The notes under the pieces: model-generated | Database searches by the model: none | What the model saw: only the letters and a program-made list of their open reading frames with translations | Told to the model about the DNA's origin: nothing | Assembly: GCA_964606285.1 (NCBI GenBank) | Contig: CAZSFP010000001.1 | Coordinates: forward strand, 5,376-69,375 | Reading direction: 5' to 3' | Length of the DNA: 64,000 nt | From: an uncultured Candidatus Saccharibacteria bacterium | Lineage (GTDB): Bacteria; Patescibacteriota; Minisyncoccia; Phycocordibacterales; UBA9973 | Shown: positions 1 through 64,000 of the stretch, in pieces | How the letters are laid out: every line of letters begins with the position of its first letter | Numbering within the stretch: position 1 is the stretch's first letter | Position numbers and translations under genes: made by a program

Positions 1-1
1 G

Positions 2-1138
<1,137 letters not shown>

Positions 1139-1254
1139 TTGCTTTTTATTGAAAATGGAGGTATTGTAAAGAAAATTCTTTAGAGAAAACCTGAGAGAAA
1201 GCAATCATGCAAGTATTTTAGAGGAAAAGAAAAGGAGAAATTTCTTAGTAATAC

Positions 1255-1680
1255 AAGCTATGAAGGACGCGATAAGCTGCGATAAGCTGCGGGGATTGGC
1301 ACATACAAATTGATCCGCAGATTTCCGAATGGGGCAACCTGTAACACTGAAAAGTGTGACATCCGAAAGGAAGCTAACCCGAAGAACTGAAACATCTAAG
1401 TACTCGGGAAAATAAGGAATGGCCTGATTTCCAAAGTAGTGGCGAGCGAAATGGAAAAAGCCCAAACCAGACTGTCACGGTTGGTGTCAGTACTGGGGTT
1501 GTAGGACTACAATATAGATTGCTATTTATAGTGGAAGCATCTGGAAAGTTGCGCCATAGAGGGTGATAGACCCGTACACGAAATAAATCTGCTGTCTTAG
1601 TAGTATCCTGAGTACCGTTTGACCATTGAAATCAACGGGAATCTGCCGAGTCCTCTCGGAAGCTAAAATACCTAAAGAAT
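1255..1680 (+). rRNA. 23S rRNA 5'-domain fragment (~425 nt; truncated, likely pseudogene/remnant)
   Basis: Near-identity to universally conserved 23S 5' blocks: GAAGGACGcG..GCGATAAGC, GATTTCCGAATGGGGcAACC, GAACTGAAACATCTAAGTA, AGTAGtGGCGAGCGAAA, GGAAAGttGCGccATAGAGGGTGAtAGaCCCGTACAC. Ends at ~1680; uvrB follows, so the remaining ~2.4 kb of 23S is absent. Confidence 0.75.
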
Positions 1681-1717
1681 TAAATCCGTACGAGTTACGG
1701 ATTTTTTATTTGATTTG
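1681..1717 (+). repeat. 36-nt direct repeat copy 1 (hairpin CCGTAcgagtTACGG + T-run + ATTTGATTT; terminator-like)
   Basis: aaatccgtacgagttacggattttttatttgattt is identical, apart from one extra T, to 2631-2667. Confidence 0.7.
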
Positions 1718-1762
1718 TGTTTTAGGTGACAAAGGAGTACTCTACAGAAAAAGACCTTTTCC

Positions 1763-2428
1763 ATGAAAAATCTAGTGCTAGTATTTCTTTGTATATGGAC
1801 TCATTTATTACAGGCTCAAAACAACCCTCCGTGCCTTGCTGCTGATATTATTATCCTTTCTGATAGATCGTCATCGATGCAAGGATCTGAGGTGTTAGTC
1901 GGGGATGCAATTTCAGTTCTTGTTGAAGGCATCGTTCCAGAAGATATGAGAATCCAGTTCGGTATCGTTTCTTTTGGAGACATTGCGCGAATTGAAATTC
2001 CACTGACATCTGATTATCCGTATCTTTTGTTGTCTGTTGAAGAATATAAAAAGCAAAACGCCACAGGAAGCAAGACAACCATTGTTCCTGGTATTCAAAC
2101 AGCACGAAGCATGTTTGAGGATAGTAAAAATATTGGAGAACATTTGAAAATAATTATTGTTATTTCTGATGGGGAAATCCATGATGACTATGAACTTGGT
2201 GAATTTGTGGATTCTGTTTCAGAAATGGACAATATACTATTTTTTTCTCTTGGTTTTGCTCCTGAGGTAATTCCATTTGATATAAAAAGTCGTATACTTC
2301 GAAATTTATATATAACCTATATGAATATAAATGACAGTTTACTGACTCGTATTTCACATGGTCAATATTTTCAGAACAATACGTTTCGATTGCGTGATAC
2401 AATCCGCAAGCTTGGTGTTTGTCTATAA
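1763..2428 (+). CDS. secreted von Willebrand factor A (vWA) domain protein
   Basis: N-terminal signal-like hydrophobic segment MKNLVLVFLCIWTHLLQA. MIDAS-type motif DIIILSDRSSSM, followed by ..IVISDGE. Confidence 0.65.
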   Translation: MKNLVLVFLCIWTHLLQAQNNPPCLAADIIILSDRSSSMQGSEVLVGDAISVLVEGIVPEDMRIQFGIVSFGDIARIEIPLTSDYPYLLLSVEEYKKQNATGSKTTIVPGIQTARSMFEDSKNIGEHLKIIIVISDGEIHDDYELGEFVDSVSEMDNILFFSLGFAPEVIPFDIKSRILRNLYITYMNINDSLLTRISHGQYFQNNTFRLRDTIRKLGVCL

Positions 2429-2628
2429 ATTTCTTTGAACTCGGAGAACTCGAATACGTAAGTACCCGAAGGAAAATGTAGTATAGGGTGCCAGATATGC
2501 CACTTTGGAACAGTATACTACGTTACATCGAGACAGTGTTTCTTTCAACGTTAATCGGGGAGAAACAGATGAGCTCGTGATTAGTAGCTTCGTAGCAATG
2601 ATCTAGTTAGGGCCTATCCAAAGAAAGA

Positions 2629-2668
2629 AAATCCGTACGAGTTACGGATTTTTTTATTTGATTTTTGC
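2629..2668 (+). repeat. 36-nt direct repeat copy 2 (same hairpin + T-run)
   Basis: aaaatccgtacgagttacggatttttttatttgattt; pairs with 1681-1717 and brackets the vWA gene. Confidence 0.7.
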
Positions 2669-2689
2669 GTGCTACTATGGGCTTTATAT

Positions 2690-4789
2690 ATGTCAAAATC
2701 TGTTTTTACTTTGAAGAGTGATTTCAAGCCGTCCGGCGACCAGCCGGCAGCTATTTCGCAATTGCTCAAAGGCCTTGAGAAAGGGATGAAAAAACAAACA
2801 CTCCTCGGGGCGACGGGTACTGGAAAAACATTTACGATGGCGAATGTCATAGCTCTCCACAACAAGCCGACACTTGTCATTGCTCACAACAAGACGCTCG
2901 CGGCGCAGCTCGCGAGCGAGTTCCGAGAGTTTTTTCCAGATGCGGCAGTGCACTATTTCGTTTCGTATTACGATTATTATCAGCCAGAAGCGTATATGCC
3001 GGTGACAGATACGTATATTGAAAAAGATGCCCAGATCAACAAAGAGATTGATCGACTTCGGCACGCATCGACACAGGCGCTTCTGACCCGCAAAGATGTG
3101 ATCATTGTCGCATCAGTTTCCTGTATCTACGGTCTCGGTTCACCGGAAGAATATGAAAAAGTAAATTTGAAACTTGAAGTTGGTATGTCGATGGATCGGA
3201 CAATGCTCATGAAGCGATTGATCGATATTCATTTTGAGCGCACAAATGCAGATTTGTCACCGGGGCAATTTCGCTCGATTGGTTCTCGTGTGGAATTTAT
3301 GCCCGTGTCTGAAACCATCATGTACGGTATCGATATAACTGCGGGAAAAATTTCAACAATTACAAAAATCGACCCAATTTCATCTCAAAACATCAAAGAC
3401 GAAACCAGTATTTTTATCTTTCCAGCAAAACATTTCATCACCGAAGATTCCAAAAAGAAACGAGCTATTGCTGCTATCAAAAAAGAACTTGATGCACAAT
3501 TAAAGAAATTTGAAAAAGAAGGAAAACTACTCGAAGCGGAACGTATCAAGCGTCGGACAACGTATGATCTCGCCATGATCAAGGAGATCGGCTACTGCAA
3601 TGGCATTGAAAACTACTCCCGCCACCTGTCTGGTAAAAACGAAGGAGAACCACCAGAAACATTGTTATCATATTTCAAAGGGAATTTTCTGACGATCATC
3701 GATGAGTCACATGTAACGTTGCCACAGCTTGGCGGTATGTATGCTGGTGATGCATCGCGCAAACAAACGCTTGTTGAATATGGATTTCGTTTACCATCAG
3801 CAAAGGACAACCGTCCGCTCAAATATGCAGAATTTGAAGAACGTATCGGACAGGTGATCTACACGAGCGCGACGCCAAGTAGTGTTGAACGAGAGACAAG
3901 TGATCAGATCGTGGAACAAATCATTCGTCCAACAGGACTGCTTGATCCTGAATTGATCGTTCGACCAGTGGTAGAAAAAGGTGGATACCCAGGTCAAATT
4001 CAAGATTTCATCAAAGAAACAGAATTGACGATCAAGCGAGGATTTCGTGTCCTTGCGACAACACTGACAAAAAAAATGGCAGAAGATTTGTCTATATATC
4101 TAAAAAACCTGCCTGCCGGCAGGCAGGTTAAGGCTGAATATTTGCACAGTGATATCAAAACGATTGATCGTATTCAGATTCTGACTCAATTCCGCCGTGG
4201 AGAATTTGATGTACTTGTCGGAGTGAACTTGCTCCGTGAGGGACTCGATCTCCCAGAGGTTGCACTGATCGGCATTCTCGATGCTGACAAAGAAGGATTT
4301 CTTCGATCTGATACGTCGCTCATTCAGACGATTGGCCGTGCCGCCCGCAATGCCGAAGGACGGGTCATTCTCTATGCCGATGTTATGACTGGATCGCTCG
4401 AGCGTGCTATCGCAGAGACCAATCGTCGTCGAGATGTGCAGATCGCCTATAACAAAGAGCATGGCATCACCCCAAAAACGATTTTGAAAAATATCAAAGA
4501 CATCACCGAAGAAATGGAAAGCAAGCACGGCAAGGCAGTGAATGTAGAGCTGTCGCTCGACCTCGAAGTGTTCAAAAAAGCATATGCCAAAGAATTGAAA
4601 AAAGACAGTCGGCCAAAAAAACTTGGCGTTGTGGCACTTTCTGATGAAGAACGAGAAAGTCTGGTCTATGAAAAAATAATCAAGATCAAAGAAAAAGAAA
4701 TGAACAAAGCGGTCAAAGAACTTGATTTCGAAACTGCAGCAATCTTGCGTGATGAAATTGTGATTCTTAAACAAAAAATTGAGAAGTAG
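2690..4789 (+). CDS. uvrB: excinuclease ABC subunit B
   Basis: MSKSVFTLKSDFKPSGDQPAAI..GATGTGKTFT, helicase motifs, C-terminal UvrB/UvrC interaction region. The ATG at 2690 aligns with the E. coli UvrB N-terminus; the ORF track extends to a GTG at 2669. Confidence 0.95.
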   Translation: MSKSVFTLKSDFKPSGDQPAAISQLLKGLEKGMKKQTLLGATGTGKTFTMANVIALHNKPTLVIAHNKTLAAQLASEFREFFPDAAVHYFVSYYDYYQPEAYMPVTDTYIEKDAQINKEIDRLRHASTQALLTRKDVIIVASVSCIYGLGSPEEYEKVNLKLEVGMSMDRTMLMKRLIDIHFERTNADLSPGQFRSIGSRVEFMPVSETIMYGIDITAGKISTITKIDPISSQNIKDETSIFIFPAKHFITEDSKKKRAIAAIKKELDAQLKKFEKEGKLLEAERIKRRTTYDLAMIKEIGYCNGIENYSRHLSGKNEGEPPETLLSYFKGNFLTIIDESHVTLPQLGGMYAGDASRKQTLVEYGFRLPSAKDNRPLKYAEFEERIGQVIYTSATPSSVERETSDQIVEQIIRPTGLLDPELIVRPVVEKGGYPGQIQDFIKETELTIKRGFRVLATTLTKKMAEDLSIYLKNLPAGRQVKAEYLHSDIKTIDRIQILTQFRRGEFDVLVGVNLLREGLDLPEVALIGILDADKEGFLRSDTSLIQTIGRAARNAEGRVILYADVMTGSLERAIAETNRRRDVQIAYNKEHGITPKTILKNIKDITEEMESKHGKAVNVELSLDLEVFKKAYAKELKKDSRPKKLGVVALSDEERESLVYEKIIKIKEKEMNKAVKELDFETAAILRDEIVILKQKIEK
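4108..4127 (+). repeat. 20-bp perfect palindrome CCTGCCTGCCGGCAGGCAGG inserted in-frame in uvrB (encodes ..NLPAGRQV..)
   Basis: Direct reading: exact reverse-complement symmetry. A second, slightly imperfect copy is at 5057-5078. Confidence 0.8.
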
Positions 4790-4867
4790 AATACATTGAG
4801 TTTTGTAAAAAATATGATAAAATCCCTTGAGGAAATTAGCTCTCTTTAAATCAATTTATGTTTCTGT

Positions 4868-4940
4868 CCGCCTATAGCTCAGCTGGTAGAGCAGATCCCT
4901 CTTAAGGATAAGGTCCCAGGTTCGATCCCTGGTGGGCGGA
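4868..4940 (+). tRNA. tRNA-Lys (anticodon CTT)
   Basis: Cloverleaf by eye: acceptor CCGCCTA/TGGGCGG, D-arm GCTC-AGCTGGTA-GAGC, anticodon loop CTCTTAA, T-arm CCAGG-TTCGATC-CCTGG. Confidence 0.85.
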
Positions 4941-4965
4941 CAGAGTCATAAATTCATTTAGATAA

Positions 4966-5014
4966 GAGCAGATCCTCGGGGAGGACAAGCAGGTTCGATC
5001 CCTGGTGGGCGGAC
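4966..5014 (+). other. partial duplicate of the tRNA-Lys 3' portion (D-stem 3' strand to acceptor 3' end; scrambled anticodon region)
   Basis: gagcagatcc...caggttcgatccctggtgggcggaca repeats 4888-4942 except for ~20 nt in the anticodon region. No matching 5' acceptor strand, so not a functional tRNA. Confidence 0.7.
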
Positions 5015-5034
5015 ACAGAGATGAATTGTCAAAA

Positions 5035-5063
5035 GCTCGGGTGGCGTAATTGGTAGCCCTGCC
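5035..5063 (+). other. tRNA-Leu-like 5' fragment (acceptor + D-arm only)
   Basis: gctcgggtggcgtaattggtagcc resembles the 5' ends of tRNA-Leu genes at 5338 (gccggggtggcgaaattggtaga) and 19628 (gccggagtggcgtaatggtagcc). No anticodon or T-arm follows. Confidence 0.55.
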
Positions 5064-5078
5064 TTTGCCGGCAGGCAG
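5057..5078 (+). repeat. palindrome copy 2 (CCTGCCTttGCCGGCAGGCAGG)
   Basis: Same palindrome as 4108-4127 with a 2-nt insertion; immediately follows the tRNA-Leu-like fragment. Confidence 0.7.
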
Positions 5079-5100
5079 GCGCGTTAGTTCAATTATTCAA

Positions 5101-5334
5101 ATGTACACAGTTTATGCAATAAAAAGTATAAATAAACATTATATTTATGTTGGAATGACGAATGATATTATTCGAAGATATAATGAACATAATACTGGAC
5201 GAGAAAAGACAACTCGACCTTATGCTCCATTTGTACTATTATACACAGAGCAATGTTCAGATAGATTAAAAGCACGAGTTCGTGAAAAGTATTTAAAATC
5301 TGGAGTTGGTAAGGAATTTTTGAAATCAATATGA
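5101..5334 (+). CDS. small GIY-YIG nuclease superfamily protein
   Basis: MYTVYAIKSINKHYIYVGMTNDIIRRYNEHN: GIY..YIG..R..EH core; ~77 aa. The ORF-track start at 5050 is an upstream extension through the palindrome. Confidence 0.8.
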   Translation: MYTVYAIKSINKHYIYVGMTNDIIRRYNEHNTGREKTTRPYAPFVLLYTEQCSDRLKARVREKYLKSGVGKEFLKSI

Positions 5335-5337
5335 TAT

Positions 5338-5419
5338 GCCGGGGTGGCGAAATTGGTAGACGCACTGCTCTTAGGAAGCAGCGAGGTAACTCATGGAGGT
5401 TCAAGTCCTCTCCCCGGCA
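5338..5419 (+). tRNA. tRNA-Leu (anticodon TAG)
   Basis: Acceptor GCCGGGG/CCCCGGC, anticodon stem CTGCT/AGCAG with loop CTTAGGA, long variable arm, T-arm GGAGG-TTCAAGT-CCTCT. Confidence 0.88.
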
Positions 5420-5423
5420 CTGT

Positions 5424-5975
5424 ATGAAAACTGTCATTTTTGCCGGAGGATGCTTTTGGTGTATTGAACACGATTTGCGATCACTTGCAGGTGTGGCGTC
5501 TGTTGTGTCTGGATATACTGGTGGTACGATTGCGAATCCGACCTATGAGCAAGTCATCTATGAAGATTCGGGTCACCGGGAAGCAGTAGAGGTGACATAC
5601 GACGAAACAAAAATTTCTTTCAAGAAACTGTGCCAGTTTTTTCTTGATCACATCGATCCAACGGATGCCGGCGGACAATTTGCTGATCGGGGAGAGAATT
5701 ACAGAACGGCAATCTATTTTCAAAATCAGGAAGAAGAAACCACTGCTCGAGCACTTCTTGTTGAATTGGCAGAATCAAAAGTATATGATGAAAAACCGAT
5801 TGTTGTCGATGTGTTGCCGACACAACCATTCTATTCTGCAGAAGAATATCATCAAGATTATGCATCAAAAAATCCCGTCCACTATGGTATGTATCGCGTT
5901 GGTTCCGGCCGTGAAGGATTTGTGAACGGTGTATGCCAGATCAGAGAAGAAAAGAAGATTAACTGGAAAGAATAA
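5424..5975 (+). CDS. msrA: peptide methionine sulfoxide reductase A
   Basis: MKTVIFAGGCFWCIEHDLRSL..GYTGG..NPTYEQV: MsrA GCFWC active site. The ATG is 5 nt after the tRNA-Leu; the ORF-track N-terminal extension overlaps the tRNA. Confidence 0.92.
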   Translation: MKTVIFAGGCFWCIEHDLRSLAGVASVVSGYTGGTIANPTYEQVIYEDSGHREAVEVTYDETKISFKKLCQFFLDHIDPTDAGGQFADRGENYRTAIYFQNQEEETTARALLVELAESKVYDEKPIVVDVLPTQPFYSAEEYHQDYASKNPVHYGMYRVGSGREGFVNGVCQIREEKKINWKE

Positions 5976-6021
5976 TATAAAAAACGAGAATGAAATTCAT
6001 TCTCGTTTTTTATATTGTGTG

Positions 6022-6104
6022 TGCCTGAGGTGGGGATCGAACCCACATCTCTTTGCAGAGACAACATTTTAAGTGTTGCGTGTATACCATTCCACCACTC
6101 AGGC
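6022..6104 (-). tRNA. tRNA-Leu (anticodon TAA)
   Basis: Reverse complement: GCCTGAGTGGTGGAATGGTATACAC..CAACA-CTTAAAA-TGTTG..long variable arm..GGGTTCGATCCCCACCTCAGGCA. Confidence 0.88.
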
Positions 6105-6186
6105 ATTAATAATTTTTTAAATTATCTGAGGCGTGGGCGGTAACCCTCCTTCGCTAAAGCTACGGAAGGGCACGTCGAACCTCTTG

Positions 6187-6258
6187 AGACCTAGGGCGGA
6201 ATCGAACCGCCGTGTGAGAGTTTTGCAGACTCTTGTCTTACCACTTGACGACTAGGTC
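6187..6258 (-). tRNA. tRNA-Cys (anticodon GCA)
   Basis: Reverse complement: GACCTAG..3-bp D stem..AGAGT-CTGCAAA-ACTCT..GGCGGTTCGATTCCGCC..CTAGGTC with U73 discriminator. Confidence 0.85.
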
Positions 6259-6296
6259 ATATTTTAACTATAGACTAAAGACCCCAAACCAGCAAC

Positions 6297-6620
6297 TTAT
6301 CCCTGTCGTAAGATATCATCCATCCGTCTTCGAGCTTTCTCACCGATATCGATCTCAGTTTCCAAGAAGGGAATATTGTAGGTATTTAAATTGTCTTTGA
6401 CATATTGACGAAGTGGTGCACGCATTCGTTTGCAAAACGACAACGCTTCTTTTTCTTTTTCTTCCGGGAGAACACTGATCAAGATTGTCGCGTATTTTTC
6501 ATCTTCTGACACAGTACAACCAGTGACCGTGATCATTGCGGTCTTGTTGCTTTCGTTCGCCAAAAACGTCGCTGCTAGGGCTCGTACTCGTTCTGCCAAT
6601 TTTTCTCCGCGTTGTGTCAT
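6297..6620 (-). CDS. rbfA: ribosome-binding factor A
   Basis: ~107 aa, immediately downstream of infB in conserved order; KH-like RbfA signature ..VTVTGCTVSED..ATILISV. Confidence 0.85.
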   Translation of the reverse strand: MTQRGEKLAERVRALAATFLANESNKTAMITVTGCTVSEDEKYATILISVLPEEKEKEALSFCKRMRAPLRQYVKDNLNTYNIPFLETEIDIGEKARRRMDDILRQG

Positions 6621-6623
6621 ATA

Positions 6624-8123
6624 TTATTTAGTAACTAAGGTAAATGCTTCGATGGTGTCACCGATAGCGATATCGACCTTGGTTTCGATCATGAGACCAC
6701 ATTCTTGCTCAGCCTCAACTTGTTTTGCACGAATTTTGCCGTGTTGGAGCTCGATGATCTTGCCAGTACCGATTTCGAAATCACGGCGAAGAATCCGAAC
6801 TTTTGCGTCACCAGTGAGAAGTCCTGACGTTACACGGCCACCGACAACGATACGTTCTTTTGTTCGGTTGAAAATGCGCATGATTTTGAGGACACCAGAA
6901 ACTTCAACAGTAGTTTCGCGGGGGCGACGTTCTTCTGCGATAATTTTGAGCCAATCGATCAATTTGTAAATAATCGTAAATGTTTCAACAGTCGCATGTG
7001 CATGTTCGTTTGCATCACGGGCTTTTGTGTCCATGCTGACATTGAATCCAACGATCAATGTTTCCGGATCGGCTGCAGCGCTTTTGATATCATTTTCTGT
7101 GATGGATCCGACACCGAGGGTGATGACTTTGAATGCGAGTGTTTCAGTTTCCAGTGCCGCGAGTTCTTTGAGAATGGCATCACCGGTTCCTGAAACATCT
7201 GTTTTGATAACGATCGGGACGATTTTCATACCTGGTTTGAAAACTTGCTGTACTTTTTGTCCGTTAGATTGTTGTTTTTGTTCAGTTGCATAGTCTTCAG
7301 CATCACGTTTCTTTTCAAATGCAATCGCCGTGCTACCGGCCGCTGGAAGACTATCAAAACCGGTGATGCGGATCGGAGAAGAGAATGTCGCTTCTTTGAT
7401 CGATTTACCCATGAAGTCTTCGATGAGACGAGTACTTGCGATTGCAGTACCAGCAACAATACTCATACCAGTTTTAAGTGTGCCGTTTTTTATCACGATA
7501 GTTGCAGAGATGCCACGCTTTTGGTCCAAGTGCGATTCGATGACATATCCTTCTGCTGGAATCGCAGGATTTGCAGTAAAATTTTCAAGTTCGGCAACGA
7601 GAAGAATCGTTGAAAGCAGGTTGGGAACACCGGCGCCTGATTTTGCAGAAACTTCGCAGACTGGAATTTGTCCGCCATATCCTTCGATGTAGACGCCATT
7701 TTCTGCGAGTTCCATTTTGACTCGCTCGATGTTTGCACCCGGCTTGTCGATCTTGTTGATGACGACGATTGCTGGTGTTTTTGATTTTTCAATTGTGCCC
7801 CAAGCTTCTTTGGTTTGGGTTTTGACGCCATCTTCTGCAGAGACGATGAGAAGGGCGATATCGGCGACATGTGCACCACGTTCTCGCATATGAGAAAATG
7901 CTTCGTGCCCCGGAGTATCGAGAAATGTAATTTTCTTTGGTACACCCGCTTCATTCGTATGCACGACTTCATATGCACTCAAGTGCTGGGTGATGCCGCC
8001 TGCTTCGCCGGCAACGATGTTGGAACTACGAATAAAATCAAGTAGTGTTGATTTTCCGTGGTCGATATGGCCCATGATCGCGACGATCGGCGGACGTTCA
8101 GCTGGTGTGTTATTTTTTTGCAT
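6624..8123 (-). CDS. infB: translation initiation factor IF-2 (short form without the long N-terminal region)
   Basis: G-domain IVAIMGHIDHGKSTLLD, DTPGHEAF, NKID. The C-terminal beta-barrel domains follow. Confidence 0.92.
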   Translation of the reverse strand: MQKNNTPAERPPIVAIMGHIDHGKSTLLDFIRSSNIVAGEAGGITQHLSAYEVVHTNEAGVPKKITFLDTPGHEAFSHMRERGAHVADIALLIVSAEDGVKTQTKEAWGTIEKSKTPAIVVINKIDKPGANIERVKMELAENGVYIEGYGGQIPVCEVSAKSGAGVPNLLSTILLVAELENFTANPAIPAEGYVIESHLDQKRGISATIVIKNGTLKTGMSIVAGTAIASTRLIEDFMGKSIKEATFSSPIRITGFDSLPAAGSTAIAFEKKRDAEDYATEQKQQSNGQKVQQVFKPGMKIVPIVIKTDVSGTGDAILKELAALETETLAFKVITLGVGSITENDIKSAAADPETLIVGFNVSMDTKARDANEHAHATVETFTIIYKLIDWLKIIAEERRPRETTVEVSGVLKIMRIFNRTKERIVVGGRVTSGLLTGDAKVRILRRDFEIGTGKIIELQHGKIRAKQVEAEQECGLMIETKVDIAIGDTIEAFTLVTK

Positions 8124-8562
8124 TGATGACTTCTTTTTCTTCGTCTGTTAAATCGTAGGTTGAGGTGTACGCAGTGATCGGTTTTGCAAAGACACTCGTT
8201 TTTTCTCGTGAGTACAAACTCGAGATGATGATGCCGGTACCATTCTCATTGAGAAGGGCGATCGCAAAGCTTTGATTGCCGCCGGTATCGGAGAATGCAT
8301 TGAACCGGATGGCTCGGGCATCCATGACTGCGTGTTTGACACGTGCGTCAATATCCGTAATATGACCATGCATGACATCTGATCTTTTGTCCAGACGTTC
8401 GACATAGGCGATTATTTGTTCGAGCATTTCTTCGAGATCATGACCCTTTTTCCCCGCCCAGAATTTTTTCAATCGGCGTCGTGCGACGAATTGGAGTGCA
8501 AGGCAGACCAATGAGATGACGAGCGCACCGAAACTTATGTATACTGGAAGTGATGTACTCAT
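8110..8562 (-). CDS. hypothetical membrane-anchored protein (N-terminal TM helix)
   Basis: ORF only; hydrophobic N-terminus VYISFGALVISLVCLALQFV. Directly upstream of infB on the same strand. Confidence 0.5.
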   Translation of the reverse strand: MSTSLPVYISFGALVISLVCLALQFVARRRLKKFWAGKKGHDLEEMLEQIIAYVERLDKRSDVMHGHITDIDARVKHAVMDARAIRFNAFSDTGGNQSFAIALLNENGTGIIISSLYSREKTSVFAKPITAYTSTYDLTDEEKEVINAKK

Positions 8563-8603
8563 ACCAAGCGAGAATTATATAACAGATAGCCTTATTTTGC
8601 AAT

Positions 8604-9812
8604 ATGACATTTTTCAAGAAAAAAAGAATATATGCTGATTTTGCCGGCGCAACACCGGTTGATTCTTCGGTCATGAAAGTTTTTGTTCGAACACTCGCGT
8701 TGTATGCCAATCCGCACGGCCTCTCGCGTGACTCACTTGATGCTCGAGTAGTCCTTGAACAGAGTCGTGAGACGGTTGCCAAACACTTTGGTATGCGGCC
8801 ACAGGAAATCATTTTTACCAGCGGTGGCACTGAAGGGGACAATCTCGCTATCTTGGGTGTGGTCAATCATTTCCGACGGAATAATCCTGGAAAGATACCG
8901 CATATCATCACGAGTGTAATAGAACATAGTGCTGTTCGCGAAACATGTCGTACTTTATGTCGATACAAACTTATTACTCTCGATGAAATTCCTGTCGATA
9001 AACACGGTGTTATTGATCTATCGTTATTTAAAAAGGCGTGTACAAAAGAAACGGTTCTTGTCTCTATTCAATACGCCAACAGTGAGATCGGAACAATCCA
9101 GCCACTTGTTGAGATTGCAAAAGTTATCCGCCATGTAAGAAAAGAATCTGGAGCTGCGTATCCAATATTTCATACTGATGCCGCACAGGCGGTCGCGTAT
9201 TGTCCGATTCATATTCCAAAACTCGGCGTGGATCTTCTCTCATCAAACGGTGGCAAGATCTATGCACCGAAACAAACTGGTATTCTTGTTGTTAAGACTG
9301 GTACACCGATCGATCCCGTCATGTATGGTGGCAATCAAGAGTTTGGTCTTCGAGCAGGAACAGTATCTGTCGCGCATGCAGCGGCATATGCAGAAGCATT
9401 GACTATTGCCGTGTCACACAAAGACAAAGAATTTGCACGACTCTGCAATTTGCAATCATATCTTACAAACGCTCTTTCAAAAGTTTCAGGAATAACATTC
9501 AATAGTACAGCAGATGAACAATTGCCGACGATCGTCAATATTTCTGTTCATGGTGTACCGAGTGATCGACTCATGATCGAACTCGATGCACAGGGAATCA
9601 CTGTTTCAGAGAAAAGTGCATGTAAGAGTGATGACTCCGCACCGTCATATGTTATAACGGCACTTGGACATGATGGAACGGATGGTAGTCTACGGATCAG
9701 TATCGGTGTTCCGACGACAAAAAAGGATATTGATCGTATTATTTCATCACTCAGTTCGATCATTTCCCGTATTCGGCAAGAAAAAGAAAAATATGCTAAA
9801 ATAAGATTATAG
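8604..9812 (+). CDS. cysteine desulfurase / class V aminotransferase family protein
   Basis: ANPHGLSRDS..IIFTSGGTEGDNLAI..HIITSVIEHSAV; PLP-lysine region ..SSNGGKIYAPKQTGIL; ~400 aa, as in IscS/NifS-like enzymes. Confidence 0.85.
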   Translation: MTFFKKKRIYADFAGATPVDSSVMKVFVRTLALYANPHGLSRDSLDARVVLEQSRETVAKHFGMRPQEIIFTSGGTEGDNLAILGVVNHFRRNNPGKIPHIITSVIEHSAVRETCRTLCRYKLITLDEIPVDKHGVIDLSLFKKACTKETVLVSIQYANSEIGTIQPLVEIAKVIRHVRKESGAAYPIFHTDAAQAVAYCPIHIPKLGVDLLSSNGGKIYAPKQTGILVVKTGTPIDPVMYGGNQEFGLRAGTVSVAHAAAYAEALTIAVSHKDKEFARLCNLQSYLTNALSKVSGITFNSTADEQLPTIVNISVHGVPSDRLMIELDAQGITVSEKSACKSDDSAPSYVITALGHDGTDGSLRISIGVPTTKKDIDRIISSLSSIISRIRQEKEKYAKIRL

Positions 9813-9926
9813 TGAGTAGGTTATAGGCTCCCGATTTCTTAGATTGTAATCAATCTGTGGAAATCGCAGTCCTGTTAAGGAGTATAGTCATTTTGATTTT
9901 TACATTTTAACTTTTAACTAATTATT

Positions 9927-12608
9927 ATGCCTCCATTCAATCATTTCACAACCAAAGCAAAAGACGCTATCCGTCGGGCACATGAACTCGCTATCGAGCG
10001 GGGACAGAACCATGTCGGATCGCTCCATCTTCTCACTGCACTTTTGCTCCAAGAAGAAAGTCTCGTTATATCCATCCTTGAACGTCTCGAAGTCGATACG
10101 ATTCTTTTAACTGATTCTTTGATCGAATCGATTGAAGCTCCAGAAGCTCGTCAAACATTGTCGCCATCGTATCAGATGTATCTCACGCCGGACCTCGCGC
10201 AGATCATCGAACATTCGAGCAAGGTTGCTCAACACATGAAAGACGAATTTGTTTCTGTTGAACATCTGTTTGTTGCGATGCTTGAAATCGCTGGTGAATC
10301 ACGAGAACTGCTCGCACGATTCCGTCTCAACCGTGATCAAGTTGTACATATCATCGAAGAATTCCGCAATCAGACGATCGTTGATACTGGTAATTCCAAA
10401 AAGACCCGCATGATCGGCAAATTTACACGTAATCTCACAGACATGGCGCGTGCTGACAAGCTCGATCCGGTCATCGGTCGTGATACTGAAATCATGCGAC
10501 TCATGCAGATTTTGTCTCGTCGTACAAAAAACAATCCGATTCTGATCGGTGAAGCGGGAACTGGAAAGACTGCTGTTGTCGAAGGACTTGCGATTCGTAT
10601 CGCGCGTGGTGATGTTTCTGAATCTCTCAAAGACAAAGAAATCGTCTCACTCGATTTGGGATCACTTCTCGCGGGAACAAAATACCGCGGTGAATTCGAA
10701 GAACGACTCAAGGGCATCATGAAAGAAATCGAAAAAGCAGAAGGAAAAATTATTCTTTTTGTTGACGAAATTCATACGATTGTCGGTGCCGGTGCTGCTG
10801 AGGGATCGATGGATGCATCAAACATGTTGAAGCCTGCACTTGCTCGCGGTGAACTTCGTGCGATCGGTGCAACAACACTCAAGGAATACCAAAAGCATAT
10901 TGAAAAAGACCCTGCACTTGCTCGTCGCTTTCAGCCAGTTTTTGTCGAAGAACCATCACAAGAAGACACGATCGCGATTCTCCGTGGTCTCAAAGAAAAG
11001 TATGAACTCTTTCATGGTGTTCGCATTACTGACGAAGCGATTCGTGCTGCAGTCAATTTTTCAACGCGCTATATTACGAACCGTTACTTGCCGGACAAGG
11101 CTGTTGACCTCATCGATGAAGCATCTTCATCTCTCCGTATGACACTTGAAAACAAACCAACGCTCCTCGAAGAAACGGATCGCAAAATCATGCGTTTTGA
11201 AATCGAACGGGAGGCATTGCGCAAGGAAATCGACCGAAGTAATCTTTCGTCCGAAGCGGCAGATGCCAAAGACCGCATGAAGCACATCGAAAAAGAAATG
11301 GCGGAACTTCGCGATACGACAAAAGAACTTCGCCTCAAGTGGCAAAATGAAAAAGACATTCTCACGGTCATAAAATCATGCAAAAAAGAATTGGAAACGC
11401 TTCGTCTCGAAGCTGAAAATGCAGAACAACGTGCTGATCTCGGCGTTGCCGCGGAGATTCGTTATGGCAAAATTCCGCTCAAGGAAAAAGAACTCGCAAC
11501 CGCATCTGAAAAATTGAAAAAACTCCAGAAATCTCGCCGTATTCTCAAGGAAGAAATTACCGAAGAAGATATCGCGTCTGTCGTGTCCCGATGGACCGGC
11601 ATTCCACTCAATACGATGCTTGAAGAAGAACGCACCAAACTCGCGCGTATGGAAGAAGAACTCCGTAAACGTGTTGTCGGTCAAGATGAGACATTGGTCA
11701 AAATCGCCGATGTTGTTCGCCGATCCCGCGCCGGAATATCTGATCCCAATCGTCCGATCGGTTCATTCATCTTCCTCGGTCCGACTGGTGTGGGTAAAAC
11801 AGAGTTGACCAAGGCGCTCGCACAATTCATGTTCAATGACGAGAAATCTCTTATCCGTGTCGATATGAGTGAATACATGGAAAAGCACTCTGTCTCGAAA
11901 CTTATCGGTTCTCCACCAGGCTATGTCGGTCATGATGAATCAGGACAGCTCACTGAAGCGATTCGTCACCGACCATACTCTGTCGTTCTCTTTGATGAGA
12001 TCGAAAAAGCACATCCGGAAGTATTCAACACACTACTCCAAGTCCTCGATGACGGTCGTCTCACAGACTCAAAAGGTCGTGTGGTGAATTTCAAAAATGC
12101 GATCATCATCATGACATCGAACATCGGTTCCGAACATATTCAGAAAATGGAAATGATGGGATTCTCGACAAATAATGATTCAGAAAATTATGTCCAGACA
12201 AAAGACAAAGTCATGGAACGATTGAAAGAACATTTCCGTCCAGAATTTATCAACCGTGTCGATGAGATCGTTATCTTTGATATTCTCTCTGCTCCAGTCA
12301 TCAAACAAATCGTCTCGCTCCGTGTCGATGCAGTTCGTGAACGTCTCATGAACAAAGGCATCACACTGTCAGTCGATGAAAATGCGCTTGAATATCTCGC
12401 CAAGGAAGGCTACAAGCCTGAGTATGGCGCACGGCCGCTCAATCGTCTCATTCAGAACAAGATCCTCAATCCTATTGCAACAGCCATCATCACGAACGAT
12501 CTCGGCGAAGGCGCAGTTGTAACCGTTCAAGGTAAAGGCGACACACTTCTCGTAGAAACGAAACAAAAAGGGAAGAAGGTGAAGAAGAAAGAAGAAGTGA
12601 AAGTATAA
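9927..12608 (+). CDS. clpB: ATP-dependent chaperone ClpB
   Basis: Clp N-domain; two AAA+ modules (GEAGTGKTA.. and GPTGVGKTE..) separated by a long coiled-coil middle domain. 893 aa. Confidence 0.93.
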
Positions 12609-12620
12609 TAAATATAAATA

Positions 12621-12650
12621 AAAAATTCCCGAATATTCGGGAATTTTTTA
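12621..12650 (+). terminator. rho-independent terminator after clpB
   Basis: aattcccgaatattcgggaatt perfect hairpin followed by a T-run. Confidence 0.75.
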
Positions 12651-12705
12651 TTATGTACAATTATAAATATATATGGTAATGTGACAAAAAATAAAAATAT
12701 AGAAA

Positions 12706-13332
12706 ATGATAGAAGATCAAAATTTCCCTAAATTACCAAAGCGATTTATTGAACATGATGTGATCACCAATATGAAGACTGGAGATATAGGTTATATTCA
12801 CAGAGGGTTTGCTTTTAAACTTGATGAAAATAGAAATCTCTGGGTTTCCAAAAACCAAGAATTTGACACTATTCCAGATTCTGATTCGGATAATGACGAT
12901 GATTCAGATAAATCAATGAGATTATTGAGATTAGATAAGAATGTCAAAATAGAAAAAACCGAATCTGGGTACAAATTGTATATATATGAATATTTTGAAT
13001 TTTTATGGGAAAAACGTTTCAACTGCTCTTCTTTATCAGATTGTAATTCCAGTATTAAAAAGAATTGTTCTTGCAAACAGGAAATCAGACAAAATCTTTT
13101 CAATAAGGAAGAAATGGATGATGAACAAAAAAAGAAATATGTTTGTATTACAGAATTTGATAAACCAGGAAAGAAAATCAATGACCCAATATTTCTCCAG
13201 AATTTGAATACTGAAACAGTTGCAGAATTAAAAACGGAAGAATTGGAGAAAATACTGAGAAATAGTTTAGATGATGAATTGTATGAAGTAGCAAATATAG
13301 TTCGAATCGAATTAGATAAAAGAAAAAATTAA
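12706..13332 (+). CDS. hypothetical acidic protein (AT-rich gene)
   Basis: ORF only; no recognisable motif; D/E/K-rich. Lies between the clpB terminator and the tRNA-Tyr-associated repeats. Confidence 0.5.
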   Translation: MIEDQNFPKLPKRFIEHDVITNMKTGDIGYIHRGFAFKLDENRNLWVSKNQEFDTIPDSDSDNDDDSDKSMRLLRLDKNVKIEKTESGYKLYIYEYFEFLWEKRFNCSSLSDCNSSIKKNCSCKQEIRQNLFNKEEMDDEQKKKYVCITEFDKPGKKINDPIFLQNLNTETVAELKTEELEKILRNSLDDELYEVANIVRIELDKRKN

Positions 13333-13372
13333 ATTCATATATAATCAAAAATACCCACGTTTGTGGGTATTT

Positions 13373-13392
13373 TATTTGTGCGCCGGGAAGGA
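13373..13392 (+). repeat. direct repeat of the tRNA-Tyr 3' end plus 8 nt of flank
   Basis: ttattt-gtgcgccgggaagga repeats 13556-13578; the last 14 nt are the tRNA-Tyr 3' terminus (minus strand). Confidence 0.7.
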
Positions 13393-13564
13393 ATTTCTCC
13401 CTCGACTCTCACTTCGCCGTCGCTCAGTTCGGTCTGGGCACCAGCTCGTCCGTTTTCAAAGCTTTGAAAACATGACTCCGCTGTTCGAATCCTTCATGCA
13501 ATACAAGCAGTTGTATTGCTCTGGCGCACAAAATAAAAAACCGCATAAAGCGGTTCTTATTTTG

Positions 13565-13647
13565 TGCGCCGGGAAGGATTCGAACCTTCGAAGCCCAAGG
13601 GCGGGAGATTTACAGTCTCCTGTGATAGACCACTCCACCACCGACGC
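13565..13647 (-). tRNA. tRNA-Tyr (anticodon GTA)
   Basis: Reverse complement: GCGTCGG..GGAGA-CTGTAAA-TCTCC..long variable arm..GAAGGTTCGAATCCTTC-CCGGCGC-A. Confidence 0.88.
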
Positions 13648-13732
13648 ATATCCTAACAAACTCTACAGTATCAGATTTTCTTCTGAGAAACAAGACATTG
13701 CAATGGAGATTTAAACAGAGTACTATTGAATC

Positions 13733-14056
13733 ATGACTATAAAAGAAATACCAGATTTTGGACGACCTGTTAGTCCTAGGAATCCACAAATGGAAGAATT
13801 TATAAAGGGTGTTTTTGAACGACATCCTGATGCAGTGCAAAAGAAAACTGAGTTACTTGCATTGCTCAATACCGATCCGTTTGATGATATAAAATTTAGA
13901 GATGAAATTCATACATGGGAAGAAAAAACTAAAGCTGAAAAAGGATACGAGGGACAATCCTCTCAAATTGAAAAAGTAAGGGGGAAGCATGGGAGATTGA
14001 AGATTTATCACTTTTTGGGGTCAGATTCTGTTATGTTTGGTTTTGACTTTTCCTAA
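13733..14056 (+). CDS. hypothetical protein
   Basis: ORF only; AT-rich. Confidence 0.45.
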   Translation: MTIKEIPDFGRPVSPRNPQMEEFIKGVFERHPDAVQKKTELLALLNTDPFDDIKFRDEIHTWEEKTKAEKGYEGQSSQIEKVRGKHGRLKIYHFLGSDSVMFGFDFS

Positions 14057-14127
14057 TCTCCTTATAAAAAGTAATTATACTTGTAGAACTTGCAAAAAAA
14101 TGGGTTTTCAGGTACTATCATCCCATC

Positions 14128-14283
14128 ATGTCAAAAGAGAAACTCATAAAACTCGTGAACAAAAAAACCGGTGCGACGTACTTTACGCGCAAGAACCGCA
14201 AGTCTGTTACTCGTAAAATGGAGTACAAGAAATTCGACAAAGTCCTCCGCAAGCGTGTCGTCTTCAAAGAACAGAAAGTCTAG
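14128..14283 (+). CDS. rpmG: 50S ribosomal protein L33
   Basis: 51-aa ORF MSKEKLIKLVNKKTGATYFTRKNRKSVTRKMEYKKFDKVLRKRVVFKEQKV matches the L33 pattern (..Y.T.KN.R..P.KLE.KKYDP..RKHV.YKE.K). Absent from the ORF track because it is under 60 aa. Confidence 0.88.
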   Translation: MSKEKLIKLVNKKTGATYFTRKNRKSVTRKMEYKKFDKVLRKRVVFKEQKV

Positions 14284-14465
14284 TCTAGAAAGAGGCTCCC
14301 GAGCTTCATTTCCACCAAATCTTTTGCTATACTTCGAGAACGAAAAAGATTTATTCTTTTTCGTTTGTTCTTTGTGAATCGGGACGATACATTCGTGTAT
14401 TCTCCCATGGGCTCGGGTGATTATTATTGTCCCCGAGTTACCGGTCCTGCACTTGTGTAGGACAG

Positions 14466-14536
14466 GGGCGATTAGTTTAGTGGTAGAACAGCGGTCTCCA
14501 AAACCGCTGGCGGGGGTTCGATTCCCTCATCGCCCG
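14466..14536 (+). tRNA. tRNA-Trp (anticodon CCA)
   Basis: Acceptor GGGCGAT/ATCGCCC, anticodon stem GCGGT/ACCGC with loop CTCCAAA, T-arm GGGGG-TTCGATT-CCCTC. The rpmG then tRNA-Trp order is conserved. Confidence 0.88.
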
Positions 14537-14592
14537 CACTGTTTTTTTTGTGTATATATCACACGAGGTTCGAATCCTCAGAGACTCACAAT

Positions 14593-15289
14593 TATGCAAT
14601 CCTCATCTACATTTTGGAATAAAGAATACAAGAAACCGAAACACTTGAAACTCTCAGACGAACCGAGTGCGGATTTGGTCATCTTTGAAGCGTGGATGGA
14701 AAAGACTATGGGTGAAGGAATTTTCAACCACCTAACACTCCTTGATGTTGGCTGTGGGAACGGACGCAACAGTCTTTATCTCGCGAACAAATATGGTATG
14801 AAAGGATATGGATTTGATATTTCAGGCGAAGCCATCATGCAGGCGAAAAAGCTCAATCCAAAGGGCAGTGGTATTATTTTTGCGATCGGTGACATTGCCG
14901 AACCATTGCCGATCAAAGACGGTTCGATCGGGCTGGTGCTCGATCTGATGACGTCACACTTTCTCGATGAATCTGGTCGTGAGCGCTACATGCAGGAACT
15001 TGTGCGTGTTCTCGAGCCGCGCGGTATGGTTCTCTGGAAAACATTTCTCAAAGACGAAGACATACATTCGACCGATCTTCTCAAACGGTATGGCACTAGT
15101 GAAAAGAATAGTTATATTCATCCAAAGATCGGTGTGCAGGAGCACGTCTTTACCGAGGACGAATTTCGCGATTATGTTGAACCGTATTTTACTGTTGAAG
15201 CGATCAAACGTTCCCATGGTCATCGCACTGATGATGGTCGCAAAGGCAAGCGCCGGTACCTCGTCGCCTATCTTTCAAAGAAAAATTAG
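14593..15289 (+). CDS. class I SAM-dependent methyltransferase
   Basis: LLDVGCGNGRNSLYLA (motif I) ..GFDIS.. and motif II region. The ORF-track start at 14417 is an extension across the tRNA-Trp. Confidence 0.8.
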
Positions 15290-15407
15290 TCTGTATATAT
15301 TAAAAAACATTATATTATTATACATAATGATATAATAAAAAATTTCATACAATATTTGCAAAATTTTGTAAATAAGCTAAAGTGAGGAAAACACAATATA
15401 TATAGCG

Positions 15408-16292
15408 ATGGATATGCCAGATATATCATTCCTTGAAAAATCACTAAGTAAAAAATTAATTAAAGATCTTTATTCATTTTTGATTGGAAAAGAAGGAATA
15501 GTAGGTGACTTATTTGAATTTGTAGACCATCTAAAAATGAGAGGTGAACATGATAGTCTCTTTTACAATATTGAAGAGAATGATCTCAAAGAGCCTCTCA
15601 TATTGAGCTATCTACTTCTCGATAGAGAATTTTTCTTCCACACCATTCTTTTTTGTTTGGAAACAAGAAATACAAATATTCAAAAAGCGTGCATGAGAGT
15701 GCTGACTTCTCAAGATTTTGCGGCTCTATGGGAAGAGAACTATCCAGAAGAATCTTTAGAAAAGAAAATCGCATCTTTACTTGTCTGTGAACATAAACAA
15801 GTTGCATTCATTAGTCTTCTTTTTCGTTATCAAAAAGATGTAGGAGAAGAATTTTTTCACGATATGTTTTATCTGCATCTTGATGACTGTTCTGAAGGAG
15901 TTTTTTGCAAAAAACTTGTCTATGCGAGCGTCATCCATTATCGGAACTGTAAAAAAGTAACGGATATATTTTGGAAAAAAGAAGAACGTGAAATAACTAC
16001 TATGTTTTTCTTTCTGAGTTCAATACCCACTTTTCATCAGATTGCGTATTTAAAATATTGGATGATTGAAGATCTCCCTCGTATATATCTCAAAGAGGAA
16101 TACGATGAACTCATCTCAGGAGTATATCATCGGATAAAAGACGATGTAGGTATATACTTTCATTTCAAACATATGCTTGAGTGGATGAATATTCTCATTG
16201 TCAAAGGGGGTTGGGATGAACCACTATTTAATCTTGCGTTATATCCTTTTATCAATCCTTTGCAACTCACTTTTTCTTTTGATGAAAAATAA
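15408..16292 (+). CDS. hypothetical protein
   Basis: ORF only. Confidence 0.5.
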   Translation: MDMPDISFLEKSLSKKLIKDLYSFLIGKEGIVGDLFEFVDHLKMRGEHDSLFYNIEENDLKEPLILSYLLLDREFFFHTILFCLETRNTNIQKACMRVLTSQDFAALWEENYPEESLEKKIASLLVCEHKQVAFISLLFRYQKDVGEEFFHDMFYLHLDDCSEGVFCKKLVYASVIHYRNCKKVTDIFWKKEEREITTMFFFLSSIPTFHQIAYLKYWMIEDLPRIYLKEEYDELISGVYHRIKDDVGIYFHFKHMLEWMNILIVKGGWDEPLFNLALYPFINPLQLTFSFDEK

Positions 16293-16358
16293 ATACAAAA
16301 TCCCTTGCTTTGTAAGGGATTTTTTTGTTAATAATTCATTCTATAATTCTATAGAATA

Positions 16359-17273
16359 TTAGAATGAATTCTTGAGGAATTTCTTCACTTCCTGCAGAGA
16401 CTTTTTCACATCAGATTTTTTTCTCGGGTCAATCCAGACGATATCTGTGTTTCGTTTGAACCAGGTTTTCTGGCGTTTTGCATAGTGCCAGATAGCGGTT
16501 TCAAGCTGGGTGAGCATTTCTTCTTTTGAAAGTTTTCCTGTGAGATGATCCGCCATGAATCGATATTCGAGCCCAAGTTCACGCATTCGTTTCCATGATA
16601 ATCCTTTTGCGTGTAAATTTTTTGCTTCGTCGAGCATCCCATCTTTTATTCTTGAAAGCAGACGAGTATGAATTTTTTCTTTCAATATGTCATCAGGAAG
16701 TGCGAGGCCAACAGAGAGAACATCATAGATATTTTTTTTCTTGAAAACAGGAACTGATCCGAGTGCAGTTGCGATCTCGATCGCACGAATGAGTCGAACA
16801 GGATTATGTTGATCTATTGTTTCTGCACGAACAGGATCAAGTTTTTTTAATAAAACGAGTAATTGATCTTTTGTTTTTAATTCCAATTTTTTACGAAGCA
16901 CTTTATTTTCTGGAACTTCTGGGAGATGTATCGTACCGAGAAGCGTATCGATATAAAATCCCGTACCACCACAGATGATCGGTATATGTCCGCGATCTAT
17001 GATTTCCTGTATTTTTTTCTCTGCTTGTAATTTGAAATCACTGACCGAGAAAATTTTCTTGGGTGAAATGACATCGAGGAGATGATGGGGAATACTTTGC
17101 ATTTCTTTCTTTGTGATCTTACCACTCCCGATATCGAGTCCGATGTAGACTTGCCGGGAATCGGCAGAAATAATTTCGCCACTGATTTCCCTGGCGATCT
17201 GCACGGCAAAATCACTCTTGCCGGTGGCTGTCTGTCCGCATATGACGATGAGTTTCGGTTTTTTCACACTCAC
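16359..17273 (-). CDS. miaA: tRNA dimethylallyltransferase
   Basis: LIVICGQTATGKSDFAVQIA..ISADSRQVY..DIGSGK: P-loop and MiaA signature. Confidence 0.9.
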   Translation of the reverse strand: MSVKKPKLIVICGQTATGKSDFAVQIAREISGEIISADSRQVYIGLDIGSGKITKKEMQSIPHHLLDVISPKKIFSVSDFKLQAEKKIQEIIDRGHIPIICGGTGFYIDTLLGTIHLPEVPENKVLRKKLELKTKDQLLVLLKKLDPVRAETIDQHNPVRLIRAIEIATALGSVPVFKKKNIYDVLSVGLALPDDILKEKIHTRLLSRIKDGMLDEAKNLHAKGLSWKRMRELGLEYRFMADHLTGKLSKEEMLTQLETAIWHYAKRQKTWFKRNTDIVWIDPRKKSDVKKSLQEVKKFLKNSF

Positions 17274-17353
17274 AGAGTAACAATTTCAGAGACAGAGAGA
17301 TACTTGACATATGCCGTATCATTTGCATAATAGAAGAAAAAAATAGTGAAATA

Positions 17354-17845
17354 ATGATCGAAGAAAAACCACCCATGTCTGCTCTTGAAAAATCAAAAGC
17401 AGTGTTCGCAGAAATCGAGAGCAATCCAGAAAAGAAGAAAAAATTTGAAGCAGAAATACATAAATTTGTAGAAAAATGTAGAAATAAAGAAAAATTAAGG
17501 AAAGAAAGAAGGGCAATATATTTTCAGAAATTCAATCAACTGTTTCGAACTGTCGGGGTGTTTGATCCAATACTTACAGTGTTGATAGAAAAATATCAAA
17601 ACAGAAGATCTTTGCTTGGTGATGAAAGAAAGCAGATTGAAGAAGAATTGGCTTGTATTGTCCAGTATGTGATGAAAAAGGGTATTCGTCTTTCGTATGA
17701 AATGGGAAAACGAGGAATCATGTCAAAGCCTATTTACCGTTCTTTTCGGTTTGAAGGATATATTTTTTACACTTCAAGAATAGAAAATCATCGTTCATAT
17801 ACGATACTAAAAGACGATGAATTTCAGGTTATGGGGGTCTGGTAA
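17354..17845 (+). CDS. hypothetical K/E-rich protein
   Basis: ORF only. Confidence 0.5.
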   Translation: MIEEKPPMSALEKSKAVFAEIESNPEKKKKFEAEIHKFVEKCRNKEKLRKERRAIYFQKFNQLFRTVGVFDPILTVLIEKYQNRRSLLGDERKQIEEELACIVQYVMKKGIRLSYEMGKRGIMSKPIYRSFRFEGYIFYTSRIENHRSYTILKDDEFQVMGVW

Positions 17846-17855
17846 TTGTTTCCAT

Positions 17856-17886
17856 AAAAATCCCGCAAATATGCGGGATTTTTTTA
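17856..17886. terminator. bidirectional rho-independent terminator between convergent genes
   Basis: aaatcccgcaaatatgcgggattt hairpin with flanking A and T runs. Confidence 0.7.
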
Positions 17887-18822
17887 TTTTTTATAATCTT
17901 TTTCCATAAAATCATACACAACCTTTGCAAATTTTTTTATTGGAAAATGATTTGATGGTGATATTGATTTTCGAACCGTAAGCAGTGCAATAACATATTT
18001 TGAATTTTTACCCGTAACAACTCCAGCATCATTGCTCCAGCGAATAACCGCCCATCCCTTTTTAAGGATATTTTTTATACCGGCGAAAAATCCATATTCC
18101 CAGAAATTCGTTCCGAGCCACCCTCCTTTTCGATAATATTGCTTGTATTCATCTATATATAATCCGCTTCTTCCTAATCTATTCCATAACAGCATATTTT
18201 CTTTTAGAGTTTTTGAAACAAATGGACTCACAAGTCTTTCTGTTTCAATCAAATAAAAGAATTCTGCAAGATGTCGGGCACAGGTCAGTGTTGTTGAGGA
18301 AAATTGATATGGTTTGTCTTCTTTTATACGATCAAGGAATTTTCTTGTAACTTCACTTCCGTGCCAATTGTATGTATGAATAATGTTTTTCGTAATATTT
18401 TCTCTTCCAACGAGATCTATCAGAGTATTTGATGCTGTGTTGTCACTCCGCATAAGCATCAATGCAAGTAAGTATTTGATAGTAACTTTTTGTCCTGCTT
18501 GAAGTAATGGACGCGTATCTCCTGGAAATATTTTTGCATCTTTGTCGACATCGTTCGGTGATTTTATTTGAACTGTTTGTTCAAATGAAAAATCTCCTAG
18601 TTCAACTTTCCTTAATGTCTCGGCTCCAATAAAGACTTTATATATAGATGCTGGATAAATAAAATGATCCATGTTACAGCCAAAAATCTCAGATTGATAT
18701 AGATCAATAATAGCCACACCTATTTCATCCTTAAGAAAATTATTTTCTTTAAGAAGTTTTGATAGTTTTTCAGTTTTAGTTTTATTTTCCTGCATGAATG
18801 ATGATTCCTTGGACGGGGACAC
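17884..18822 (-). CDS. class A beta-lactamase-like serine hydrolase
   Basis: SxxK (ASIYK), SDN (RSDNTASN) and a following KxG-like region in beta-lactamase order. Confidence 0.6.
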   Translation of the reverse strand: MSPSKESSFMQENKTKTEKLSKLLKENNFLKDEIGVAIIDLYQSEIFGCNMDHFIYPASIYKVFIGAETLRKVELGDFSFEQTVQIKSPNDVDKDAKIFPGDTRPLLQAGQKVTIKYLLALMLMRSDNTASNTLIDLVGRENITKNIIHTYNWHGSEVTRKFLDRIKEDKPYQFSSTTLTCARHLAEFFYLIETERLVSPFVSKTLKENMLLWNRLGRSGLYIDEYKQYYRKGGWLGTNFWEYGFFAGIKNILKKGWAVIRWSNDAGVVTGKNSKYVIALLTVRKSISPSNHFPIKKFAKVVYDFMEKDYKK

Positions 18823-19327
18823 GTTCGATTTTTGCTATGATAAGTCCAGTTCCTGTGATAAGAGATAACAATTCAGATTCGGTCCATGTATGAACGCGAT
18901 CCAAACAAAGAATCCGTGTTTTGAATAAGAGAGTTTTGAGTATATTTGTTTTCGGGGCAATTTCCAATATGAAAAGTAGGCCATTATCTTTCAAAAGAGT
19001 TTTCACTTTTTCAAGTGTTCTCTTCGGGTCGGTCATGTGATGAAGTGACAAAGAAAAGATGATGATGTCGAAACTGCCTGCTGGCAGATCAATGGTTTCA
19101 AAATCTCCAACAATGCCAATTCCAGCATATTCTTTGCTGATTTCTTTATCTATACCAGTGATGCGGACATCCGGATATGTATCCAGAATTATTTTCTCGA
19201 GGAATCCTTCGCCACAGCCAACATTGAGTATCTGTTGCGAGACAGCGATTTTACTTTCCAATTCTTTAAAAATTTTCTTCGCCCGTTCCTTTTTCTTTTT
19301 CTTGCTTGCCCAAAAAAGATAATTCAT
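18782..19327 (-). CDS. SAM-dependent methyltransferase (type 11-like)
   Basis: ILNVGCGEGFLEKIILDTYPDVRITGIDKE motif I. Start taken at the internal Met (MNYLFWA..); the upstream part of the ORF-track frame is probably untranslated. Confidence 0.75.
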   Translation of the reverse strand: MNYLFWASKKKKKERAKKIFKELESKIAVSQQILNVGCGEGFLEKIILDTYPDVRITGIDKEISKEYAGIGIVGDFETIDLPAGSFDIIIFSLSLHHMTDPKRTLEKVKTLLKDNGLLFILEIAPKTNILKTLLFKTRILCLDRVHTWTESELLSLITGTGLIIAKIERVPVQGIIIHAGK

Positions 19328-19547
19328 GAGATTAAAATTAATTGTGACCGGGGATGTCTTGGTCACAAAGTTACTAAGTCTGCTCGAATGATTACATCCT
19401 GTGCGGACTAAGTACTCGCGACCCCGCCTCGGCGACAAGTATTCCGTATGCTCGGAATCTTGTATACCGCCTGCGGCTTTCAAGTCTCTCCTCCGCGCTA
19501 CAAAAATATAGTCGCTCGATGTATACACATCGGACTTCTTATTTTTG

Positions 19548-19628
19548 TGCCGGAGGAGAGACTTGAACTCTCACCCCTTGCGGGACTCGATTTTGAGTCG
19601 AGCGCGGCTACCATTACGCCACTCCGGC
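19548..19628 (-). tRNA. tRNA-Leu (anticodon CAA)
   Basis: Reverse complement: GCCGGAG..CTCGA-CTCAAAA-TCGAG..long variable arm..GAGAGTTCAAGTCTCTC-CTCCGGC-A. Confidence 0.88.
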
Positions 19629-19686
19629 AATTGGCAACATTCTACGCGAAAATCCACACAAAATCAACAGGTTTGAAATAAGATCT

Positions 19687-20805
19687 GTGTGTTATCATGT
19701 CCCTATGTCACAACTATATTCCAATTCAATTTTCTGGATCGAGGTCGACAAAATCCAGCCAAACCCATTTCAACCACGCCGCGAATTTGATGAACGCGCC
19801 CTTCGGGATCTCGCAGATTCTATTCGTCAGTACGGTATTCTTCAACCGCTCACCGTGTCACGTATTGAAAAAGAAACACCCGAAGGTGGACTTGTCGTTG
19901 AATACGAATTGATCGCAGGTGAACGCCGTCTTCGTGCGTCAAAACTCGCTGGACTTCGTGAGGTTCCTGTCGTCATCCGTGTCGGTGATGATAATATGGC
20001 AAAACTCGAACTTGCGATCATTGAAAACTTGCAGCGTGAAGATCTCAATGCCGTCGAACGCGCTCGTGCATTCATGCGTCTCCAAAACGAATTCGGTTTT
20101 AGTCATACTGATATCGGCAAGAAAGTCGGCAAGAGTCGCGAATATGTCTCAAACACACTTCGCATTCTCCAGTTACCCCAAGACATGCTCGATGCATTGT
20201 CTGCCGGCAAGATCACGGAAGGGCATACACGACCACTCATGATGCTTTCGAATAAACCAGAAGAACAACTCGTGCTCTTCAAAGAAATGATGATCAAGAA
20301 AATGAGTGTTCGCGAAGCAGAACGACTCGCACGTCTTTCGGCAACCGACAAAGTTCGCAAGAAAGAATTGTTGCCTGACCCCGAACTCTTTGACATGGAG
20401 AAAAAATTACAGGAATCTCTCGGTACTCGCGTGCATATCGCGCGACGCGAAACAGGCGGGCAAATCATGATCGATTTCTTTTCAAATGAAGATCTCTCGT
20501 TCTTGCTGGATATCTTGAAGAAAAGTGACAATGTGAATCCAAATGCCATGCTCGAACGATTTTCTGCACAAACACCAGCGGTGGTGTCTGTTCCAGAAAT
20601 CCAGTCTCCGGAACTTCTATCACCAGACGCGATCAATCCCCAAGAACTTCCTGTCATGCAACCAGAAGAATTGTCGAGTACTGTGGTAGAAGATGTTGAA
20701 AAAGAATTGTCCGACCAATCACCGATCGATGACCGAAGTAAAGAAGAGATAGTAGAGTCAGATACTGAAGCAGATCTCTATAACATAAAAAATTTCTCAC
20801 TGTAA
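19687..20805 (+). CDS. parB: chromosome partitioning protein ParB/Spo0J with an extended acidic C-terminus
   Basis: IEVDKIQPNPFQPRREFDE..LADSIRQYGILQPLTV..GERRLRASKLAGL. Alternative start MSQLYS at 19705. Confidence 0.88.
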   Translation: MCYHVPMSQLYSNSIFWIEVDKIQPNPFQPRREFDERALRDLADSIRQYGILQPLTVSRIEKETPEGGLVVEYELIAGERRLRASKLAGLREVPVVIRVGDDNMAKLELAIIENLQREDLNAVERARAFMRLQNEFGFSHTDIGKKVGKSREYVSNTLRILQLPQDMLDALSAGKITEGHTRPLMMLSNKPEEQLVLFKEMMIKKMSVREAERLARLSATDKVRKKELLPDPELFDMEKKLQESLGTRVHIARRETGGQIMIDFFSNEDLSFLLDILKKSDNVNPNAMLERFSAQTPAVVSVPEIQSPELLSPDAINPQELPVMQPEELSSTVVEDVEKELSDQSPIDDRSKEEIVESDTEADLYNIKNFSL

Positions 20806-20845
20806 GTAAATAAAATAAAAACATCCCGCAACTTGGGGGATGTTT

Positions 20846-21286
20846 TTATTTTGTGTCAGTATCTTCCGATATTTCTTCCACATCCTCTTGAATCTCATCG
20901 ATATCTTTTTGGATTTCATCAACATCTTCAGAGATTTCCTCGACATCTTCCGATATTTCTTCCACATCCTCTTGAATCTCATCGATATCCTCCTGAATTT
21001 CATCGATGTCATCAGAAATTTCCTCAACTTCTTTTGATACAGCATGGAGGCGATGCGTATTTCTGTTGACCGACATTTGAATAAAGATCGACAAATAGAT
21101 TGCCTCGAGAGAGACGATGGTGGTCAATACGAGAAGGACGGTGTTTGCATCTATTCCGATCAAAATAAGGATAAATGTTCCAACAAAAAGCATCGTATGA
21201 ATCACGAGAGATGCCGGCGAACCGATCCATTTCGTTGCACGGATGGCGAGCTGTTCTATTTTTTCCATGTCTTTGTTTGGATGCAT
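20846..21286 (-). CDS. DUF1003-like membrane protein with a C-terminal acidic heptad-repeat tail
   Basis: WIGSPASLVIHTMLFVGTFILILI..IVSLEAIYLSIFIQMSVNR two-TM core, then (EEISEDV/DEIQEDI)x8. The start (MHPNKD.. vs the upstream Met at 21337) is uncertain. Confidence 0.6.
   Translation of the reverse strand: MHPNKDMEKIEQLAIRATKWIGSPASLVIHTMLFVGTFILILIGIDANTVLLVLTTIVSLEAIYLSIFIQMSVNRNTHRLHAVSKEVEEISDDIDEIQEDIDEIQEDVEEISEDVEEISEDVDEIQKDIDEIQEDVEEISEDTDTK
20863..21030. repeat. in-frame tandem repeat (21-nt sub-unit, 84-nt super-unit) encoding the acidic tail
   Basis: cttccgatatttcttccacatcctcttgaatctcatcgatatc recurs at 20863 and 20947, a period of 84 nt. Confidence 0.75.
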
Positions 21287-21291
21287 CGTAG

Positions 21292-21894
21292 GTGTCTCTA
21301 TGGTACTATGAATACATGGAAACACAAAATATTTCAACGCAAAAAAAGACCTCCCGTGTCTTGTACTGGTCGCTTGTCGGCGGATTTATTATCGTTCTCA
21401 ATTTGTTTTTCAATTACACGGCGTCATTGTTTTTTGATCAGCCAGTATTTGAAAGTTATTGTCCGATGGCATTGACAAATACCTCGTATACATCAAAAGA
21501 CCAATGTCTTGCTGTCGGTGGATCATGGACAGAAAATACAACACCGTATGTACCACAAGAAAAACCTTCTCGTCCACTCGATCTATCACAATCCATCACC
21601 GGCTGGTGCAACCCGACGTATACGTGTCAAAAAGGATTTGATCTCGGTCAGCAAGTCTACAATCGAAATATCTTTATCGTACTTGTCGTCTTTGGTATCC
21701 TTTCAATCGTTCTTGGATTTGTATTTGCTACAATTTCCGCAGTTTCTCTCGGGCTCTCTCTTGGTGGAGTACTTTCACTTGTTATAGGTTCAATCCGCTA
21801 TTGGAGTGATATGAATGATGTCGTCCGTGTGCTTGTCCTCGCATTCGCACTTGTGGTCCTTGTGTGGCTTGCGGTGAAAAAAATCCGGGAATAG
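21292..21894 (+). CDS. hypothetical membrane protein
   Basis: ORF with hydrophobic segments at both ends. Divergent from the DUF1003-like gene. Confidence 0.5.
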   Translation: MSLWYYEYMETQNISTQKKTSRVLYWSLVGGFIIVLNLFFNYTASLFFDQPVFESYCPMALTNTSYTSKDQCLAVGGSWTENTTPYVPQEKPSRPLDLSQSITGWCNPTYTCQKGFDLGQQVYNRNIFIVLVVFGILSIVLGFVFATISAVSLGLSLGGVLSLVIGSIRYWSDMNDVVRVLVLAFALVVLVWLAVKKIRE

Positions 21895-21910
21895 TGTAGA
21901 CTAAAAGACT

Positions 21911-24391
21911 ATGAATTACGATCACAAGGATATAGAGAAAAAGTGGCAGGAAAAATGGGAAAATGACGGACTTCACAAAGTTTCGGACAATGTCCCTGGC
22001 AAGGAAAATTTCTATACCCTTGTCGAATTTACCTATCCGTCCGGTAATCTTCACGTCGGACACTGGTACGCATTTGCCGTACCGGATATTTTTGCCCGGT
22101 ATAAAAAGATGCAAGGATTCAATGTTCTCTATCCGATGGGATTTGATGCATTCGGACTCCCGGCAGAAAATGCGGCGATAAAGCTCGGCGCTGACCCGAA
22201 AGTCTGGACCTATGAGCAGATGGATCGTATGCGCGGACAATTTCGTACCATGGGTGCGATATTTCCATGGGACCGGGAAGTCGTCTCCTGTGATCCTGCG
22301 TACTATAAATGGACGCAATGGATGTTCAATCAATTTTTGAAAAATGATTTGGTCTATCGTGCTGCGACCATGGTGAACTGGTGTCCGAAAGATCAGACTA
22401 TCCTTGCCAACGAGCAAGTCATCGACGGCAAGTGTGATCGCTGTGGATCTGAAGTTGAACAAAAAAAACAGGAGCAATGGATGCTCCGCATTACTAAATA
22501 TGCGGACCGTTTGATCGATGATCTCGACAAGCTCGACTGGCCGAACGCAATCAAAGAATCACAAAAGAATTGGATCGGTAGAAGTGAGGGAAGTGAAATA
22601 GAATTTCAAATAAAAGATTCTCAAGAAAAAATAAAAGTATTTACAACGCGAGCTGACACATTGTTCGGTGTGACGTATGTTGTTCTTGCGCCGGAACACA
22701 ATCTTATTCAAGATTTAAAAGAAAAAATAGAAAATTGGGAAGAAGTTACTGTATATATAGAAACAACAAAAAAGAAATCAGAACTTGATCGTCAGCAATC
22801 AAAAGAAAAAACGGGTATCGAACTCAAAGGCGTGAAAGCTGTTAATCCTGCAAATGGCGAAGTTGTACCAGTATGGATTGCTGACTATGTCCTTGCTGGA
22901 TATGGTACTGGCGCGGTTATGGCTGTGCCTGCACATGACGAGCGCGATTTTGAATTTGCACAGAAATATGATTTGCCGATAAAAAAAGTTATTTATTTGA
23001 ATATAAAAGATAAAGATTTACAAAGACCATTTTTTAGTTCTTTTAAACTAGGAAATGTTCCTCTTGAATTGAAATACGAATGTTGGCCCGGAGAAGGAGT
23101 TCTTATGAATTCTGGAAAATTTGATGATCTTTCTTCAGAAGAAGCTCGAAAGAAGATCACCCAAGCAGTTGGAGGAAAATTGGTCAGTACATATCGATTG
23201 CGTGACTGGGGAATTTCTCGGCAACGATACTGGGGAACACCGATTCCGATCGTCTATGATAGAGACGGGAAAGCACATCCTGTGCCGGATGAACATCTGC
23301 CATGGATGTTACCAACTGACGTTGATCATACACCGGACGGCACAGCACCACTTGCACGATCAAAAGAACTACTCGAACGAACAGAAAAAATATTTGGCGC
23401 AGGATGGCGTCCTGAAGTCGAAACGATGGATACGTTTGTTGATTCTTCGTGGTATTTTTATCGTTATCTCGACAATAAAAATGACAATGTTTTTGCGGAT
23501 GTAGAAAAGATGAAATCATGGATGCCAGTTGATCTCTATATGGGTGGGGCAGAACACACGACGATGCACTTGCTGTATTCACGATTCTGGGTAAAAGCGC
23601 TCCATGATCTCGGATTTGTCACAGATGATGAATCATATAAAATTCGTCGAAATCGTGGCCTTATTCTCGGTCCGGATGGCAATAAAATGTCCAAATCAAA
23701 AGGGAATGTGATCAATCCGGATGAGATCGTCGACCGTCTCGGCGCTGATACTGTCCGTCTCTATCTTTGTTTTATGGGGCCGTATGGCATAACCGTAAAC
23801 TATCCATGGGATCCGAACGGTGTTGTCGGTGTTCGACGATTTTTGGAGCGGGTATGGAAACTTGCAAACAAAATTAAAAATGAAAATATAAAAAGTAAAA
23901 ATGAAGACTCAAAATTACTTCACAAAACTATAAAAGGTATTACTGAAGATATTGAAGAATTCAAATTCAATACATCTATTTCAAAAATGATGATTCTCAT
24001 GAATGAATGGGAATCCTCCTTCACCAATGCTTCGCAGGACAAGAATTCAGAAACTGTTTCTGTTGCTGATTTCAAGATTTTCCTCCGGCTTCTTGCACCG
24101 TTTGCGCCGCATATTACTGACGAAATCTGGTCTCAACTTGGAGAAAAAGAATCGATCCATCTTTCGGGCTGGCCAAAATATGATCCGACACTGCTTGTCG
24201 ATGATGAATTGAAAATTGCGATTCAAGTGAACGGCAAACTTCGGGGTGATTTCACTGTGTCCGCAGATGCAACTGAAGATGACATAAAAACCATGGCGCA
24301 AAATCATGAAAAAGTAATTCCATGGATTGATGGCAAAGAGATTAAAAAAGTGATTTATGTAAAAGGTAAATTGGTCAGTATCGTTATCTAG
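21911..24391 (+). CDS. leuS: leucine--tRNA ligase
   Basis: HVGHWYAFAVPDIFARY (HIGH), editing-domain insertion, KMSKSKGN; 826 aa. Confidence 0.95.
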   Translation: MNYDHKDIEKKWQEKWENDGLHKVSDNVPGKENFYTLVEFTYPSGNLHVGHWYAFAVPDIFARYKKMQGFNVLYPMGFDAFGLPAENAAIKLGADPKVWTYEQMDRMRGQFRTMGAIFPWDREVVSCDPAYYKWTQWMFNQFLKNDLVYRAATMVNWCPKDQTILANEQVIDGKCDRCGSEVEQKKQEQWMLRITKYADRLIDDLDKLDWPNAIKESQKNWIGRSEGSEIEFQIKDSQEKIKVFTTRADTLFGVTYVVLAPEHNLIQDLKEKIENWEEVTVYIETTKKKSELDRQQSKEKTGIELKGVKAVNPANGEVVPVWIADYVLAGYGTGAVMAVPAHDERDFEFAQKYDLPIKKVIYLNIKDKDLQRPFFSSFKLGNVPLELKYECWPGEGVLMNSGKFDDLSSEEARKKITQAVGGKLVSTYRLRDWGISRQRYWGTPIPIVYDRDGKAHPVPDEHLPWMLPTDVDHTPDGTAPLARSKELLERTEKIFGAGWRPEVETMDTFVDSSWYFYRYLDNKNDNVFADVEKMKSWMPVDLYMGGAEHTTMHLLYSRFWVKALHDLGFVTDDESYKIRRNRGLILGPDGNKMSKSKGNVINPDEIVDRLGADTVRLYLCFMGPYGITVNYPWDPNGVVGVRRFLERVWKLANKIKNENIKSKNEDSKLLHKTIKGITEDIEEFKFNTSISKMMILMNEWESSFTNASQDKNSETVSVADFKIFLRLLAPFAPHITDEIWSQLGEKESIHLSGWPKYDPTLLVDDELKIAIQVNGKLRGDFTVSADATEDDIKTMAQNHEKVIPWIDGKEIKKVIYVKGKLVSIVI

Positions 24392-24472
24392 TTGTTCACA
24401 AGGAATGAGTTGGTTTCACTATAAAATATCTGTATAATCGATTGTATACTATAAAAATTCACCCAATCCATT

Positions 24473-26818
24473 ATGACACCTGCTTTATTTACAAACCCCC
24501 GTTCCTCTCTGTTTTCTCGAATATCGTTCGGCGTTCTCCTTACTGTTATCAGCCTCTTGCCGATATTCTTTGTACCATTTGTTGCAACATCTCTTTTCTC
24601 CGCAAAAGGACTTTTGCTCGGTCTCGGTGTCACATTTTCTATTATCTTTCTTCTTCTCGCGTTCCTCTTTGAAGGATCAATTACGCTTCCGAAACATACC
24701 ATTCTCTATGCATCACTTGCTGTTATCGGATCTTTTTTGATTTCAGCTTTTTTCTCTCCATCCGGTGATACAAGTTTTTGGGGTGCGACATTTTCTCCGT
24801 ATACATTCTTTGGGACACTTGCATTGTTTGCAATGTTTTGGCTTCTCGTGTTTTATGTCAGATCAGCAAAGCGGGCATTGTATGTGATTGGTGGCCTCTC
24901 CGTATCTTTTTTACTAATCGCATTTTTGCAGATCATCGGTTTATTTGTTTCGTTTTCCGCGCTTGCACCGGGATTTTTTGCAAGCTTCAACGGGCAGACA
25001 TTTATCGGATCACTCACAGATCTCGGATTTTTTGCGACAATGATCAGTCTCTTTGCACTTCTTGCATTTGAAATCCTTTCTGTTTCGAGAAAAATAAAAA
25101 TCTTTCTTGCAAGTACTATCATTGTTGGATTGTTCCTCGTTGCACTTCTGAATAATTTTACAGTATGGATTATCTTTGGTGCGGGTGCATTGCTCGTATT
25201 CGTCTATGGTGTTTCAACATTTACGTATACCAGCGAAACAAAATCTTCGAAAATATTCCCGACATTTTCTTTTGTGCTCGTTCTCGTATCCCTTCTCTGT
25301 ATTCTCGCCAATAGCACTGTCGGATCACTCCTCCCACGAATGTTCAATATTGTAAATACTGATATTCGTCCTTCTATTTCTGCATCGGCAACAGTTTTTT
25401 CTCAGATGGTTATGCACCGACCAGTAACTGGTCAAGGTCTCGAACGCTTTGAAGATGCATGGTCACTCTACAGACCGGCCGCTGTTACTGCAACGCCGTA
25501 TTGGGATGCGCGATTTCCACATGCATTCGGTATTTTGCCGACACTGTTTGTGACATCAGGAATACTTGGAACACTGGCATTACTCTTTTTCTTGATTAGT
25601 TTCATCTGGTTTGGATGGAAGAATTTGTTTGTTCGAACCGCTGACAAGATTACGCAATACTTGTTGTTCGCGTCTTTTTCTGGAGCAGTTATTTCATGGG
25701 TAGTTGTCACTATTGCGACACCGGGATTTGTTGTATACGCATTCGCTTTTGTTTTCTCTGGTGTGTTCCTCGGGTTGATCTATCGCGACAAACAAAATCT
25801 TTGGACGACATATGGATTCATCAATGATCCACGGACAAGTTTCTTTTCCATTCTCGGTATCATGTTTATTTTTGCGGCAGTGTTGTTTGGAGGTCTGACA
25901 TTTACACGTCAATATATCGCTGAAGCGCACATCACAAAAAGTATTGCATATGCTCAAAACACACCAGATCTCGCTCGTGCTGAACGTGCCGCACGATTGG
26001 CGGTCAGATGGTTTGATACCAGTCTTGCACACAAATCTCTTGCACGGGTATCACTTCTCGAACTCGGCGCACTTGCACAAAATGAATCTATATCTGCAGA
26101 TGCACTCAAGCCCGAACTTCAAAAACTCGTATCACTTGCCGAAGGTGAAGCACTTGCAGCTGTGTCTCTCGACAAGAAAAATGCTGATAACTGGATATTC
26201 CTCGGTTCAGTCTATGATGTACTCCAAGGATTTGGTGTATCAGGTGCATATGAGAGTGGCAAGAGTGCCTATACGCAGGCAATGGTCTATGCCCCCAAAA
26301 ATCCTGGTATTTATCTCAATCTCGCAACATTGTCGCTCGGCAAAAAATCCTATCAAGAAGCCCGTGAATATGCCAATCAAGCTCTCGCGATGAAACCAAA
26401 TATGGCGGAAGCATATTTTGTTCTTTCTCAGATTGATGTAGCGTCTGGTAACCTTGATCGCGCCCTTGAAAACGCCGAGAAAGCATCGTCAGTAGCACCA
26501 AATGACGCAAGTGCATTCTTCCAGTTGGGAACACTTGCATACAATAATAAAAGTTATCAGAAGGCCATTGCTGCATTTGAACGTTCCGTCATTCTCAATC
26601 CATATATGCTCAATGCACGTTATTTCCTCGGACTTTCGTACGCACAGGTTGGTCGCACTGATGATGCGATTGCGCAATTTGAATATTTGAAAAATCAGCT
26701 TCCAAACAATACACAAATTGCTTCAATCCTGACAAATCTCAAGGCTGGTGTTCCTGCATTTGGCAGCCCTGTCGTTGTTCCTGAAGAAAAAGATAAGGCC
26801 CCAGAAAAGAAAAAATAA
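24473..26818 (+). CDS. polytopic membrane protein (O-antigen ligase/Wzy-like) with C-terminal TPR repeats
   Basis: More than ten predicted TM helices. The C-terminal ~250 aa consist of TPR-like 34-aa repeats. Confidence 0.65.
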   Translation: MTPALFTNPRSSLFSRISFGVLLTVISLLPIFFVPFVATSLFSAKGLLLGLGVTFSIIFLLLAFLFEGSITLPKHTILYASLAVIGSFLISAFFSPSGDTSFWGATFSPYTFFGTLALFAMFWLLVFYVRSAKRALYVIGGLSVSFLLIAFLQIIGLFVSFSALAPGFFASFNGQTFIGSLTDLGFFATMISLFALLAFEILSVSRKIKIFLASTIIVGLFLVALLNNFTVWIIFGAGALLVFVYGVSTFTYTSETKSSKIFPTFSFVLVLVSLLCILANSTVGSLLPRMFNIVNTDIRPSISASATVFSQMVMHRPVTGQGLERFEDAWSLYRPAAVTATPYWDARFPHAFGILPTLFVTSGILGTLALLFFLISFIWFGWKNLFVRTADKITQYLLFASFSGAVISWVVVTIATPGFVVYAFAFVFSGVFLGLIYRDKQNLWTTYGFINDPRTSFFSILGIMFIFAAVLFGGLTFTRQYIAEAHITKSIAYAQNTPDLARAERAARLAVRWFDTSLAHKSLARVSLLELGALAQNESISADALKPELQKLVSLAEGEALAAVSLDKKNADNWIFLGSVYDVLQGFGVSGAYESGKSAYTQAMVYAPKNPGIYLNLATLSLGKKSYQEAREYANQALAMKPNMAEAYFVLSQIDVASGNLDRALENAEKASSVAPNDASAFFQLGTLAYNNKSYQKAIAAFERSVILNPYMLNARYFLGLSYAQVGRTDDAIAQFEYLKNQLPNNTQIASILTNLKAGVPAFGSPVVVPEEKDKAPEKKK

Positions 26819-26827
26819 TAGCACTGT

Positions 26828-28516
26828 ATGATTCGCCGTCTGTTCCGAGATTTATTGTCCCGACACACCGACACGCTCAACCAAGCGGCGCTTATTCTCG
26901 CACTTGCAGCCGTAGGATCACAAATCATGGGATTTGTCCGTGACCGGCTTTTGGCCAGTATTGTCGGACCCAATGGTACTCTCGATGTCTATTATACGGC
27001 GTTTCGTATTCCGGATATTTTGTTTGTATCGATTGCGTCACTTGTCTCTGTTGTGGTGCTTGTACCATTTCTAACACATCTGAAAAAAGACAGTGAAGAT
27101 GCCGTGACTGCGACAAACAAGTTTTTGAGTGAAGTATTTTCATTGTTTGTGTATATATTGTGTGGCACCATTATTCTTGTATTCTTTTTGATGCCAAAAC
27201 TTGTACCGTTCGTTGCACCCGGTTTTCCGGCTGACATGCAAGGAGATATTGTCATCATGTCACGGTTGTTGCTCTTGTCGCCCCTTCTTCTCGGATTATC
27301 AAATATTTTTGGCGCGGTTTCCCAATTGCACAAACGATTTATTGTTTTTTCTTTGGGACCAATATTTTACAACGCAGGTATTATTTTTGGTTTACTCGTA
27401 TTTTATCCGATGTTCGGCATCTATGGTGTTGTTGGTGGTGTTTTGATCGGTGCAGGAACACATGCGATTATCCAATACCTCTCTGTGAGAAATATCGGAT
27501 TTTTTCCAGGATTTACATTTCGATTTGATTGGCCGCGAATGCGTCAGATCGTTGCGGTATCGCTTCCGAGAACGTTGGGTCTTGCGTTGTCGAACATCAC
27601 CATAACAGTACTGTTATCATTTGCCACATTGTGGGACGAGGGAGCCGTATCGCTCTTTTCTTTTGCAAATATCATACAGTCAGTCCCGCTTTCCATCATC
27701 GGATTGTCATATTCTGTTGCCGCGTTTCCGACACTCGCATTGATGATTCAGGAAAATAAAAAAGACGAGTTCATTGCACACGTGCTTCATGCGGCTCGGC
27801 AGATCATCTTTTGGTCGTTGCCGGTTACAGCATTGTTTTTTGTTCTTCGGGCACATATCGTTCGTGTCGTGTTCGGATCATCACAGCTTTCCTGGGATCA
27901 GACAAAAGTTATTGCTGCTGCACTTGCGTTCTTTGTCATATCAGCAGTGGCACAAAGCCTCATACTGTTGTTTGTTAGGGCACTCTATGCGGCTGGAAAA
28001 ACATGGCGACCACTTGTCGGTGGTATTGTCAGTTTTATCTTTACTATATCTATCGCATGGTTTTTGATGCAGCATATTCATACTCCTTTCATTGCAGATA
28101 TTTTTGCAGTTTTTATACGGTCAACCTCTGCAGATATTCATATTTTGGCATTGCCGATAGCGTTCAGTATCGGAGCATTTATAAACATTATTATTCTTAT
28201 TGGTTTTTGTCACCGGTTGTTTCCGAAAACAGACATCATACCATCTCTGTTTTGGTCATTTGTTGAACATAGTATTGCCGCGTTTGTTGCAGGTGCCGGT
28301 GCATATATCACGCTTGTCTTTTTTGGATCAATAAAATCATTGTCCACATTTTGGATGGTACTTTTGCAGGGTCTTGTTGCAGGACTTGTCGGTATCTTTT
28401 GTTGGATTTTAGTTCTCTATCTCATGAGAAACAAAGAATTTACTGCGTTTTTCAAAGCCGTGCACACAAAATTCTGGACCAAAGTTGTGGCTGTTCCAGA
28501 ACAATCAAATCTATAA
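26828..28516 (+). CDS. murJ: lipid II flippase MurJ/MviN
   Basis: N-terminal LASIVGPNGTLDVYYTAFRIPD; 14 TM helices; ~560 aa. Confidence 0.85.
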   Translation: MIRRLFRDLLSRHTDTLNQAALILALAAVGSQIMGFVRDRLLASIVGPNGTLDVYYTAFRIPDILFVSIASLVSVVVLVPFLTHLKKDSEDAVTATNKFLSEVFSLFVYILCGTIILVFFLMPKLVPFVAPGFPADMQGDIVIMSRLLLLSPLLLGLSNIFGAVSQLHKRFIVFSLGPIFYNAGIIFGLLVFYPMFGIYGVVGGVLIGAGTHAIIQYLSVRNIGFFPGFTFRFDWPRMRQIVAVSLPRTLGLALSNITITVLLSFATLWDEGAVSLFSFANIIQSVPLSIIGLSYSVAAFPTLALMIQENKKDEFIAHVLHAARQIIFWSLPVTALFFVLRAHIVRVVFGSSQLSWDQTKVIAAALAFFVISAVAQSLILLFVRALYAAGKTWRPLVGGIVSFIFTISIAWFLMQHIHTPFIADIFAVFIRSTSADIHILALPIAFSIGAFINIIILIGFCHRLFPKTDIIPSLFWSFVEHSIAAFVAGAGAYITLVFFGSIKSLSTFWMVLLQGLVAGLVGIFCWILVLYLMRNKEFTAFFKAVHTKFWTKVVAVPEQSNL

Positions 28517-28590
28517 TTTTTTCAAATTTCAATATAGTTGACAAATTAGTATACAAGTAGTAGTATATCAAAAATATTGTTTAACAAAAT

Positions 28591-29277
28591 TTGAAAAAAA
28601 TGAAAAACCAGGATTTACCTCTTTTAAGAACGCATGTAGCAAACATTGCGTTGAACAAGAATATTGCTTTACTTTTCCTATTATCTGATGCTCAGGAAAC
28701 ACATGGTCTTACCGAGTATTCCAACGAAAGCTACATCAATGATAAATTGCTTGTAGCAGTATGGATGATTGAAAACTTTACAAGATTTAATGAAAAATCT
28801 CAAAAACCTTGGGTTGAATTACCTGAATGGGAAGTTCCTAATAGTTCCGCGGATGGTGTAAAAAACATGACAGAATTTGATGGAATTATTGAAAAAATCA
28901 AACAAGAAGCCCAAGATCTTGAAAATATCTGGGACCCAAAAAATGTAAAAGCTGTTACATTTTTGGAAAAAATTGTCGCCCAGGCACGTGAATGTATTTG
29001 GTATACTAATCAACGTTTGACCGCCATTCAGGTACTTTCTAAAGCTGGACCAATGGGTGAAGATGATCCTGAAGCTATTATGAGTGCTGGTCCAAAACTG
29101 GCGGCAAAATTATTAGCAAATCCAATGATGATGTTGGTAGGGTATTTGGCAGTGAAGAATGAATTTAGCGGTAAGCGTATTCTGGCTTCTAGATTGCTTG
29201 GAATTATCTTAGAGTTTCTCGTGAATAAAGCCGTAGAGGAAGGATATGCTAAACCAATTGTAGAATTAGCTAAATAA
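28591..29277 (+). CDS. hypothetical protein
   Basis: ORF only; AT-rich. Confidence 0.5.
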   Translation: MKKMKNQDLPLLRTHVANIALNKNIALLFLLSDAQETHGLTEYSNESYINDKLLVAVWMIENFTRFNEKSQKPWVELPEWEVPNSSADGVKNMTEFDGIIEKIKQEAQDLENIWDPKNVKAVTFLEKIVAQARECIWYTNQRLTAIQVLSKAGPMGEDDPEAIMSAGPKLAAKLLANPMMMLVGYLAVKNEFSGKRILASRLLGIILEFLVNKAVEEGYAKPIVELAK

Positions 29278-29392
29278 ATAACAAAAGAATAATAAATAAA
29301 AAAGTCTTACAGTATGTGAGACTTTTTTTATTTTCCCAAAAATATTTTGGTTATATTTTAAGATACCAAATTTTATGCTAGTATGAAGCCGT

Positions 29393-31192
29393 ATGGATTT
29401 AAAACATATCCGAAACTTTTCTATCATAGCCCATATCGATCACGGTAAGTCAACGCTTGCTGATCGAATGCTTGAAATTACGGGAACGATCGAAAAGCGT
29501 AAAATGCGCGATCAGGTGCTCGACAACATGGAACTTGAGCGTGAACGGGGGATCACGATCAAAATGCAGCCCGTCCGCATGACTTATGCGTCAAAAGAGA
29601 ATGCGAATGAGGCCTATATGTTGAATCTGATCGATACCCCAGGACACATCGATTTCTCCTACGAAGTTTCTCGGGCACTCAAAGCGGTTGAAGGATCTAT
29701 CCTCCTCGTTGATGCGACCCAGGGTGTGCAGGCACAGACGCTCACAACGCTCCAGATGGCGCGTGATGCCGGTCTGGTTATCATCCCAGTCCTCTCAAAG
29801 ATCGATTCACCACTCGCACGAGTTGATGATGTGCGACTCGAAGTCGCGTCACTTCTTGATTGCAATGAATCAGATATTCTCACAGTTTCTGGTCGCACTG
29901 GTGAGGGTGTTATAGAACTTTTGGAACATGTTATTTCTCATGTACCACCACCATCAACAACCTATGACACAGGTGCTCGAGCAATTGTTTTTGATTTCAA
30001 ATATTCTAACCATCGCGGGGTGATCGTGTTTGTCCGCATGCTTGATGGTGTCTTTTCCAAAAATGACAACCTCATGTTCGGAGTGACTGTCGAAAAATTT
30101 GCATCACTTGAAGTCGGATCATTTTCTCCAGAAGAAACGCCAACAGAAAATCTTTCTGCAGGAGAAATCGGATATATTGTGACGGGTATCAAAAAACCAG
30201 GTATTGCATCTGTGGGTGATACGATCGTTTTTCAAAAAAATCCGTTGCCAATCGTTGAGGGATATATGAAGCCGCGACCTGTTGTTTGGGCGTCCATTTA
30301 TCCCGAAAGTCAGGACGATTTTCCTGAGCTAAAGCTTTCACTTGATCGACTTCGATTGTCTGATTCTTCATTTTCCCATGAAGAAGAAACATCTGGCGCA
30401 CTCGGACGCGGATTCCGCTGTGGATTCCTCGGCATGCTCCACCTCGAGATCATTACTGAGCGATTGCGCCGTGAATTCAATTTGTCACTTATCGTGACGA
30501 TGCCGTCCATCACATACGAAGTCGAACTTCGTGGTGGTAAAAAAGTAACTGTCTACTCACCACACCTTTTCCCCGAAGATGGATCTGTGACAAAAATATT
30601 TGAACCATGGGTGACGACAACGATCATCACACCAATTGAGTATTTGGGTGCACTCATGCAACTCCTCTTTGATCATGAAGCGGAAGTCGGGGAGACTGTG
30701 AACTTTGGTGACAACCGTTCTCGAGTGACATGTCTCATGCCGCTTCGTGAACTCATGCGTAACTTTTTTGATGAGTTGAAAAGCGTTTCGTCAGGCTATG
30801 CATCCATTTCGTATGATATCGGTGAGATGCGTGAAGCTGATGTTGTCCGTCTTGATATTCTTGTTGCCGAAGAACCAGTGCTCGCGTTTTGTCGTATTGT
30901 CTCACGTCGCCGAATCCAAGAAGAATCGGAAAAAGCAGTTGAGAAATTGCACGGACTCATCCCGCGCCAGCAAATCATCGTCAAAATCCAAGCTCGTGCC
31001 CTTGGACGTATTGTCTCCTCAAAAACTATTTCTGCGTTCAAAAAAGACGTGACCCAGCATATGTACGGTGGTGACATCACGCGCCGGATGAAACTCTGGG
31101 AAAAGCAAAAGAAGGGTAAGAAAAAGATGCAGGCAGCCGGCAAGGTCAACATCCCGCAAGATGTATTCTTGAAAATGATGAAGACGGATTAA
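29393..31192 (+). CDS. lepA: elongation factor 4 (LepA)
   Basis: NFSIIAHIDHGKSTLADRMLE..DTPGHIDF..; characteristic LepA C-terminal domain; 599 aa. Confidence 0.95.
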   Translation: MDLKHIRNFSIIAHIDHGKSTLADRMLEITGTIEKRKMRDQVLDNMELERERGITIKMQPVRMTYASKENANEAYMLNLIDTPGHIDFSYEVSRALKAVEGSILLVDATQGVQAQTLTTLQMARDAGLVIIPVLSKIDSPLARVDDVRLEVASLLDCNESDILTVSGRTGEGVIELLEHVISHVPPPSTTYDTGARAIVFDFKYSNHRGVIVFVRMLDGVFSKNDNLMFGVTVEKFASLEVGSFSPEETPTENLSAGEIGYIVTGIKKPGIASVGDTIVFQKNPLPIVEGYMKPRPVVWASIYPESQDDFPELKLSLDRLRLSDSSFSHEEETSGALGRGFRCGFLGMLHLEIITERLRREFNLSLIVTMPSITYEVELRGGKKVTVYSPHLFPEDGSVTKIFEPWVTTTIITPIEYLGALMQLLFDHEAEVGETVNFGDNRSRVTCLMPLRELMRNFFDELKSVSSGYASISYDIGEMREADVVRLDILVAEEPVLAFCRIVSRRRIQEESEKAVEKLHGLIPRQQIIVKIQARALGRIVSSKTISAFKKDVTQHMYGGDITRRMKLWEKQKKGKKKMQAAGKVNIPQDVFLKMMKTD

Positions 31193-31229
31193 TAAGAATT
31201 TTATTATAAAAATTGATATATTATCTAGT

Positions 31230-31799
31230 ATGGAATTAGAAACAAAACGATTATTATTACGAAAGGCCAGAAAAAGTGATTGGCAAGATATTGTAGAAGG
31301 TGCATCTGATTTGAACGTTTCAAAAATGATGACATCAGTTCCACATCCGTATGAGAAAAAAGATGCAGAATTGTTTATTAATGATTCTATAAAGAAATGG
31401 AATCAGAAAAAAGGATTTTCTTTTTTCATTGAACTTAAATCTGAAAAGAAAGTGATCGGTGTTATGACTGTTGGTGGAATTAATGAATTCAATGGTACAG
31501 CAACTACCGGATCATGGATCAACAAAAAGTATTGGAAACAAGGATATATTACAGAAGCAAAAATTACGGTCAATGACTTTGCTTTTAATCAATTAAAACT
31601 CCGAAGACTCAATTCTACTGTATATACAGACAACAAGGCTTCTAATGCAACCCAAACAAAAATGGGGTATGTATTCGAGGGTGTGAGTAGAAAAGCACAA
31701 AGAAGTAAATCAACAGGAAAAATCCATGATTTAAATATCTATGGATTACTCAAGGAAGATTGGAAAAAAATCCGACCTATATTAATAAAAAAGAATTAG
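31230..31799 (+). CDS. GNAT family N-acetyltransferase (RimJ/RimL-like)
   Basis: ETKRLLLRKARKSDW..; acetyl-CoA binding region ..VIGVMTVGG.. Confidence 0.75.
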   Translation: MELETKRLLLRKARKSDWQDIVEGASDLNVSKMMTSVPHPYEKKDAELFINDSIKKWNQKKGFSFFIELKSEKKVIGVMTVGGINEFNGTATTGSWINKKYWKQGYITEAKITVNDFAFNQLKLRRLNSTVYTDNKASNATQTKMGYVFEGVSRKAQRSKSTGKIHDLNIYGLLKEDWKKIRPILIKKN

Positions 31800-31948
31800 T
31801 TCCTATTGAAACAATGCAGGAACGTAGAGGAGGATCATACTCACGATAACGAGGAGTGATAGGATACCCCAGAAGATTTGCACTTTTTTCTTGTGTTTTT
31901 GGAAGAATAACATGTATTTTTTGTGATTAGAATGTTAGTATATCAGGT

Positions 31949-32338
31949 ATGAAGCGATTATTCAAATACAAGAAAATCATCCTCTTTTTTTCACAGCATG
32001 GCAAATTGATCGCACTTGGTGTGTTGTGTATTATTCTCCTTTCAGGTGTCATCAATATGTTTGATCGATATCAACTGGTCACTGAAAAAAAAGCGCGCGC
32101 AGACCGTGATTTGGCGACTCTGACTGAAAAAGAAAAGAATATTCGTACTGAAGTCGATCGCCTCAATACACCCGAAGGAATTGAAGAAGGATTGCGCGAG
32201 TCATTCAGGGTTGCAAAACCAGGGGAATATCTTATCGTTATTTTACCAAAAGAAGAAAAAGCAGAAGTGGTATCAGAAAATACAGCACAGAAAATTCGCT
32301 CATTTTTCAAGAATATTTTCTCAAAAAATAAGCAATAG
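31949..32338 (+). CDS. septum formation initiator (FtsB/DivIC-like) protein
   Basis: N-terminal TM helix, a coiled-coil, then ..RVAKPGEYLIVI. Confidence 0.6.
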   Translation: MKRLFKYKKIILFFSQHGKLIALGVLCIILLSGVINMFDRYQLVTEKKARADRDLATLTEKEKNIRTEVDRLNTPEGIEEGLRESFRVAKPGEYLIVILPKEEKAEVVSENTAQKIRSFFKNIFSKNKQ

Positions 32339-32370
32339 CCATATTACTGACGCTGTGATACAATATTTTT

Positions 32371-32490
32371 TATATGAATCCCGTTAGAAGTCATGATCAC
32401 AATGGGATTTAATATACAACAAGAAACTTATTATTAGATTTAATCAAAAAGTAGAGGCATGAATAATGATCGTGATCTACTTCTAACGGG
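32371..32490 (+). repeat. inverted-repeat leader element, copy A (~120 bp), abutting the ATG of the glutaredoxin-like gene
   Basis: 5' arm tatatgaatcccgttagaagtcatgatca, 3' arm cgtgatctacttctaacggg directly before the ATG. The same arms are at 40837-40953 on the opposite strand. Confidence 0.7.
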
Positions 32491-32730
32491 ATGAAAAAAG
32501 TTACCATTTATAGTACACCAGTTTGTCATTTTTGCAATCTCGCAAAAGTATTTTTCAAGGAACATAACATCGCCTATACTGAATACAATGTCGCCGCAGA
32601 TATGGAGAAACGCAAAGAAATGATCGAAATCAGTGGACAGCTCGGCGTCCCAGTTATCACCATAGACAATGATCTTCTTGTTGGATTCAATGAACCAAAA
32701 ATTGCGGCACTCCTTGGCATCAAAAGCTAA
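32491..32730 (+). CDS. glutaredoxin-like protein (NrdH/Grx family)
   Basis: VTIYSTPVCHFCNLAKVFF: CxxC thioredoxin fold; 79 aa. Confidence 0.8.
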   Translation: MKKVTIYSTPVCHFCNLAKVFFKEHNIAYTEYNVAADMEKRKEMIEISGQLGVPVITIDNDLLVGFNEPKIAALLGIKS

Positions 32731-32755
32731 ACACCGTATACTACAAAACGCACCG

Positions 32756-32779
32756 CAAGGTGCGTTTTGTGCATCCATA
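32756..32779 (+). terminator. rho-independent terminator
   Basis: aaaacgcaccgcaaggtgcgtttt hairpin plus T-run. Confidence 0.7.
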
Positions 32780-32863
32780 TTGTCCCTGTAGTTCAATGCC
32801 CGCCCGTACCGAACGGTACGTTCGGGCGGGGATAGAACAATCTCGTTTATCCCGTGTTAAGTT

Positions 32864-32935
32864 GCCTTTATAGCTCAACGGATAGAGCAGACCCGTCCTA
32901 AGGGTAAGATGTAGGTTCAATTCCTGCTGAAGGCA
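32864..32935 (+). tRNA. tRNA-Arg (anticodon CCT)
   Basis: Acceptor GCCTTTA/TGAAGGC, D-arm GCTC-AACGGATA-GAGC, anticodon loop GTCCTAA, T-arm GTAGG-TTCAATT-CCTGC. One G-A at 27-43 lowers confidence. Confidence 0.75.
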
Positions 32936-33049
32936 CAATTATTTTTTTTATACTAAATTCCATATCTACGCCATGGCGTAGATATGGAGAAATTATAATT
33001 ACCCACATAATCTATTTTTTGTCTTTTTTGAATGTGTTACTATTGAATC

Positions 33050-33343
33050 ATGGAATCAGATTCAAAAAAGATAACAGAGATGTTTGAAATGATTAAGGAG
33101 AATAATCAAATTCTCCATAAACTTCATCGTATACAAAGACGGGCACATTTTTTTCGGATAGTGTATTGGCTTATTATGATTGGTCTTGCACTCGGTGCAT
33201 ACTACTATATCCAGCCGTATTTGAATCAAATTGTAGATTTGTACAATCAGGGCGCAAATGGTTTTCACTCACTTCAAAATCTACAAGATCAATTCAGTCA
33301 GAGTCAGTGGCAGCAACTTGTTAAACAATTCGGAGGTAACTAA
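33050..33343 (+). CDS. hypothetical small membrane protein
   Basis: ORF with one central TM segment. Confidence 0.45.
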   Translation: MESDSKKITEMFEMIKENNQILHKLHRIQRRAHFFRIVYWLIMIGLALGAYYYIQPYLNQIVDLYNQGANGFHSLQNLQDQFSQSQWQQLVKQFGGN

Positions 33344-33390
33344 CTCTCCCCAATAAAAACACCGCATTAAATACGGTGTTTTTATTTTGG

Positions 33391-33463
33391 TGCCGAGGAC
33401 CAGAGTTGAACTGGTGACATCTCCCTCTTCAGGGGAGCGCTCTACCAACTGAGCTACCTCGGC
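33391..33463 (-). tRNA. tRNA-Phe (anticodon GAA)
   Basis: Reverse complement: GCCGAGGTAGCTCAGTTGGTAGAGC..CTCCC-CTGAAGA-GGGAG..CCAGTTCAACTCTGG-CCTCGGC-A. Confidence 0.88.
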
Positions 33464-33614
33464 ATATTATTATTTCAAATCTACGTATTGTACAAGGTAA
33501 ATACTTGCCTTACTTACCAAAACAGCCACCTGACATAACTCTTCTATACTACCAAAAATGAGGGTTTTTGCAATCAATAAAAAATACCCATCTGTGATGA
33601 GTATTTCTGTCGGC

Positions 33615-34121
33615 TTAGGATACTATAACTGCTGCAAACCCGCGTCCTCGCGATTTTGTGCGAGTTTGTCCTATCTTCAATATCTTGTGTTTGTATATCG
33701 GAAAAATTTGTGGGTATACTCTTCCAAATGATTCATGCTGCAATTCTTCTTTTAATCCAAGAATGAATTTTGTTTCTAATTTTTTATAGATCTTTTTCTC
33801 TTTTTGTTCAACAAGTGATTTCAGTGCATCTTGTCCTGCCAGAATGTGATTTTCAGCAAGAAGCTTGGTTCGAAATTCAGACAGAGAAATACGTGAGGGG
33901 ATTTTTACAAGTCCTATTTTTACCTTCTTTCCATCCATGTCTATTTTAAAGGTAATTTTTTCCTGAGAATCGATTTTTTTGATATATCGTTCTATTGCAT
34001 TGACTATAAATGCACTCACAGGCTTGAGAAGAATCAATTTGTCATCGAGTAAATCTAGTTTTTCTAGAGGAATGCCTTTTGCAGTCATTTTCTTTTCTAT
34101 TTCTTTTATAAGTTTTTCCAA
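33615..34121 (-). CDS. hypothetical protein
   Basis: ORF only. Confidence 0.5.
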   Translation of the reverse strand: MEKLIKEIEKKMTAKGIPLEKLDLLDDKLILLKPVSAFIVNAIERYIKKIDSQEKITFKIDMDGKKVKIGLVKIPSRISLSEFRTKLLAENHILAGQDALKSLVEQKEKKIYKKLETKFILGLKEELQHESFGRVYPQIFPIYKHKILKIGQTRTKSRGRGFAAVIVS

Positions 34122-34231
34122 GAGCTTTGTATTTTAAATTTTTTATACTATAACACAAAAATTTGACTTTTACAAGTATTTTTGGTATACTCTCCACAGT
34201 TCTTTAAAAACTTTGATTTTTAAGAGTTATT

Positions 34232-34753
34232 TTGAGAGTTATCACAACTGCTAAAAATTTGGCTTGTGTGATAACTTTCAGAATTCATAAACAATTAAAA
34301 TCAAGTAAAATGGATAAAAAAATTTATCAAAAAGTACAGCGATTTGGAATAACTCAACAGAAAATTAAAAATCTTGAAGATATTCTTGAAGATGAAAAAA
34401 ATAGTTTAAAGTCACAAGGTAGACAAATGTATAAATCTGTTTACGCCAAACTTAATATATTTTTCAGAAACTCTAGAACTCCTTTTGCTAAAATGATGCG
34501 TCATGGTGAAATTACCAAAGGCGCGGTAATAGAAGATTTTTGCGGAAGATCTCCAGTAAAAAATTTATCCTGGAGATTATCGCAATTTTTACTCGGAATC
34601 GAGACTAGTTTTAATAAGATTAATACTAATTCGATTGAAGACTTCACTATTACTCAAAAAGAAATTGATGAGTTAAATGAGCTTCTCTCAGAAAAATTGG
34701 AAGTAAGGTTTTCATTATTAAATGATTCTTATTTTATGATAATGAAAAAGTAA
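34232..34753 (+). CDS. hypothetical protein
   Basis: ORF only; AT-rich. A later Met at 34310 is possible. Confidence 0.45.
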   Translation: MRVITTAKNLACVITFRIHKQLKSSKMDKKIYQKVQRFGITQQKIKNLEDILEDEKNSLKSQGRQMYKSVYAKLNIFFRNSRTPFAKMMRHGEITKGAVIEDFCGRSPVKNLSWRLSQFLLGIETSFNKINTNSIEDFTITQKEIDELNELLSEKLEVRFSLLNDSYFMIMKK

Positions 34754-34781
34754 GAATTATTCTGTTTAAACAAAAAGACAC

Positions 34782-35204
34782 TCAATGAGTGTCTTTTATT
34801 TTACTTTTAAAAAGTTCTCTTATCGTTTTTGCTTTTTCTGTTCTAAATATTTTCTCATTATCATTCCACTCATAGAGATATATTTTATTAATTGCCTCAT
34901 GTGCTCCCATTTGTACATTCTTTGTATTGAATTCATCATGATTGGAATTGGAAATAATAGTAGTTTTGTTATTGTGTTCCAAGATACTTTGAATCATTTC
35001 ATAACCCCAATTGCCTCCAACATCTCCATCCAGCATAATCATGTCATATGTTTTTTCTGATAACATTCTTTTTGCCTGCGTTATATTATAGGCATTGGTA
35101 ATAGCAAGTTTATTTTCTGGAAAAACAAAATCTTTTAAAAATTTCTCAATCGGATCATGGACTAATTCAAGGTCATCAACGATGAGAATATGTATTGTTT
35201 CCAT
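34782..35204 (-). CDS. stand-alone response-regulator receiver (REC/CheY-like) domain protein
   Basis: ILIVDD..; phospho-acceptor Asp in MIMLDGDV; a Lys near the C-terminus; 140 aa with no output domain. Confidence 0.75.
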   Translation of the reverse strand: METIHILIVDDLELVHDPIEKFLKDFVFPENKLAITNAYNITQAKRMLSEKTYDMIMLDGDVGGNWGYEMIQSILEHNNKTTIISNSNHDEFNTKNVQMGAHEAINKIYLYEWNDNEKIFRTEKAKTIRELFKSKIKDTH

Positions 35205-35255
35205 TAGGTATTTATTTTTACAATAGTATATATTGAAATACGGTATAATTCAACA

Positions 35256-35292
35256 TGTACGAAAAATCCCGCAGTATATGCGGGATTTTTAT
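35256..35292. terminator. rho-independent terminator
   Basis: aaaatcccgcagtatatgcgggatttt. Confidence 0.65.
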
Positions 35293-35294
35293 AG

Positions 35295-35807
35295 TTAGGA
35301 AGATTTAACTTTGAGATTCATCTTCTTTGTTTTATCGATCTTTGGGATTTTCACTGTGATCAATCCGTGTTTCTCGACTGCTTCCGCTTCTTCGGGTTCG
35401 ACTTCAGCAGGAAGGGAAATCGTTCGAGAAAATGTACCCCAGTAAAGTTCTTTGAGAAAAAAGTTTTCTTCATCGATCATGCGAGATTCTTCACGTTTTC
35501 CTTTGATGACGATCATGTCACGCATGATGGTGATAGATAAATCTTCAGGTCGAACACCTGCTGCCATGGTATCAACGATGATGTGAGTCGGCGTCTGATA
35601 TACATCCACGGTGAGTTGTGCGTCCTCTGGTTCATCATCCGTCCACATAACTTCTTTTTCTTTTCTTTCAAGGTTTCCAGATGCTTTACCTTTGATGACA
35701 ACTGTTGGTTCTTTTGTGTCTGTTTCGTTTTCATTTTCGAAGACATCGTCATCGAGCGTAAGCCCACCTGTCAATCGTTCAAAAAATGATTTCTTTTTTG
35801 TTGCCAT
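35295..35807 (-). CDS. Hsp20/alpha-crystallin family small heat-shock protein
   Basis: Alpha-crystallin domain ..VDVYQT..IIVD..PGV..EDLSI..LTIKG.. and C-terminal ITVKIPKI. Confidence 0.85.
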   Translation of the reverse strand: MATKKKSFFERLTGGLTLDDDVFENENETDTKEPTVVIKGKASGNLERKEKEVMWTDDEPEDAQLTVDVYQTPTHIIVDTMAAGVRPEDLSITIMRDMIVIKGKREESRMIDEENFFLKELYWGTFSRTISLPAEVEPEEAEAVEKHGLITVKIPKIDKTKKMNLKVKSS

Positions 35808-35810
35808 AAA

Positions 35811-36548
35811 TTATGTTGTCGCAACGTTGGCCTTACCCAAACGTCGCAACTTTTCAAATAGAAGTATAATAATAATAGTGACCACCCAGAGAAGTCCAAA
35901 CACCTGCAAGAAATATTCTCCGTCTCTCTCCATTATAAAAAAATTAAATGCAGTATGCAAGACAATTGCACCGACAATACCGATAAGTGTGTAGAGTTTT
36001 CGTGTTGCGATTGATTCAAAATATGCGAGTCCGATCATGATACCGATAAATCCACTGCAAACCGCATGGAGAAGTGTGGAACCGAGAAATCGAAGATTGC
36101 CCGTGGTGACACTTGTAAGTGTTTCTCCGGCAGAGAGTGGATCGAGGAGGAACAGTGCGTTTTCGAGTCCGGCGAAACCGAGCGCGGCGATCATCATGTA
36201 GATCGGATAGTCGATTGGTTCATCGATATGGCCGCTTCGAAATGTCACAAAAAATACGACAAGGTATTTCATGACTTCCTCTATGGCTGCCCAGAGTGTT
36301 ATTTGTGTCGAATGATCACTGATGATATTTGCGACAAATTTTTGAAGCGGGAGCACGAGAAATACAATGCCCATGCCGATCAAAAACAAGAGAAAAATCA
36401 GGCCCTTTGGTTCAGGATTGTTTTTGTCTTCTTTCATCCAAAACCACAGCCAAATAACTGCTGGAATAATCCCGAGAGAAAGCGTTATGGCGATTATTTT
36501 TGGATCGTAGGCCATGGTGTGACGATGAGTAATTTCTTGCCCTGCCAT
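35811..36548 (-). CDS. PrsW/CPBP-like intramembrane metalloprotease family protein
   Basis: Motifs in order: EEVMKY (EExxK), FAGLENALF (FxxxE), HTAFNF (HxxxN), on a polytopic membrane core. The start may be the internal Met at 36515 (overlap with the valS 3' end). Confidence 0.6.
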   Translation of the reverse strand: MAGQEITHRHTMAYDPKIIAITLSLGIIPAVIWLWFWMKEDKNNPEPKGLIFLLFLIGMGIVFLVLPLQKFVANIISDHSTQITLWAAIEEVMKYLVVFFVTFRSGHIDEPIDYPIYMMIAALGFAGLENALFLLDPLSAGETLTSVTTGNLRFLGSTLLHAVCSGFIGIMIGLAYFESIATRKLYTLIGIVGAIVLHTAFNFFIMERDGEYFLQVFGLLWVVTIIIILLFEKLRRLGKANVATT

Positions 36549-38692
36549 GATGGGAGAAGTGACCAGAGTTCTTCGGTGATAAACGGCATGAATGGATGGA
36601 GAATCGTGACGAGTGTGACCAAATGGGTATAGATCAATGCCTTTGCAGAATCAGCGTTGGTATTTTCAATAATTTTCTTTTTGCTACGTTCGATAATAAT
36701 ATCCGCAAATGTATGCCAAAAGTAATGATAGAGCTTTTCTGAAACGAGATACATTTTGTACTCTTCCATTTCTTTCGTAATTTCTGCGATGAGTGTGTGG
36801 AGCTCATCGTGTGATTGTTGGTCTTCTGTATCAAGCGGCGGGAGGTTGTTCGTATCGAGACCGCTTGTTTGTTCGAGAACAAATCGAGTCGCGTTCCAAA
36901 TCTTGTTTGCAAATTTTCCGTACGCTTTTACTTTTTGAATATCAAAGTTGAGATCGTTGCCGGGTCCGATACCGACCACCATCGACATGCGAAGTGCGTC
37001 AGTACCAAACTGTCGAATAACTTCTTCTGGTTCGATCCCGTTTTTTGCCGATTTACTAAATTTTTTGCCTTGTGAATCACGAACAATGCCGTGCAGATAG
37101 ACTGTTTCAAATGGAATGACGTCAAGTGTATATTTACTCATCATGATCATACGCGCAACCCAAAAGAATATGATCTCGTAACCGGGATTCATAAAAGTTG
37201 TCGGGTGATATGTCGATAGGTCGAGTGTTTTCTCAGGCCAGCCGAGTGTTGAGAAACTCCAGAGTCCCGATGAGAACCATGTGTCGAGTGTGTCTGGATC
37301 TTGTTTCCAATCATCGCCATCTGGTGGATTGATACCGCAATATGTTTCTTCTTCACCACCAACTGCCATGCGATACCAGACAGGAATCTGGTGACCGTAA
37401 ATGATTTGTCGTGAGATGCACCAGTCACGAAGATTGTCCACCCAGTTGTAATATGTTTTTTCGAAATGATTTGGGAGTACCTGGATTTCTTTTGAGGAAA
37501 CTGGCTCCTTCATAAATTCTTTCAATGTCTTTCCGTTTTTTGATGCGATGGGCTTATTGACATCAACGAACCATTGGAGTTTTGGAAGGGGTTCGATGAC
37601 TGCTTCTGTCCGTTCTGCTGTGCCAACATTTTGGGTCATCTCTTCTTCTTTTTCGATAAGATTTTCACCACGTAACCATGCGATGATGACTTCACGGGCT
37701 TCCTGTGTTTTCTTGCCGATCAATGTCGGACCGCCGACCATCATCTTGCCGTATTCATTGATAACTTGTTTTACTTCGAGATTGTGACGAGATGCAATAT
37801 CAAAGTCGATCATGCTGTGTGCAGGAGTGACACCGAGCGCTCCTGTACCAAATGCTGGATCGACAGAATTATCAGCGATGATTTTAATGTTGATTGGAAC
37901 ACCACAGAAAATTGCTTCATAGGTTTTGCCGATGAATTCCGTATAACGTGTATCATCCGGGTGAACAGCAACAGCAGTGTCACCGACTTTGGTTTCTGGG
38001 CGTGTTGTCGAGATGGCGATAGGGAAGTCTTTGCTGTATTTGAATGTGTACATGACACTTTTGCGTTCTTGGTACACAATCTCATCATCAGAGATCGTTG
38101 TTTGACCTTTTGGATCCCAGTTGACCACGCGATATTTGCGATAGATGAGTCCATCGTCATACATTTGTTTGAAGACTGTTCGAACTGCGAGACTGCGTTT
38201 GTCATCGAGGGTAAATGCTTCTCGACTCCAGTCGAGAGAAGATCCCAAGAGTCGCATCTGACCTTGCATGTCTTTTTGATTGATCAAGCCGAATTCATTG
38301 ATCATGTTGAAAAATTCTTCACGGGAAAAATCATGGCGGGATTTACCAGATTCTTTCTGGAGATTTTTTTCAAAACGGGATTGTGTTGCGATTGCCGCAT
38401 GATCCGTTCCCGGGATCCATGTTGTTCGTTTGCCTTGCATACGTGCAAAGCGAACCACGGCATCCTGAAGACTGTGTTCGAGTGCATGACCGAGGTGGAG
38501 GCGACCGGTCACATTTGGCGGCGGGAGCACCATGGAGAAATGAGGTGCATCGGCTCTTGTGACACCTTCTTTGATGCATACGTCAGGATTAAAGTATCCA
38601 CTATCTTCCCAGAGCTTGTATATCCGCTCTTCTGTATCTTTTGCATTATAAGGTTTGAGAAGTTTCTCTGGTATGCCGTATATGTTTTCCAT
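36494..38692 (-). CDS. valS: valine--tRNA ligase (short form lacking the C-terminal coiled-coil)
   Basis: PPPNVTGRLHLGHALE (HIGH) ..GTDHAAIATQ.. KFSKSAKNG (KMSKS); 732 aa. Confidence 0.9.
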   Translation of the reverse strand: MENIYGIPEKLLKPYNAKDTEERIYKLWEDSGYFNPDVCIKEGVTRADAPHFSMVLPPPNVTGRLHLGHALEHSLQDAVVRFARMQGKRTTWIPGTDHAAIATQSRFEKNLQKESGKSRHDFSREEFFNMINEFGLINQKDMQGQMRLLGSSLDWSREAFTLDDKRSLAVRTVFKQMYDDGLIYRKYRVVNWDPKGQTTISDDEIVYQERKSVMYTFKYSKDFPIAISTTRPETKVGDTAVAVHPDDTRYTEFIGKTYEAIFCGVPINIKIIADNSVDPAFGTGALGVTPAHSMIDFDIASRHNLEVKQVINEYGKMMVGGPTLIGKKTQEAREVIIAWLRGENLIEKEEEMTQNVGTAERTEAVIEPLPKLQWFVDVNKPIASKNGKTLKEFMKEPVSSKEIQVLPNHFEKTYYNWVDNLRDWCISRQIIYGHQIPVWYRMAVGGEEETYCGINPPDGDDWKQDPDTLDTWFSSGLWSFSTLGWPEKTLDLSTYHPTTFMNPGYEIIFFWVARMIMMSKYTLDVIPFETVYLHGIVRDSQGKKFSKSAKNGIEPEEVIRQFGTDALRMSMVVGIGPGNDLNFDIQKVKAYGKFANKIWNATRFVLEQTSGLDTNNLPPLDTEDQQSHDELHTLIAEITKEMEEYKMYLVSEKLYHYFWHTFADIIIERSKKKIIENTNADSAKALIYTHLVTLVTILHPFMPFITEELWSLLPSWQGKKLLIVTPWPTIQK

Positions 38693-38740
38693 CCTTGTAC
38701 TATAACAGTTTGGAGACTTTTATAAAAGGATTTTTGCTTT

Positions 38741-39496
38741 TTGCAAAAACAGGAATTTGTGGTATTGTATGAAAAATATCTTTTTATACAAACCTGTTTT
38801 ATGAAAGCAAGAAATATTTTTAATTGGACGATATATCAGGCGATCGCATGGTATATGGAAGTGCATGACCTAAAGAATATTGAAGAATTCAATCAAGTAA
38901 ATGATTTCAGTCTTATCAAAGCCGGATTGTTCCCATATTTTTTTGCTGGTGCATCAAATAATTTGGAACACGCATTTGAAATGTATGGCACATGGGTCTC
39001 TGACCAGGTGTATCCAGAACCAATATACGCACATCCGATCAGTTATCTCATTGTTCCCGAGGGATACATTGATGACGTAAAAAAATATATTCCTGGAAAA
39101 ATAGAACCAAATTTTCAGTATTATTTTGAGCACCGAAACAAAGAAAAATTTCTGACATTGCCGGGAGATTCTCGGTTTTATGTGTCAGATAAACAGTGGG
39201 AGTTTCTACAGACACTAGAAACGGAATCATATGATGAGATCATGACTGGCATTGCCCAGTTGAAATTGCATTCTGATGATGAATTTATTACTGCTTCCTG
39301 GAATGAATTTGTAGAATTTGCTCGGAAAACTGAAGCTTTCCAGGTATATCTCGCGGTTCATGGAGAAGGAAGAACTGACACTACAATAATTGATCATCAG
39401 TATGTGTTTGAACGAACAAAAATATTTATGCCGACACTCTATGAAATCAGTCATCATATTTTTGCGCATGATGAAAACAGAAGAATAACGGTCTAA
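38741..39496 (+). CDS. hypothetical protein
   Basis: ORF only. An internal Met at 38801 is an alternative start. Confidence 0.5.
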   Translation: MQKQEFVVLYEKYLFIQTCFMKARNIFNWTIYQAIAWYMEVHDLKNIEEFNQVNDFSLIKAGLFPYFFAGASNNLEHAFEMYGTWVSDQVYPEPIYAHPISYLIVPEGYIDDVKKYIPGKIEPNFQYYFEHRNKEKFLTLPGDSRFYVSDKQWEFLQTLETESYDEIMTGIAQLKLHSDDEFITASWNEFVEFARKTEAFQVYLAVHGEGRTDTTIIDHQYVFERTKIFMPTLYEISHHIFAHDENRRITV

Positions 39497-39600
39497 CAAA
39501 AAAATCTCTCCTATCATGTTACATGAAAATGAGAGATTTTTTATTTTTCTTATATTCTAAATATGTGGTTGTATAGATTGAGTATAGAGGAGAAATATAC

Positions 39601-40836
39601 CTACAGCTTCAAATTTCCATCTGCACGAATCGCAACAATTGTTTTGAATGTTTTTTTATATTGTTTTTTATTGTATTTGAATGCACCGACGATGGCGATC
39701 ATGAGTGCGTTGTCGGTCGCTAGTTCTCGTTCGGGAAAATAGATATCTGTCGCAATTTTTTCGTTAATCTCTTTTCGAAGATAGGTATTTGCTGCGACAC
39801 CACCACCGACAATGAGACTTTTTGCTTTTGCTGTTTTGACTGCTCTGTTTGTTTTGCTGACGAGGACTTCTATCGCCGCATCTTCGAATTCTCGTGCAAT
39901 CGCTTGTTTCATTCCGACATTCTCAAGAATGTCGGAATGTTCTTTTGTGAGATCGCGGATGAGGTAGAGTACTGCTGTTTTCAGACCAGAAAATGAGAAA
40001 TCGTAATCCCTACTCGCGATCATGGGACGAGGCAGAGAAAAAACAGATAATAGGTTAGAGGGATTAGGTGTTAGTGAATTTCGATTCAATGCAGCAAGCT
40101 TGGAAATTTCTGGACCACCGGGGTATGGGAGCCCGAGCATACGGGCGACTTTGTCAAAGGCTTCACCGACTGCGTCATCGCGGGTCTGACCGATGATTTT
40201 GTACTTCAAAAAATCTTTGACGTGAACGAGTTCAGTGTGACCGCCGGAAACAAGTAATGCTATAGCCGGAAACTGTATTTTGGGTGTTGTATACTTTTTA
40301 CTTTTTACTTTTAACTTTTTTACTTCTTTCTGTTCCTGTAAGAGAACGGAAAGTATATGTCCTTCCATGTGATTGACGGGAATGAGTGGTAGATCCCAAA
40401 AGATCGCGAGTGCTTTGGCAAATGAAAGTCCTACCCAGAGTGCCGGCTCGAGACCTGGTCCGTAGGTAACGGCGATCGCATCGAGTTTCGGTTTTTTGTA
40501 TTTGGAAAGTTCAGTAAGAAGAAATTCTACAAATTCTGGTTCTCTGATGAGAATTTCTTTGAGTTGTTTTTCTTTCTTTGAATCGATTGTTATCGGTTTT
40601 TTTTCCTGCTGATTCATGCCGGCTTCTTTGAGTGTTGCCAGAAATACAGTCGGCAGATTTTTTGTATGCTCGCGTTTTGCCATAGCGGGGAAGACACCGC
40701 CGTATTGCGCATGGATCGCTATCTGTGATGCGACCGTGTGGGCGAGTGTCGTAAAACGAAGTTTCGTACCGACCGCAGCATCGAGTATCGCTACAGATGT
40801 TTCGTCACAAGATGTTTCTATGGAGAGAATTTTCAT
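39601..40836 (-). CDS. tsaD: tRNA N6-adenosine threonylcarbamoyltransferase TsaD (Kae1/Gcp family) with lineage-specific insertions
   Basis: MKILSIETSCDETSVAILD.., metal-binding His pair, ..GGVAAN..; 411 aa. Confidence 0.9.
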   Translation of the reverse strand: MKILSIETSCDETSVAILDAAVGTKLRFTTLAHTVASQIAIHAQYGGVFPAMAKREHTKNLPTVFLATLKEAGMNQQEKKPITIDSKKEKQLKEILIREPEFVEFLLTELSKYKKPKLDAIAVTYGPGLEPALWVGLSFAKALAIFWDLPLIPVNHMEGHILSVLLQEQKEVKKLKVKSKKYTTPKIQFPAIALLVSGGHTELVHVKDFLKYKIIGQTRDDAVGEAFDKVARMLGLPYPGGPEISKLAALNRNSLTPNPSNLLSVFSLPRPMIASRDYDFSFSGLKTAVLYLIRDLTKEHSDILENVGMKQAIAREFEDAAIEVLVSKTNRAVKTAKAKSLIVGGGVAANTYLRKEINEKIATDIYFPERELATDNALMIAIVGAFKYNKKQYKKTFKTIVAIRADGNLKL

Positions 40837-40953
40837 CCCGTTAGAAGTAGATCACGACCAATGATCGTGTATCCACGTTTTTATTAAAGTTAATAATATT
40901 TTGTAATTTCATATAATTTTTCCCTGATCGTGACTTCTAACGGGATTCATATA
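40837..40953 (-). repeat. inverted-repeat leader element, copy B (~117 bp), abutting the tsaD start codon
   Basis: Reverse complement reads tatatgaatcccgttagaagtcacgatca ... cgtgatctacttctaacggg-ATG(tsaD). The arms match copy A; the ~65-nt centre is unrelated. Confidence 0.7.
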
Positions 40954-40999
40954 CTTATTACATTACGATAGCATATTTCTTTGACTTCTGCCAATTTAT

Positions 41000-42292
41000 A
41001 TGCTTTTATATAAAGAAAAAAAGTTCTCTAACATGGAAGAAAATCTTATAGATAAGTCTGTCATATTTGCAGCGCCCTCCGGTGCGGGTAAATCAACTAT
41101 TGTTAAAAATATAATGAAGTCATTTTATTCATATCTCGATGTCCAATTTGGATTTTCTGTATCACATACTACTCGTCCCAAAGGTGATAGTGAAATAGAT
41201 GGTGTTGATTATCATTTTATTAGCGCAGAAAAGTTTAATGAAATGATAGTTAATGGTGAATTTCTTGAATGGGAAGAAGTATATCCAGGAGGATTTTATG
41301 GAACCAGTAAAGCCGAAGTTGCTCGTATCAAATCATTGGGAAGTATTGCAGTATTTGATATAGATGTGGAAGGTGCACGAAAAATCAAAACAAAACTTGG
41401 CGATGCAGTAAAATACATTTTTGTAGAAGCTCCGTCCTTATTTGAACTCGAAAAACGAATTCGTGAGAGAGGAAGAGATAAAGAAGAAAGAATTATTCAG
41501 CGTATAGCAAAAGCACCCCATGAAATGGAACAGAAAATTTTTGCTGATGTTGTAGTCACAAACGATGATCTTCAAGAAGCACTGTTCGATACGATTCATA
41601 TCATAGCGAAATTTTTGGGTATCGATACGAACTCAGCAGCTTTCGGTCAGATGATATATGACCTCTTCAAAGAAAAACACAACAATACGCTTGTACTCAT
41701 AACAGGTATGACGAATTGCGGGAAAACAACACAAGGAAAACTTTTGAAAGAAAAATTTTTCCCCAATGCCCGTGTTGCCGACAGTGGTGATCTCGTTCGT
41801 GCATATCTCGCGTCTGATACAATTGATCCTGAAGACAAAGCGAAACATGATTCCGGTCAGGTTATCAATCCCGAAAAAGTTGCAGCTCTGTGGATGATGC
41901 ATTTGAAAAAAGCATTTCGTGCAGGAAGAATGATTATTCTTTCTGGTTCACCGCGTACAATGGCCGAAGCAGAAATAATTCTTGCTGAATGCAAAAAATA
42001 TGGATATACCATCATTTGTCTCACCGTTGATATATCAGAGGATGAAGCAATTCGAAGACTTACTGAAAGAAATAAAGTATCAGGGAGAATTGATACTCTT
42101 GATGAGATCTCTATCAGGAAGAAATTGGATCAAAATAGTGATATGAAAAGAGCGGAGGATCATCTGAAACAAAGTGAAATTGCCATTCTACGAACTGTTA
42201 CGGGTATGCAGCCGATAGAGTATGTGACAGTAGGTATGGATTATGCAATACAATCCACAGTAAATCAGGAAAAAATAGAGCAAGTAGGATAG
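41000..42292 (+). CDS. fused nucleoside-monophosphate kinase: N-terminal guanylate kinase domain + C-terminal adenylate-kinase-like domain
   Basis: N-terminal VIFAAPSGAGKSTIV..SVSHTTRPKGDSEIDGVDYHF..EWEEVY..GTSK (Gmk). C-terminal ITGMTNCGKTTQGKLL..LVRAY.. and short LID-like RLTERNKVSGRIDTLDE (Adk/NMP kinase). An alternative start at 41033 (MEENLI) is possible. Confidence 0.7.
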   Translation: MLLYKEKKFSNMEENLIDKSVIFAAPSGAGKSTIVKNIMKSFYSYLDVQFGFSVSHTTRPKGDSEIDGVDYHFISAEKFNEMIVNGEFLEWEEVYPGGFYGTSKAEVARIKSLGSIAVFDIDVEGARKIKTKLGDAVKYIFVEAPSLFELEKRIRERGRDKEERIIQRIAKAPHEMEQKIFADVVVTNDDLQEALFDTIHIIAKFLGIDTNSAAFGQMIYDLFKEKHNNTLVLITGMTNCGKTTQGKLLKEKFFPNARVADSGDLVRAYLASDTIDPEDKAKHDSGQVINPEKVAALWMMHLKKAFRAGRMIILSGSPRTMAEAEIILAECKKYGYTIICLTVDISEDEAIRRLTERNKVSGRIDTLDEISIRKKLDQNSDMKRAEDHLKQSEIAILRTVTGMQPIEYVTVGMDYAIQSTVNQEKIEQVG

Positions 42293-42310
42293 ATTTTCAT
42301 GAGAAAACAA

Positions 42311-42342
42311 AAAATCCGCACATAGATGCGGATTTTTTTTAT
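42311..42342 (+). terminator. rho-independent terminator
   Basis: aaaaatccgcacatagatgcggattttttt. Confidence 0.65.
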
Positions 42343-42377
42343 TGGGAAAATAGATAGAGAATGATAAAATTGTTTGT

Positions 42378-42965
42378 ATGAATGCACACAAAGGAAAAAG
42401 ACTCTTTATTACAGGTATTCCAACGTCAGGGAAATCATATCTCGCACGGCAGCTTGCTGAGAAGGTTGGCGGTATCGCGGTATTACTCGATGATTTTCGA
42501 GAAAGTCTTGCAGAAAATGATCAGTATAAAAAATGGACAAATTTTTATCTTGATATGGATGAAAAAGAATATCTAACCACCACAAATCCTCTAAAACAAT
42601 GGGAAAATCTCGTAGTGCAATCTGAGGGGTTGTGGCCCGCTTTTTTAGAAAAGATAAATGAATATAAAGATGAAGAAAAACCAGTCATTTTTGAATGTGT
42701 GAATATACTTCCACATATCGCAAAGAAAGATTTAGATTTTCCCGGCATTGTGTTGATCGGAAAATCATATGAAGAAATACTTCAAAGAAACATACAAGAT
42801 CCTCGATGGGGTGAGACACTTGAGTTGCAAGAACTGGAATCAAAAACATTTTTTGAAATTGAAAGACCGCAGTATAAAGCAGAGGCAGAAAAATATGGAT
42901 ATCCAGTCTTTGAGGACTATGATCTGGCTTTTCAAAAAGCAGAGGATTTGATTTTAGGAAAATAA
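42378..42965 (+). CDS. P-loop NTPase, putative small-molecule/nucleotide kinase (AAA_33-like)
   Basis: Walker A GIPTSGKSYLARQ; ~195 aa single domain. Confidence 0.55.
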   Translation: MNAHKGKRLFITGIPTSGKSYLARQLAEKVGGIAVLLDDFRESLAENDQYKKWTNFYLDMDEKEYLTTTNPLKQWENLVVQSEGLWPAFLEKINEYKDEEKPVIFECVNILPHIAKKDLDFPGIVLIGKSYEEILQRNIQDPRWGETLELQELESKTFFEIERPQYKAEAEKYGYPVFEDYDLAFQKAEDLILGK

Positions 42966-43031
42966 ATACTATAAAGAAGCATATTGAAAAAATATGGATT
43001 TTGTAGTAATCTTAAAAAGTTATACAAAAAC

Positions 43032-43104
43032 GCGCGGTTAGCTCAGTTGGTAGAGCGTCCCCTTGACGTGGGGAAGGTCACAGGTTCGATTCCTGTATCG
43101 CGCA
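43032..43104 (+). tRNA. tRNA-Val (anticodon GAC)
   Basis: GCGCGGTTAGCTCAGTTGGTAGAGC..TCCCC-TTGACGT-GGGGA..ACAGGTTCGATTCCTGT-ATCGCGC-A. Confidence 0.88.
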
Positions 43105-43240
43105 CATGATATAAAAAATCTAAGCAATTACGCTTAGGTTTTTTATATTACTCTGTCGGCAGGAATCTAACCGAAGGCGCCCATTTTTAATGAGTAAATT
43201 ACGAATATAAAAATGGAGCGTCTCGACCGGAGGAAGAGGT

Positions 43241-43259
43241 GATTCCTGTATCGCGCACA
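43241..43259 (+). repeat. perfect 19-nt direct repeat of the tRNA-Val 3' end (gattcctgtatcgcgcaca)
   Basis: Identical to 43088-43106; 134 bp separates the two copies. Confidence 0.8.
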
Positions 43260-43296
43260 ATAAAAAATCCCTCCAATGGGGGGGATTTTTATTTTT

Positions 43297-43644
43297 CTAT
43301 TTTCTGAGTTCACAGGAAAAATAGTATTCTTGTTCTTTTTTCTTTTTAGAATTATTTTTACTGTAAACAAAACCATAACTTTTAAGATTATTGAGAACAG
43401 TTCTTGTCGGTCTTTTGCTTGTTTTAAAACAAAGGGAAGTAATTGCGATATTTTTTTGTTTCTTTAAAAGATTCACAATATCATAGATACCTGCAAGTAA
43501 ATCCGTTTTGTATTCCAAATCTTTCCAATAATTTTTCTCATTTTTTCTGATGATCATATTGTCAGGACTATCGTCTGCTCGTTTCAAGACGGCATCACTC
43601 AATATTCCTGATAACATTTCGAGGGTAAGTTTGTTCTTTTTCAT
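43297..43644 (-). CDS. hypothetical protein
   Basis: ORF only. Confidence 0.45.
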   Translation of the reverse strand: MKKNKLTLEMLSGILSDAVLKRADDSPDNMIIRKNEKNYWKDLEYKTDLLAGIYDIVNLLKKQKNIAITSLCFKTSKRPTRTVLNNLKSYGFVYSKNNSKKKKEQEYYFSCELRK

Positions 43645-43720
43645 TTTTTTGTTTTAAACGATTTTCATCAGTGTATCACTGAATAATTGACTCGTCAAAT
43701 TTTATCTGGTATAGTCCACG

Positions 43721-44770
43721 ATGAAATTGTTCACTAAAAAATACCTCATGAAAAAGATTATTATAGCTGCGGTAACTACGTATAATCCATCTTTGGGTGG
43801 AACGCTCGGCAAACCTGTTGAGTGGGAAATAAATATAAAAAAATTTACTAAAGAATGGAAAGATAAAAGTGCTGCTGTAGCATTTTCTCTATTATCCGCT
43901 GCAGGTCATTTTATGAAAGAAATGAAGCTGGAAGACCGTTTGTCGCAAGGTGGAGATTTGTATGGTTATGAAATGAAAGTATTTTCAATGATAGATGATA
44001 TTGAAACAGCAGACATCAGGCAGATGCAGTCATATACTCAGATGATGTATGACACAACAGGGTCTTGGAAAGTGATTGATTTAACTGAAAACAGTGTGAA
44101 TGCTTTCAAGTTTACACTTGAATCGATCAAAGAACAGTCGCATCTATCTCAAAGTTTCTATCGTGAGGCATCACAGTACGTTCAGTTGTTTGAGCGTGCG
44201 AGATATATCTATGATGAGATGCAAAAGGGTGGCATAGAAGTGGTGATTACGGATTTTGTCACTGCACACTGTCTTCATATATTGCGGCCAGATGAATTTG
44301 ATATCTTCAATGATGTTCCATCTGGATATCCTGTTGAATCAGGAATTGTATATGTTCGCAGGCAATTTGAAAATTATCAGATATTCAATGCTTGGAAACT
44401 TGAAAATGCCATACCATTTCTTACAGGAACATGGGATGTTCAAAATCCCCAAAATGGCAGGTTTCAAATGTACGCTGTCGGATCGTTGGGACGAGGAAGA
44501 ATAAAAGGCATTGTTCATGATAAACATGGACTCGCGGTTTTTGCCGGAAGATTGGGAAAAACACAGATACATTTTGTAACACGGTATCTTGCAGGTGCTA
44601 TAAAAGCCGCAACGGGACCATTTGCCATCAATGACAGTCCTACATGGTACGGCTTTGATTTTGATACCAAAGACGGATATTATTCTCCGAAAACCAAAAA
44701 GGGGAGCAAAAAAGAGTATTTCAAAGCAAAGCTTTTAGGTAAAATAAATTCAGTGTTATTAGAAAAATAG
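43721..44770 (+). CDS. hypothetical protein
   Basis: ORF only. Confidence 0.5.
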   Translation: MKLFTKKYLMKKIIIAAVTTYNPSLGGTLGKPVEWEINIKKFTKEWKDKSAAVAFSLLSAAGHFMKEMKLEDRLSQGGDLYGYEMKVFSMIDDIETADIRQMQSYTQMMYDTTGSWKVIDLTENSVNAFKFTLESIKEQSHLSQSFYREASQYVQLFERARYIYDEMQKGGIEVVITDFVTAHCLHILRPDEFDIFNDVPSGYPVESGIVYVRRQFENYQIFNAWKLENAIPFLTGTWDVQNPQNGRFQMYAVGSLGRGRIKGIVHDKHGLAVFAGRLGKTQIHFVTRYLAGAIKAATGPFAINDSPTWYGFDFDTKDGYYSPKTKKGSKKEYFKAKLLGKINSVLLEK

Positions 44771-44864
44771 AACATTAAAATAATCTTAAGGGATCTGTAA
44801 TTACAGATCCCTTAATTTTTGCATTTTTTTTAAAAAATGTTATATTGGTTTCTAGTTTCCACAT

Positions 44865-44936
44865 GGCCCCATCGTCTATCGGTTAGGACAACGGGTTTTC
44901 AATCCGTTAAGGCGAGTTCGACTCTCGCTGGGGTCA
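44865..44936 (+). tRNA. tRNA-Glu (anticodon TTC)
   Basis: GGCCCCATCGTCTATCGGTTAGGAC..ACGGG-TTTTCAA-TCCGT..GCGAGTTCGACTCTCGC-TGGGGTC-A. Confidence 0.88.
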
Positions 44937-44938
44937 CA

Positions 44939-44978
44939 GCACTAAAAAGAACGCTTTGAATAGCGTTCTTTTTAGTGC
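44939..44978 (+). terminator. long hairpin after tRNA-Glu
   Basis: cactaaaaagaacgct-ttgaat-agcgttctttttagtg: a 16-bp perfect stem. Confidence 0.6.
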
Positions 44979-45152
44979 TGTGAAGCCGCAAGTGCGACGG
45001 CACGAGGCGGGGTCGCGAAATTTTTCAGCAGAAAAATATTTGTGACCACACTATATTGATGTGCGGTAGCACACGATTTATTTATTGTATTTTATTTCTG
45101 TATTCTTGCATTTCCTAAAATCTATGGTATAGTCTGGAAAAATCTTTTTATC

Positions 45153-45629
45153 ATGATAAAAGCAAGAGGAGGAAAACGCGCAAAACGATATATTACAAGT
45201 TTTTATATAAAACAAATTGTTACTGTAGGAAAAATCACAGAAGAAGTAAAAGTTCGTGTATTGATTGATGATATGCGAAAAATACTGAAACAGTTTATTT
45301 CTGATATGCATTTTTCTATCATATATATTCATAAGGATGAATCATACGGATTCTCTGCGTTCTCTGCGAACAGAGAAAGGGAAATACGATTTTTTGTATA
45401 CAAAGAAATGCCGCTCATATTCTGTGATCTTCAAATGAAGATGTCGAGCAATGATACTGTTGCGGATTATATTGGAAACACAGCTCTCATTGATACACAA
45501 AAAAGAGATGTATATGAAGTACTGAGTTTGTCTCTTCGAAAAGAAGGAATCAAGATAGAAGATTTTTTCAACAAGAGAAAATTTGTTCTTATCCGGTTCT
45601 TGCAAGGTGATGACAGTCAAATAGAATAA
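45153..45629 (+). CDS. hypothetical protein
   Basis: ORF only. Confidence 0.45.
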   Translation: MIKARGGKRAKRYITSFYIKQIVTVGKITEEVKVRVLIDDMRKILKQFISDMHFSIIYIHKDESYGFSAFSANREREIRFFVYKEMPLIFCDLQMKMSSNDTVADYIGNTALIDTQKRDVYEVLSLSLRKEGIKIEDFFNKRKFVLIRFLQGDDSQIE

Positions 45630-45655
45630 GAGTAAAATAACCACGCTAGGCGTGG

Positions 45656-47080
45656 TTATTTTTTCTTTACCTCTGTTCCGTTGTCAGTATCTTTGATCAT
45701 ATACCCCTTCGCTTCTATTTCATCGCGGAGACGATCCGATTCGGACCAGTTCTTTTCCATTCGAGCAGTTGTACGTGCTGCAACGAGTTGTTTTATTTCT
45801 TCTGGAATTATGTCTTCAATCTGTGATTGACGAGCAAGATCAAAACCGAGAACTTTGTCGAAATCATCCAGTGTTGCTTTTTTGTCAGCTAGTGAAATGT
45901 TTGCATCTTTGATGAGGTCCCACATGACGGCAATCGCCTGGGGAATATTGAGATCGTCATTGATCGCACTGTTGAATTTTTCTTTGTATGAGAGATCGAT
46001 GGAGCCAGTAGTATCACCGAGATTTTTATATTGTTCAACGAGGCGGTTGAAAGCAGTCTGGCTCGCTGCGAGACCATCCCAGGTAAAGTTTTGTTTTGAC
46101 CGGTAGTGTGACTGACTAAAGAAATAACGGAGCGCCATCGGATTGAATCCTTTCGCCGTGATGTCGGCGATCGTATACGATGTGCCTTCAGATTTAGCCA
46201 TCTTTTTATTGTCGACAAGAAGGTGTTCATTGTGCAACCAGTAATGAACAAAATCAGTGTGATTAGCACAGACGGATTGAGCGATCTCGTTCGTATGATG
46301 AATCGGAATATGTTCAATACCTCCCATGTGAATATCAAAAGTATTTCCGAGGAAGTGTTTGCTCATCGCAGAGCATTCGATGTGCCAGCCGGGAAAGCCG
46401 CGACCGTTTTCAATGAGCGGGGAAGTGAATGGTGATTCCCATGTTTGGAGCGCATTGGCATGTGAGCCAGTCTTGAAAAACCAGAGGGCAAAATCGTGCG
46501 GGTTTTTTTTGGTTGTATCTGATATATCCCCATGACCAGTACCAGTTTCTTGGAATTCCAGTTTCTGACCGGAGAGTTTCGTATAGTCGTCATATTTTGA
46601 AACATCAAACCAGATTGCTGTGTCGGTCGCGTATGCAAATCCATCATCAAGGAGTTTTTTTACCATGTCGATCATGTCGGCGATGTGTTCTGTTGCGCGA
46701 GGTGTGTTCGTTGGTGGGAGGGTGTTCAAAAGGGTGATATCACGATTGTAGATATCGATGTATTTCTGGGCGATTGCATCAGGGCTGAGATTTTCTCGTT
46801 TTGCTGCTTTTTCCATGCGATCCTCACCGAGGTCAGCATCGCCAATGTTGTCGCCAGTAAGATGTCCAACATCGGTATAGTTGCGAACAAGGGTTACTGC
46901 ATAGTTGTTGTAGGAAAAAATACGTCGCGCGAAATCAACGATGACGACTGCACGCATGTTGCCGATATGTTGGGTCCAGTAGACGGTCGGACCGCAATGA
47001 TACATACCGATCTTGCCTGGTGTGATCGGGGTAAATAATTCTTTATTGCGGGTGAGTGTGTTGTAGAGATGGAGATCCAT
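45656..47080 (-). CDS. cysS: cysteine--tRNA ligase
   Basis: MYHCGPTVYWTQHIGN (HIGH-type) and KMAKSEGT (KMSKS); 474 aa. Confidence 0.93.
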   Translation of the reverse strand: MDLHLYNTLTRNKELFTPITPGKIGMYHCGPTVYWTQHIGNMRAVVIVDFARRIFSYNNYAVTLVRNYTDVGHLTGDNIGDADLGEDRMEKAAKRENLSPDAIAQKYIDIYNRDITLLNTLPPTNTPRATEHIADMIDMVKKLLDDGFAYATDTAIWFDVSKYDDYTKLSGQKLEFQETGTGHGDISDTTKKNPHDFALWFFKTGSHANALQTWESPFTSPLIENGRGFPGWHIECSAMSKHFLGNTFDIHMGGIEHIPIHHTNEIAQSVCANHTDFVHYWLHNEHLLVDNKKMAKSEGTSYTIADITAKGFNPMALRYFFSQSHYRSKQNFTWDGLAASQTAFNRLVEQYKNLGDTTGSIDLSYKEKFNSAINDDLNIPQAIAVMWDLIKDANISLADKKATLDDFDKVLGFDLARQSQIEDIIPEEIKQLVAARTTARMEKNWSESDRLRDEIEAKGYMIKDTDNGTEVKKK

Positions 47081-47083
47081 ATA

Positions 47084-47833
47084 TTAATAGAAGAATACGA
47101 GCAGTCCGGTCAGGGAAAGCAGTACTAGTATACTACAAATTTCGAGGAGGTAATACCGTTCTTTTTTCTTTCTGATCTGCCATTCTTTTTCGCGATCTGT
47201 AAAGTGTTTTTCATACTCTTTAATGAGTTCGGATGAGGTGATTTGTATTTGTTTTTTGTTTTCAAAATAAGGAATAACAGTTTCGCTATACAATCGAACC
47301 AAAGATTTTTCTGCGGATAACAGTGCCGCGAGATATTTCATCATACCGGTTTCTAGTTGGAGAAACATATTTTTCATGTCGGACAATGTCTTTTTGCCGA
47401 GCGGCAGCGTCGCTATTTCCTGTACGTCTTTTTTTAATGATTCATATCCTCGATCAAAGAGTTCAAATGCGAGATGTCCCGCGTGTGTCGTCTCTATTTT
47501 CGGATGATCGCGGTGCATGGATTCGAGTTCTGCACGCAATGTTTGATACGATTCGCGTGCATCACTGTGAATCGTGATGATAGACCTCTCGCTGAGAAGG
47601 TATGTTGTCGGTTGGATATGTATGACACCGTTTTTTTCTACAGGCAGAGATATAATGACGAGAACACTCGCTGGATAGTCCTTGATCATGAATGTCGCTG
47701 GGGTTTTTACTGTTGCGATGTCTACTCGATCGATCCATTGTTCGAGAGCGAGTGTGAGCTCATCATCAGACGGCGATTCGAGATCGGTCCATAGTACTGA
47801 TTTGTAATGGCACGTGGTCATCATATAGGGCAA
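47084..47833 (-). CDS. hypothetical protein with a single C-terminal TM helix
   Basis: ORF only; C-terminal LLEICSILVLLSLTGLLVFFY. Probably co-transcribed with cysS. Confidence 0.5.
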   Translation of the reverse strand: MPYMMTTCHYKSVLWTDLESPSDDELTLALEQWIDRVDIATVKTPATFMIKDYPASVLVIISLPVEKNGVIHIQPTTYLLSERSIITIHSDARESYQTLRAELESMHRDHPKIETTHAGHLAFELFDRGYESLKKDVQEIATLPLGKKTLSDMKNMFLQLETGMMKYLAALLSAEKSLVRLYSETVIPYFENKKQIQITSSELIKEYEKHFTDREKEWQIRKKKERYYLLEICSILVLLSLTGLLVFFY

Positions 47834-47957
47834 GTATATCGTAATTGGGTAAATAAAAACACTGCATGACGTATTGTATGCAGCGCTCGGTTCCAGAGAA
47901 CCTATTCTTTTTTAATTATATCGATAAAAATGAGACAAATATCAACCGAAGAAAAAT

Positions 47958-49388
47958 TTACCTGTAATCGTACAGCACTACCGATCCATCAGTAAAGATT
48001 TGATATATCGGATCCGTAACTGTTATAACAGTTTTCTTCTTTTTCTTTTCAAATGGATATTTCATGTCCGGTATTTTTTGAGTATCCACCGTAACAATGC
48101 CAGTTATCTGTCCAAATGCACATACTGTATCAGAAAACACATGAAAGGGAGTTATTCCATCAAATTGCATAGAATACATCTGTTTTCCAAGCTGATTTGC
48201 ATGAGCGTGTTTCCCATTCTGAAATGTCACAATAGATAATCCGTAGTGCGGACCTTCAACTCTTTTAAACTCTGTTTTACGAATAGTATCAGACATCATA
48301 TCTATTACATTCCAGAGAGTATCTGTTCCGGTTACTTTGCAAACAAAGGCGGTGCCCATGTCCGTCACTGGTAATACAGTATCGTACGCGGCAGTATACA
48401 TCGGTTTGTTGTTTTCTTTCATGATGTGATACATACCAGTTTTGCTATTTCCTACCGGGATAATTTCTGATGCAATGAGTGCTGTATCAGTGTATTGTAT
48501 TTCAATTTTTGTTGAAATTGGAATTTTTTCAGTTGCAACTGATTTTTCTTCAACCGCAATTTTTGTTTCTGTTGGTTGAATTTCAGTATTTTCTACCACT
48601 TCACGCATGCGTTCTTCTTCATCAAAGACAGGGTGTAATACCGGTGCAATGATGGGAACAACAGTGTCTGCTTGTGCAGTTGCTGTTGTATCGCTGATAG
48701 GAATTTCTGCTTCAGTCTTTTCATTATCTTTCTGCAACTTTCTCCATTTTTTTACTTCTCTCACGTCAGTGACCAGTGATGCGGTCATCGAATGTATTTC
48801 CTGTTGTGAAAAGATTCTTTCCATCTCTTTCACTTCTATATTTTGGATTTCAATCACCGGCAACTTTGTGAACTCAACGGAAACGAGTGTTTCAGTTTGA
48901 TTCATTGTTGCAGTATTTGAAGAAATTGGAATTTCTTTTTTAATGGTAACAAATGAAGATTCATCTGTTTTTGTTTCCTGTACTTTTTTTGCAGGTACCA
49001 CTACGGCAGGTTGTTTTTCTTTTACTGCTGTTTTTTTCTGTTCAATTTTTTTTGATTGTTCCTGTTTTTTGACAGGCACAGAAACTTTTGCAGGTTGTGG
49101 AACAGAAACTTCTACAGCTTTTTCTTTCGCTGTTATCTTGTCAGTTTCTTTCTTCAATACTTCTGCTTGTTTCAAATGAAAATCAATAGAGTCCATTTTT
49201 TTCTGGGTTAAACCAGATACAGTAGAATTTTCTTCTTTAGTAATTCCATTTGTTTGTTCAACAGTAGGGGAAGTAGCTTTCACTTTTTCTGCTGTTTGAA
49301 AGTAGGACATTGCGAACAATGCTGATACTACCAATCCAACAATTAATACGATAGATGTTTTCCACCATGATTTTTTTGATTTTGCCAT
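47958..49388 (-). CDS. hypothetical membrane-anchored / secreted K,E,T,V-rich repeat protein
   Basis: N-terminal TM/signal segment SIVLIVGLVVSALFAM; low-complexity repeats. Confidence 0.5.
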   Translation of the reverse strand: MAKSKKSWWKTSIVLIVGLVVSALFAMSYFQTAEKVKATSPTVEQTNGITKEENSTVSGLTQKKMDSIDFHLKQAEVLKKETDKITAKEKAVEVSVPQPAKVSVPVKKQEQSKKIEQKKTAVKEKQPAVVVPAKKVQETKTDESSFVTIKKEIPISSNTATMNQTETLVSVEFTKLPVIEIQNIEVKEMERIFSQQEIHSMTASLVTDVREVKKWRKLQKDNEKTEAEIPISDTTATAQADTVVPIIAPVLHPVFDEEERMREVVENTEIQPTETKIAVEEKSVATEKIPISTKIEIQYTDTALIASEIIPVGNSKTGMYHIMKENNKPMYTAAYDTVLPVTDMGTAFVCKVTGTDTLWNVIDMMSDTIRKTEFKRVEGPHYGLSIVTFQNGKHAHANQLGKQMYSMQFDGITPFHVFSDTVCAFGQITGIVTVDTQKIPDMKYPFEKKKKKTVITVTDPIYQIFTDGSVVLYDYR

Positions 49389-49557
49389 TTTTCTCGATTT
49401 TTAAGGTTCAACAGTATAGGTCGGTAAGGACCCGTTTATTTCAAAGGTATACTATCACACTTTGTTCAAAAGTCAAGGATTCTCAATAGGGAAATAATGC
49501 TTATTTCATAAGGCTGGTTTATACCCTTGCTTTTTTCTGATAAATGTATAGAATACG

Positions 49558-49878
49558 GTGATTATGAAATCTGCAGTTATACAGACAGGGGGAAAACAAT
49601 ACGTCGTCGCCATTGGTGATGTCGTTACCATCGAGAAATTGCCAGACGTTGCTGTCGGGTCAAAAGTCTCATTTGATCAGGTTTTTTTGAAGACTGATGG
49701 TGACGCTGTCACTGTTGGAACACCACTCGTATCAGGTGGACTCGTCTCTGGTGAAGTCACTGCACTCGGTCGCGCAGCGAAAGTCATCGTCATGCGTTAC
49801 AAACAAAAGAGTCGTTATCTCAAAAAGAATGGCCACCGCCAACCATTCGTCAAAGTTAAAATTACGGCAATTGCGTAA
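49558..49878 (+). CDS. rplU: 50S ribosomal protein L21
   Basis: MKSAVIQTGGKQYVVAIGDVVTIEKL..; ~105 aa. Confidence 0.88.
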   Translation: MIMKSAVIQTGGKQYVVAIGDVVTIEKLPDVAVGSKVSFDQVFLKTDGDAVTVGTPLVSGGLVSGEVTALGRAAKVIVMRYKQKSRYLKKNGHRQPFVKVKITAIA

Positions 49879-49940
49879 CATAAAAAATTCCCTCAAATTT
49901 GAGGGAATTTTTTTGAATATATTGTATATTCTCTTAAAAG

Positions 49941-50159
49941 TTGTATGATAAAGAAAAAATAAATGACATGGCTGAACTAAAGGCTTCATTGGACCAACTG
50001 TTTAAAAATGGCAAAGATTTCGAATTTAATATGGGAGATTATTCGACCAAAAAATCTGAGCGAGAAATGACTCGATTAGAAGTAAAGTACAAAGAACTTG
50101 ATAAGAGTTCTTGCGTGGATTTTAATGATCCAATTATGAGAACCCCATTTGTTATTTAA
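49941..50159 (+). CDS. hypothetical small protein
   Basis: ORF only. Confidence 0.3.
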   Translation: MYDKEKINDMAELKASLDQLFKNGKDFEFNMGDYSTKKSEREMTRLEVKYKELDKSSCVDFNDPIMRTPFVI

Positions 50160-50177
50160 AAATAAATACTTATAGCT

Positions 50178-50375
50178 ATGGAAGAAGACATCAAGAGTAC
50201 TTACGAAAAATTAATTGATGAGCTAAATGCTGAAGGTAAAATTATCACAATGACACCTCAAGAACACGAAGAACTTGCTCGTGATATGAGCAGAGGTATG
50301 CAAGAATTTGAGAATGAACAAAGAGCAAGAACTGCATATACTCTCAAACACATGAATGATTTTGTAATGTTTTAA
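50178..50375 (+). CDS. hypothetical small protein
   Basis: ORF only. Confidence 0.3.
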   Translation: MEEDIKSTYEKLIDELNAEGKIITMTPQEHEELARDMSRGMQEFENEQRARTAYTLKHMNDFVMF

Positions 50376-50404
50376 ACAAAAATCCCCAGAATTCGGGGAT
50401 TTTT

Positions 50405-50998
50405 TTATTGGCGATTTTGGAGAGCGTACTTTACGGTTTCTGAATCAGAATATTCGATTTCGGTACCGGTTGAGAGGCCACGGCCGAGGCTGGAGATTTT
50501 TATTTTAAATGGTGCGAGGAATTCACGCATTTTCTCATCAGTATGATCGCCATCGGGTGTCAGTGAAAAGGCGAGAATAATTTCTTTGAGATCTCCAGAG
50601 AGATCACGAATGCGTTTTTCGAGCTGTGCTGTCCGTGCACGAGTTTGGCGTTTTTCGATGAGTGGAATCGTATCACCAAGGACGAAATAATTGCCACCGT
50701 ATAGACCACTTTTTTTGATGACATCATGATCGGTGTCTTTCTCAACAACGAGGAGAATGGAGCGATCGACAGATGGATTACTGCAGGTATCACAGATACC
50801 GTCAGTGCCTATCCGTGAATAGCGGAGACAGAGCGGACATTGCTGGACGGCTTGCTTGAGTGTTTCTATTGTCTGAGCAAGATCAGTCACATAGTCGCGA
50901 TTCTGTGCGAGGAGAAAATAGACAAAGCGACGGGATTGGCGTTCACCGATACCCGGGAATCGTGCAAAAAGTTGTGCGAGTTTATCGAGATGTTCCAT
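50405..50998 (-). CDS. recR: recombination protein RecR
   Basis: HhH FPGIGERQSRRFVYFLL, C4 zinc finger CPLC..CDTC, Toprim domain. Confidence 0.92.
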   Translation of the reverse strand: MEHLDKLAQLFARFPGIGERQSRRFVYFLLAQNRDYVTDLAQTIETLKQAVQQCPLCLRYSRIGTDGICDTCSNPSVDRSILLVVEKDTDHDVIKKSGLYGGNYFVLGDTIPLIEKRQTRARTAQLEKRIRDLSGDLKEIILAFSLTPDGDHTDEKMREFLAPFKIKISSLGRGLSTGTEIEYSDSETVKYALQNRQ

Positions 50999-51001
50999 AT
51001 A

Positions 51002-52387
51002 TTAAAAACTTTCAAAACTTTTATCGGCTTGCGTCATTTTGGAATAACCGTTGTCTTTGACCATGTCCACAAACGTTGCTTTGTCGGCATCAAAGTAAAG
51101 TTCAGCGATACCGGTCGGACCATTGCGGTGTTTTTCAACGATGATTTCGGCAATGTTTGTACGCTCTGATTCGTCTTTACCTTTGTCTTCACGGTGAATG
51201 AACATGACCACGTCCGCGTCCTGTTCGATCGCACCAGAGTCACGAAGGTCAGAGAGTCGTGGTCGGCCGCCACGTTGTTCGACGGCACGAGACAACTGGG
51301 AGAGGGCGAGAACCGGAACGTTGAGTTCACGGGCGAGCGCTTTGAGCGATCGAGAGATTTCTGCGATCTGGTGCACCATCGAATCATAGTTCTTTGTGGT
51401 CGTCATGAGCTGAAGATAGTCGACGACGATGAGTCCGAGTCCGTGTTCACTTTTCATTTTACGGGCGACGGATTTCATGCGGATGATCGAACTGCCTGCC
51501 TGGTCATCGATGAGGATCGGTGATTTTGCCAAACGGTCCATCGCTTCAGATAGTGCAGCAAAGTCGTTGTCTTTCAAATTTTTACCCGTACGGATGTTCC
51601 ACTGGTTGACGCGTGATTCGGCAGAGAGCATACGCTGTGCGAGCTGTGATGAACTCATTTCGAGTGAGAAGATACCGACAGGGATGTTGTGCTTTGTCGC
51701 AGCGAGACGTGCCATATCGAGGGCGAGCGTGGTTTTACCGACAGATGGTCGGGCCGCGAGAATGATGAGATCGGATTTGTGAAAACCGGCGAGCAAATTA
51801 TCAAGCGCCTGGAATCCGGTTGGTACACCCAAGAGTTCTTCTTTGGATTCGTGAAGACGGGAAAGCTCTTCCCATGTTTCGGTAAGGGTTTGTTTCAAAC
51901 TGACAAATTTCTGTGTTTTTGGTGAAGATACAAGTGTAAAAATTTTTTTCTCGGCTTCGTCGAGGACTTCATCGATGTCTTCGGATTCTTCACCGAAACC
52001 AAGTGTGGTGATCGCATCACCGGCTTCGATCAATCCACGAAGAATGTGTTTGCGGTGTACGATCTCGGCGTAGTGACGGACGTTTGTTGCAGCTGGGACC
52101 ATGTTTGCAAGTTCAGAGAGATAGCTCGCACCACCGATGCCGTCGAGTTCTTTGCGTTCACCGAGTTTTGCTGAAACAGAGAGGAGGTCGATTGGTTCAC
52201 TGCGGGAAAAGAGGTCGATCATTGCTCGATAAATAGTCCCATGTTTTGTCGCATAAAAGGCTTCTGGAGTGAGGATATCACTGATCTCATGGAATGCACC
52301 GGCACGAAGCATGACCGAACCGAGTACGGCTTGTTCGGCGTCGAGATTGTGTGGCGGTACGCGGAGATGTGACTGGTTTTTGCTCAT
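51002..52387 (-). CDS. dnaB: replicative DNA helicase DnaB
   Basis: N-terminal PPHNLDAEQAVLGSVML; RecA-like domain with Walker A ARPSVGKTTLAL. Confidence 0.93.
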   Translation of the reverse strand: MSKNQSHLRVPPHNLDAEQAVLGSVMLRAGAFHEISDILTPEAFYATKHGTIYRAMIDLFSRSEPIDLLSVSAKLGERKELDGIGGASYLSELANMVPAATNVRHYAEIVHRKHILRGLIEAGDAITTLGFGEESEDIDEVLDEAEKKIFTLVSSPKTQKFVSLKQTLTETWEELSRLHESKEELLGVPTGFQALDNLLAGFHKSDLIILAARPSVGKTTLALDMARLAATKHNIPVGIFSLEMSSSQLAQRMLSAESRVNQWNIRTGKNLKDNDFAALSEAMDRLAKSPILIDDQAGSSIIRMKSVARKMKSEHGLGLIVVDYLQLMTTTKNYDSMVHQIAEISRSLKALARELNVPVLALSQLSRAVEQRGGRPRLSDLRDSGAIEQDADVVMFIHREDKGKDESERTNIAEIIVEKHRNGPTGIAELYFDADKATFVDMVKDNGYSKMTQADKSFESF

Positions 52388-52493
52388 TAGTGTCTATCAT
52401 ACCACAGGAGAGAACAGTACCTCCACGGACAAAATTGCATAACTTTGTTGATATGCTGTGGAAAAGATTCTCTCTATCTGATACTATGGAAAC

Positions 52494-53435
52494 ATGCAAA
52501 AAAAGATTTTAATTTCAGGAATTCAGCCAAGCGGTAAGGTTCATATTGGAAACTATTTCGGTATGATGAAGCAGCTTGTTGATATGCAAGACGATCATGA
52601 ATCTTTTGCATTTATCCCAAACTATCATTCATTGACCAGTATCCACGCGGCAAAAGAAGTCAAAGACAACACCAATGATCTCGTCCTTGATTATCTCGCT
52701 ATCGGTATTGATCCAGAAAAAGTTTCTATTTTCAAACAATCAGACGTTCCAGAAGTAACCGAACTGACATGGATTTTCAATTGTCTCGTCACTATGCCAT
52801 GGCTCGCACGTGCACATGCGTTCAAAGATAAAACTGACAAAGGCATGGAAGCAAATGTTGGACTATTTGATTATCCAGTTCTCATGGCGGCAGATATACT
52901 TTTGTATGATAGTGAGGTGGTGCCTGTCGGTAAAGATCAAAAGCAGCATGTTGAAATGGCACGCGAGGTTGCACAAAAATTCAACAATGCATTTGGTGAG
53001 ACGTTCAAGATACCACAAGAATTTATCAAAGAAGATGTTGCTGTTGTTCCTGGAACTGACGGGCAGAAAATGTCCAAATCATACGGCAACACCATTCCGC
53101 TTTTTGGAACTGATGAAGAGATCAAGAAGGCTGTCATGTCTATCGTGACAGATTCATCCGGCGATGTACCGACAAATGTCTATGCGATTCATAAACTTTT
53201 TAAATCTGAATCCGAACTCACTGCGCTGTATGAAGAAAAGAAAGGGAAGTACAAAGACCTCAAGGAAGCACTCCTTGCCGACATTATCGCATTTGTGACA
53301 CCGATGCGCGAACGCCGAGCTGTATTTGCATCACAACCAGAACTTGTCGCAGATATTCTCCGTCGTGGCGCTGAAAAAGCCCGCGCCCGTGCCCAAGCAA
53401 AAATGAAAATCGTGAGAGAACGAGTAGGATTATAA
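52494..53435 (+). CDS. trpS: tryptophan--tRNA ligase
   Basis: ISGIQPSGKVHIGNYFG (HIGH-type) and KMSKSYGN. Confidence 0.93.
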   Translation: MQKKILISGIQPSGKVHIGNYFGMMKQLVDMQDDHESFAFIPNYHSLTSIHAAKEVKDNTNDLVLDYLAIGIDPEKVSIFKQSDVPEVTELTWIFNCLVTMPWLARAHAFKDKTDKGMEANVGLFDYPVLMAADILLYDSEVVPVGKDQKQHVEMAREVAQKFNNAFGETFKIPQEFIKEDVAVVPGTDGQKMSKSYGNTIPLFGTDEEIKKAVMSIVTDSSGDVPTNVYAIHKLFKSESELTALYEEKKGKYKDLKEALLADIIAFVTPMRERRAVFASQPELVADILRRGAEKARARAQAKMKIVRERVGL

Positions 53436-53442
53436 AAAACAT

Positions 53443-55257
53443 ATGGATACGAAAAAAGAAACAATATTCCATCATTGGAAAAATTTCCTTAAAAACATTA
53501 GGGAAATTTTTACTATTTCATGGAAAGAAGACAAATGGAAATTGATTGGATATTTTATCGGATCAACATGTGTTGCACTTGTTCCTGTATTTCAGTCATA
53601 TGCCAACAAAGTTCTAGTCAACGGAGTTATTGAGGCTGTCACACTACAAAATCTCGGACATCTTTGGTTTGTTGTTGTTATATTGGCGATCGCATATACA
53701 ACCCCAGGTGTCTTTTATAGTTTTAATCATTTCTTTGAGCGGAGTATTTTTTTTACTTTAAATAAAGTTTTTGATCTGGCTGTGGAGTCCAAGCGCAGTG
53801 AATTGGATATTCTCCAATACGAAGATTCAAAGTTCAACAATTTTGTGAATCGAGTAAATGAAAAAGGTATTTGGGTCATAGGAAATATGACAACAACTGT
53901 ATTTTATGATTATCAAAGTATTATCACAATACTTATGTCTGCTGCTGTTGTGGGATTTTATTCTCCTGTTATTTTATTTCTTTTGATTCTTTCATCTATT
54001 CCACAACTCATCCTCAATACCAAGTTTGCAAATATGCAGTGGTATTTGTGGGGAGATGATGTGAATGCGGAGGAACGGAGAAAATATTGGGCAGTAAAAG
54101 GGACACTTTCTTCAATTTCTGATATTACTGAAGTGAAGTTATTTAACTTAAAGAGAAATTTCATCATGCGATTGAGTAATTTTATTGAAAGAATAAAAGA
54201 AATTCAAAACAAGAATAATCGAAAAAAACTTGTATGGTCTCTTGTAACAAATATCCTTGGACAAAGTGCTGTTATTTTTGGAATTTTATATATGATTCGG
54301 GATGCGATTGAAGGAACATTTTCTATAGGTTCGATCGTTCTCGTCGCAGGAGTCATGGCAAGTTTCCAAAATTCTTTGGCAGAATTATTTACCAGTCTGG
54401 GGAGAAATCACGAGGATAGAAAATACCTCCATGATCTTCTTGTGTTTTTAAAAATACAACCGGCTATTGTTGATGGAAAACAAGTGATTGATTTTGATAA
54501 AGCGCCTGAAATTTCATTCAATGCTATTACTTTTTCATATCCAAACAGTGAAAAAAAGATATATGACAATTTTTCTCTTACGATAAAAAGAGGAGAAAAA
54601 ATTGCAATTATAGGCCTCAATGGTGCAGGAAAAACAACGTTGGTAAAATTACTCTGCCGATTTTATGATCCGACAAAAGGTTCTGTCACTATCGGTGGTA
54701 TCAATCTCAAAGATATCAAAAAGCGAACCTGGTATGACCATATTGGAGTTTTGTTCCAAGATTTTGCAAAATATAAATTTACGACTATTGGAGAATTGAT
54801 CAGCCTCGGAGACATTCATTCATTGCCAAATGACGGAGCAGTCCAAAAAGCAGGGAAACAAGCCGATGCTGAGAGTTTCATCAAAGCTTTTCCAAAAGGA
54901 TATGAACAACAACTAGGAAAAGAATTTACTGATGGTGTAGATCCGTCTGGAGGACAATGGCAGAAGCTCGCCATCGCTCGACTTTTCTATAGAAATCCAA
55001 AAATCTGGATTTTGGATGAGCCGACAGCGGCGGTTGATGCTGATGCTGAAGCAAAAATATTTTCACAGCTTGAAAAACTTCCGAGAAATACAACAGTCAT
55101 TTTGATTTCGCACAGATTCTCAACTGTTCGAACCGCAGATCGTATCGTTGTTATCGACGCTGGCAAGGTACGAGAGCAAGGAACTCATGAAGAGCTTATG
55201 GCAATGGGTGGCGAATATGCGAGATTGTTTAGTTTGCAGGCTGAGGGATATAAATAA
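53443..55257 (+). CDS. ABC exporter, fused permease/ATP-binding protein (MsbA/lipid-exporter-like)
   Basis: 6-TM domain, then an NBD with GLNGAGKTTLVKLL, LSGGQWQKLAIAR and ILDEPTAAVD. Confidence 0.88.
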   Translation: MDTKKETIFHHWKNFLKNIREIFTISWKEDKWKLIGYFIGSTCVALVPVFQSYANKVLVNGVIEAVTLQNLGHLWFVVVILAIAYTTPGVFYSFNHFFERSIFFTLNKVFDLAVESKRSELDILQYEDSKFNNFVNRVNEKGIWVIGNMTTTVFYDYQSIITILMSAAVVGFYSPVILFLLILSSIPQLILNTKFANMQWYLWGDDVNAEERRKYWAVKGTLSSISDITEVKLFNLKRNFIMRLSNFIERIKEIQNKNNRKKLVWSLVTNILGQSAVIFGILYMIRDAIEGTFSIGSIVLVAGVMASFQNSLAELFTSLGRNHEDRKYLHDLLVFLKIQPAIVDGKQVIDFDKAPEISFNAITFSYPNSEKKIYDNFSLTIKRGEKIAIIGLNGAGKTTLVKLLCRFYDPTKGSVTIGGINLKDIKKRTWYDHIGVLFQDFAKYKFTTIGELISLGDIHSLPNDGAVQKAGKQADAESFIKAFPKGYEQQLGKEFTDGVDPSGGQWQKLAIARLFYRNPKIWILDEPTAAVDADAEAKIFSQLEKLPRNTTVILISHRFSTVRTADRIVVIDAGKVREQGTHEELMAMGGEYARLFSLQAEGYK

Positions 55258-55380
55258 TAAATTCAAATAATAAATTCCTTGAAAAAACACACCACGGGCG
55301 TGTTTTTTTTGTTCGTTTTTTACTTTTTGACATATCTTCTGTTTAGGAATACTATGATGGAAAATCTTTAATAAAATCAC

Positions 55381-56448
55381 ATGTATAAGGAAAAGAAGTT
55401 GAAATTCTTGGGATATGATTTGATGCGCAAGAAGTACATCAGAATCAATATGAGAAAGAACGGATTGGAAATACATCAATTGGAATTCGCGGAGAATGTA
55501 CTTTGTGTTATGGAACAAGTATCCAATGTTTCTCCTGATGTCATTATTACCCCGACTCGTTCGGATACGGTTGTTGATTTGAAAGAAATATTTATACATT
55601 TTCTTTCGCTAGCTGGTCTGACAATACAAGAGATTACCGCTTTTTTGTTGTCAAAAAACGACCGGGCGTTGAGTCGTCCTTCTGTCTGGTGTTTTATGAA
55701 ATCATTTAGTGAAAAACACGAGAAAGATACATACATCAAAGAATTGGTTTCGGATATCATGACGGCTGGTGTTTCATTGCTTTTGAAAGATTTCCCGAAA
55801 AAACAAATTTTTCCTCGGCAGTATGGATCTATTCCGTTTGATGAAAAAACAGGAATGTATTCCCGTGACAAAATCATCCTTGATGGAATTTCTCCACAAA
55901 AAATAAAAGAGGCAGAACGTGTTCTCTGTATTATATCCAGGATTACAAAACTGGAAATGAAGGACATCATCAGTGCAAGTCAGGAAAGAAAATTCGTTGA
56001 TGCTCGTAGAATGTATATTTATTTTTTGAGGAAAAAATTCAAATTCTCTTTATCTGTGTGTGGTCGGTTTTTTGTTTCAAAAAAAGTTGGCCAACACCAG
56101 AAAGATCACGCAACTATTTTTCATGCATTAAAAAGCCATAAGGCGCTTATAGATAGCAACGACAAAGTTTATACTGCGGTATTTCAGGAGGTTATGAGTG
56201 TCTTTCAGAAAAATGCATGTTTCTTGCAGATTTATGAGCTCGAAGGATATTCTTTCAATGGACAAGAAGTTCAAAAGATTATTTTGGTAAACAAGGTGAG
56301 TCACGAATCTGTTGTTTCTGGTGATAATTGGTTTAGTTATGAAGAGCTTTTATTGCTTTTGCACCAAAACAAAATTACTGATCCTGTCATTACAAGCACC
56401 ATGATGCGGAATCCTGATTACTTCACCAAAAAACGACTAGCTGCATAG
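55381..56448 (+). CDS. protein composed of two tandem DnaA domain-IV (DnaA C-terminal HTH) repeats, no AAA+ module
   Basis: Repeat 1 ..ITAFLLSKNDRALSRPSVWCFM.. and repeat 2 ..RKFVDARRMYIYFLRK.FSLSVCGRFF.....DHATIFHALKSHKAL.. both follow the DnaA-box-binding pattern (LLSKRRS..ARPRQ.AMYL....SL..IG..FGGRDHTTV.HA..KI). Confidence 0.6.
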   Translation: MYKEKKLKFLGYDLMRKKYIRINMRKNGLEIHQLEFAENVLCVMEQVSNVSPDVIITPTRSDTVVDLKEIFIHFLSLAGLTIQEITAFLLSKNDRALSRPSVWCFMKSFSEKHEKDTYIKELVSDIMTAGVSLLLKDFPKKQIFPRQYGSIPFDEKTGMYSRDKIILDGISPQKIKEAERVLCIISRITKLEMKDIISASQERKFVDARRMYIYFLRKKFKFSLSVCGRFFVSKKVGQHQKDHATIFHALKSHKALIDSNDKVYTAVFQEVMSVFQKNACFLQIYELEGYSFNGQEVQKIILVNKVSHESVVSGDNWFSYEELLLLLHQNKITDPVITSTMMRNPDYFTKKRLAA

Positions 56449-56513
56449 TCGTTTTTTTTATTGATAAATTAAATATTTAGTGTAATATATAGAAAAACTT
56501 AAATCTCCAAATC

Positions 56514-56762
56514 ATGTTTCTTTCAAATATATTTGAATACTCGTCAAATCATCCTCATTCTCGAGAAGATGTTCTAAAAGATATTATTGCTTGGATGAAA
56601 TTAATAGAATCAATGACTGAATACAAAGGAAGAGAAATAATAAGTCAATCTCATTCAATATCTCTTGATTCATCAGGATTTATGAGTTACTGTGGTTCAG
56701 CAATTCTTCAATTAGGGAAAACAGAAGAAGAAAAGAAGAAGGAAGATGACAGTAAGAAATAA
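56514..56762 (+). CDS. hypothetical small protein
   Basis: ORF only. Confidence 0.35.
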   Translation: MFLSNIFEYSSNHPHSREDVLKDIIAWMKLIESMTEYKGREIISQSHSISLDSSGFMSYCGSAILQLGKTEEEKKKEDDSKK

Positions 56763-56877
56763 AATAAGATTATTCAATAACAAAAAGCGTCCCATGGGCG
56801 CTTTTTTTGTTACTAAAAATCTATTTGACTTAATATCATTTTGATGATATTTTGAAGAAAAAATTAAAAACAGGAAT

Positions 56878-57384
56878 ATGATAGCAGAAAAATCAACAGT
56901 TAAAAAAGTCTCTAAAATTCCAGATGAACTTCTTCCAATGGATCATGAAAAATACTTCAAAGGTATATGTAGAGGCTGTCGACATCTTGGGTATGGTGTT
57001 GGCGGACCGTATTGTGGAAAATTTGATGGATTCCATTGGGATTCTCGTGGTGAAAAAACCAGGCAATTGCTCGATGGAAACTGTGGAGGAATACTTGAAA
57101 AGATTCTTGAACTCAAAGCTCTCATTATCGGAAAATCAGTGATATGTGCATTGAAAAAAGTTAAAAAGTTCGGAAAAATCAAAGATATTGTTTTTGAAAA
57201 AGAAAAAAATTTGTTGTACATAACAATGTCTTTAAAAAACAAGAAAAAAGATTATGTGTTAACTCGTTCAATTGAACACATGAAAATAACGAACATGCCA
57301 CATTCCAATTATTTTCAATTTGTTTGGGGACAGGAGGGAAATGATTATTGGGAGATGGAAACCGTAATGATCATAAAGAAGTAA
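56878..57384 (+). CDS. hypothetical Cys-rich protein (CxxC...C...C N-terminal cluster)
   Basis: ORF; KGICRGCRHLGYGVGGPYCGK..NCGG. Confidence 0.45.
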   Translation: MIAEKSTVKKVSKIPDELLPMDHEKYFKGICRGCRHLGYGVGGPYCGKFDGFHWDSRGEKTRQLLDGNCGGILEKILELKALIIGKSVICALKKVKKFGKIKDIVFEKEKNLLYITMSLKNKKKDYVLTRSIEHMKITNMPHSNYFQFVWGQEGNDYWEMETVMIIKK

Positions 57385-57444
57385 TTTCATAAAAGCGTCG
57401 AATAGGCGCTTTTTTTGTTGTCTGGAATCTGGTATATTTAGCAA

Positions 57445-59226
57445 ATGCTATCCTCAAACGATATTCGGAACCGATTCCTCCAATTTTTCAAAAACCGCGG
57501 ACACGCGATTATCCCGTCTGCATCACTCGTACCTGAAAACGATCCATCCGTTCTTTTCAATACTGCAGGTATGCAACCACTCGTGCCGTATCTCATGGGA
57601 CAAAAGCATCCATTGGGGAATCGTCTCGCAAGTGCACAAAAATGCGTTCGAACAGGTGATATAGAAGAAGTCGGCAATCACAAGAACCTCACATTTTTTG
57701 AAATGCTTGGCAATTGGTCCCTTGGTGACCCGACTTCACCTGATGGTGTTGGTCGGGCAGGCTATTTCAAAGAAGATGCGATCAAGTGGAGCTTTGAATT
57801 TCTCACATCCAAAGAAGAAGGACTTGGTTTTGATCCATCACGTCTGTATATCACAGTGTTCGAAGGTGATGCAGATGCGCCGCGAGATCTGGAAGCTGTA
57901 GAAATCTGGAAAAAGTATATTTCAGAAAACAGAATTTATTTCTTGCCGAAAAAAAATAACTGGTGGAGTCCAGGAGACAATGGTCCATGCGGTCCGGATA
58001 CCGAAATGTTTTATGATGTCACACCTGATGGACTCGGTGATATGACGCATGATGAATATGTTGCAGCGGACGATGACGGTCGGGTTGTGGAGATTTGGAA
58101 TGATGTATTCATGGAATATGAGAAAAAAGACGGAAACGTTATCGGCAAGCTTGCACAAAAAAATGTTGATACTGGTAGTGGACTTGAACGTGTCACAATG
58201 ATCGCGCAAGGAAAATCAAATGTGTATGAAGCCGACATGTTTGCACCAGTAATGGATATCATCAAGGAAAATAGTTCTCAGTTTGAACAGCGATCAGCAC
58301 GAATTGTTGCAGACCATATTCGAACAGGAATATTTTTGATCGCGGATGGTATTTTTCCATCAAACAAAGATCAGGGATACGTACTTCGACGCCTTATTCG
58401 TCGTGCGGTAATGCAAGGCAAACAATTGCAACTCACCGCAGAAACAATGCAATCCATCGCAGTGTGGTACATAGATTTTTATACAGATGCATATCCAAAT
58501 CTTTTTGAACAAAAAGACCATATTATTCAAATTCTTGGTGGTGAACAAGAAAAATTCCAAAAAACTCTCGACCAAGGCCTCAAGGAATTTGAAAAAGGAG
58601 CAGATCCATTTATTCTTGCGACGAGTTATGGATTTCCGATTGAGCTCACAGAAGAATTGGCAAAAGAAAAGGGAATTGTAATCGATCGAGCTTCATTTGA
58701 TGTTAAAATGAAAGAACATCAAGATCTCTCTCGCTCTGGTTCAGAGCAAAAATTCAAAGGCGGTCTCGCAAATCACAACGAACAGACGGTGAAGTTGCAC
58801 ACTGCACACCACCTCCTGCTTGCTGCACTTCAACAAGTCGTCAGTCCTGATATCAAGCAGCGGGGAAGTAATATTACTGAGGAGCGTCTTCGTATGGATT
58901 TCTCATTTGATCGCAAAGTCACTCCTGAAGAATTACAAAAAGTCGAAGATTTGGTCAATGAAAAAATTCAGGCGAAACATGTAGTCATTCGTCGTGAGAT
59001 GTCACTTACTGAAGCAGAAAAGATTGGTGCTCAAATGGAATTCGGTGCGAAGTACCCTGAAACGGTCAGTGTATATTTCATCGAAGACGAAACCGGCAAC
59101 CCATTTTCAAAAGAATTCTGCGGAGGACCACACGTTTCAAACACTGGTGAGCTTGGACACTTCAAAATTCAAAAAGAAGAAGCGTCGTCGGCTGGTGTTC
59201 GCCGCATCAAGGCGATTTTGGAATAG
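57445..59226 (+). CDS. alaS: alanine--tRNA ligase (short form: catalytic + editing domains, no C-Ala domain)
   Basis: N-terminal FLQFFKNRGHAIIPSASLVPENDPSVLFNTAGM; editing-site HTAHHLL; 593 aa. Confidence 0.9.
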   Translation: MLSSNDIRNRFLQFFKNRGHAIIPSASLVPENDPSVLFNTAGMQPLVPYLMGQKHPLGNRLASAQKCVRTGDIEEVGNHKNLTFFEMLGNWSLGDPTSPDGVGRAGYFKEDAIKWSFEFLTSKEEGLGFDPSRLYITVFEGDADAPRDLEAVEIWKKYISENRIYFLPKKNNWWSPGDNGPCGPDTEMFYDVTPDGLGDMTHDEYVAADDDGRVVEIWNDVFMEYEKKDGNVIGKLAQKNVDTGSGLERVTMIAQGKSNVYEADMFAPVMDIIKENSSQFEQRSARIVADHIRTGIFLIADGIFPSNKDQGYVLRRLIRRAVMQGKQLQLTAETMQSIAVWYIDFYTDAYPNLFEQKDHIIQILGGEQEKFQKTLDQGLKEFEKGADPFILATSYGFPIELTEELAKEKGIVIDRASFDVKMKEHQDLSRSGSEQKFKGGLANHNEQTVKLHTAHHLLLAALQQVVSPDIKQRGSNITEERLRMDFSFDRKVTPEELQKVEDLVNEKIQAKHVVIRREMSLTEAEKIGAQMEFGAKYPETVSVYFIEDETGNPFSKEFCGGPHVSNTGELGHFKIQKEEASSAGVRRIKAILE

Positions 59227-59240
59227 TTTCAATGGGTAGT

Positions 59241-59269
59241 TTGACATTTTCTAAAATAAAAAGTATAAA
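59241..59269 (+). promoter_or_regulatory. near-consensus sigma70 promoter (TTGACA-N17-TATAAA) driving the ncRNA/RT unit
   Basis: ttgacattttctaaaataaaaagtataaa; predicted transcription start ~59276. Confidence 0.6.
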
Positions 59270-59275
59270 TATGAT

Positions 59276-59480
59276 ACTCCGGTTTCTATTGATGAAACAT
59301 TTCATTGAATAGTTCAATTTTCAGCAGTCAGTATCTGGCTGTCACGATGAACGTTATGTCTCGGGGGATTAAATTCCCACTGACTCAAGGCACGCACTGC
59401 GTGCGTAGAATGAAGTGAGCTCAGGGTTGCGCAAGCAACTCTGAGCGACCGGTTATTTGTACTTTTCTAACTAAATAAAA
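59276..59480 (+). ncRNA. structured non-coding RNA candidate upstream of the RT (retron msr/msd-like or DRT template RNA)
   Basis: No ORF. Nested stems agtcagt/actgact (59326-59388), gcacgc-act-gcgtgc (59391-59405), gctcag-g-gttgcGCAAgcaac-t-ctgagc (59419-59447). Flanked by diverged direct repeats ccggtttctattg (59279) / ccggttatttgta (59449) and acattttctaaaataaaaa / acttttctaactaaataaaaa. Confidence 0.5.
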
Positions 59481-59491
59481 ACTAAAACACA

Positions 59492-60865
59492 TTGAAAAAC
59501 AACCAAATGATGAAAGAAGCTATGCAAATTATTGCAAACGCTTCGCAGGTAAGCATCGATCATTTGGAGGAAGTTTTTCTGAATCCAACATATCGTGTGT
59601 TTACTATCCCAAAACGCTCTGGTGGCAAGCGACTTATTCATGCCCCCATTGGAATAACAAAAGATGTTCAAAATGCTTTGTATTACAATTTTCTGAAGAA
59701 AATTTCTACTGGACCAAATATTTCCTCACATTGTTTTGGTATACCAAAACGTTCATGGAAAGATAATGTGAATCAACACCTATCTCCGGTTCCTTCGTAT
59801 GTTGTCGATATTGATCTGAAAGATGCATTTCATTGTGTAGATACAACAAGTCTTGAAAAAGCACTTGCCAATGTATTTTTTCATGAAGTGTGTTTATATA
59901 AAGATCGATACGTCACATTTATACGAAGTGCGAAGAATTTGGAACGCATTCAGAAAAAGGAGAATAAAAATGAAGATGATGTACTTGCTTCAGCCTTTCA
60001 GTATTCAGCCGATTTCATCTCAAAAGATGCTCGGTTTCAAGAATGGCTCGATGATCAAAGATTTAGTCTCGATGTCTCTGAGACGAAACCTAGAAAGAGA
60101 CCTCTTTTGTTTCCAAATAAATTAGTGCGAGATTTTAGAAAACAGGTGCGTACAGGTGATGCATCGACACGGGTACATGAACTTTGTGAATGTATAGCAT
60201 TAATTTTGGCAAAAGTTTTAACGTATGAAGGTCGTTTAGTCCAAGGATGTCCAACATCGCCAATTCTTATGGCGCTTGTGGTATCACATACTCAGTTACT
60301 CCATAAGTTTAGAGATTTTGAACCAGATAATATTTCAATATATGTTGATGGGATAACTTTTGGGGCATATGGATCAAATAAAACGATTGTTTCAGAAAAA
60401 TTGCGTGCCATCATTGGAAAAATTGAGGCAGACTCTATTTGGAAATTTAATATGGAAAAAATCCACGTGTATGACACAAATAAAGAGCAACCACTTGTTA
60501 CGGGTTTACGTTTAATTCGAAACAGAAAAACTCGTGAAGAACTAAAGATTATGATTCTTAATAAAGTTAAGTATGCGCGCAAACATTTGAAAGCATGGAT
60601 ACCATGGTATTATTTCCGGACGACCATTCCAAAGAAAACGCAAAAGAAAATCCGTGCAATATTACATCACGCATGTCTTGATGTAAGAGGGGGATCACAA
60701 AATCCTCATATTCAGCAAGTTGCAAAAGGGTATATTGGCTATGTGTTTTATGTGTATGAACAATATAATAGTATTCCATCACAACTAAAAAAAGCATTAC
60801 ATTCATATGAAGAAGTTGTGGACGGAAATGTATTTGTTTCTATGTATAACAAAGAACCTGTTTAA
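59492..60865 (+). CDS. reverse transcriptase (retron-type / defence-associated RT; VTG motif; variant YVDG box)
   Basis: RT motifs in order: FTIPKRSGGKRLIHAP (1-2), QNALYY (NAxxH-like), VVDIDLKDAFHCV (A), LVQGCPTSPILMALV (B'), IYVDGITF (C variant), PLVTGLRL (retron VTG). No maturase/En domain; ~120-aa C-terminal extension. Confidence 0.85.
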   Translation: MKNNQMMKEAMQIIANASQVSIDHLEEVFLNPTYRVFTIPKRSGGKRLIHAPIGITKDVQNALYYNFLKKISTGPNISSHCFGIPKRSWKDNVNQHLSPVPSYVVDIDLKDAFHCVDTTSLEKALANVFFHEVCLYKDRYVTFIRSAKNLERIQKKENKNEDDVLASAFQYSADFISKDARFQEWLDDQRFSLDVSETKPRKRPLLFPNKLVRDFRKQVRTGDASTRVHELCECIALILAKVLTYEGRLVQGCPTSPILMALVVSHTQLLHKFRDFEPDNISIYVDGITFGAYGSNKTIVSEKLRAIIGKIEADSIWKFNMEKIHVYDTNKEQPLVTGLRLIRNRKTREELKIMILNKVKYARKHLKAWIPWYYFRTTIPKKTQKKIRAILHHACLDVRGGSQNPHIQQVAKGYIGYVFYVYEQYNSIPSQLKKALHSYEEVVDGNVFVSMYNKEPV

Positions 60866-60886
60866 AAACAGGTTCTTTTATTTTTC
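60854..60886 (+). terminator. rho-independent terminator overlapping the RT stop codon
   Basis: gaacctgtttaaaaacaggttc perfect hairpin plus T-run. Confidence 0.7.
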
Positions 60887-61006
60887 ATCCTCGAGTAGAA
60901 AACCACAGATTTCCCTTTGTTTCCCCTAGGAGTATGCTATACTGTGAGGGTCTTATCAGATAATTACATTATGTTTTGCACGTATGTGTAAGACGACACC
61001 ATATAT

Positions 61007-61267
61007 ATGGCAGTAAAAAAAGTGAATTCCGCATTTATGAAACCAATGACAATCAGCGCCGAATTGGCGGCAGTTGTCGGAAAAGGTCCGATGCCTCGAT
61101 CAGAAGTTGTCAAAGCTCTCTGGGTTTATATTAAAAAGAACAACCTCCAAGATCCAAAGAACAAGCGAAACATCGTTGCCGATGAATCTCTCAAGAAAGT
61201 ATTCGGTGGCAAGGCAGTTGTTTCTATGTTTGAAATGACAAAACTCGTTTCAAAACACCTTTCATAA
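61007..61267 (+). CDS. SWIB/MDM2 domain protein
   Basis: SAFMKPMTISAELAAVVG..PRSEVVKALWVYIKKNNLQDPKNKRNI..D..L..VFGGK.VSMFEMTKLVSKHL: canonical bacterial SWIB pattern. Confidence 0.85.
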   Translation: MAVKKVNSAFMKPMTISAELAAVVGKGPMPRSEVVKALWVYIKKNNLQDPKNKRNIVADESLKKVFGGKAVVSMFEMTKLVSKHLS

Positions 61268-61284
61268 TAAACTGTGAAAATAAA

Positions 61285-61313
61285 AAAATCCCCGATGGCG
61301 CGGGGATTTTTTG
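61285..61313 (+). terminator. rho-independent terminator
   Basis: aaaaatccccgatggcgcggggatttttt. Confidence 0.7.
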
Positions 61314-61328
61314 TTGTATGAAATTGTA

Positions 61329-61760
61329 TTACCACCAGATCCAGATAGGGAATAAAACACCGATCCCGAAGTTTTTTCCAAGATTGATACCTCCACCGAT
61401 TGCAAGGCATCCGAATCCTCCAAAGCAACCTCCGGCAGTAAGATAAAATGGCCCAAAACTAACTTCTGGTCCTATATATAACGCAACGTGATGATACCAA
61501 CTTGTTGTTTTTTCTGCTGCTTTTTGAGTCTGTTGAGCGATGAGTAAAGTTGTTGATGTTATAAAAAGTATAATGGTTGTAAGAACCCGCTGTGTCCATG
61601 TAGGGGTTTCTGAAAAATTATCACCAAGATCTATATCTGCATCTGCAATACCGTCTCCGACATTGCTTGCAATATTACCTGCTGTTTCACCATCTGTATC
61701 TCCTTGTCCTAATACAGGACCCAGGTCTATAACAAGACCAAGTGCTAATCCAAATTCCAT
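61329..61760 (-). CDS. hypothetical Gly-rich membrane protein
   Basis: ORF; G/D-rich N-terminus, TM segments, C-terminal GGxxG repeats. Confidence 0.45.
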   Translation of the reverse strand: MEFGLALGLVIDLGPVLGQGDTDGETAGNIASNVGDGIADADIDLGDNFSETPTWTQRVLTTIILFITSTTLLIAQQTQKAAEKTTSWYHHVALYIGPEVSFGPFYLTAGGCFGGFGCLAIGGGINLGKNFGIGVLFPIWIWW

Positions 61761-61898
61761 TTTGTATGTGTTTTAAGGTTTGAATTTATAATACCATATA
61801 TTTAAAAATTAGCAAATATTATTCTTCTTATCTATTTATGTCTAAGTTTTCCACCACAAATATACAAGTAAAGATACATTCTGCGCTATACTTGAGGC

Positions 61899-63029
61899 AT
61901 GGGATTTTCTCTTGGAGGTAAAAAAGAAACAGTGCTCGTCCTCGATATCGGATCGGGTTCAGTTGGTGGTGCGGTAGTACAGATGGATAAAAACCGCAAA
62001 GCAAAAACAAAAATACTTTTTTCAACGCGGGCAGACATGCTCTATCAACAGCATGGAGACAGGGAACATGCACATGATTCGATGATTCGTGCACTTGAAC
62101 GCGTCGTCTCAGCACTTGGTGAAGTATCTGTTGGTCGTGTCGACAAAGTCGCATGTTTTCTCGCGGCACCATGGCATGTCAGTCAGTCTCGAACAAGCAC
62201 GATGGAACGCACAGTTTCATTTACTTTTTCCAAACGTTTCGCCGGTGCGATCATTGATCGTGAGACGCTGGCATTCCAAGACGCGATGCATGATGCATAT
62301 CGACAACACGGTGATATTGTACGCGTCTTTGAAAAACGATTGACCGATGTCACATTGGACGGCACTTCCTCTCTCTCGCCATTTGGTAGCAAGGCACGTT
62401 CAGTTGTCCTCTCTCTGTTTATTGCAGGGGCTCCGGAGCACCTGTTACATCGGATCGAATATACGATCAATCGGAGTTTTCGCGCACCGGTCATATTCAA
62501 TACATTTGTCAGTGCAGCATATATGGCAGTCCGATCTGCGTTGCCCACATATGAAGATTTTTTCATTGTAAATGTTGGGGGTAGTATGACAGATATTGGT
62601 ACTAGTAAAAAAAGTATTTTGTATACAACAGCAACCATCCCACTCGGTATGCATGCGATTGTTAGATCTGTCGCTGAAAAATCAGGCGTGACGTTGCATG
62701 AAGCAGAATCACTCATCAGTTTGACCCACAAAAAAGTTCTGACAAAAAAATATACTGAACATGTACTCCGGGTGATGAAAGATGCGGGTGGTGCTTGGTC
62801 CCGTGGTTTCAAGAAGTATTTTTCTCATTCAGGCAGTCCAAATATCGTCATTCTCTTTTCTGATAACAAAAGCGTACCTGCGCTTGTGCCGGTATTGGAA
62901 CAAAGTGTCACCCTCGGAACAACCATCATACCGTTTACTGCCGAATATCTCGTACGCCTTGTTGAAACACCACTTGATCATACTGATATTTTTCTCTCGG
63001 TCGAAGCAGCAATTCTTCCTTTTATATAA
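61899..63029 (+). CDS. actin-like ATPase (FtsA/PilM family)
   Basis: Phosphate-1 VLVLDIGSGSVGGAVV and phosphate-2 VNVGGSMTDIG motifs of the ASKHA fold. Confidence 0.6.
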   Translation: MGFSLGGKKETVLVLDIGSGSVGGAVVQMDKNRKAKTKILFSTRADMLYQQHGDREHAHDSMIRALERVVSALGEVSVGRVDKVACFLAAPWHVSQSRTSTMERTVSFTFSKRFAGAIIDRETLAFQDAMHDAYRQHGDIVRVFEKRLTDVTLDGTSSLSPFGSKARSVVLSLFIAGAPEHLLHRIEYTINRSFRAPVIFNTFVSAAYMAVRSALPTYEDFFIVNVGGSMTDIGTSKKSILYTTATIPLGMHAIVRSVAEKSGVTLHEAESLISLTHKKVLTKKYTEHVLRVMKDAGGAWSRGFKKYFSHSGSPNIVILFSDNKSVPALVPVLEQSVTLGTTIIPFTAEYLVRLVETPLDHTDIFLSVEAAILPFI

Positions 63030-63030
63030 T

Positions 63031-64000
63031 TATGCGCCGGATTATAGATATACAAAAAAAACACAATGATCGGGATCTGCTCAATCAGGCGCCGTTTCCG
63101 CTGCATATGCCTGAACCGATCGACACAAGACGACACATTGCTCGTGGTGTGTGGATTATCGCATCCTGCGTGTTTCTCGTGTGTGTCTACGCCATTTGGT
63201 CATACTTTGCGCATGCAACCGTGACGCTCACGCCGCATGTTCGAGAAGCCATGATTGCCGAAACTATTTTTGCCAATAAAAATAAAACGACAGATTTGTC
63301 ATTTGATACGATCACGTTGTCGAGTAGTGTGGATATGGCTGTGCCATCAACGACACAAAGTGAAAAGAACTCCTATGCGACAGGAACGATTGCACTTTTC
63401 AATACTGGTTCATCGAGTGTCCGCATTCCCAAGGGAACTATCATCAAAAACGGCAGTCATGAATATAAGACAACCACAGCGGTTACCATTGCGAAACAAT
63501 CAAAAAACGTTCCTGGATCAGCGACTGTTGAGATCAAGGCGACAAAATCTGGTCAAGAACACAATGTCGCCACTGCCGACTTTACTGTTCCATCGCTTGG
63601 TGTTCGTGTCTACGGACGAACAAAAGAACCGATTGATGGTGGATATGCCGGTACTTTGTATAGTGCAGATGAAGTGGTAATGGCCGATGTTGTCGTTAAA
63701 ATGCAGGAAGATTTAAAAACAAAATTATTTGCTCAGGCATTGGCACAGATTCCCGATACGGTTATTTTATACCCAGATCTCACAGTGTTTTCATTTGACG
63801 CACCGCTCACAAATGCAGCAACGGCAGATATCCACGTAACGATTACTGGAAGTCTTCATGGATTTCTTCTTTACAAAAAAGAACTGACATCCGTGCTCAC
63901 GCACATCATTGATCCGAATTATGATGACAGTGTTCCAGTTTCCATACCAGATCTCGCCCTTCTTCGTCCAAAGCCATCACTACCGTCTGATATACCTCCG
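63031..64000 (+). CDS. hypothetical single-pass membrane protein, 3'-partial (runs off the window)
   Basis: ATG at 63031, TM segment GVWIIASCVFLVCVYAIW; the frame stays open to position 64000. Not in the ORF track because there is no stop in the window. Confidence 0.5.

What the first reader, a model, noticed from the sequence alone, without database searches (positions are those of the whole stretch)
60338..60358. RT catalytic box is YVDG instead of Y(A/V)DD
Seen: codons tat-gtt-gat-ggg (IYVDGITF) at the motif-C position. The second aspartate of the canonical YxDD metal-binding pair is glycine. In characterised RTs both aspartates contribute to catalysis, so this enzyme may be catalytically altered, use a different residue geometry, or be a non-polymerising RT-fold protein.
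Basis: seen in the sequence. Interest (0 to 1): 0.55.

Follow-up and report, generated by a model that had tools for sequence, protein, structure and literature searches.

The report
Retron-like RT lacking second catalytic aspartate
A reverse transcriptase gene in a tiny-genome Patescibacteria bacterium, paired with its own structured RNA, naturally lacks one of the three supposedly universal catalytic aspartates, as do dozens of relatives, yet it is under strong selection and carries a coupled change nearby, so it is most likely a working enzyme with a rewired active site.

Summary
Codons tat-gtt-gat-ggg (60341..60352) encode Y284-V-D-G287 at motif C of a 457-aa retron-like reverse transcriptase (59492..60865). 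It is not a sequencing error: three independent assemblies carry GGG.

It is also not peculiar to this gene. In its 16-member Nomurabacteria family the fourth residue is D, N, S or G. In a second Patescibacteria clade it is G in 25, N in 17 and D in 3 of 45 sequences.

All other catalytic residues are fixed in the 51 Asp-less relatives: K41, R47, D108, F113, Q251, Y284, D286 and K323. dN/dS is 0.15-0.24.

Position 106, two residues before the motif A aspartate, co-varies with 287. It is K/R in 71 of 101 proteins that keep the aspartate and never acidic there. It is D/E/Q in 41 of 51 that lost it, and the window has D106.

Just upstream lies a conserved 174-nt structured RNA (59279..59452) that is absent from Rfam. 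It has its own promoter, a covarying closing stem and a pseudoknot. No effector gene is conserved nearby.

Best reading: an active retron-type RT-ncRNA cassette with a remodelled active site. This is a new variant of a known kind, and its activity is untested.

The parts
59241..59269 (+). Promoter-like signal for the cassette: TTGACA (59241-46), 17 nt, TATAAA (59264-69). It places the RNA 5' end at about 59277-59279.
   Evidence: Read from the sequence. The TTGACA box aligns across 13 homologous loci. The consensus scanner did not call it because the -10 hexamer ends in A.
59279..59452 (+). Conserved 174-nt structured ncRNA. Elements: closing stem P1 (59279-84 / 59447-52); P2 (59286-90 / 59308-12); long-range pseudoknot helix (59298-306 / 59409-17); hairpin P3 (59324-42); variable hairpins; and a 12-bp 3' hairpin of variable sequence (59419-46) abutting P1.
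   Evidence: It is conserved upstream of every RT homologue. MFE is -73 kcal/mol, z = -5.6. In the tested helices 92.8% of cells are paired against 79.5 +/- 1.4 in shuffles (0/500). Fifteen pairs carry compensatory changes, and the covariation score is 0.40 against at most 0.13 for slid controls. P1 occurs in six compensatory versions. No Rfam match. Single copy in the window.
59492..60865 (+). Retron-like reverse transcriptase, 457 aa. The start is TTG at 59492; other gene callers used a downstream ATG, giving the 451-aa P0001.
   Evidence: Pfam RVT_1 at 1.6e-10. PADLOC hits are all retron RT types at about 1e-25. All PDB sequence hits and the top ten Foldseek hits are retron RTs. dN/dS is 0.16 against L018.
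59612..59632 (+). Fingers motif K41-RSGGK-R47 (triphosphate-binding Lys and Arg).
   Evidence: K41 and R47 are invariant in the family. They are K and R in 50 of the 50 aligned Asp-less relatives.
59765..59779 (+). Retron 'region X': N92-V-N-Q-H96, a variant of NAXXH.
   Evidence: H96 is invariant. The motif definition is from PMC7736814.
59807..59830 (+). Motif A, D106-I-D108-L-K-D111-A-F113. D108 is the catalytic Asp and F113 the steric gate. D106 is the residue that co-varies with position 287.
   Evidence: D108 is present in 51/51 Asp-less relatives and F113 in 50/51. Residue 106 is K in all 5 family members that keep Asp287 and D/E in all 12 that lost it. In the wider set it is K/R in 71/101 and never acidic when 287 is D, and Q/D/E in 41/51 when it is not. 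Changes at the two positions fall on the same tree branches, P about 0.0008.
59843..60187 (+). Helical insertion of about 115 aa (residues 118-232) between motif A and motif B. Its length varies across the clade.
   Evidence: The alignment shows gaps and variable length. The model gives helices H118-187 and a disordered stretch at 191-200. Compact relatives of about 300-320 aa lack it.
60236..60277 (+). Motif B, LVQ251-G-CPTSPILMAL.
   Evidence: Q251 and G252 are invariant. Q is present in 50/51 and G in 51/51 Asp-less relatives.
60341..60352 (+). Motif C, Y284-V285-D286-G287: the finding. Gly replaces the second Asp of YxDD.
60440..60466 (+). Motif D, W-K-F-N320-M-E-K323 (general-acid Lys).
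   Evidence: N320 and K323 are invariant in the family. K is present in 50 of 50 aligned Asp-less relatives.
60497..60505 (+). Retron 'region Y': V336-T337-G338.
   Evidence: G338 is invariant in all 152 sequences. The definition is from PMC7736814.
60851..60888 (+). Intrinsic terminator (12-bp stem plus a T-run) overlapping the RT stop codon. It closes the promoter-ncRNA-RT unit.
   Evidence: The weak Rfam sRNA hits here are matches to terminators.

Best explanation
The locus 59241..60888 is a self-contained retron-type cassette (promoter, structured ncRNA, RT, terminator) from a Patescibacteria (Nomurabacteria) genome.

The RT is most likely still a metal-dependent DNA polymerase. It would use D108 (motif A) and D286 (first Asp of motif C) as the core metal ligands.

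The second motif C carboxylate has become dispensable in this lineage. Position 287 is now constrained only to turn-forming residues (D, N, S, G). The active-site electrostatics were re-balanced by changing residue 106, two residues before D108 on the same strand face. It went from the K/R seen in YxDD relatives to D/E in this family, or Q in the sister clade. This change either relocates the third carboxylate or removes an unpaired positive charge.

By analogy with retrons, the RT binds the conserved 5' part of its ncRNA and copies part of the 3' portion into a short cDNA. The 3' portion is the variable 12-bp hairpin next to the closing stem.

Shown here: the motif, its clade-wide variability, the constraint on the other catalytic residues, the 106-287 coupling, and the ncRNA with its structure. 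Inferred: polymerase activity, the metal geometry, which RNA segment is the template, how synthesis is primed, and the biological role (probably phage defence, as for retrons and DRTs).
For: The protein is retron-like by sequence, profile and fold. Regions X and Y are present.

The fourth motif C residue is G/N/D/S in the family, while Y284 and D286 are invariant. Across 152 relatives the counts are D 101, N 38, G 7, S 5 and E 1, the root state is D, and there are at least 7 switches. A second clade has G 25, N 17 and D 3.

The 51 Asp-less sequences share only about 31% mean identity, yet D108, Y284 and D286 are present in 51/51, K323, K41 and R47 in 50/50, and Q251 and F113 in 50/51. dN/dS is 0.15-0.24, including the Gly-bearing pair.

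The codons used (GAT, AAC, AGT, GGG) map to D/N/S/G, the classic beta-turn formers, and the model puts the residue at a hairpin tip.

Residue 106 is coupled to 287. No protein with Asp at 287 has an acidic 106 (0/101) and 71/101 have K/R. Only 2/51 Asp-less proteins keep K/R. Five of nine switches fall on the same branch, P about 0.0008.

There is precedent. Mutating the second motif C Asp lowers activity or changes the metal requirement but does not inactivate viral polymerases, and Birnaviridae and Mononegavirales naturally have Asn there (PMC4634563).

The ncRNA sits upstream of every homologue and has strong covariation. The second clade has its own ncRNA.
Against: There are no biochemical data. 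In HIV-1 RT and telomerase both aspartates are needed (my knowledge; also PMC1851649, abstract listed).

Gly and Ser cannot bind a metal at all, unlike the Asn of the viral precedents.

Group II intron RTs often have an acidic residue at the equivalent of position 106 together with YADD (my recollection). An acidic 106 is therefore not in itself proof that the carboxylate was relocated.

No conserved unpaired G follows the 5' strand of P1, where retrons keep their branching G. P1 is short (5-7 bp).

The tree is a rough NJ tree built on cluster representatives.
Confidence: 0.55

Rival explanations
1. The protein is an active polymerase but does not work like a retron. The ncRNA would be a scaffold or template for a different product, for example protein-primed, repetitive or untemplated DNA as in DRT9, DRT10 or AbiK. 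The altered motif C would reflect a changed substrate or metal preference.
For: No branching G is evident next to P1. No effector gene is conserved. Two-component RT+ncRNA defence systems exist, namely DRT2 and DRT9. A pseudoknotted, highly conserved RNA core is unusual for msr.
Against: Sequence and fold place the RT with retron RTs, far from DRT2, DRT9 or UG15 (Foldseek ranks 43-50 against ranks 1-10). No PADLOC DRT model is among the 25 best hits shown, all of which are retron RT types. Retron regions X and Y are present. A DRT2-style stop-free repeat is excluded.
Confidence: 0.2
2. The protein is a non-polymerising RT fold. It would have become an RNA-binding subunit of an RNP with its ncRNA, regulatory or structural, as Prp8 and maturases use the RT fold. 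The loss of Asp287 would mark catalytic death.
For: A canonical catalytic residue is missing and is replaced by residues that cannot bind metal (G, S). The gene sits alone among housekeeping genes and is syntenic within subclades. The RNA is strongly conserved.
Against: Residues needed only for chemistry or dNTP selection stay fixed over about 31% identity. These include D108, D286, the motif D Lys K323, the steric gate F113, Q251, K41 and R47. A dead enzyme would be expected to lose them. Position 287 reverts to D in some lineages. The compensatory behaviour of residue 106 indicates selection on active-site electrostatics.
Confidence: 0.15
3. The feature is an artefact or decay: a sequencing or assembly error at the ggg codon, or a pseudogene.
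For: The sequences come from metagenome assemblies. Nothing else supports this reading.
Against: The GGG codon is identical in three independent assemblies. The ORF is intact and full-length in all homologues. dN/dS is 0.16. YVDG occurs in 25 of 45 members of another clade.
Confidence: 0.01

Closest known systems
Retrons: RT plus msr-msd ncRNA, e.g. Ec86/Eco1, Ec78/Eco7, Ec67/Eco2 (classification of Mestre et al. 2020, PMC7736814)
   Same: The RT fold and sequence are closest to retron RTs. A region X N-x-x-x-H and a region Y VTG are present. A structured ncRNA lies immediately upstream in the same transcription unit. Its 5' and 3' ends pair like a1/a2, it has short conserved stem-loops in the 5' part, and it has a hairpin of variable sequence next to the 3' strand. 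Stand-alone (msr-msd)-RT cassettes without an effector are known.
   Different: Motif C is Y-V-D-G/N/S instead of YADD. The RT does not reach the cut-off of any typed retron RT model (77 bits against 235) and scores diffusely across all types. It has a 115-aa insertion between motifs A and B. P1 is only 5-7 bp and no branching G is evident. The RNA has a pseudoknot. No effector is conserved. The clade is restricted to Patescibacteria, and the gene sits among housekeeping genes rather than in defence islands.
Viral RNA-dependent RNA polymerases with a natural G-D-N or A-D-N motif C (Mononegavirales, Birnaviridae)
   Same: These are right-hand polymerases that work with Asn in place of the second motif C Asp. 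The first Asp is essential and the second is modulatory (PMC4634563).
   Different: They are RNA polymerases of viruses and are not homologous beyond the palm. Gly and Ser at this position, as seen here, are not documented there.
DRT2 (UG2) and DRT9 (UG28): two-component RT + ncRNA anti-phage systems
   Same: A lone RT plus an upstream structured ncRNA with no separate effector protein. The RNA ends are brought together by a stem.
   Different: They belong to a different RT lineage, UG/Abi (Foldseek ranks 48-49). No stop-free concatemer frame exists here. Their RT catalytic domain is needed for defence: mutating it abolishes immunity.
G2L4 and other domesticated prokaryotic RTs with altered YADD boxes (YIDD, YVDD)
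   Same: A chromosomal, free-standing RT with a non-canonical motif C that is a signature of the clade.
   Different: In those RTs only position 2 varies and the DD pair is kept. They are group II intron-like, not retron-like, and have no dedicated ncRNA.

Membership tests
Retron RT / retron system | An RT domain with motifs 1-7 that is closest to retron RTs | tested here: met
   Pfam RVT_1. All 25 PADLOC hits shown are retron RT types. All 13 PDB sequence hits and Foldseek ranks 1-10 are retron RTs.
Retron RT / retron system | [quoted passage not shown] | tested here: met
   N92-V-N-Q-H96, with H96 invariant in the family. A is replaced by V or other residues. H is present in 49/51 and 97/101 of the wider set. 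Definition.
Retron RT / retron system | [quoted passage not shown] | tested here: met
   V336-T337-G338. G338 is present in 152/152 sequences.
Retron RT / retron system | A catalytic YADD/YxDD box with both aspartates | tested here: not met
   The window has YVDG. The family has D/N/S/G at position 4.
Retron RT / retron system | A score above the curated cut-off of a typed retron RT model | tested here: not met
   NCBIfam retron_St85_RT gives 77 bits against a cut-off of 235, and Ec67 gives 62 against 450. PADLOC scores of 85-88 bits are spread over many types, each as partial matches.
Retron RT / retron system | A contiguous ncRNA whose 5' and 3' ends are complementary (a1/a2) | tested here: met
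   P1 at 59279-84 / 59447-52. Compensatory versions include CCGGU/ACCGG, CUGGUU/AACCAG, CCGAUU/AAUCGG and CCUGGG/CCCAGG. Native duplexes average -7.7 kcal/mol against -3.5 +/- 2.4 for shuffles. It is shorter than typical a1/a2 stems.
Retron RT / retron system | An msd hairpin with a variable 10-50 bp stem, plus 1-3 short msr stem-loops | tested here: inconclusive
   A 10-13 bp 3' hairpin of variable sequence and covarying structure lies next to P1, and conserved short hairpins lie 5' of it. Which segment is reverse-transcribed is unknown.
Retron RT / retron system | A conserved branching G just 3' of a1 that primes through its 2'-OH | tested here: inconclusive
   The nucleotides after the 5' strand of P1 are U or C in all loci. 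Invariant Gs that are unpaired in the tested fold lie elsewhere, at 59294, 59307 and 59408. A branch cannot be tested in silico.
Retron RT / retron system | Production of msDNA | not testable with these tools
   This needs expression or biochemistry.
Retron RT / retron system | An associated effector gene or a fused effector domain | tested here: not met
   The neighbours are housekeeping genes and differ between subclades. Effector-less cassettes are known, however.
DRT2-type RT + ncRNA (rolling-circle 'Neo' gene synthesis) | A UG2-lineage RT, and an ncRNA template giving a stop-free repeat | tested here: not met
   DRT2 is Foldseek rank 49, E 6.5e-4. Every frame of the RNA on both strands has at least 1 stop in all 13 loci, and the lengths are not consistently multiples of 3.
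Diversity-generating retroelement (the commonest RT type in CPR) | A template/variable repeat pair near the RT, and a DGR-type RT | tested here: not met
   No direct repeat of 35 nt or more in 52000..64000. DGR RTs appear only at Foldseek rank 35 and beyond. Motif B is QGxPTSP, as in retrons.
Group II intron RT/maturase | An intron RNA domain and a maturase-type RT | tested here: not met
   TIGR04416 gives 30.7 bits against a cut-off of 300. There is no group II intron Rfam hit.

The most novel reading that the evidence does not exclude
A natural RT lineage has rebuilt the polymerase catalytic centre. The third carboxylate has moved from motif C (position 287) to the motif A strand (D/E106), or has been dispensed with entirely (Q106 with G/N287). 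This would give a two-Asp or alternative-triad reverse transcriptase that still makes DNA from a dedicated pseudoknotted ncRNA. The cassette would be an effector-less RT-RNA system specific to Patescibacteria, largely vertically inherited, and its role need not be classical retron defence.
Probability: 0.3. Interest if true: 0.8.

Novelty: new variant of a known kind. Interest (0 to 1): 0.62.

Why it matters
The YxDD pair is used as the universal signature of a working reverse transcriptase. Surveys use it to decide whether an RT is 'probably active' (e.g. PMC4244168).

Here whole clades of retron-like RTs in Patescibacteria lack the second aspartate. They remain under strong purifying selection and carry a coupled change at a second active-site position.

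If they polymerise, four things follow:
- The minimal catalytic requirement of RTs would be redefined.
- A natural mutant cycle (K/R106+D287 against D/E/Q106+N/G/S287) would be available for dissecting metal binding.
- Annotation pipelines would be shown to risk mislabelling such enzymes as dead.
- Two new RT-associated structured RNA families from CPR bacteria would be added, as compact RT+RNA pairs that could interest retron-based genome engineering.

If they do not polymerise, they would be a bacterial example of an RT fold turned into a pure RNP protein.

Tried and rejected
- **Sequencing error or pseudogene.** Rejected: the same GGG codon is in three assemblies, the ORFs are intact, and dN/dS is 0.16.
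- **True motif C lies elsewhere.** Rejected by the profile alignment to Ec67 YADD and by the hairpin position in the model.
- **D111 as the compensating acid.** Rejected: D111 is D or N regardless of the state at 287.
- **K297 as the motif D lysine.** My first assignment was wrong. The motif D Lys is K323, in F-N-x-x-K. I also first mis-indexed D108 as D106. That mistake exposed the 106 signal, which I then tested properly.
- **DRT2-like stop-free rolling-circle gene.** Rejected.
- **DGR.** Rejected.
- **Group II intron.** Rejected.
- **Known Rfam family for either ncRNA.** None found.
- **Phage or viral origin.** No protein relative and no RNA-core match in IMG/VR.
- **A conserved effector neighbour.** None found.
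- **Literature.** Searches for YxDN/YxDG RTs, for Nomurabacteria RTs, and in a 2026 retron metagenome survey found no description of this clade.
- **Measuring the 106-287 distance.** Model coordinates are not exposed to the scripting tool, so this could not be done.
- **A covariance model of the ncRNA.** Not built. The hand-specified structure counts and the pattern searches were enough for the question.
Full report
**1. The observation.**
The codons tat gtt gat ggg lie at 60341..60352. They are in frame with a 457-codon ORF at 59492..60865 on the + strand, and they encode Y284-V285-D286-G287 within SIYVDGITF.

The protein matches Pfam RVT_1. The tetrapeptide is the real motif C. A profile of the family aligns 'svYvDnitls' onto 'srYaDDitiS' of retron Ec67. 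In an AlphaFold model built on the family alignment (pLDDT 85, pTM 0.80) it sits at the tip of the beta-hairpin E279-284/E287-292.

The GGG codon is identical in two further assemblies from other samples whose protein is 83% identical (L018 and L019). A 78%-identical relative has YIDG.

**2. What the protein is.**
All 25 PADLOC hits shown are retron RT types. They score about 85-88 bits each, as partial matches split by an insertion. NCBIfam retron models are hit far below their cut-offs, for example 77 bits against 235.

All 13 solved structures found by sequence are retron RTs. Foldseek ranks 1-10 are retron RTs: Eco7/Ec78, Ec86, Ec83 and Ec67, with target-normalised TM-scores of about 0.64-0.69 for the compact ones (lower, about 0.35, for the longer Ec67 fusion). 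Group II, DGR, DRT2 and DRT9 RTs rank well behind.

The two retron signature regions defined by Mestre et al. (PMC7736814) are present. Region X is N92-V-N-Q-H96 with H96 invariant. Region Y is V336-T337-G338 with G338 invariant.

A helical insertion of about 115 aa separates motifs A and B.

The protein is therefore retron-like, but it belongs to none of the typed retron RT families.

**3. How motif C behaves in relatives.**
Only 16 full-length relatives exist among 5.8 billion protein clusters. The named ones are Candidatus Nomurabacteria.

In their alignment Y284 and D286 are invariant. Position 287 is G in 3 sequences, N in 6, S in 4 and D in 3.

A profile search of 1.84 billion cluster representatives found 72 relatives at E <= 1e-30. 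Across the family plus the best 150 hits the residue is D in 101, N in 38, G in 7, S in 5 and E in 1.

On an NJ tree the root state is D. There are at least 15 state changes and at least 7 switches between Asp and non-Asp. One large clade has no Asp at all among its roughly 38 representatives. A denser sample of that clade gives G 25, N 17 and D 3 of 45, and one member is annotated 'RNA-directed DNA polymerase [Patescibacteria group bacterium]'.

YVDG is thus a recurrent, common state in Patescibacteria retron-like RTs.

**4. Is the enzyme dead?**
The evidence points the other way. The 51 Asp-less sequences share only about 31% mean pairwise identity, yet the other active-site residues are fixed:

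| Residue | Role | Present in Asp-less sequences |
|---|---|---|
| D108 | motif A Asp | 51/51 |
| D286 | first motif C Asp | 51/51 |
| Y284 | motif C | 51/51 |
| K323 | motif D Lys | 50/50 aligned |
| K41, R47 | fingers | 50/50 aligned |
| Q251 | motif B | 50/51 |
| F113 | steric gate | 50/51 |

dN/dS is 0.15-0.24 in six comparisons, including 0.16 for the Gly-bearing pair.

The codons found at position 287 are GAT, AAC, AGT and GGG. They encode D, N, S and G, which are the classic beta-turn formers. This fits a constraint that has shifted from chemistry to hairpin geometry; that reading is my inference.

The literature supplies a precedent. In viral RNA-dependent polymerases the first motif C Asp is essential. 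Mutating the second lowers activity or changes the metal requirement. Birnaviridae and Mononegavirales naturally carry Asn there (PMC4634563).

Surveys of bacterial RTs report variation only at positions 1 and 2 of YADD and treat the DD pair as the mark of activity (PMC4244168). I found no description of YxDN or YxDG prokaryotic RTs.

**5. A coupled second site.**
I scanned for columns enriched in acidic residues in the Asp-less group. This singled out position 106, two residues before D108 and so on the same face of the motif A strand.

- In the core family, all 5 members that keep Asp287 have K106. All 12 that lost it have D or E. The window has D106 at 59807-59809.
- In the wider set with 287 = D (n = 101), residue 106 is K in 39, R in 32, N in 8, T in 7, Q in 4, H in 4, and never acidic.
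- In the wider set with 287 not D (n = 51), residue 106 is Q in 25, D in 10, E in 6 and K in 2.
- The pattern repeats in separate lineages. P0051 and P0066 are K+D while their sister P0062 is E+N. P0009 is K+D while its sisters P0010 and P0011 are E+N.
- On a tree built without these two columns, 5 of the 9 switches at 287 fall on the same branch as a switch between basic and non-basic at 106. P is about 0.0008 for random placement on 302 branches.

In HIV-1 RT the motif A strand (beta6) pairs antiparallel with the strand that follows the DD turn (beta10). That is established knowledge recalled from memory. By that register, residue 106 would lie roughly 8-9 A from residue 287, within reach of a Lys or Arg side chain.

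Two readings fit. The third carboxylate may have relocated to the motif A strand. Alternatively, an unpaired positive charge had to be removed once Asp287 was lost. Either reading implies continuing selection on the electrostatics of a metal-binding active site.

One caveat: as far as I recall, group II intron RTs can have an acidic residue at this position together with YADD.

**6. The RNA partner and the cassette.**
A non-coding gap of about 250-380 bp lies upstream of the RT in each locus where upstream sequence was recovered. It holds a conserved element in all 13 non-redundant loci, although the proteins are only 35-83% identical.

In the window the element spans 59279..59452. It follows a conserved TTGACA-N17-TATAAA signal at 59241-69. 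A 12-bp terminator at 60851-78 overlaps the RT stop codon.

The RNA folds far better than shuffles (z = -5.6). The tested helices have 92.8% of cells paired against 79.5 +/- 1.4 in shuffles (0/500). Fifteen pairs carry compensatory changes, and the covariation score is 0.40 against at most 0.13 for slid controls. This includes a 9-bp long-range helix that forms a pseudoknot with P2.

A closing stem joins the two ends of the RNA and occurs in six compensatory versions. A 10-13 bp hairpin of variable sequence abuts its 3' strand.

This matches the a1/a2 plus msr/msd logic of retron ncRNAs. However, the stem is short and no conserved G follows its 5' strand.

The RNA matches no Rfam family. It is single-copy in the window and absent from viral contigs.

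The second Patescibacteria clade has its own conserved, GC-rich, stem-closed upstream RNA. In one locus that RNA had been translated as a spurious RT N-terminus.

**7. Context.**
The RT is always a lone gene among housekeeping genes such as aminoacyl-tRNA synthetases, TopA, RelA, Pth, RecA, SecA and PheST. The neighbours are shared within subclades and differ between them. No effector is conserved, and no relatives were found in viral contigs.

The family is rare. Only 2 hits came from one scan of 185,579 species genomes, and that scan was limited by its search patterns. The distribution is therefore patchy, as for defence systems, despite local vertical inheritance.

Alternatives were tested and rejected:
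- a DRT2-like stop-free repeat;
- a DGR template/variable repeat pair;
- a group II intron.

**8. Verdict.**
The finding is real.

The locus is a retron-type RT-ncRNA cassette of a Patescibacteria-specific lineage. It has a remodelled motif C that is coupled to a change at motif A position -2. It has no effector gene, and its ncRNA is not in Rfam and was not found in the literature searched.

I rate it a new variant of a known kind.

Confidence that it is an active polymerase using its ncRNA is about 0.55. The main rivals are a non-retron mode of synthesis (0.2) and a non-polymerising RNP (0.15). The remainder is unassigned. Activity, priming and biological role remain untested.

Noticed in passing
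window 59279..59452 (+), with the promoter at 59241-69: A 174-nt conserved, pseudoknotted ncRNA upstream of the RT. It is not in Rfam and is present upstream of the RT in all 13 non-redundant homologous loci.
   Followed up: yes
L020:4000-4150; L021:3835-3990; L022:3825-3995: A second, different conserved ncRNA family lies upstream of the RTs of the YVDG/YVDN sister clade. It is 52-58% GC in a 25-35% GC genome and has a closing stem UGGGACC/GGUCCCA. In L020 the gene call translated it as a spurious 55-aa RT N-terminus, which explains why all homologues cover only about 82% of P0094.
   Followed up: partly
window 1257..1667 (+): An isolated match to bacterial LSU rRNA covering only model positions 46-470 of 2925 (268 bits). 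No other LSU piece was found anywhere in the 64-kb window. It could be a fragmented or insertion-bearing rRNA gene, an orphan fragment or an assembly join. It remains unexplained.
   Followed up: partly
window 59843..60187 (RT residues 118-232): A helical, charged insertion of about 115 aa between RT motifs A and B, at the position of the IFD/3a insertions of other RTs. Its length ranges from none in 300-aa relatives to more than 200 aa in others. Its function is unknown, and it could be the system's output or interaction module.
   Followed up: no
window 59489..59512: The RT start codon is TTG here (cattgaaaaac), where the 83%-identical homologue L018 has ATG (catgaaaaac). Other gene callers started the window protein at a downstream ATG, giving the 451-aa P0001.
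   Followed up: partly
RT residues about 328 and 397 (window about 60473-75 and about 60680-82): Two further alignment columns are enriched for D/E in the Asp-less lineages (0.73 against 0.38, and 0.67 against 0.34). The signal is less clean than for position 106 and was not tested on the tree.
   Followed up: no
window 60785..60963, both strands: Several weak Rfam sRNA hits (ncr1015, STnc370, rimP leader) all fall on the same strong hairpin and T-run at 60851-78. They are matches to a terminator, which probably works in both directions between the RT and the downstream gene.
   Followed up: partly
window 61007..61267 (+) and 55381..56448 (+): The flanking ORFs are an 86-aa protein that looks like a SWIB/MDM2-type domain and a 355-aa protein with what look like two DnaA-C-like HTH segments. 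Both were judged by eye only. Neither neighbour recurs in the other RT loci whose gene tables were retrieved, so they are probably unrelated to the RT.
   Followed up: no
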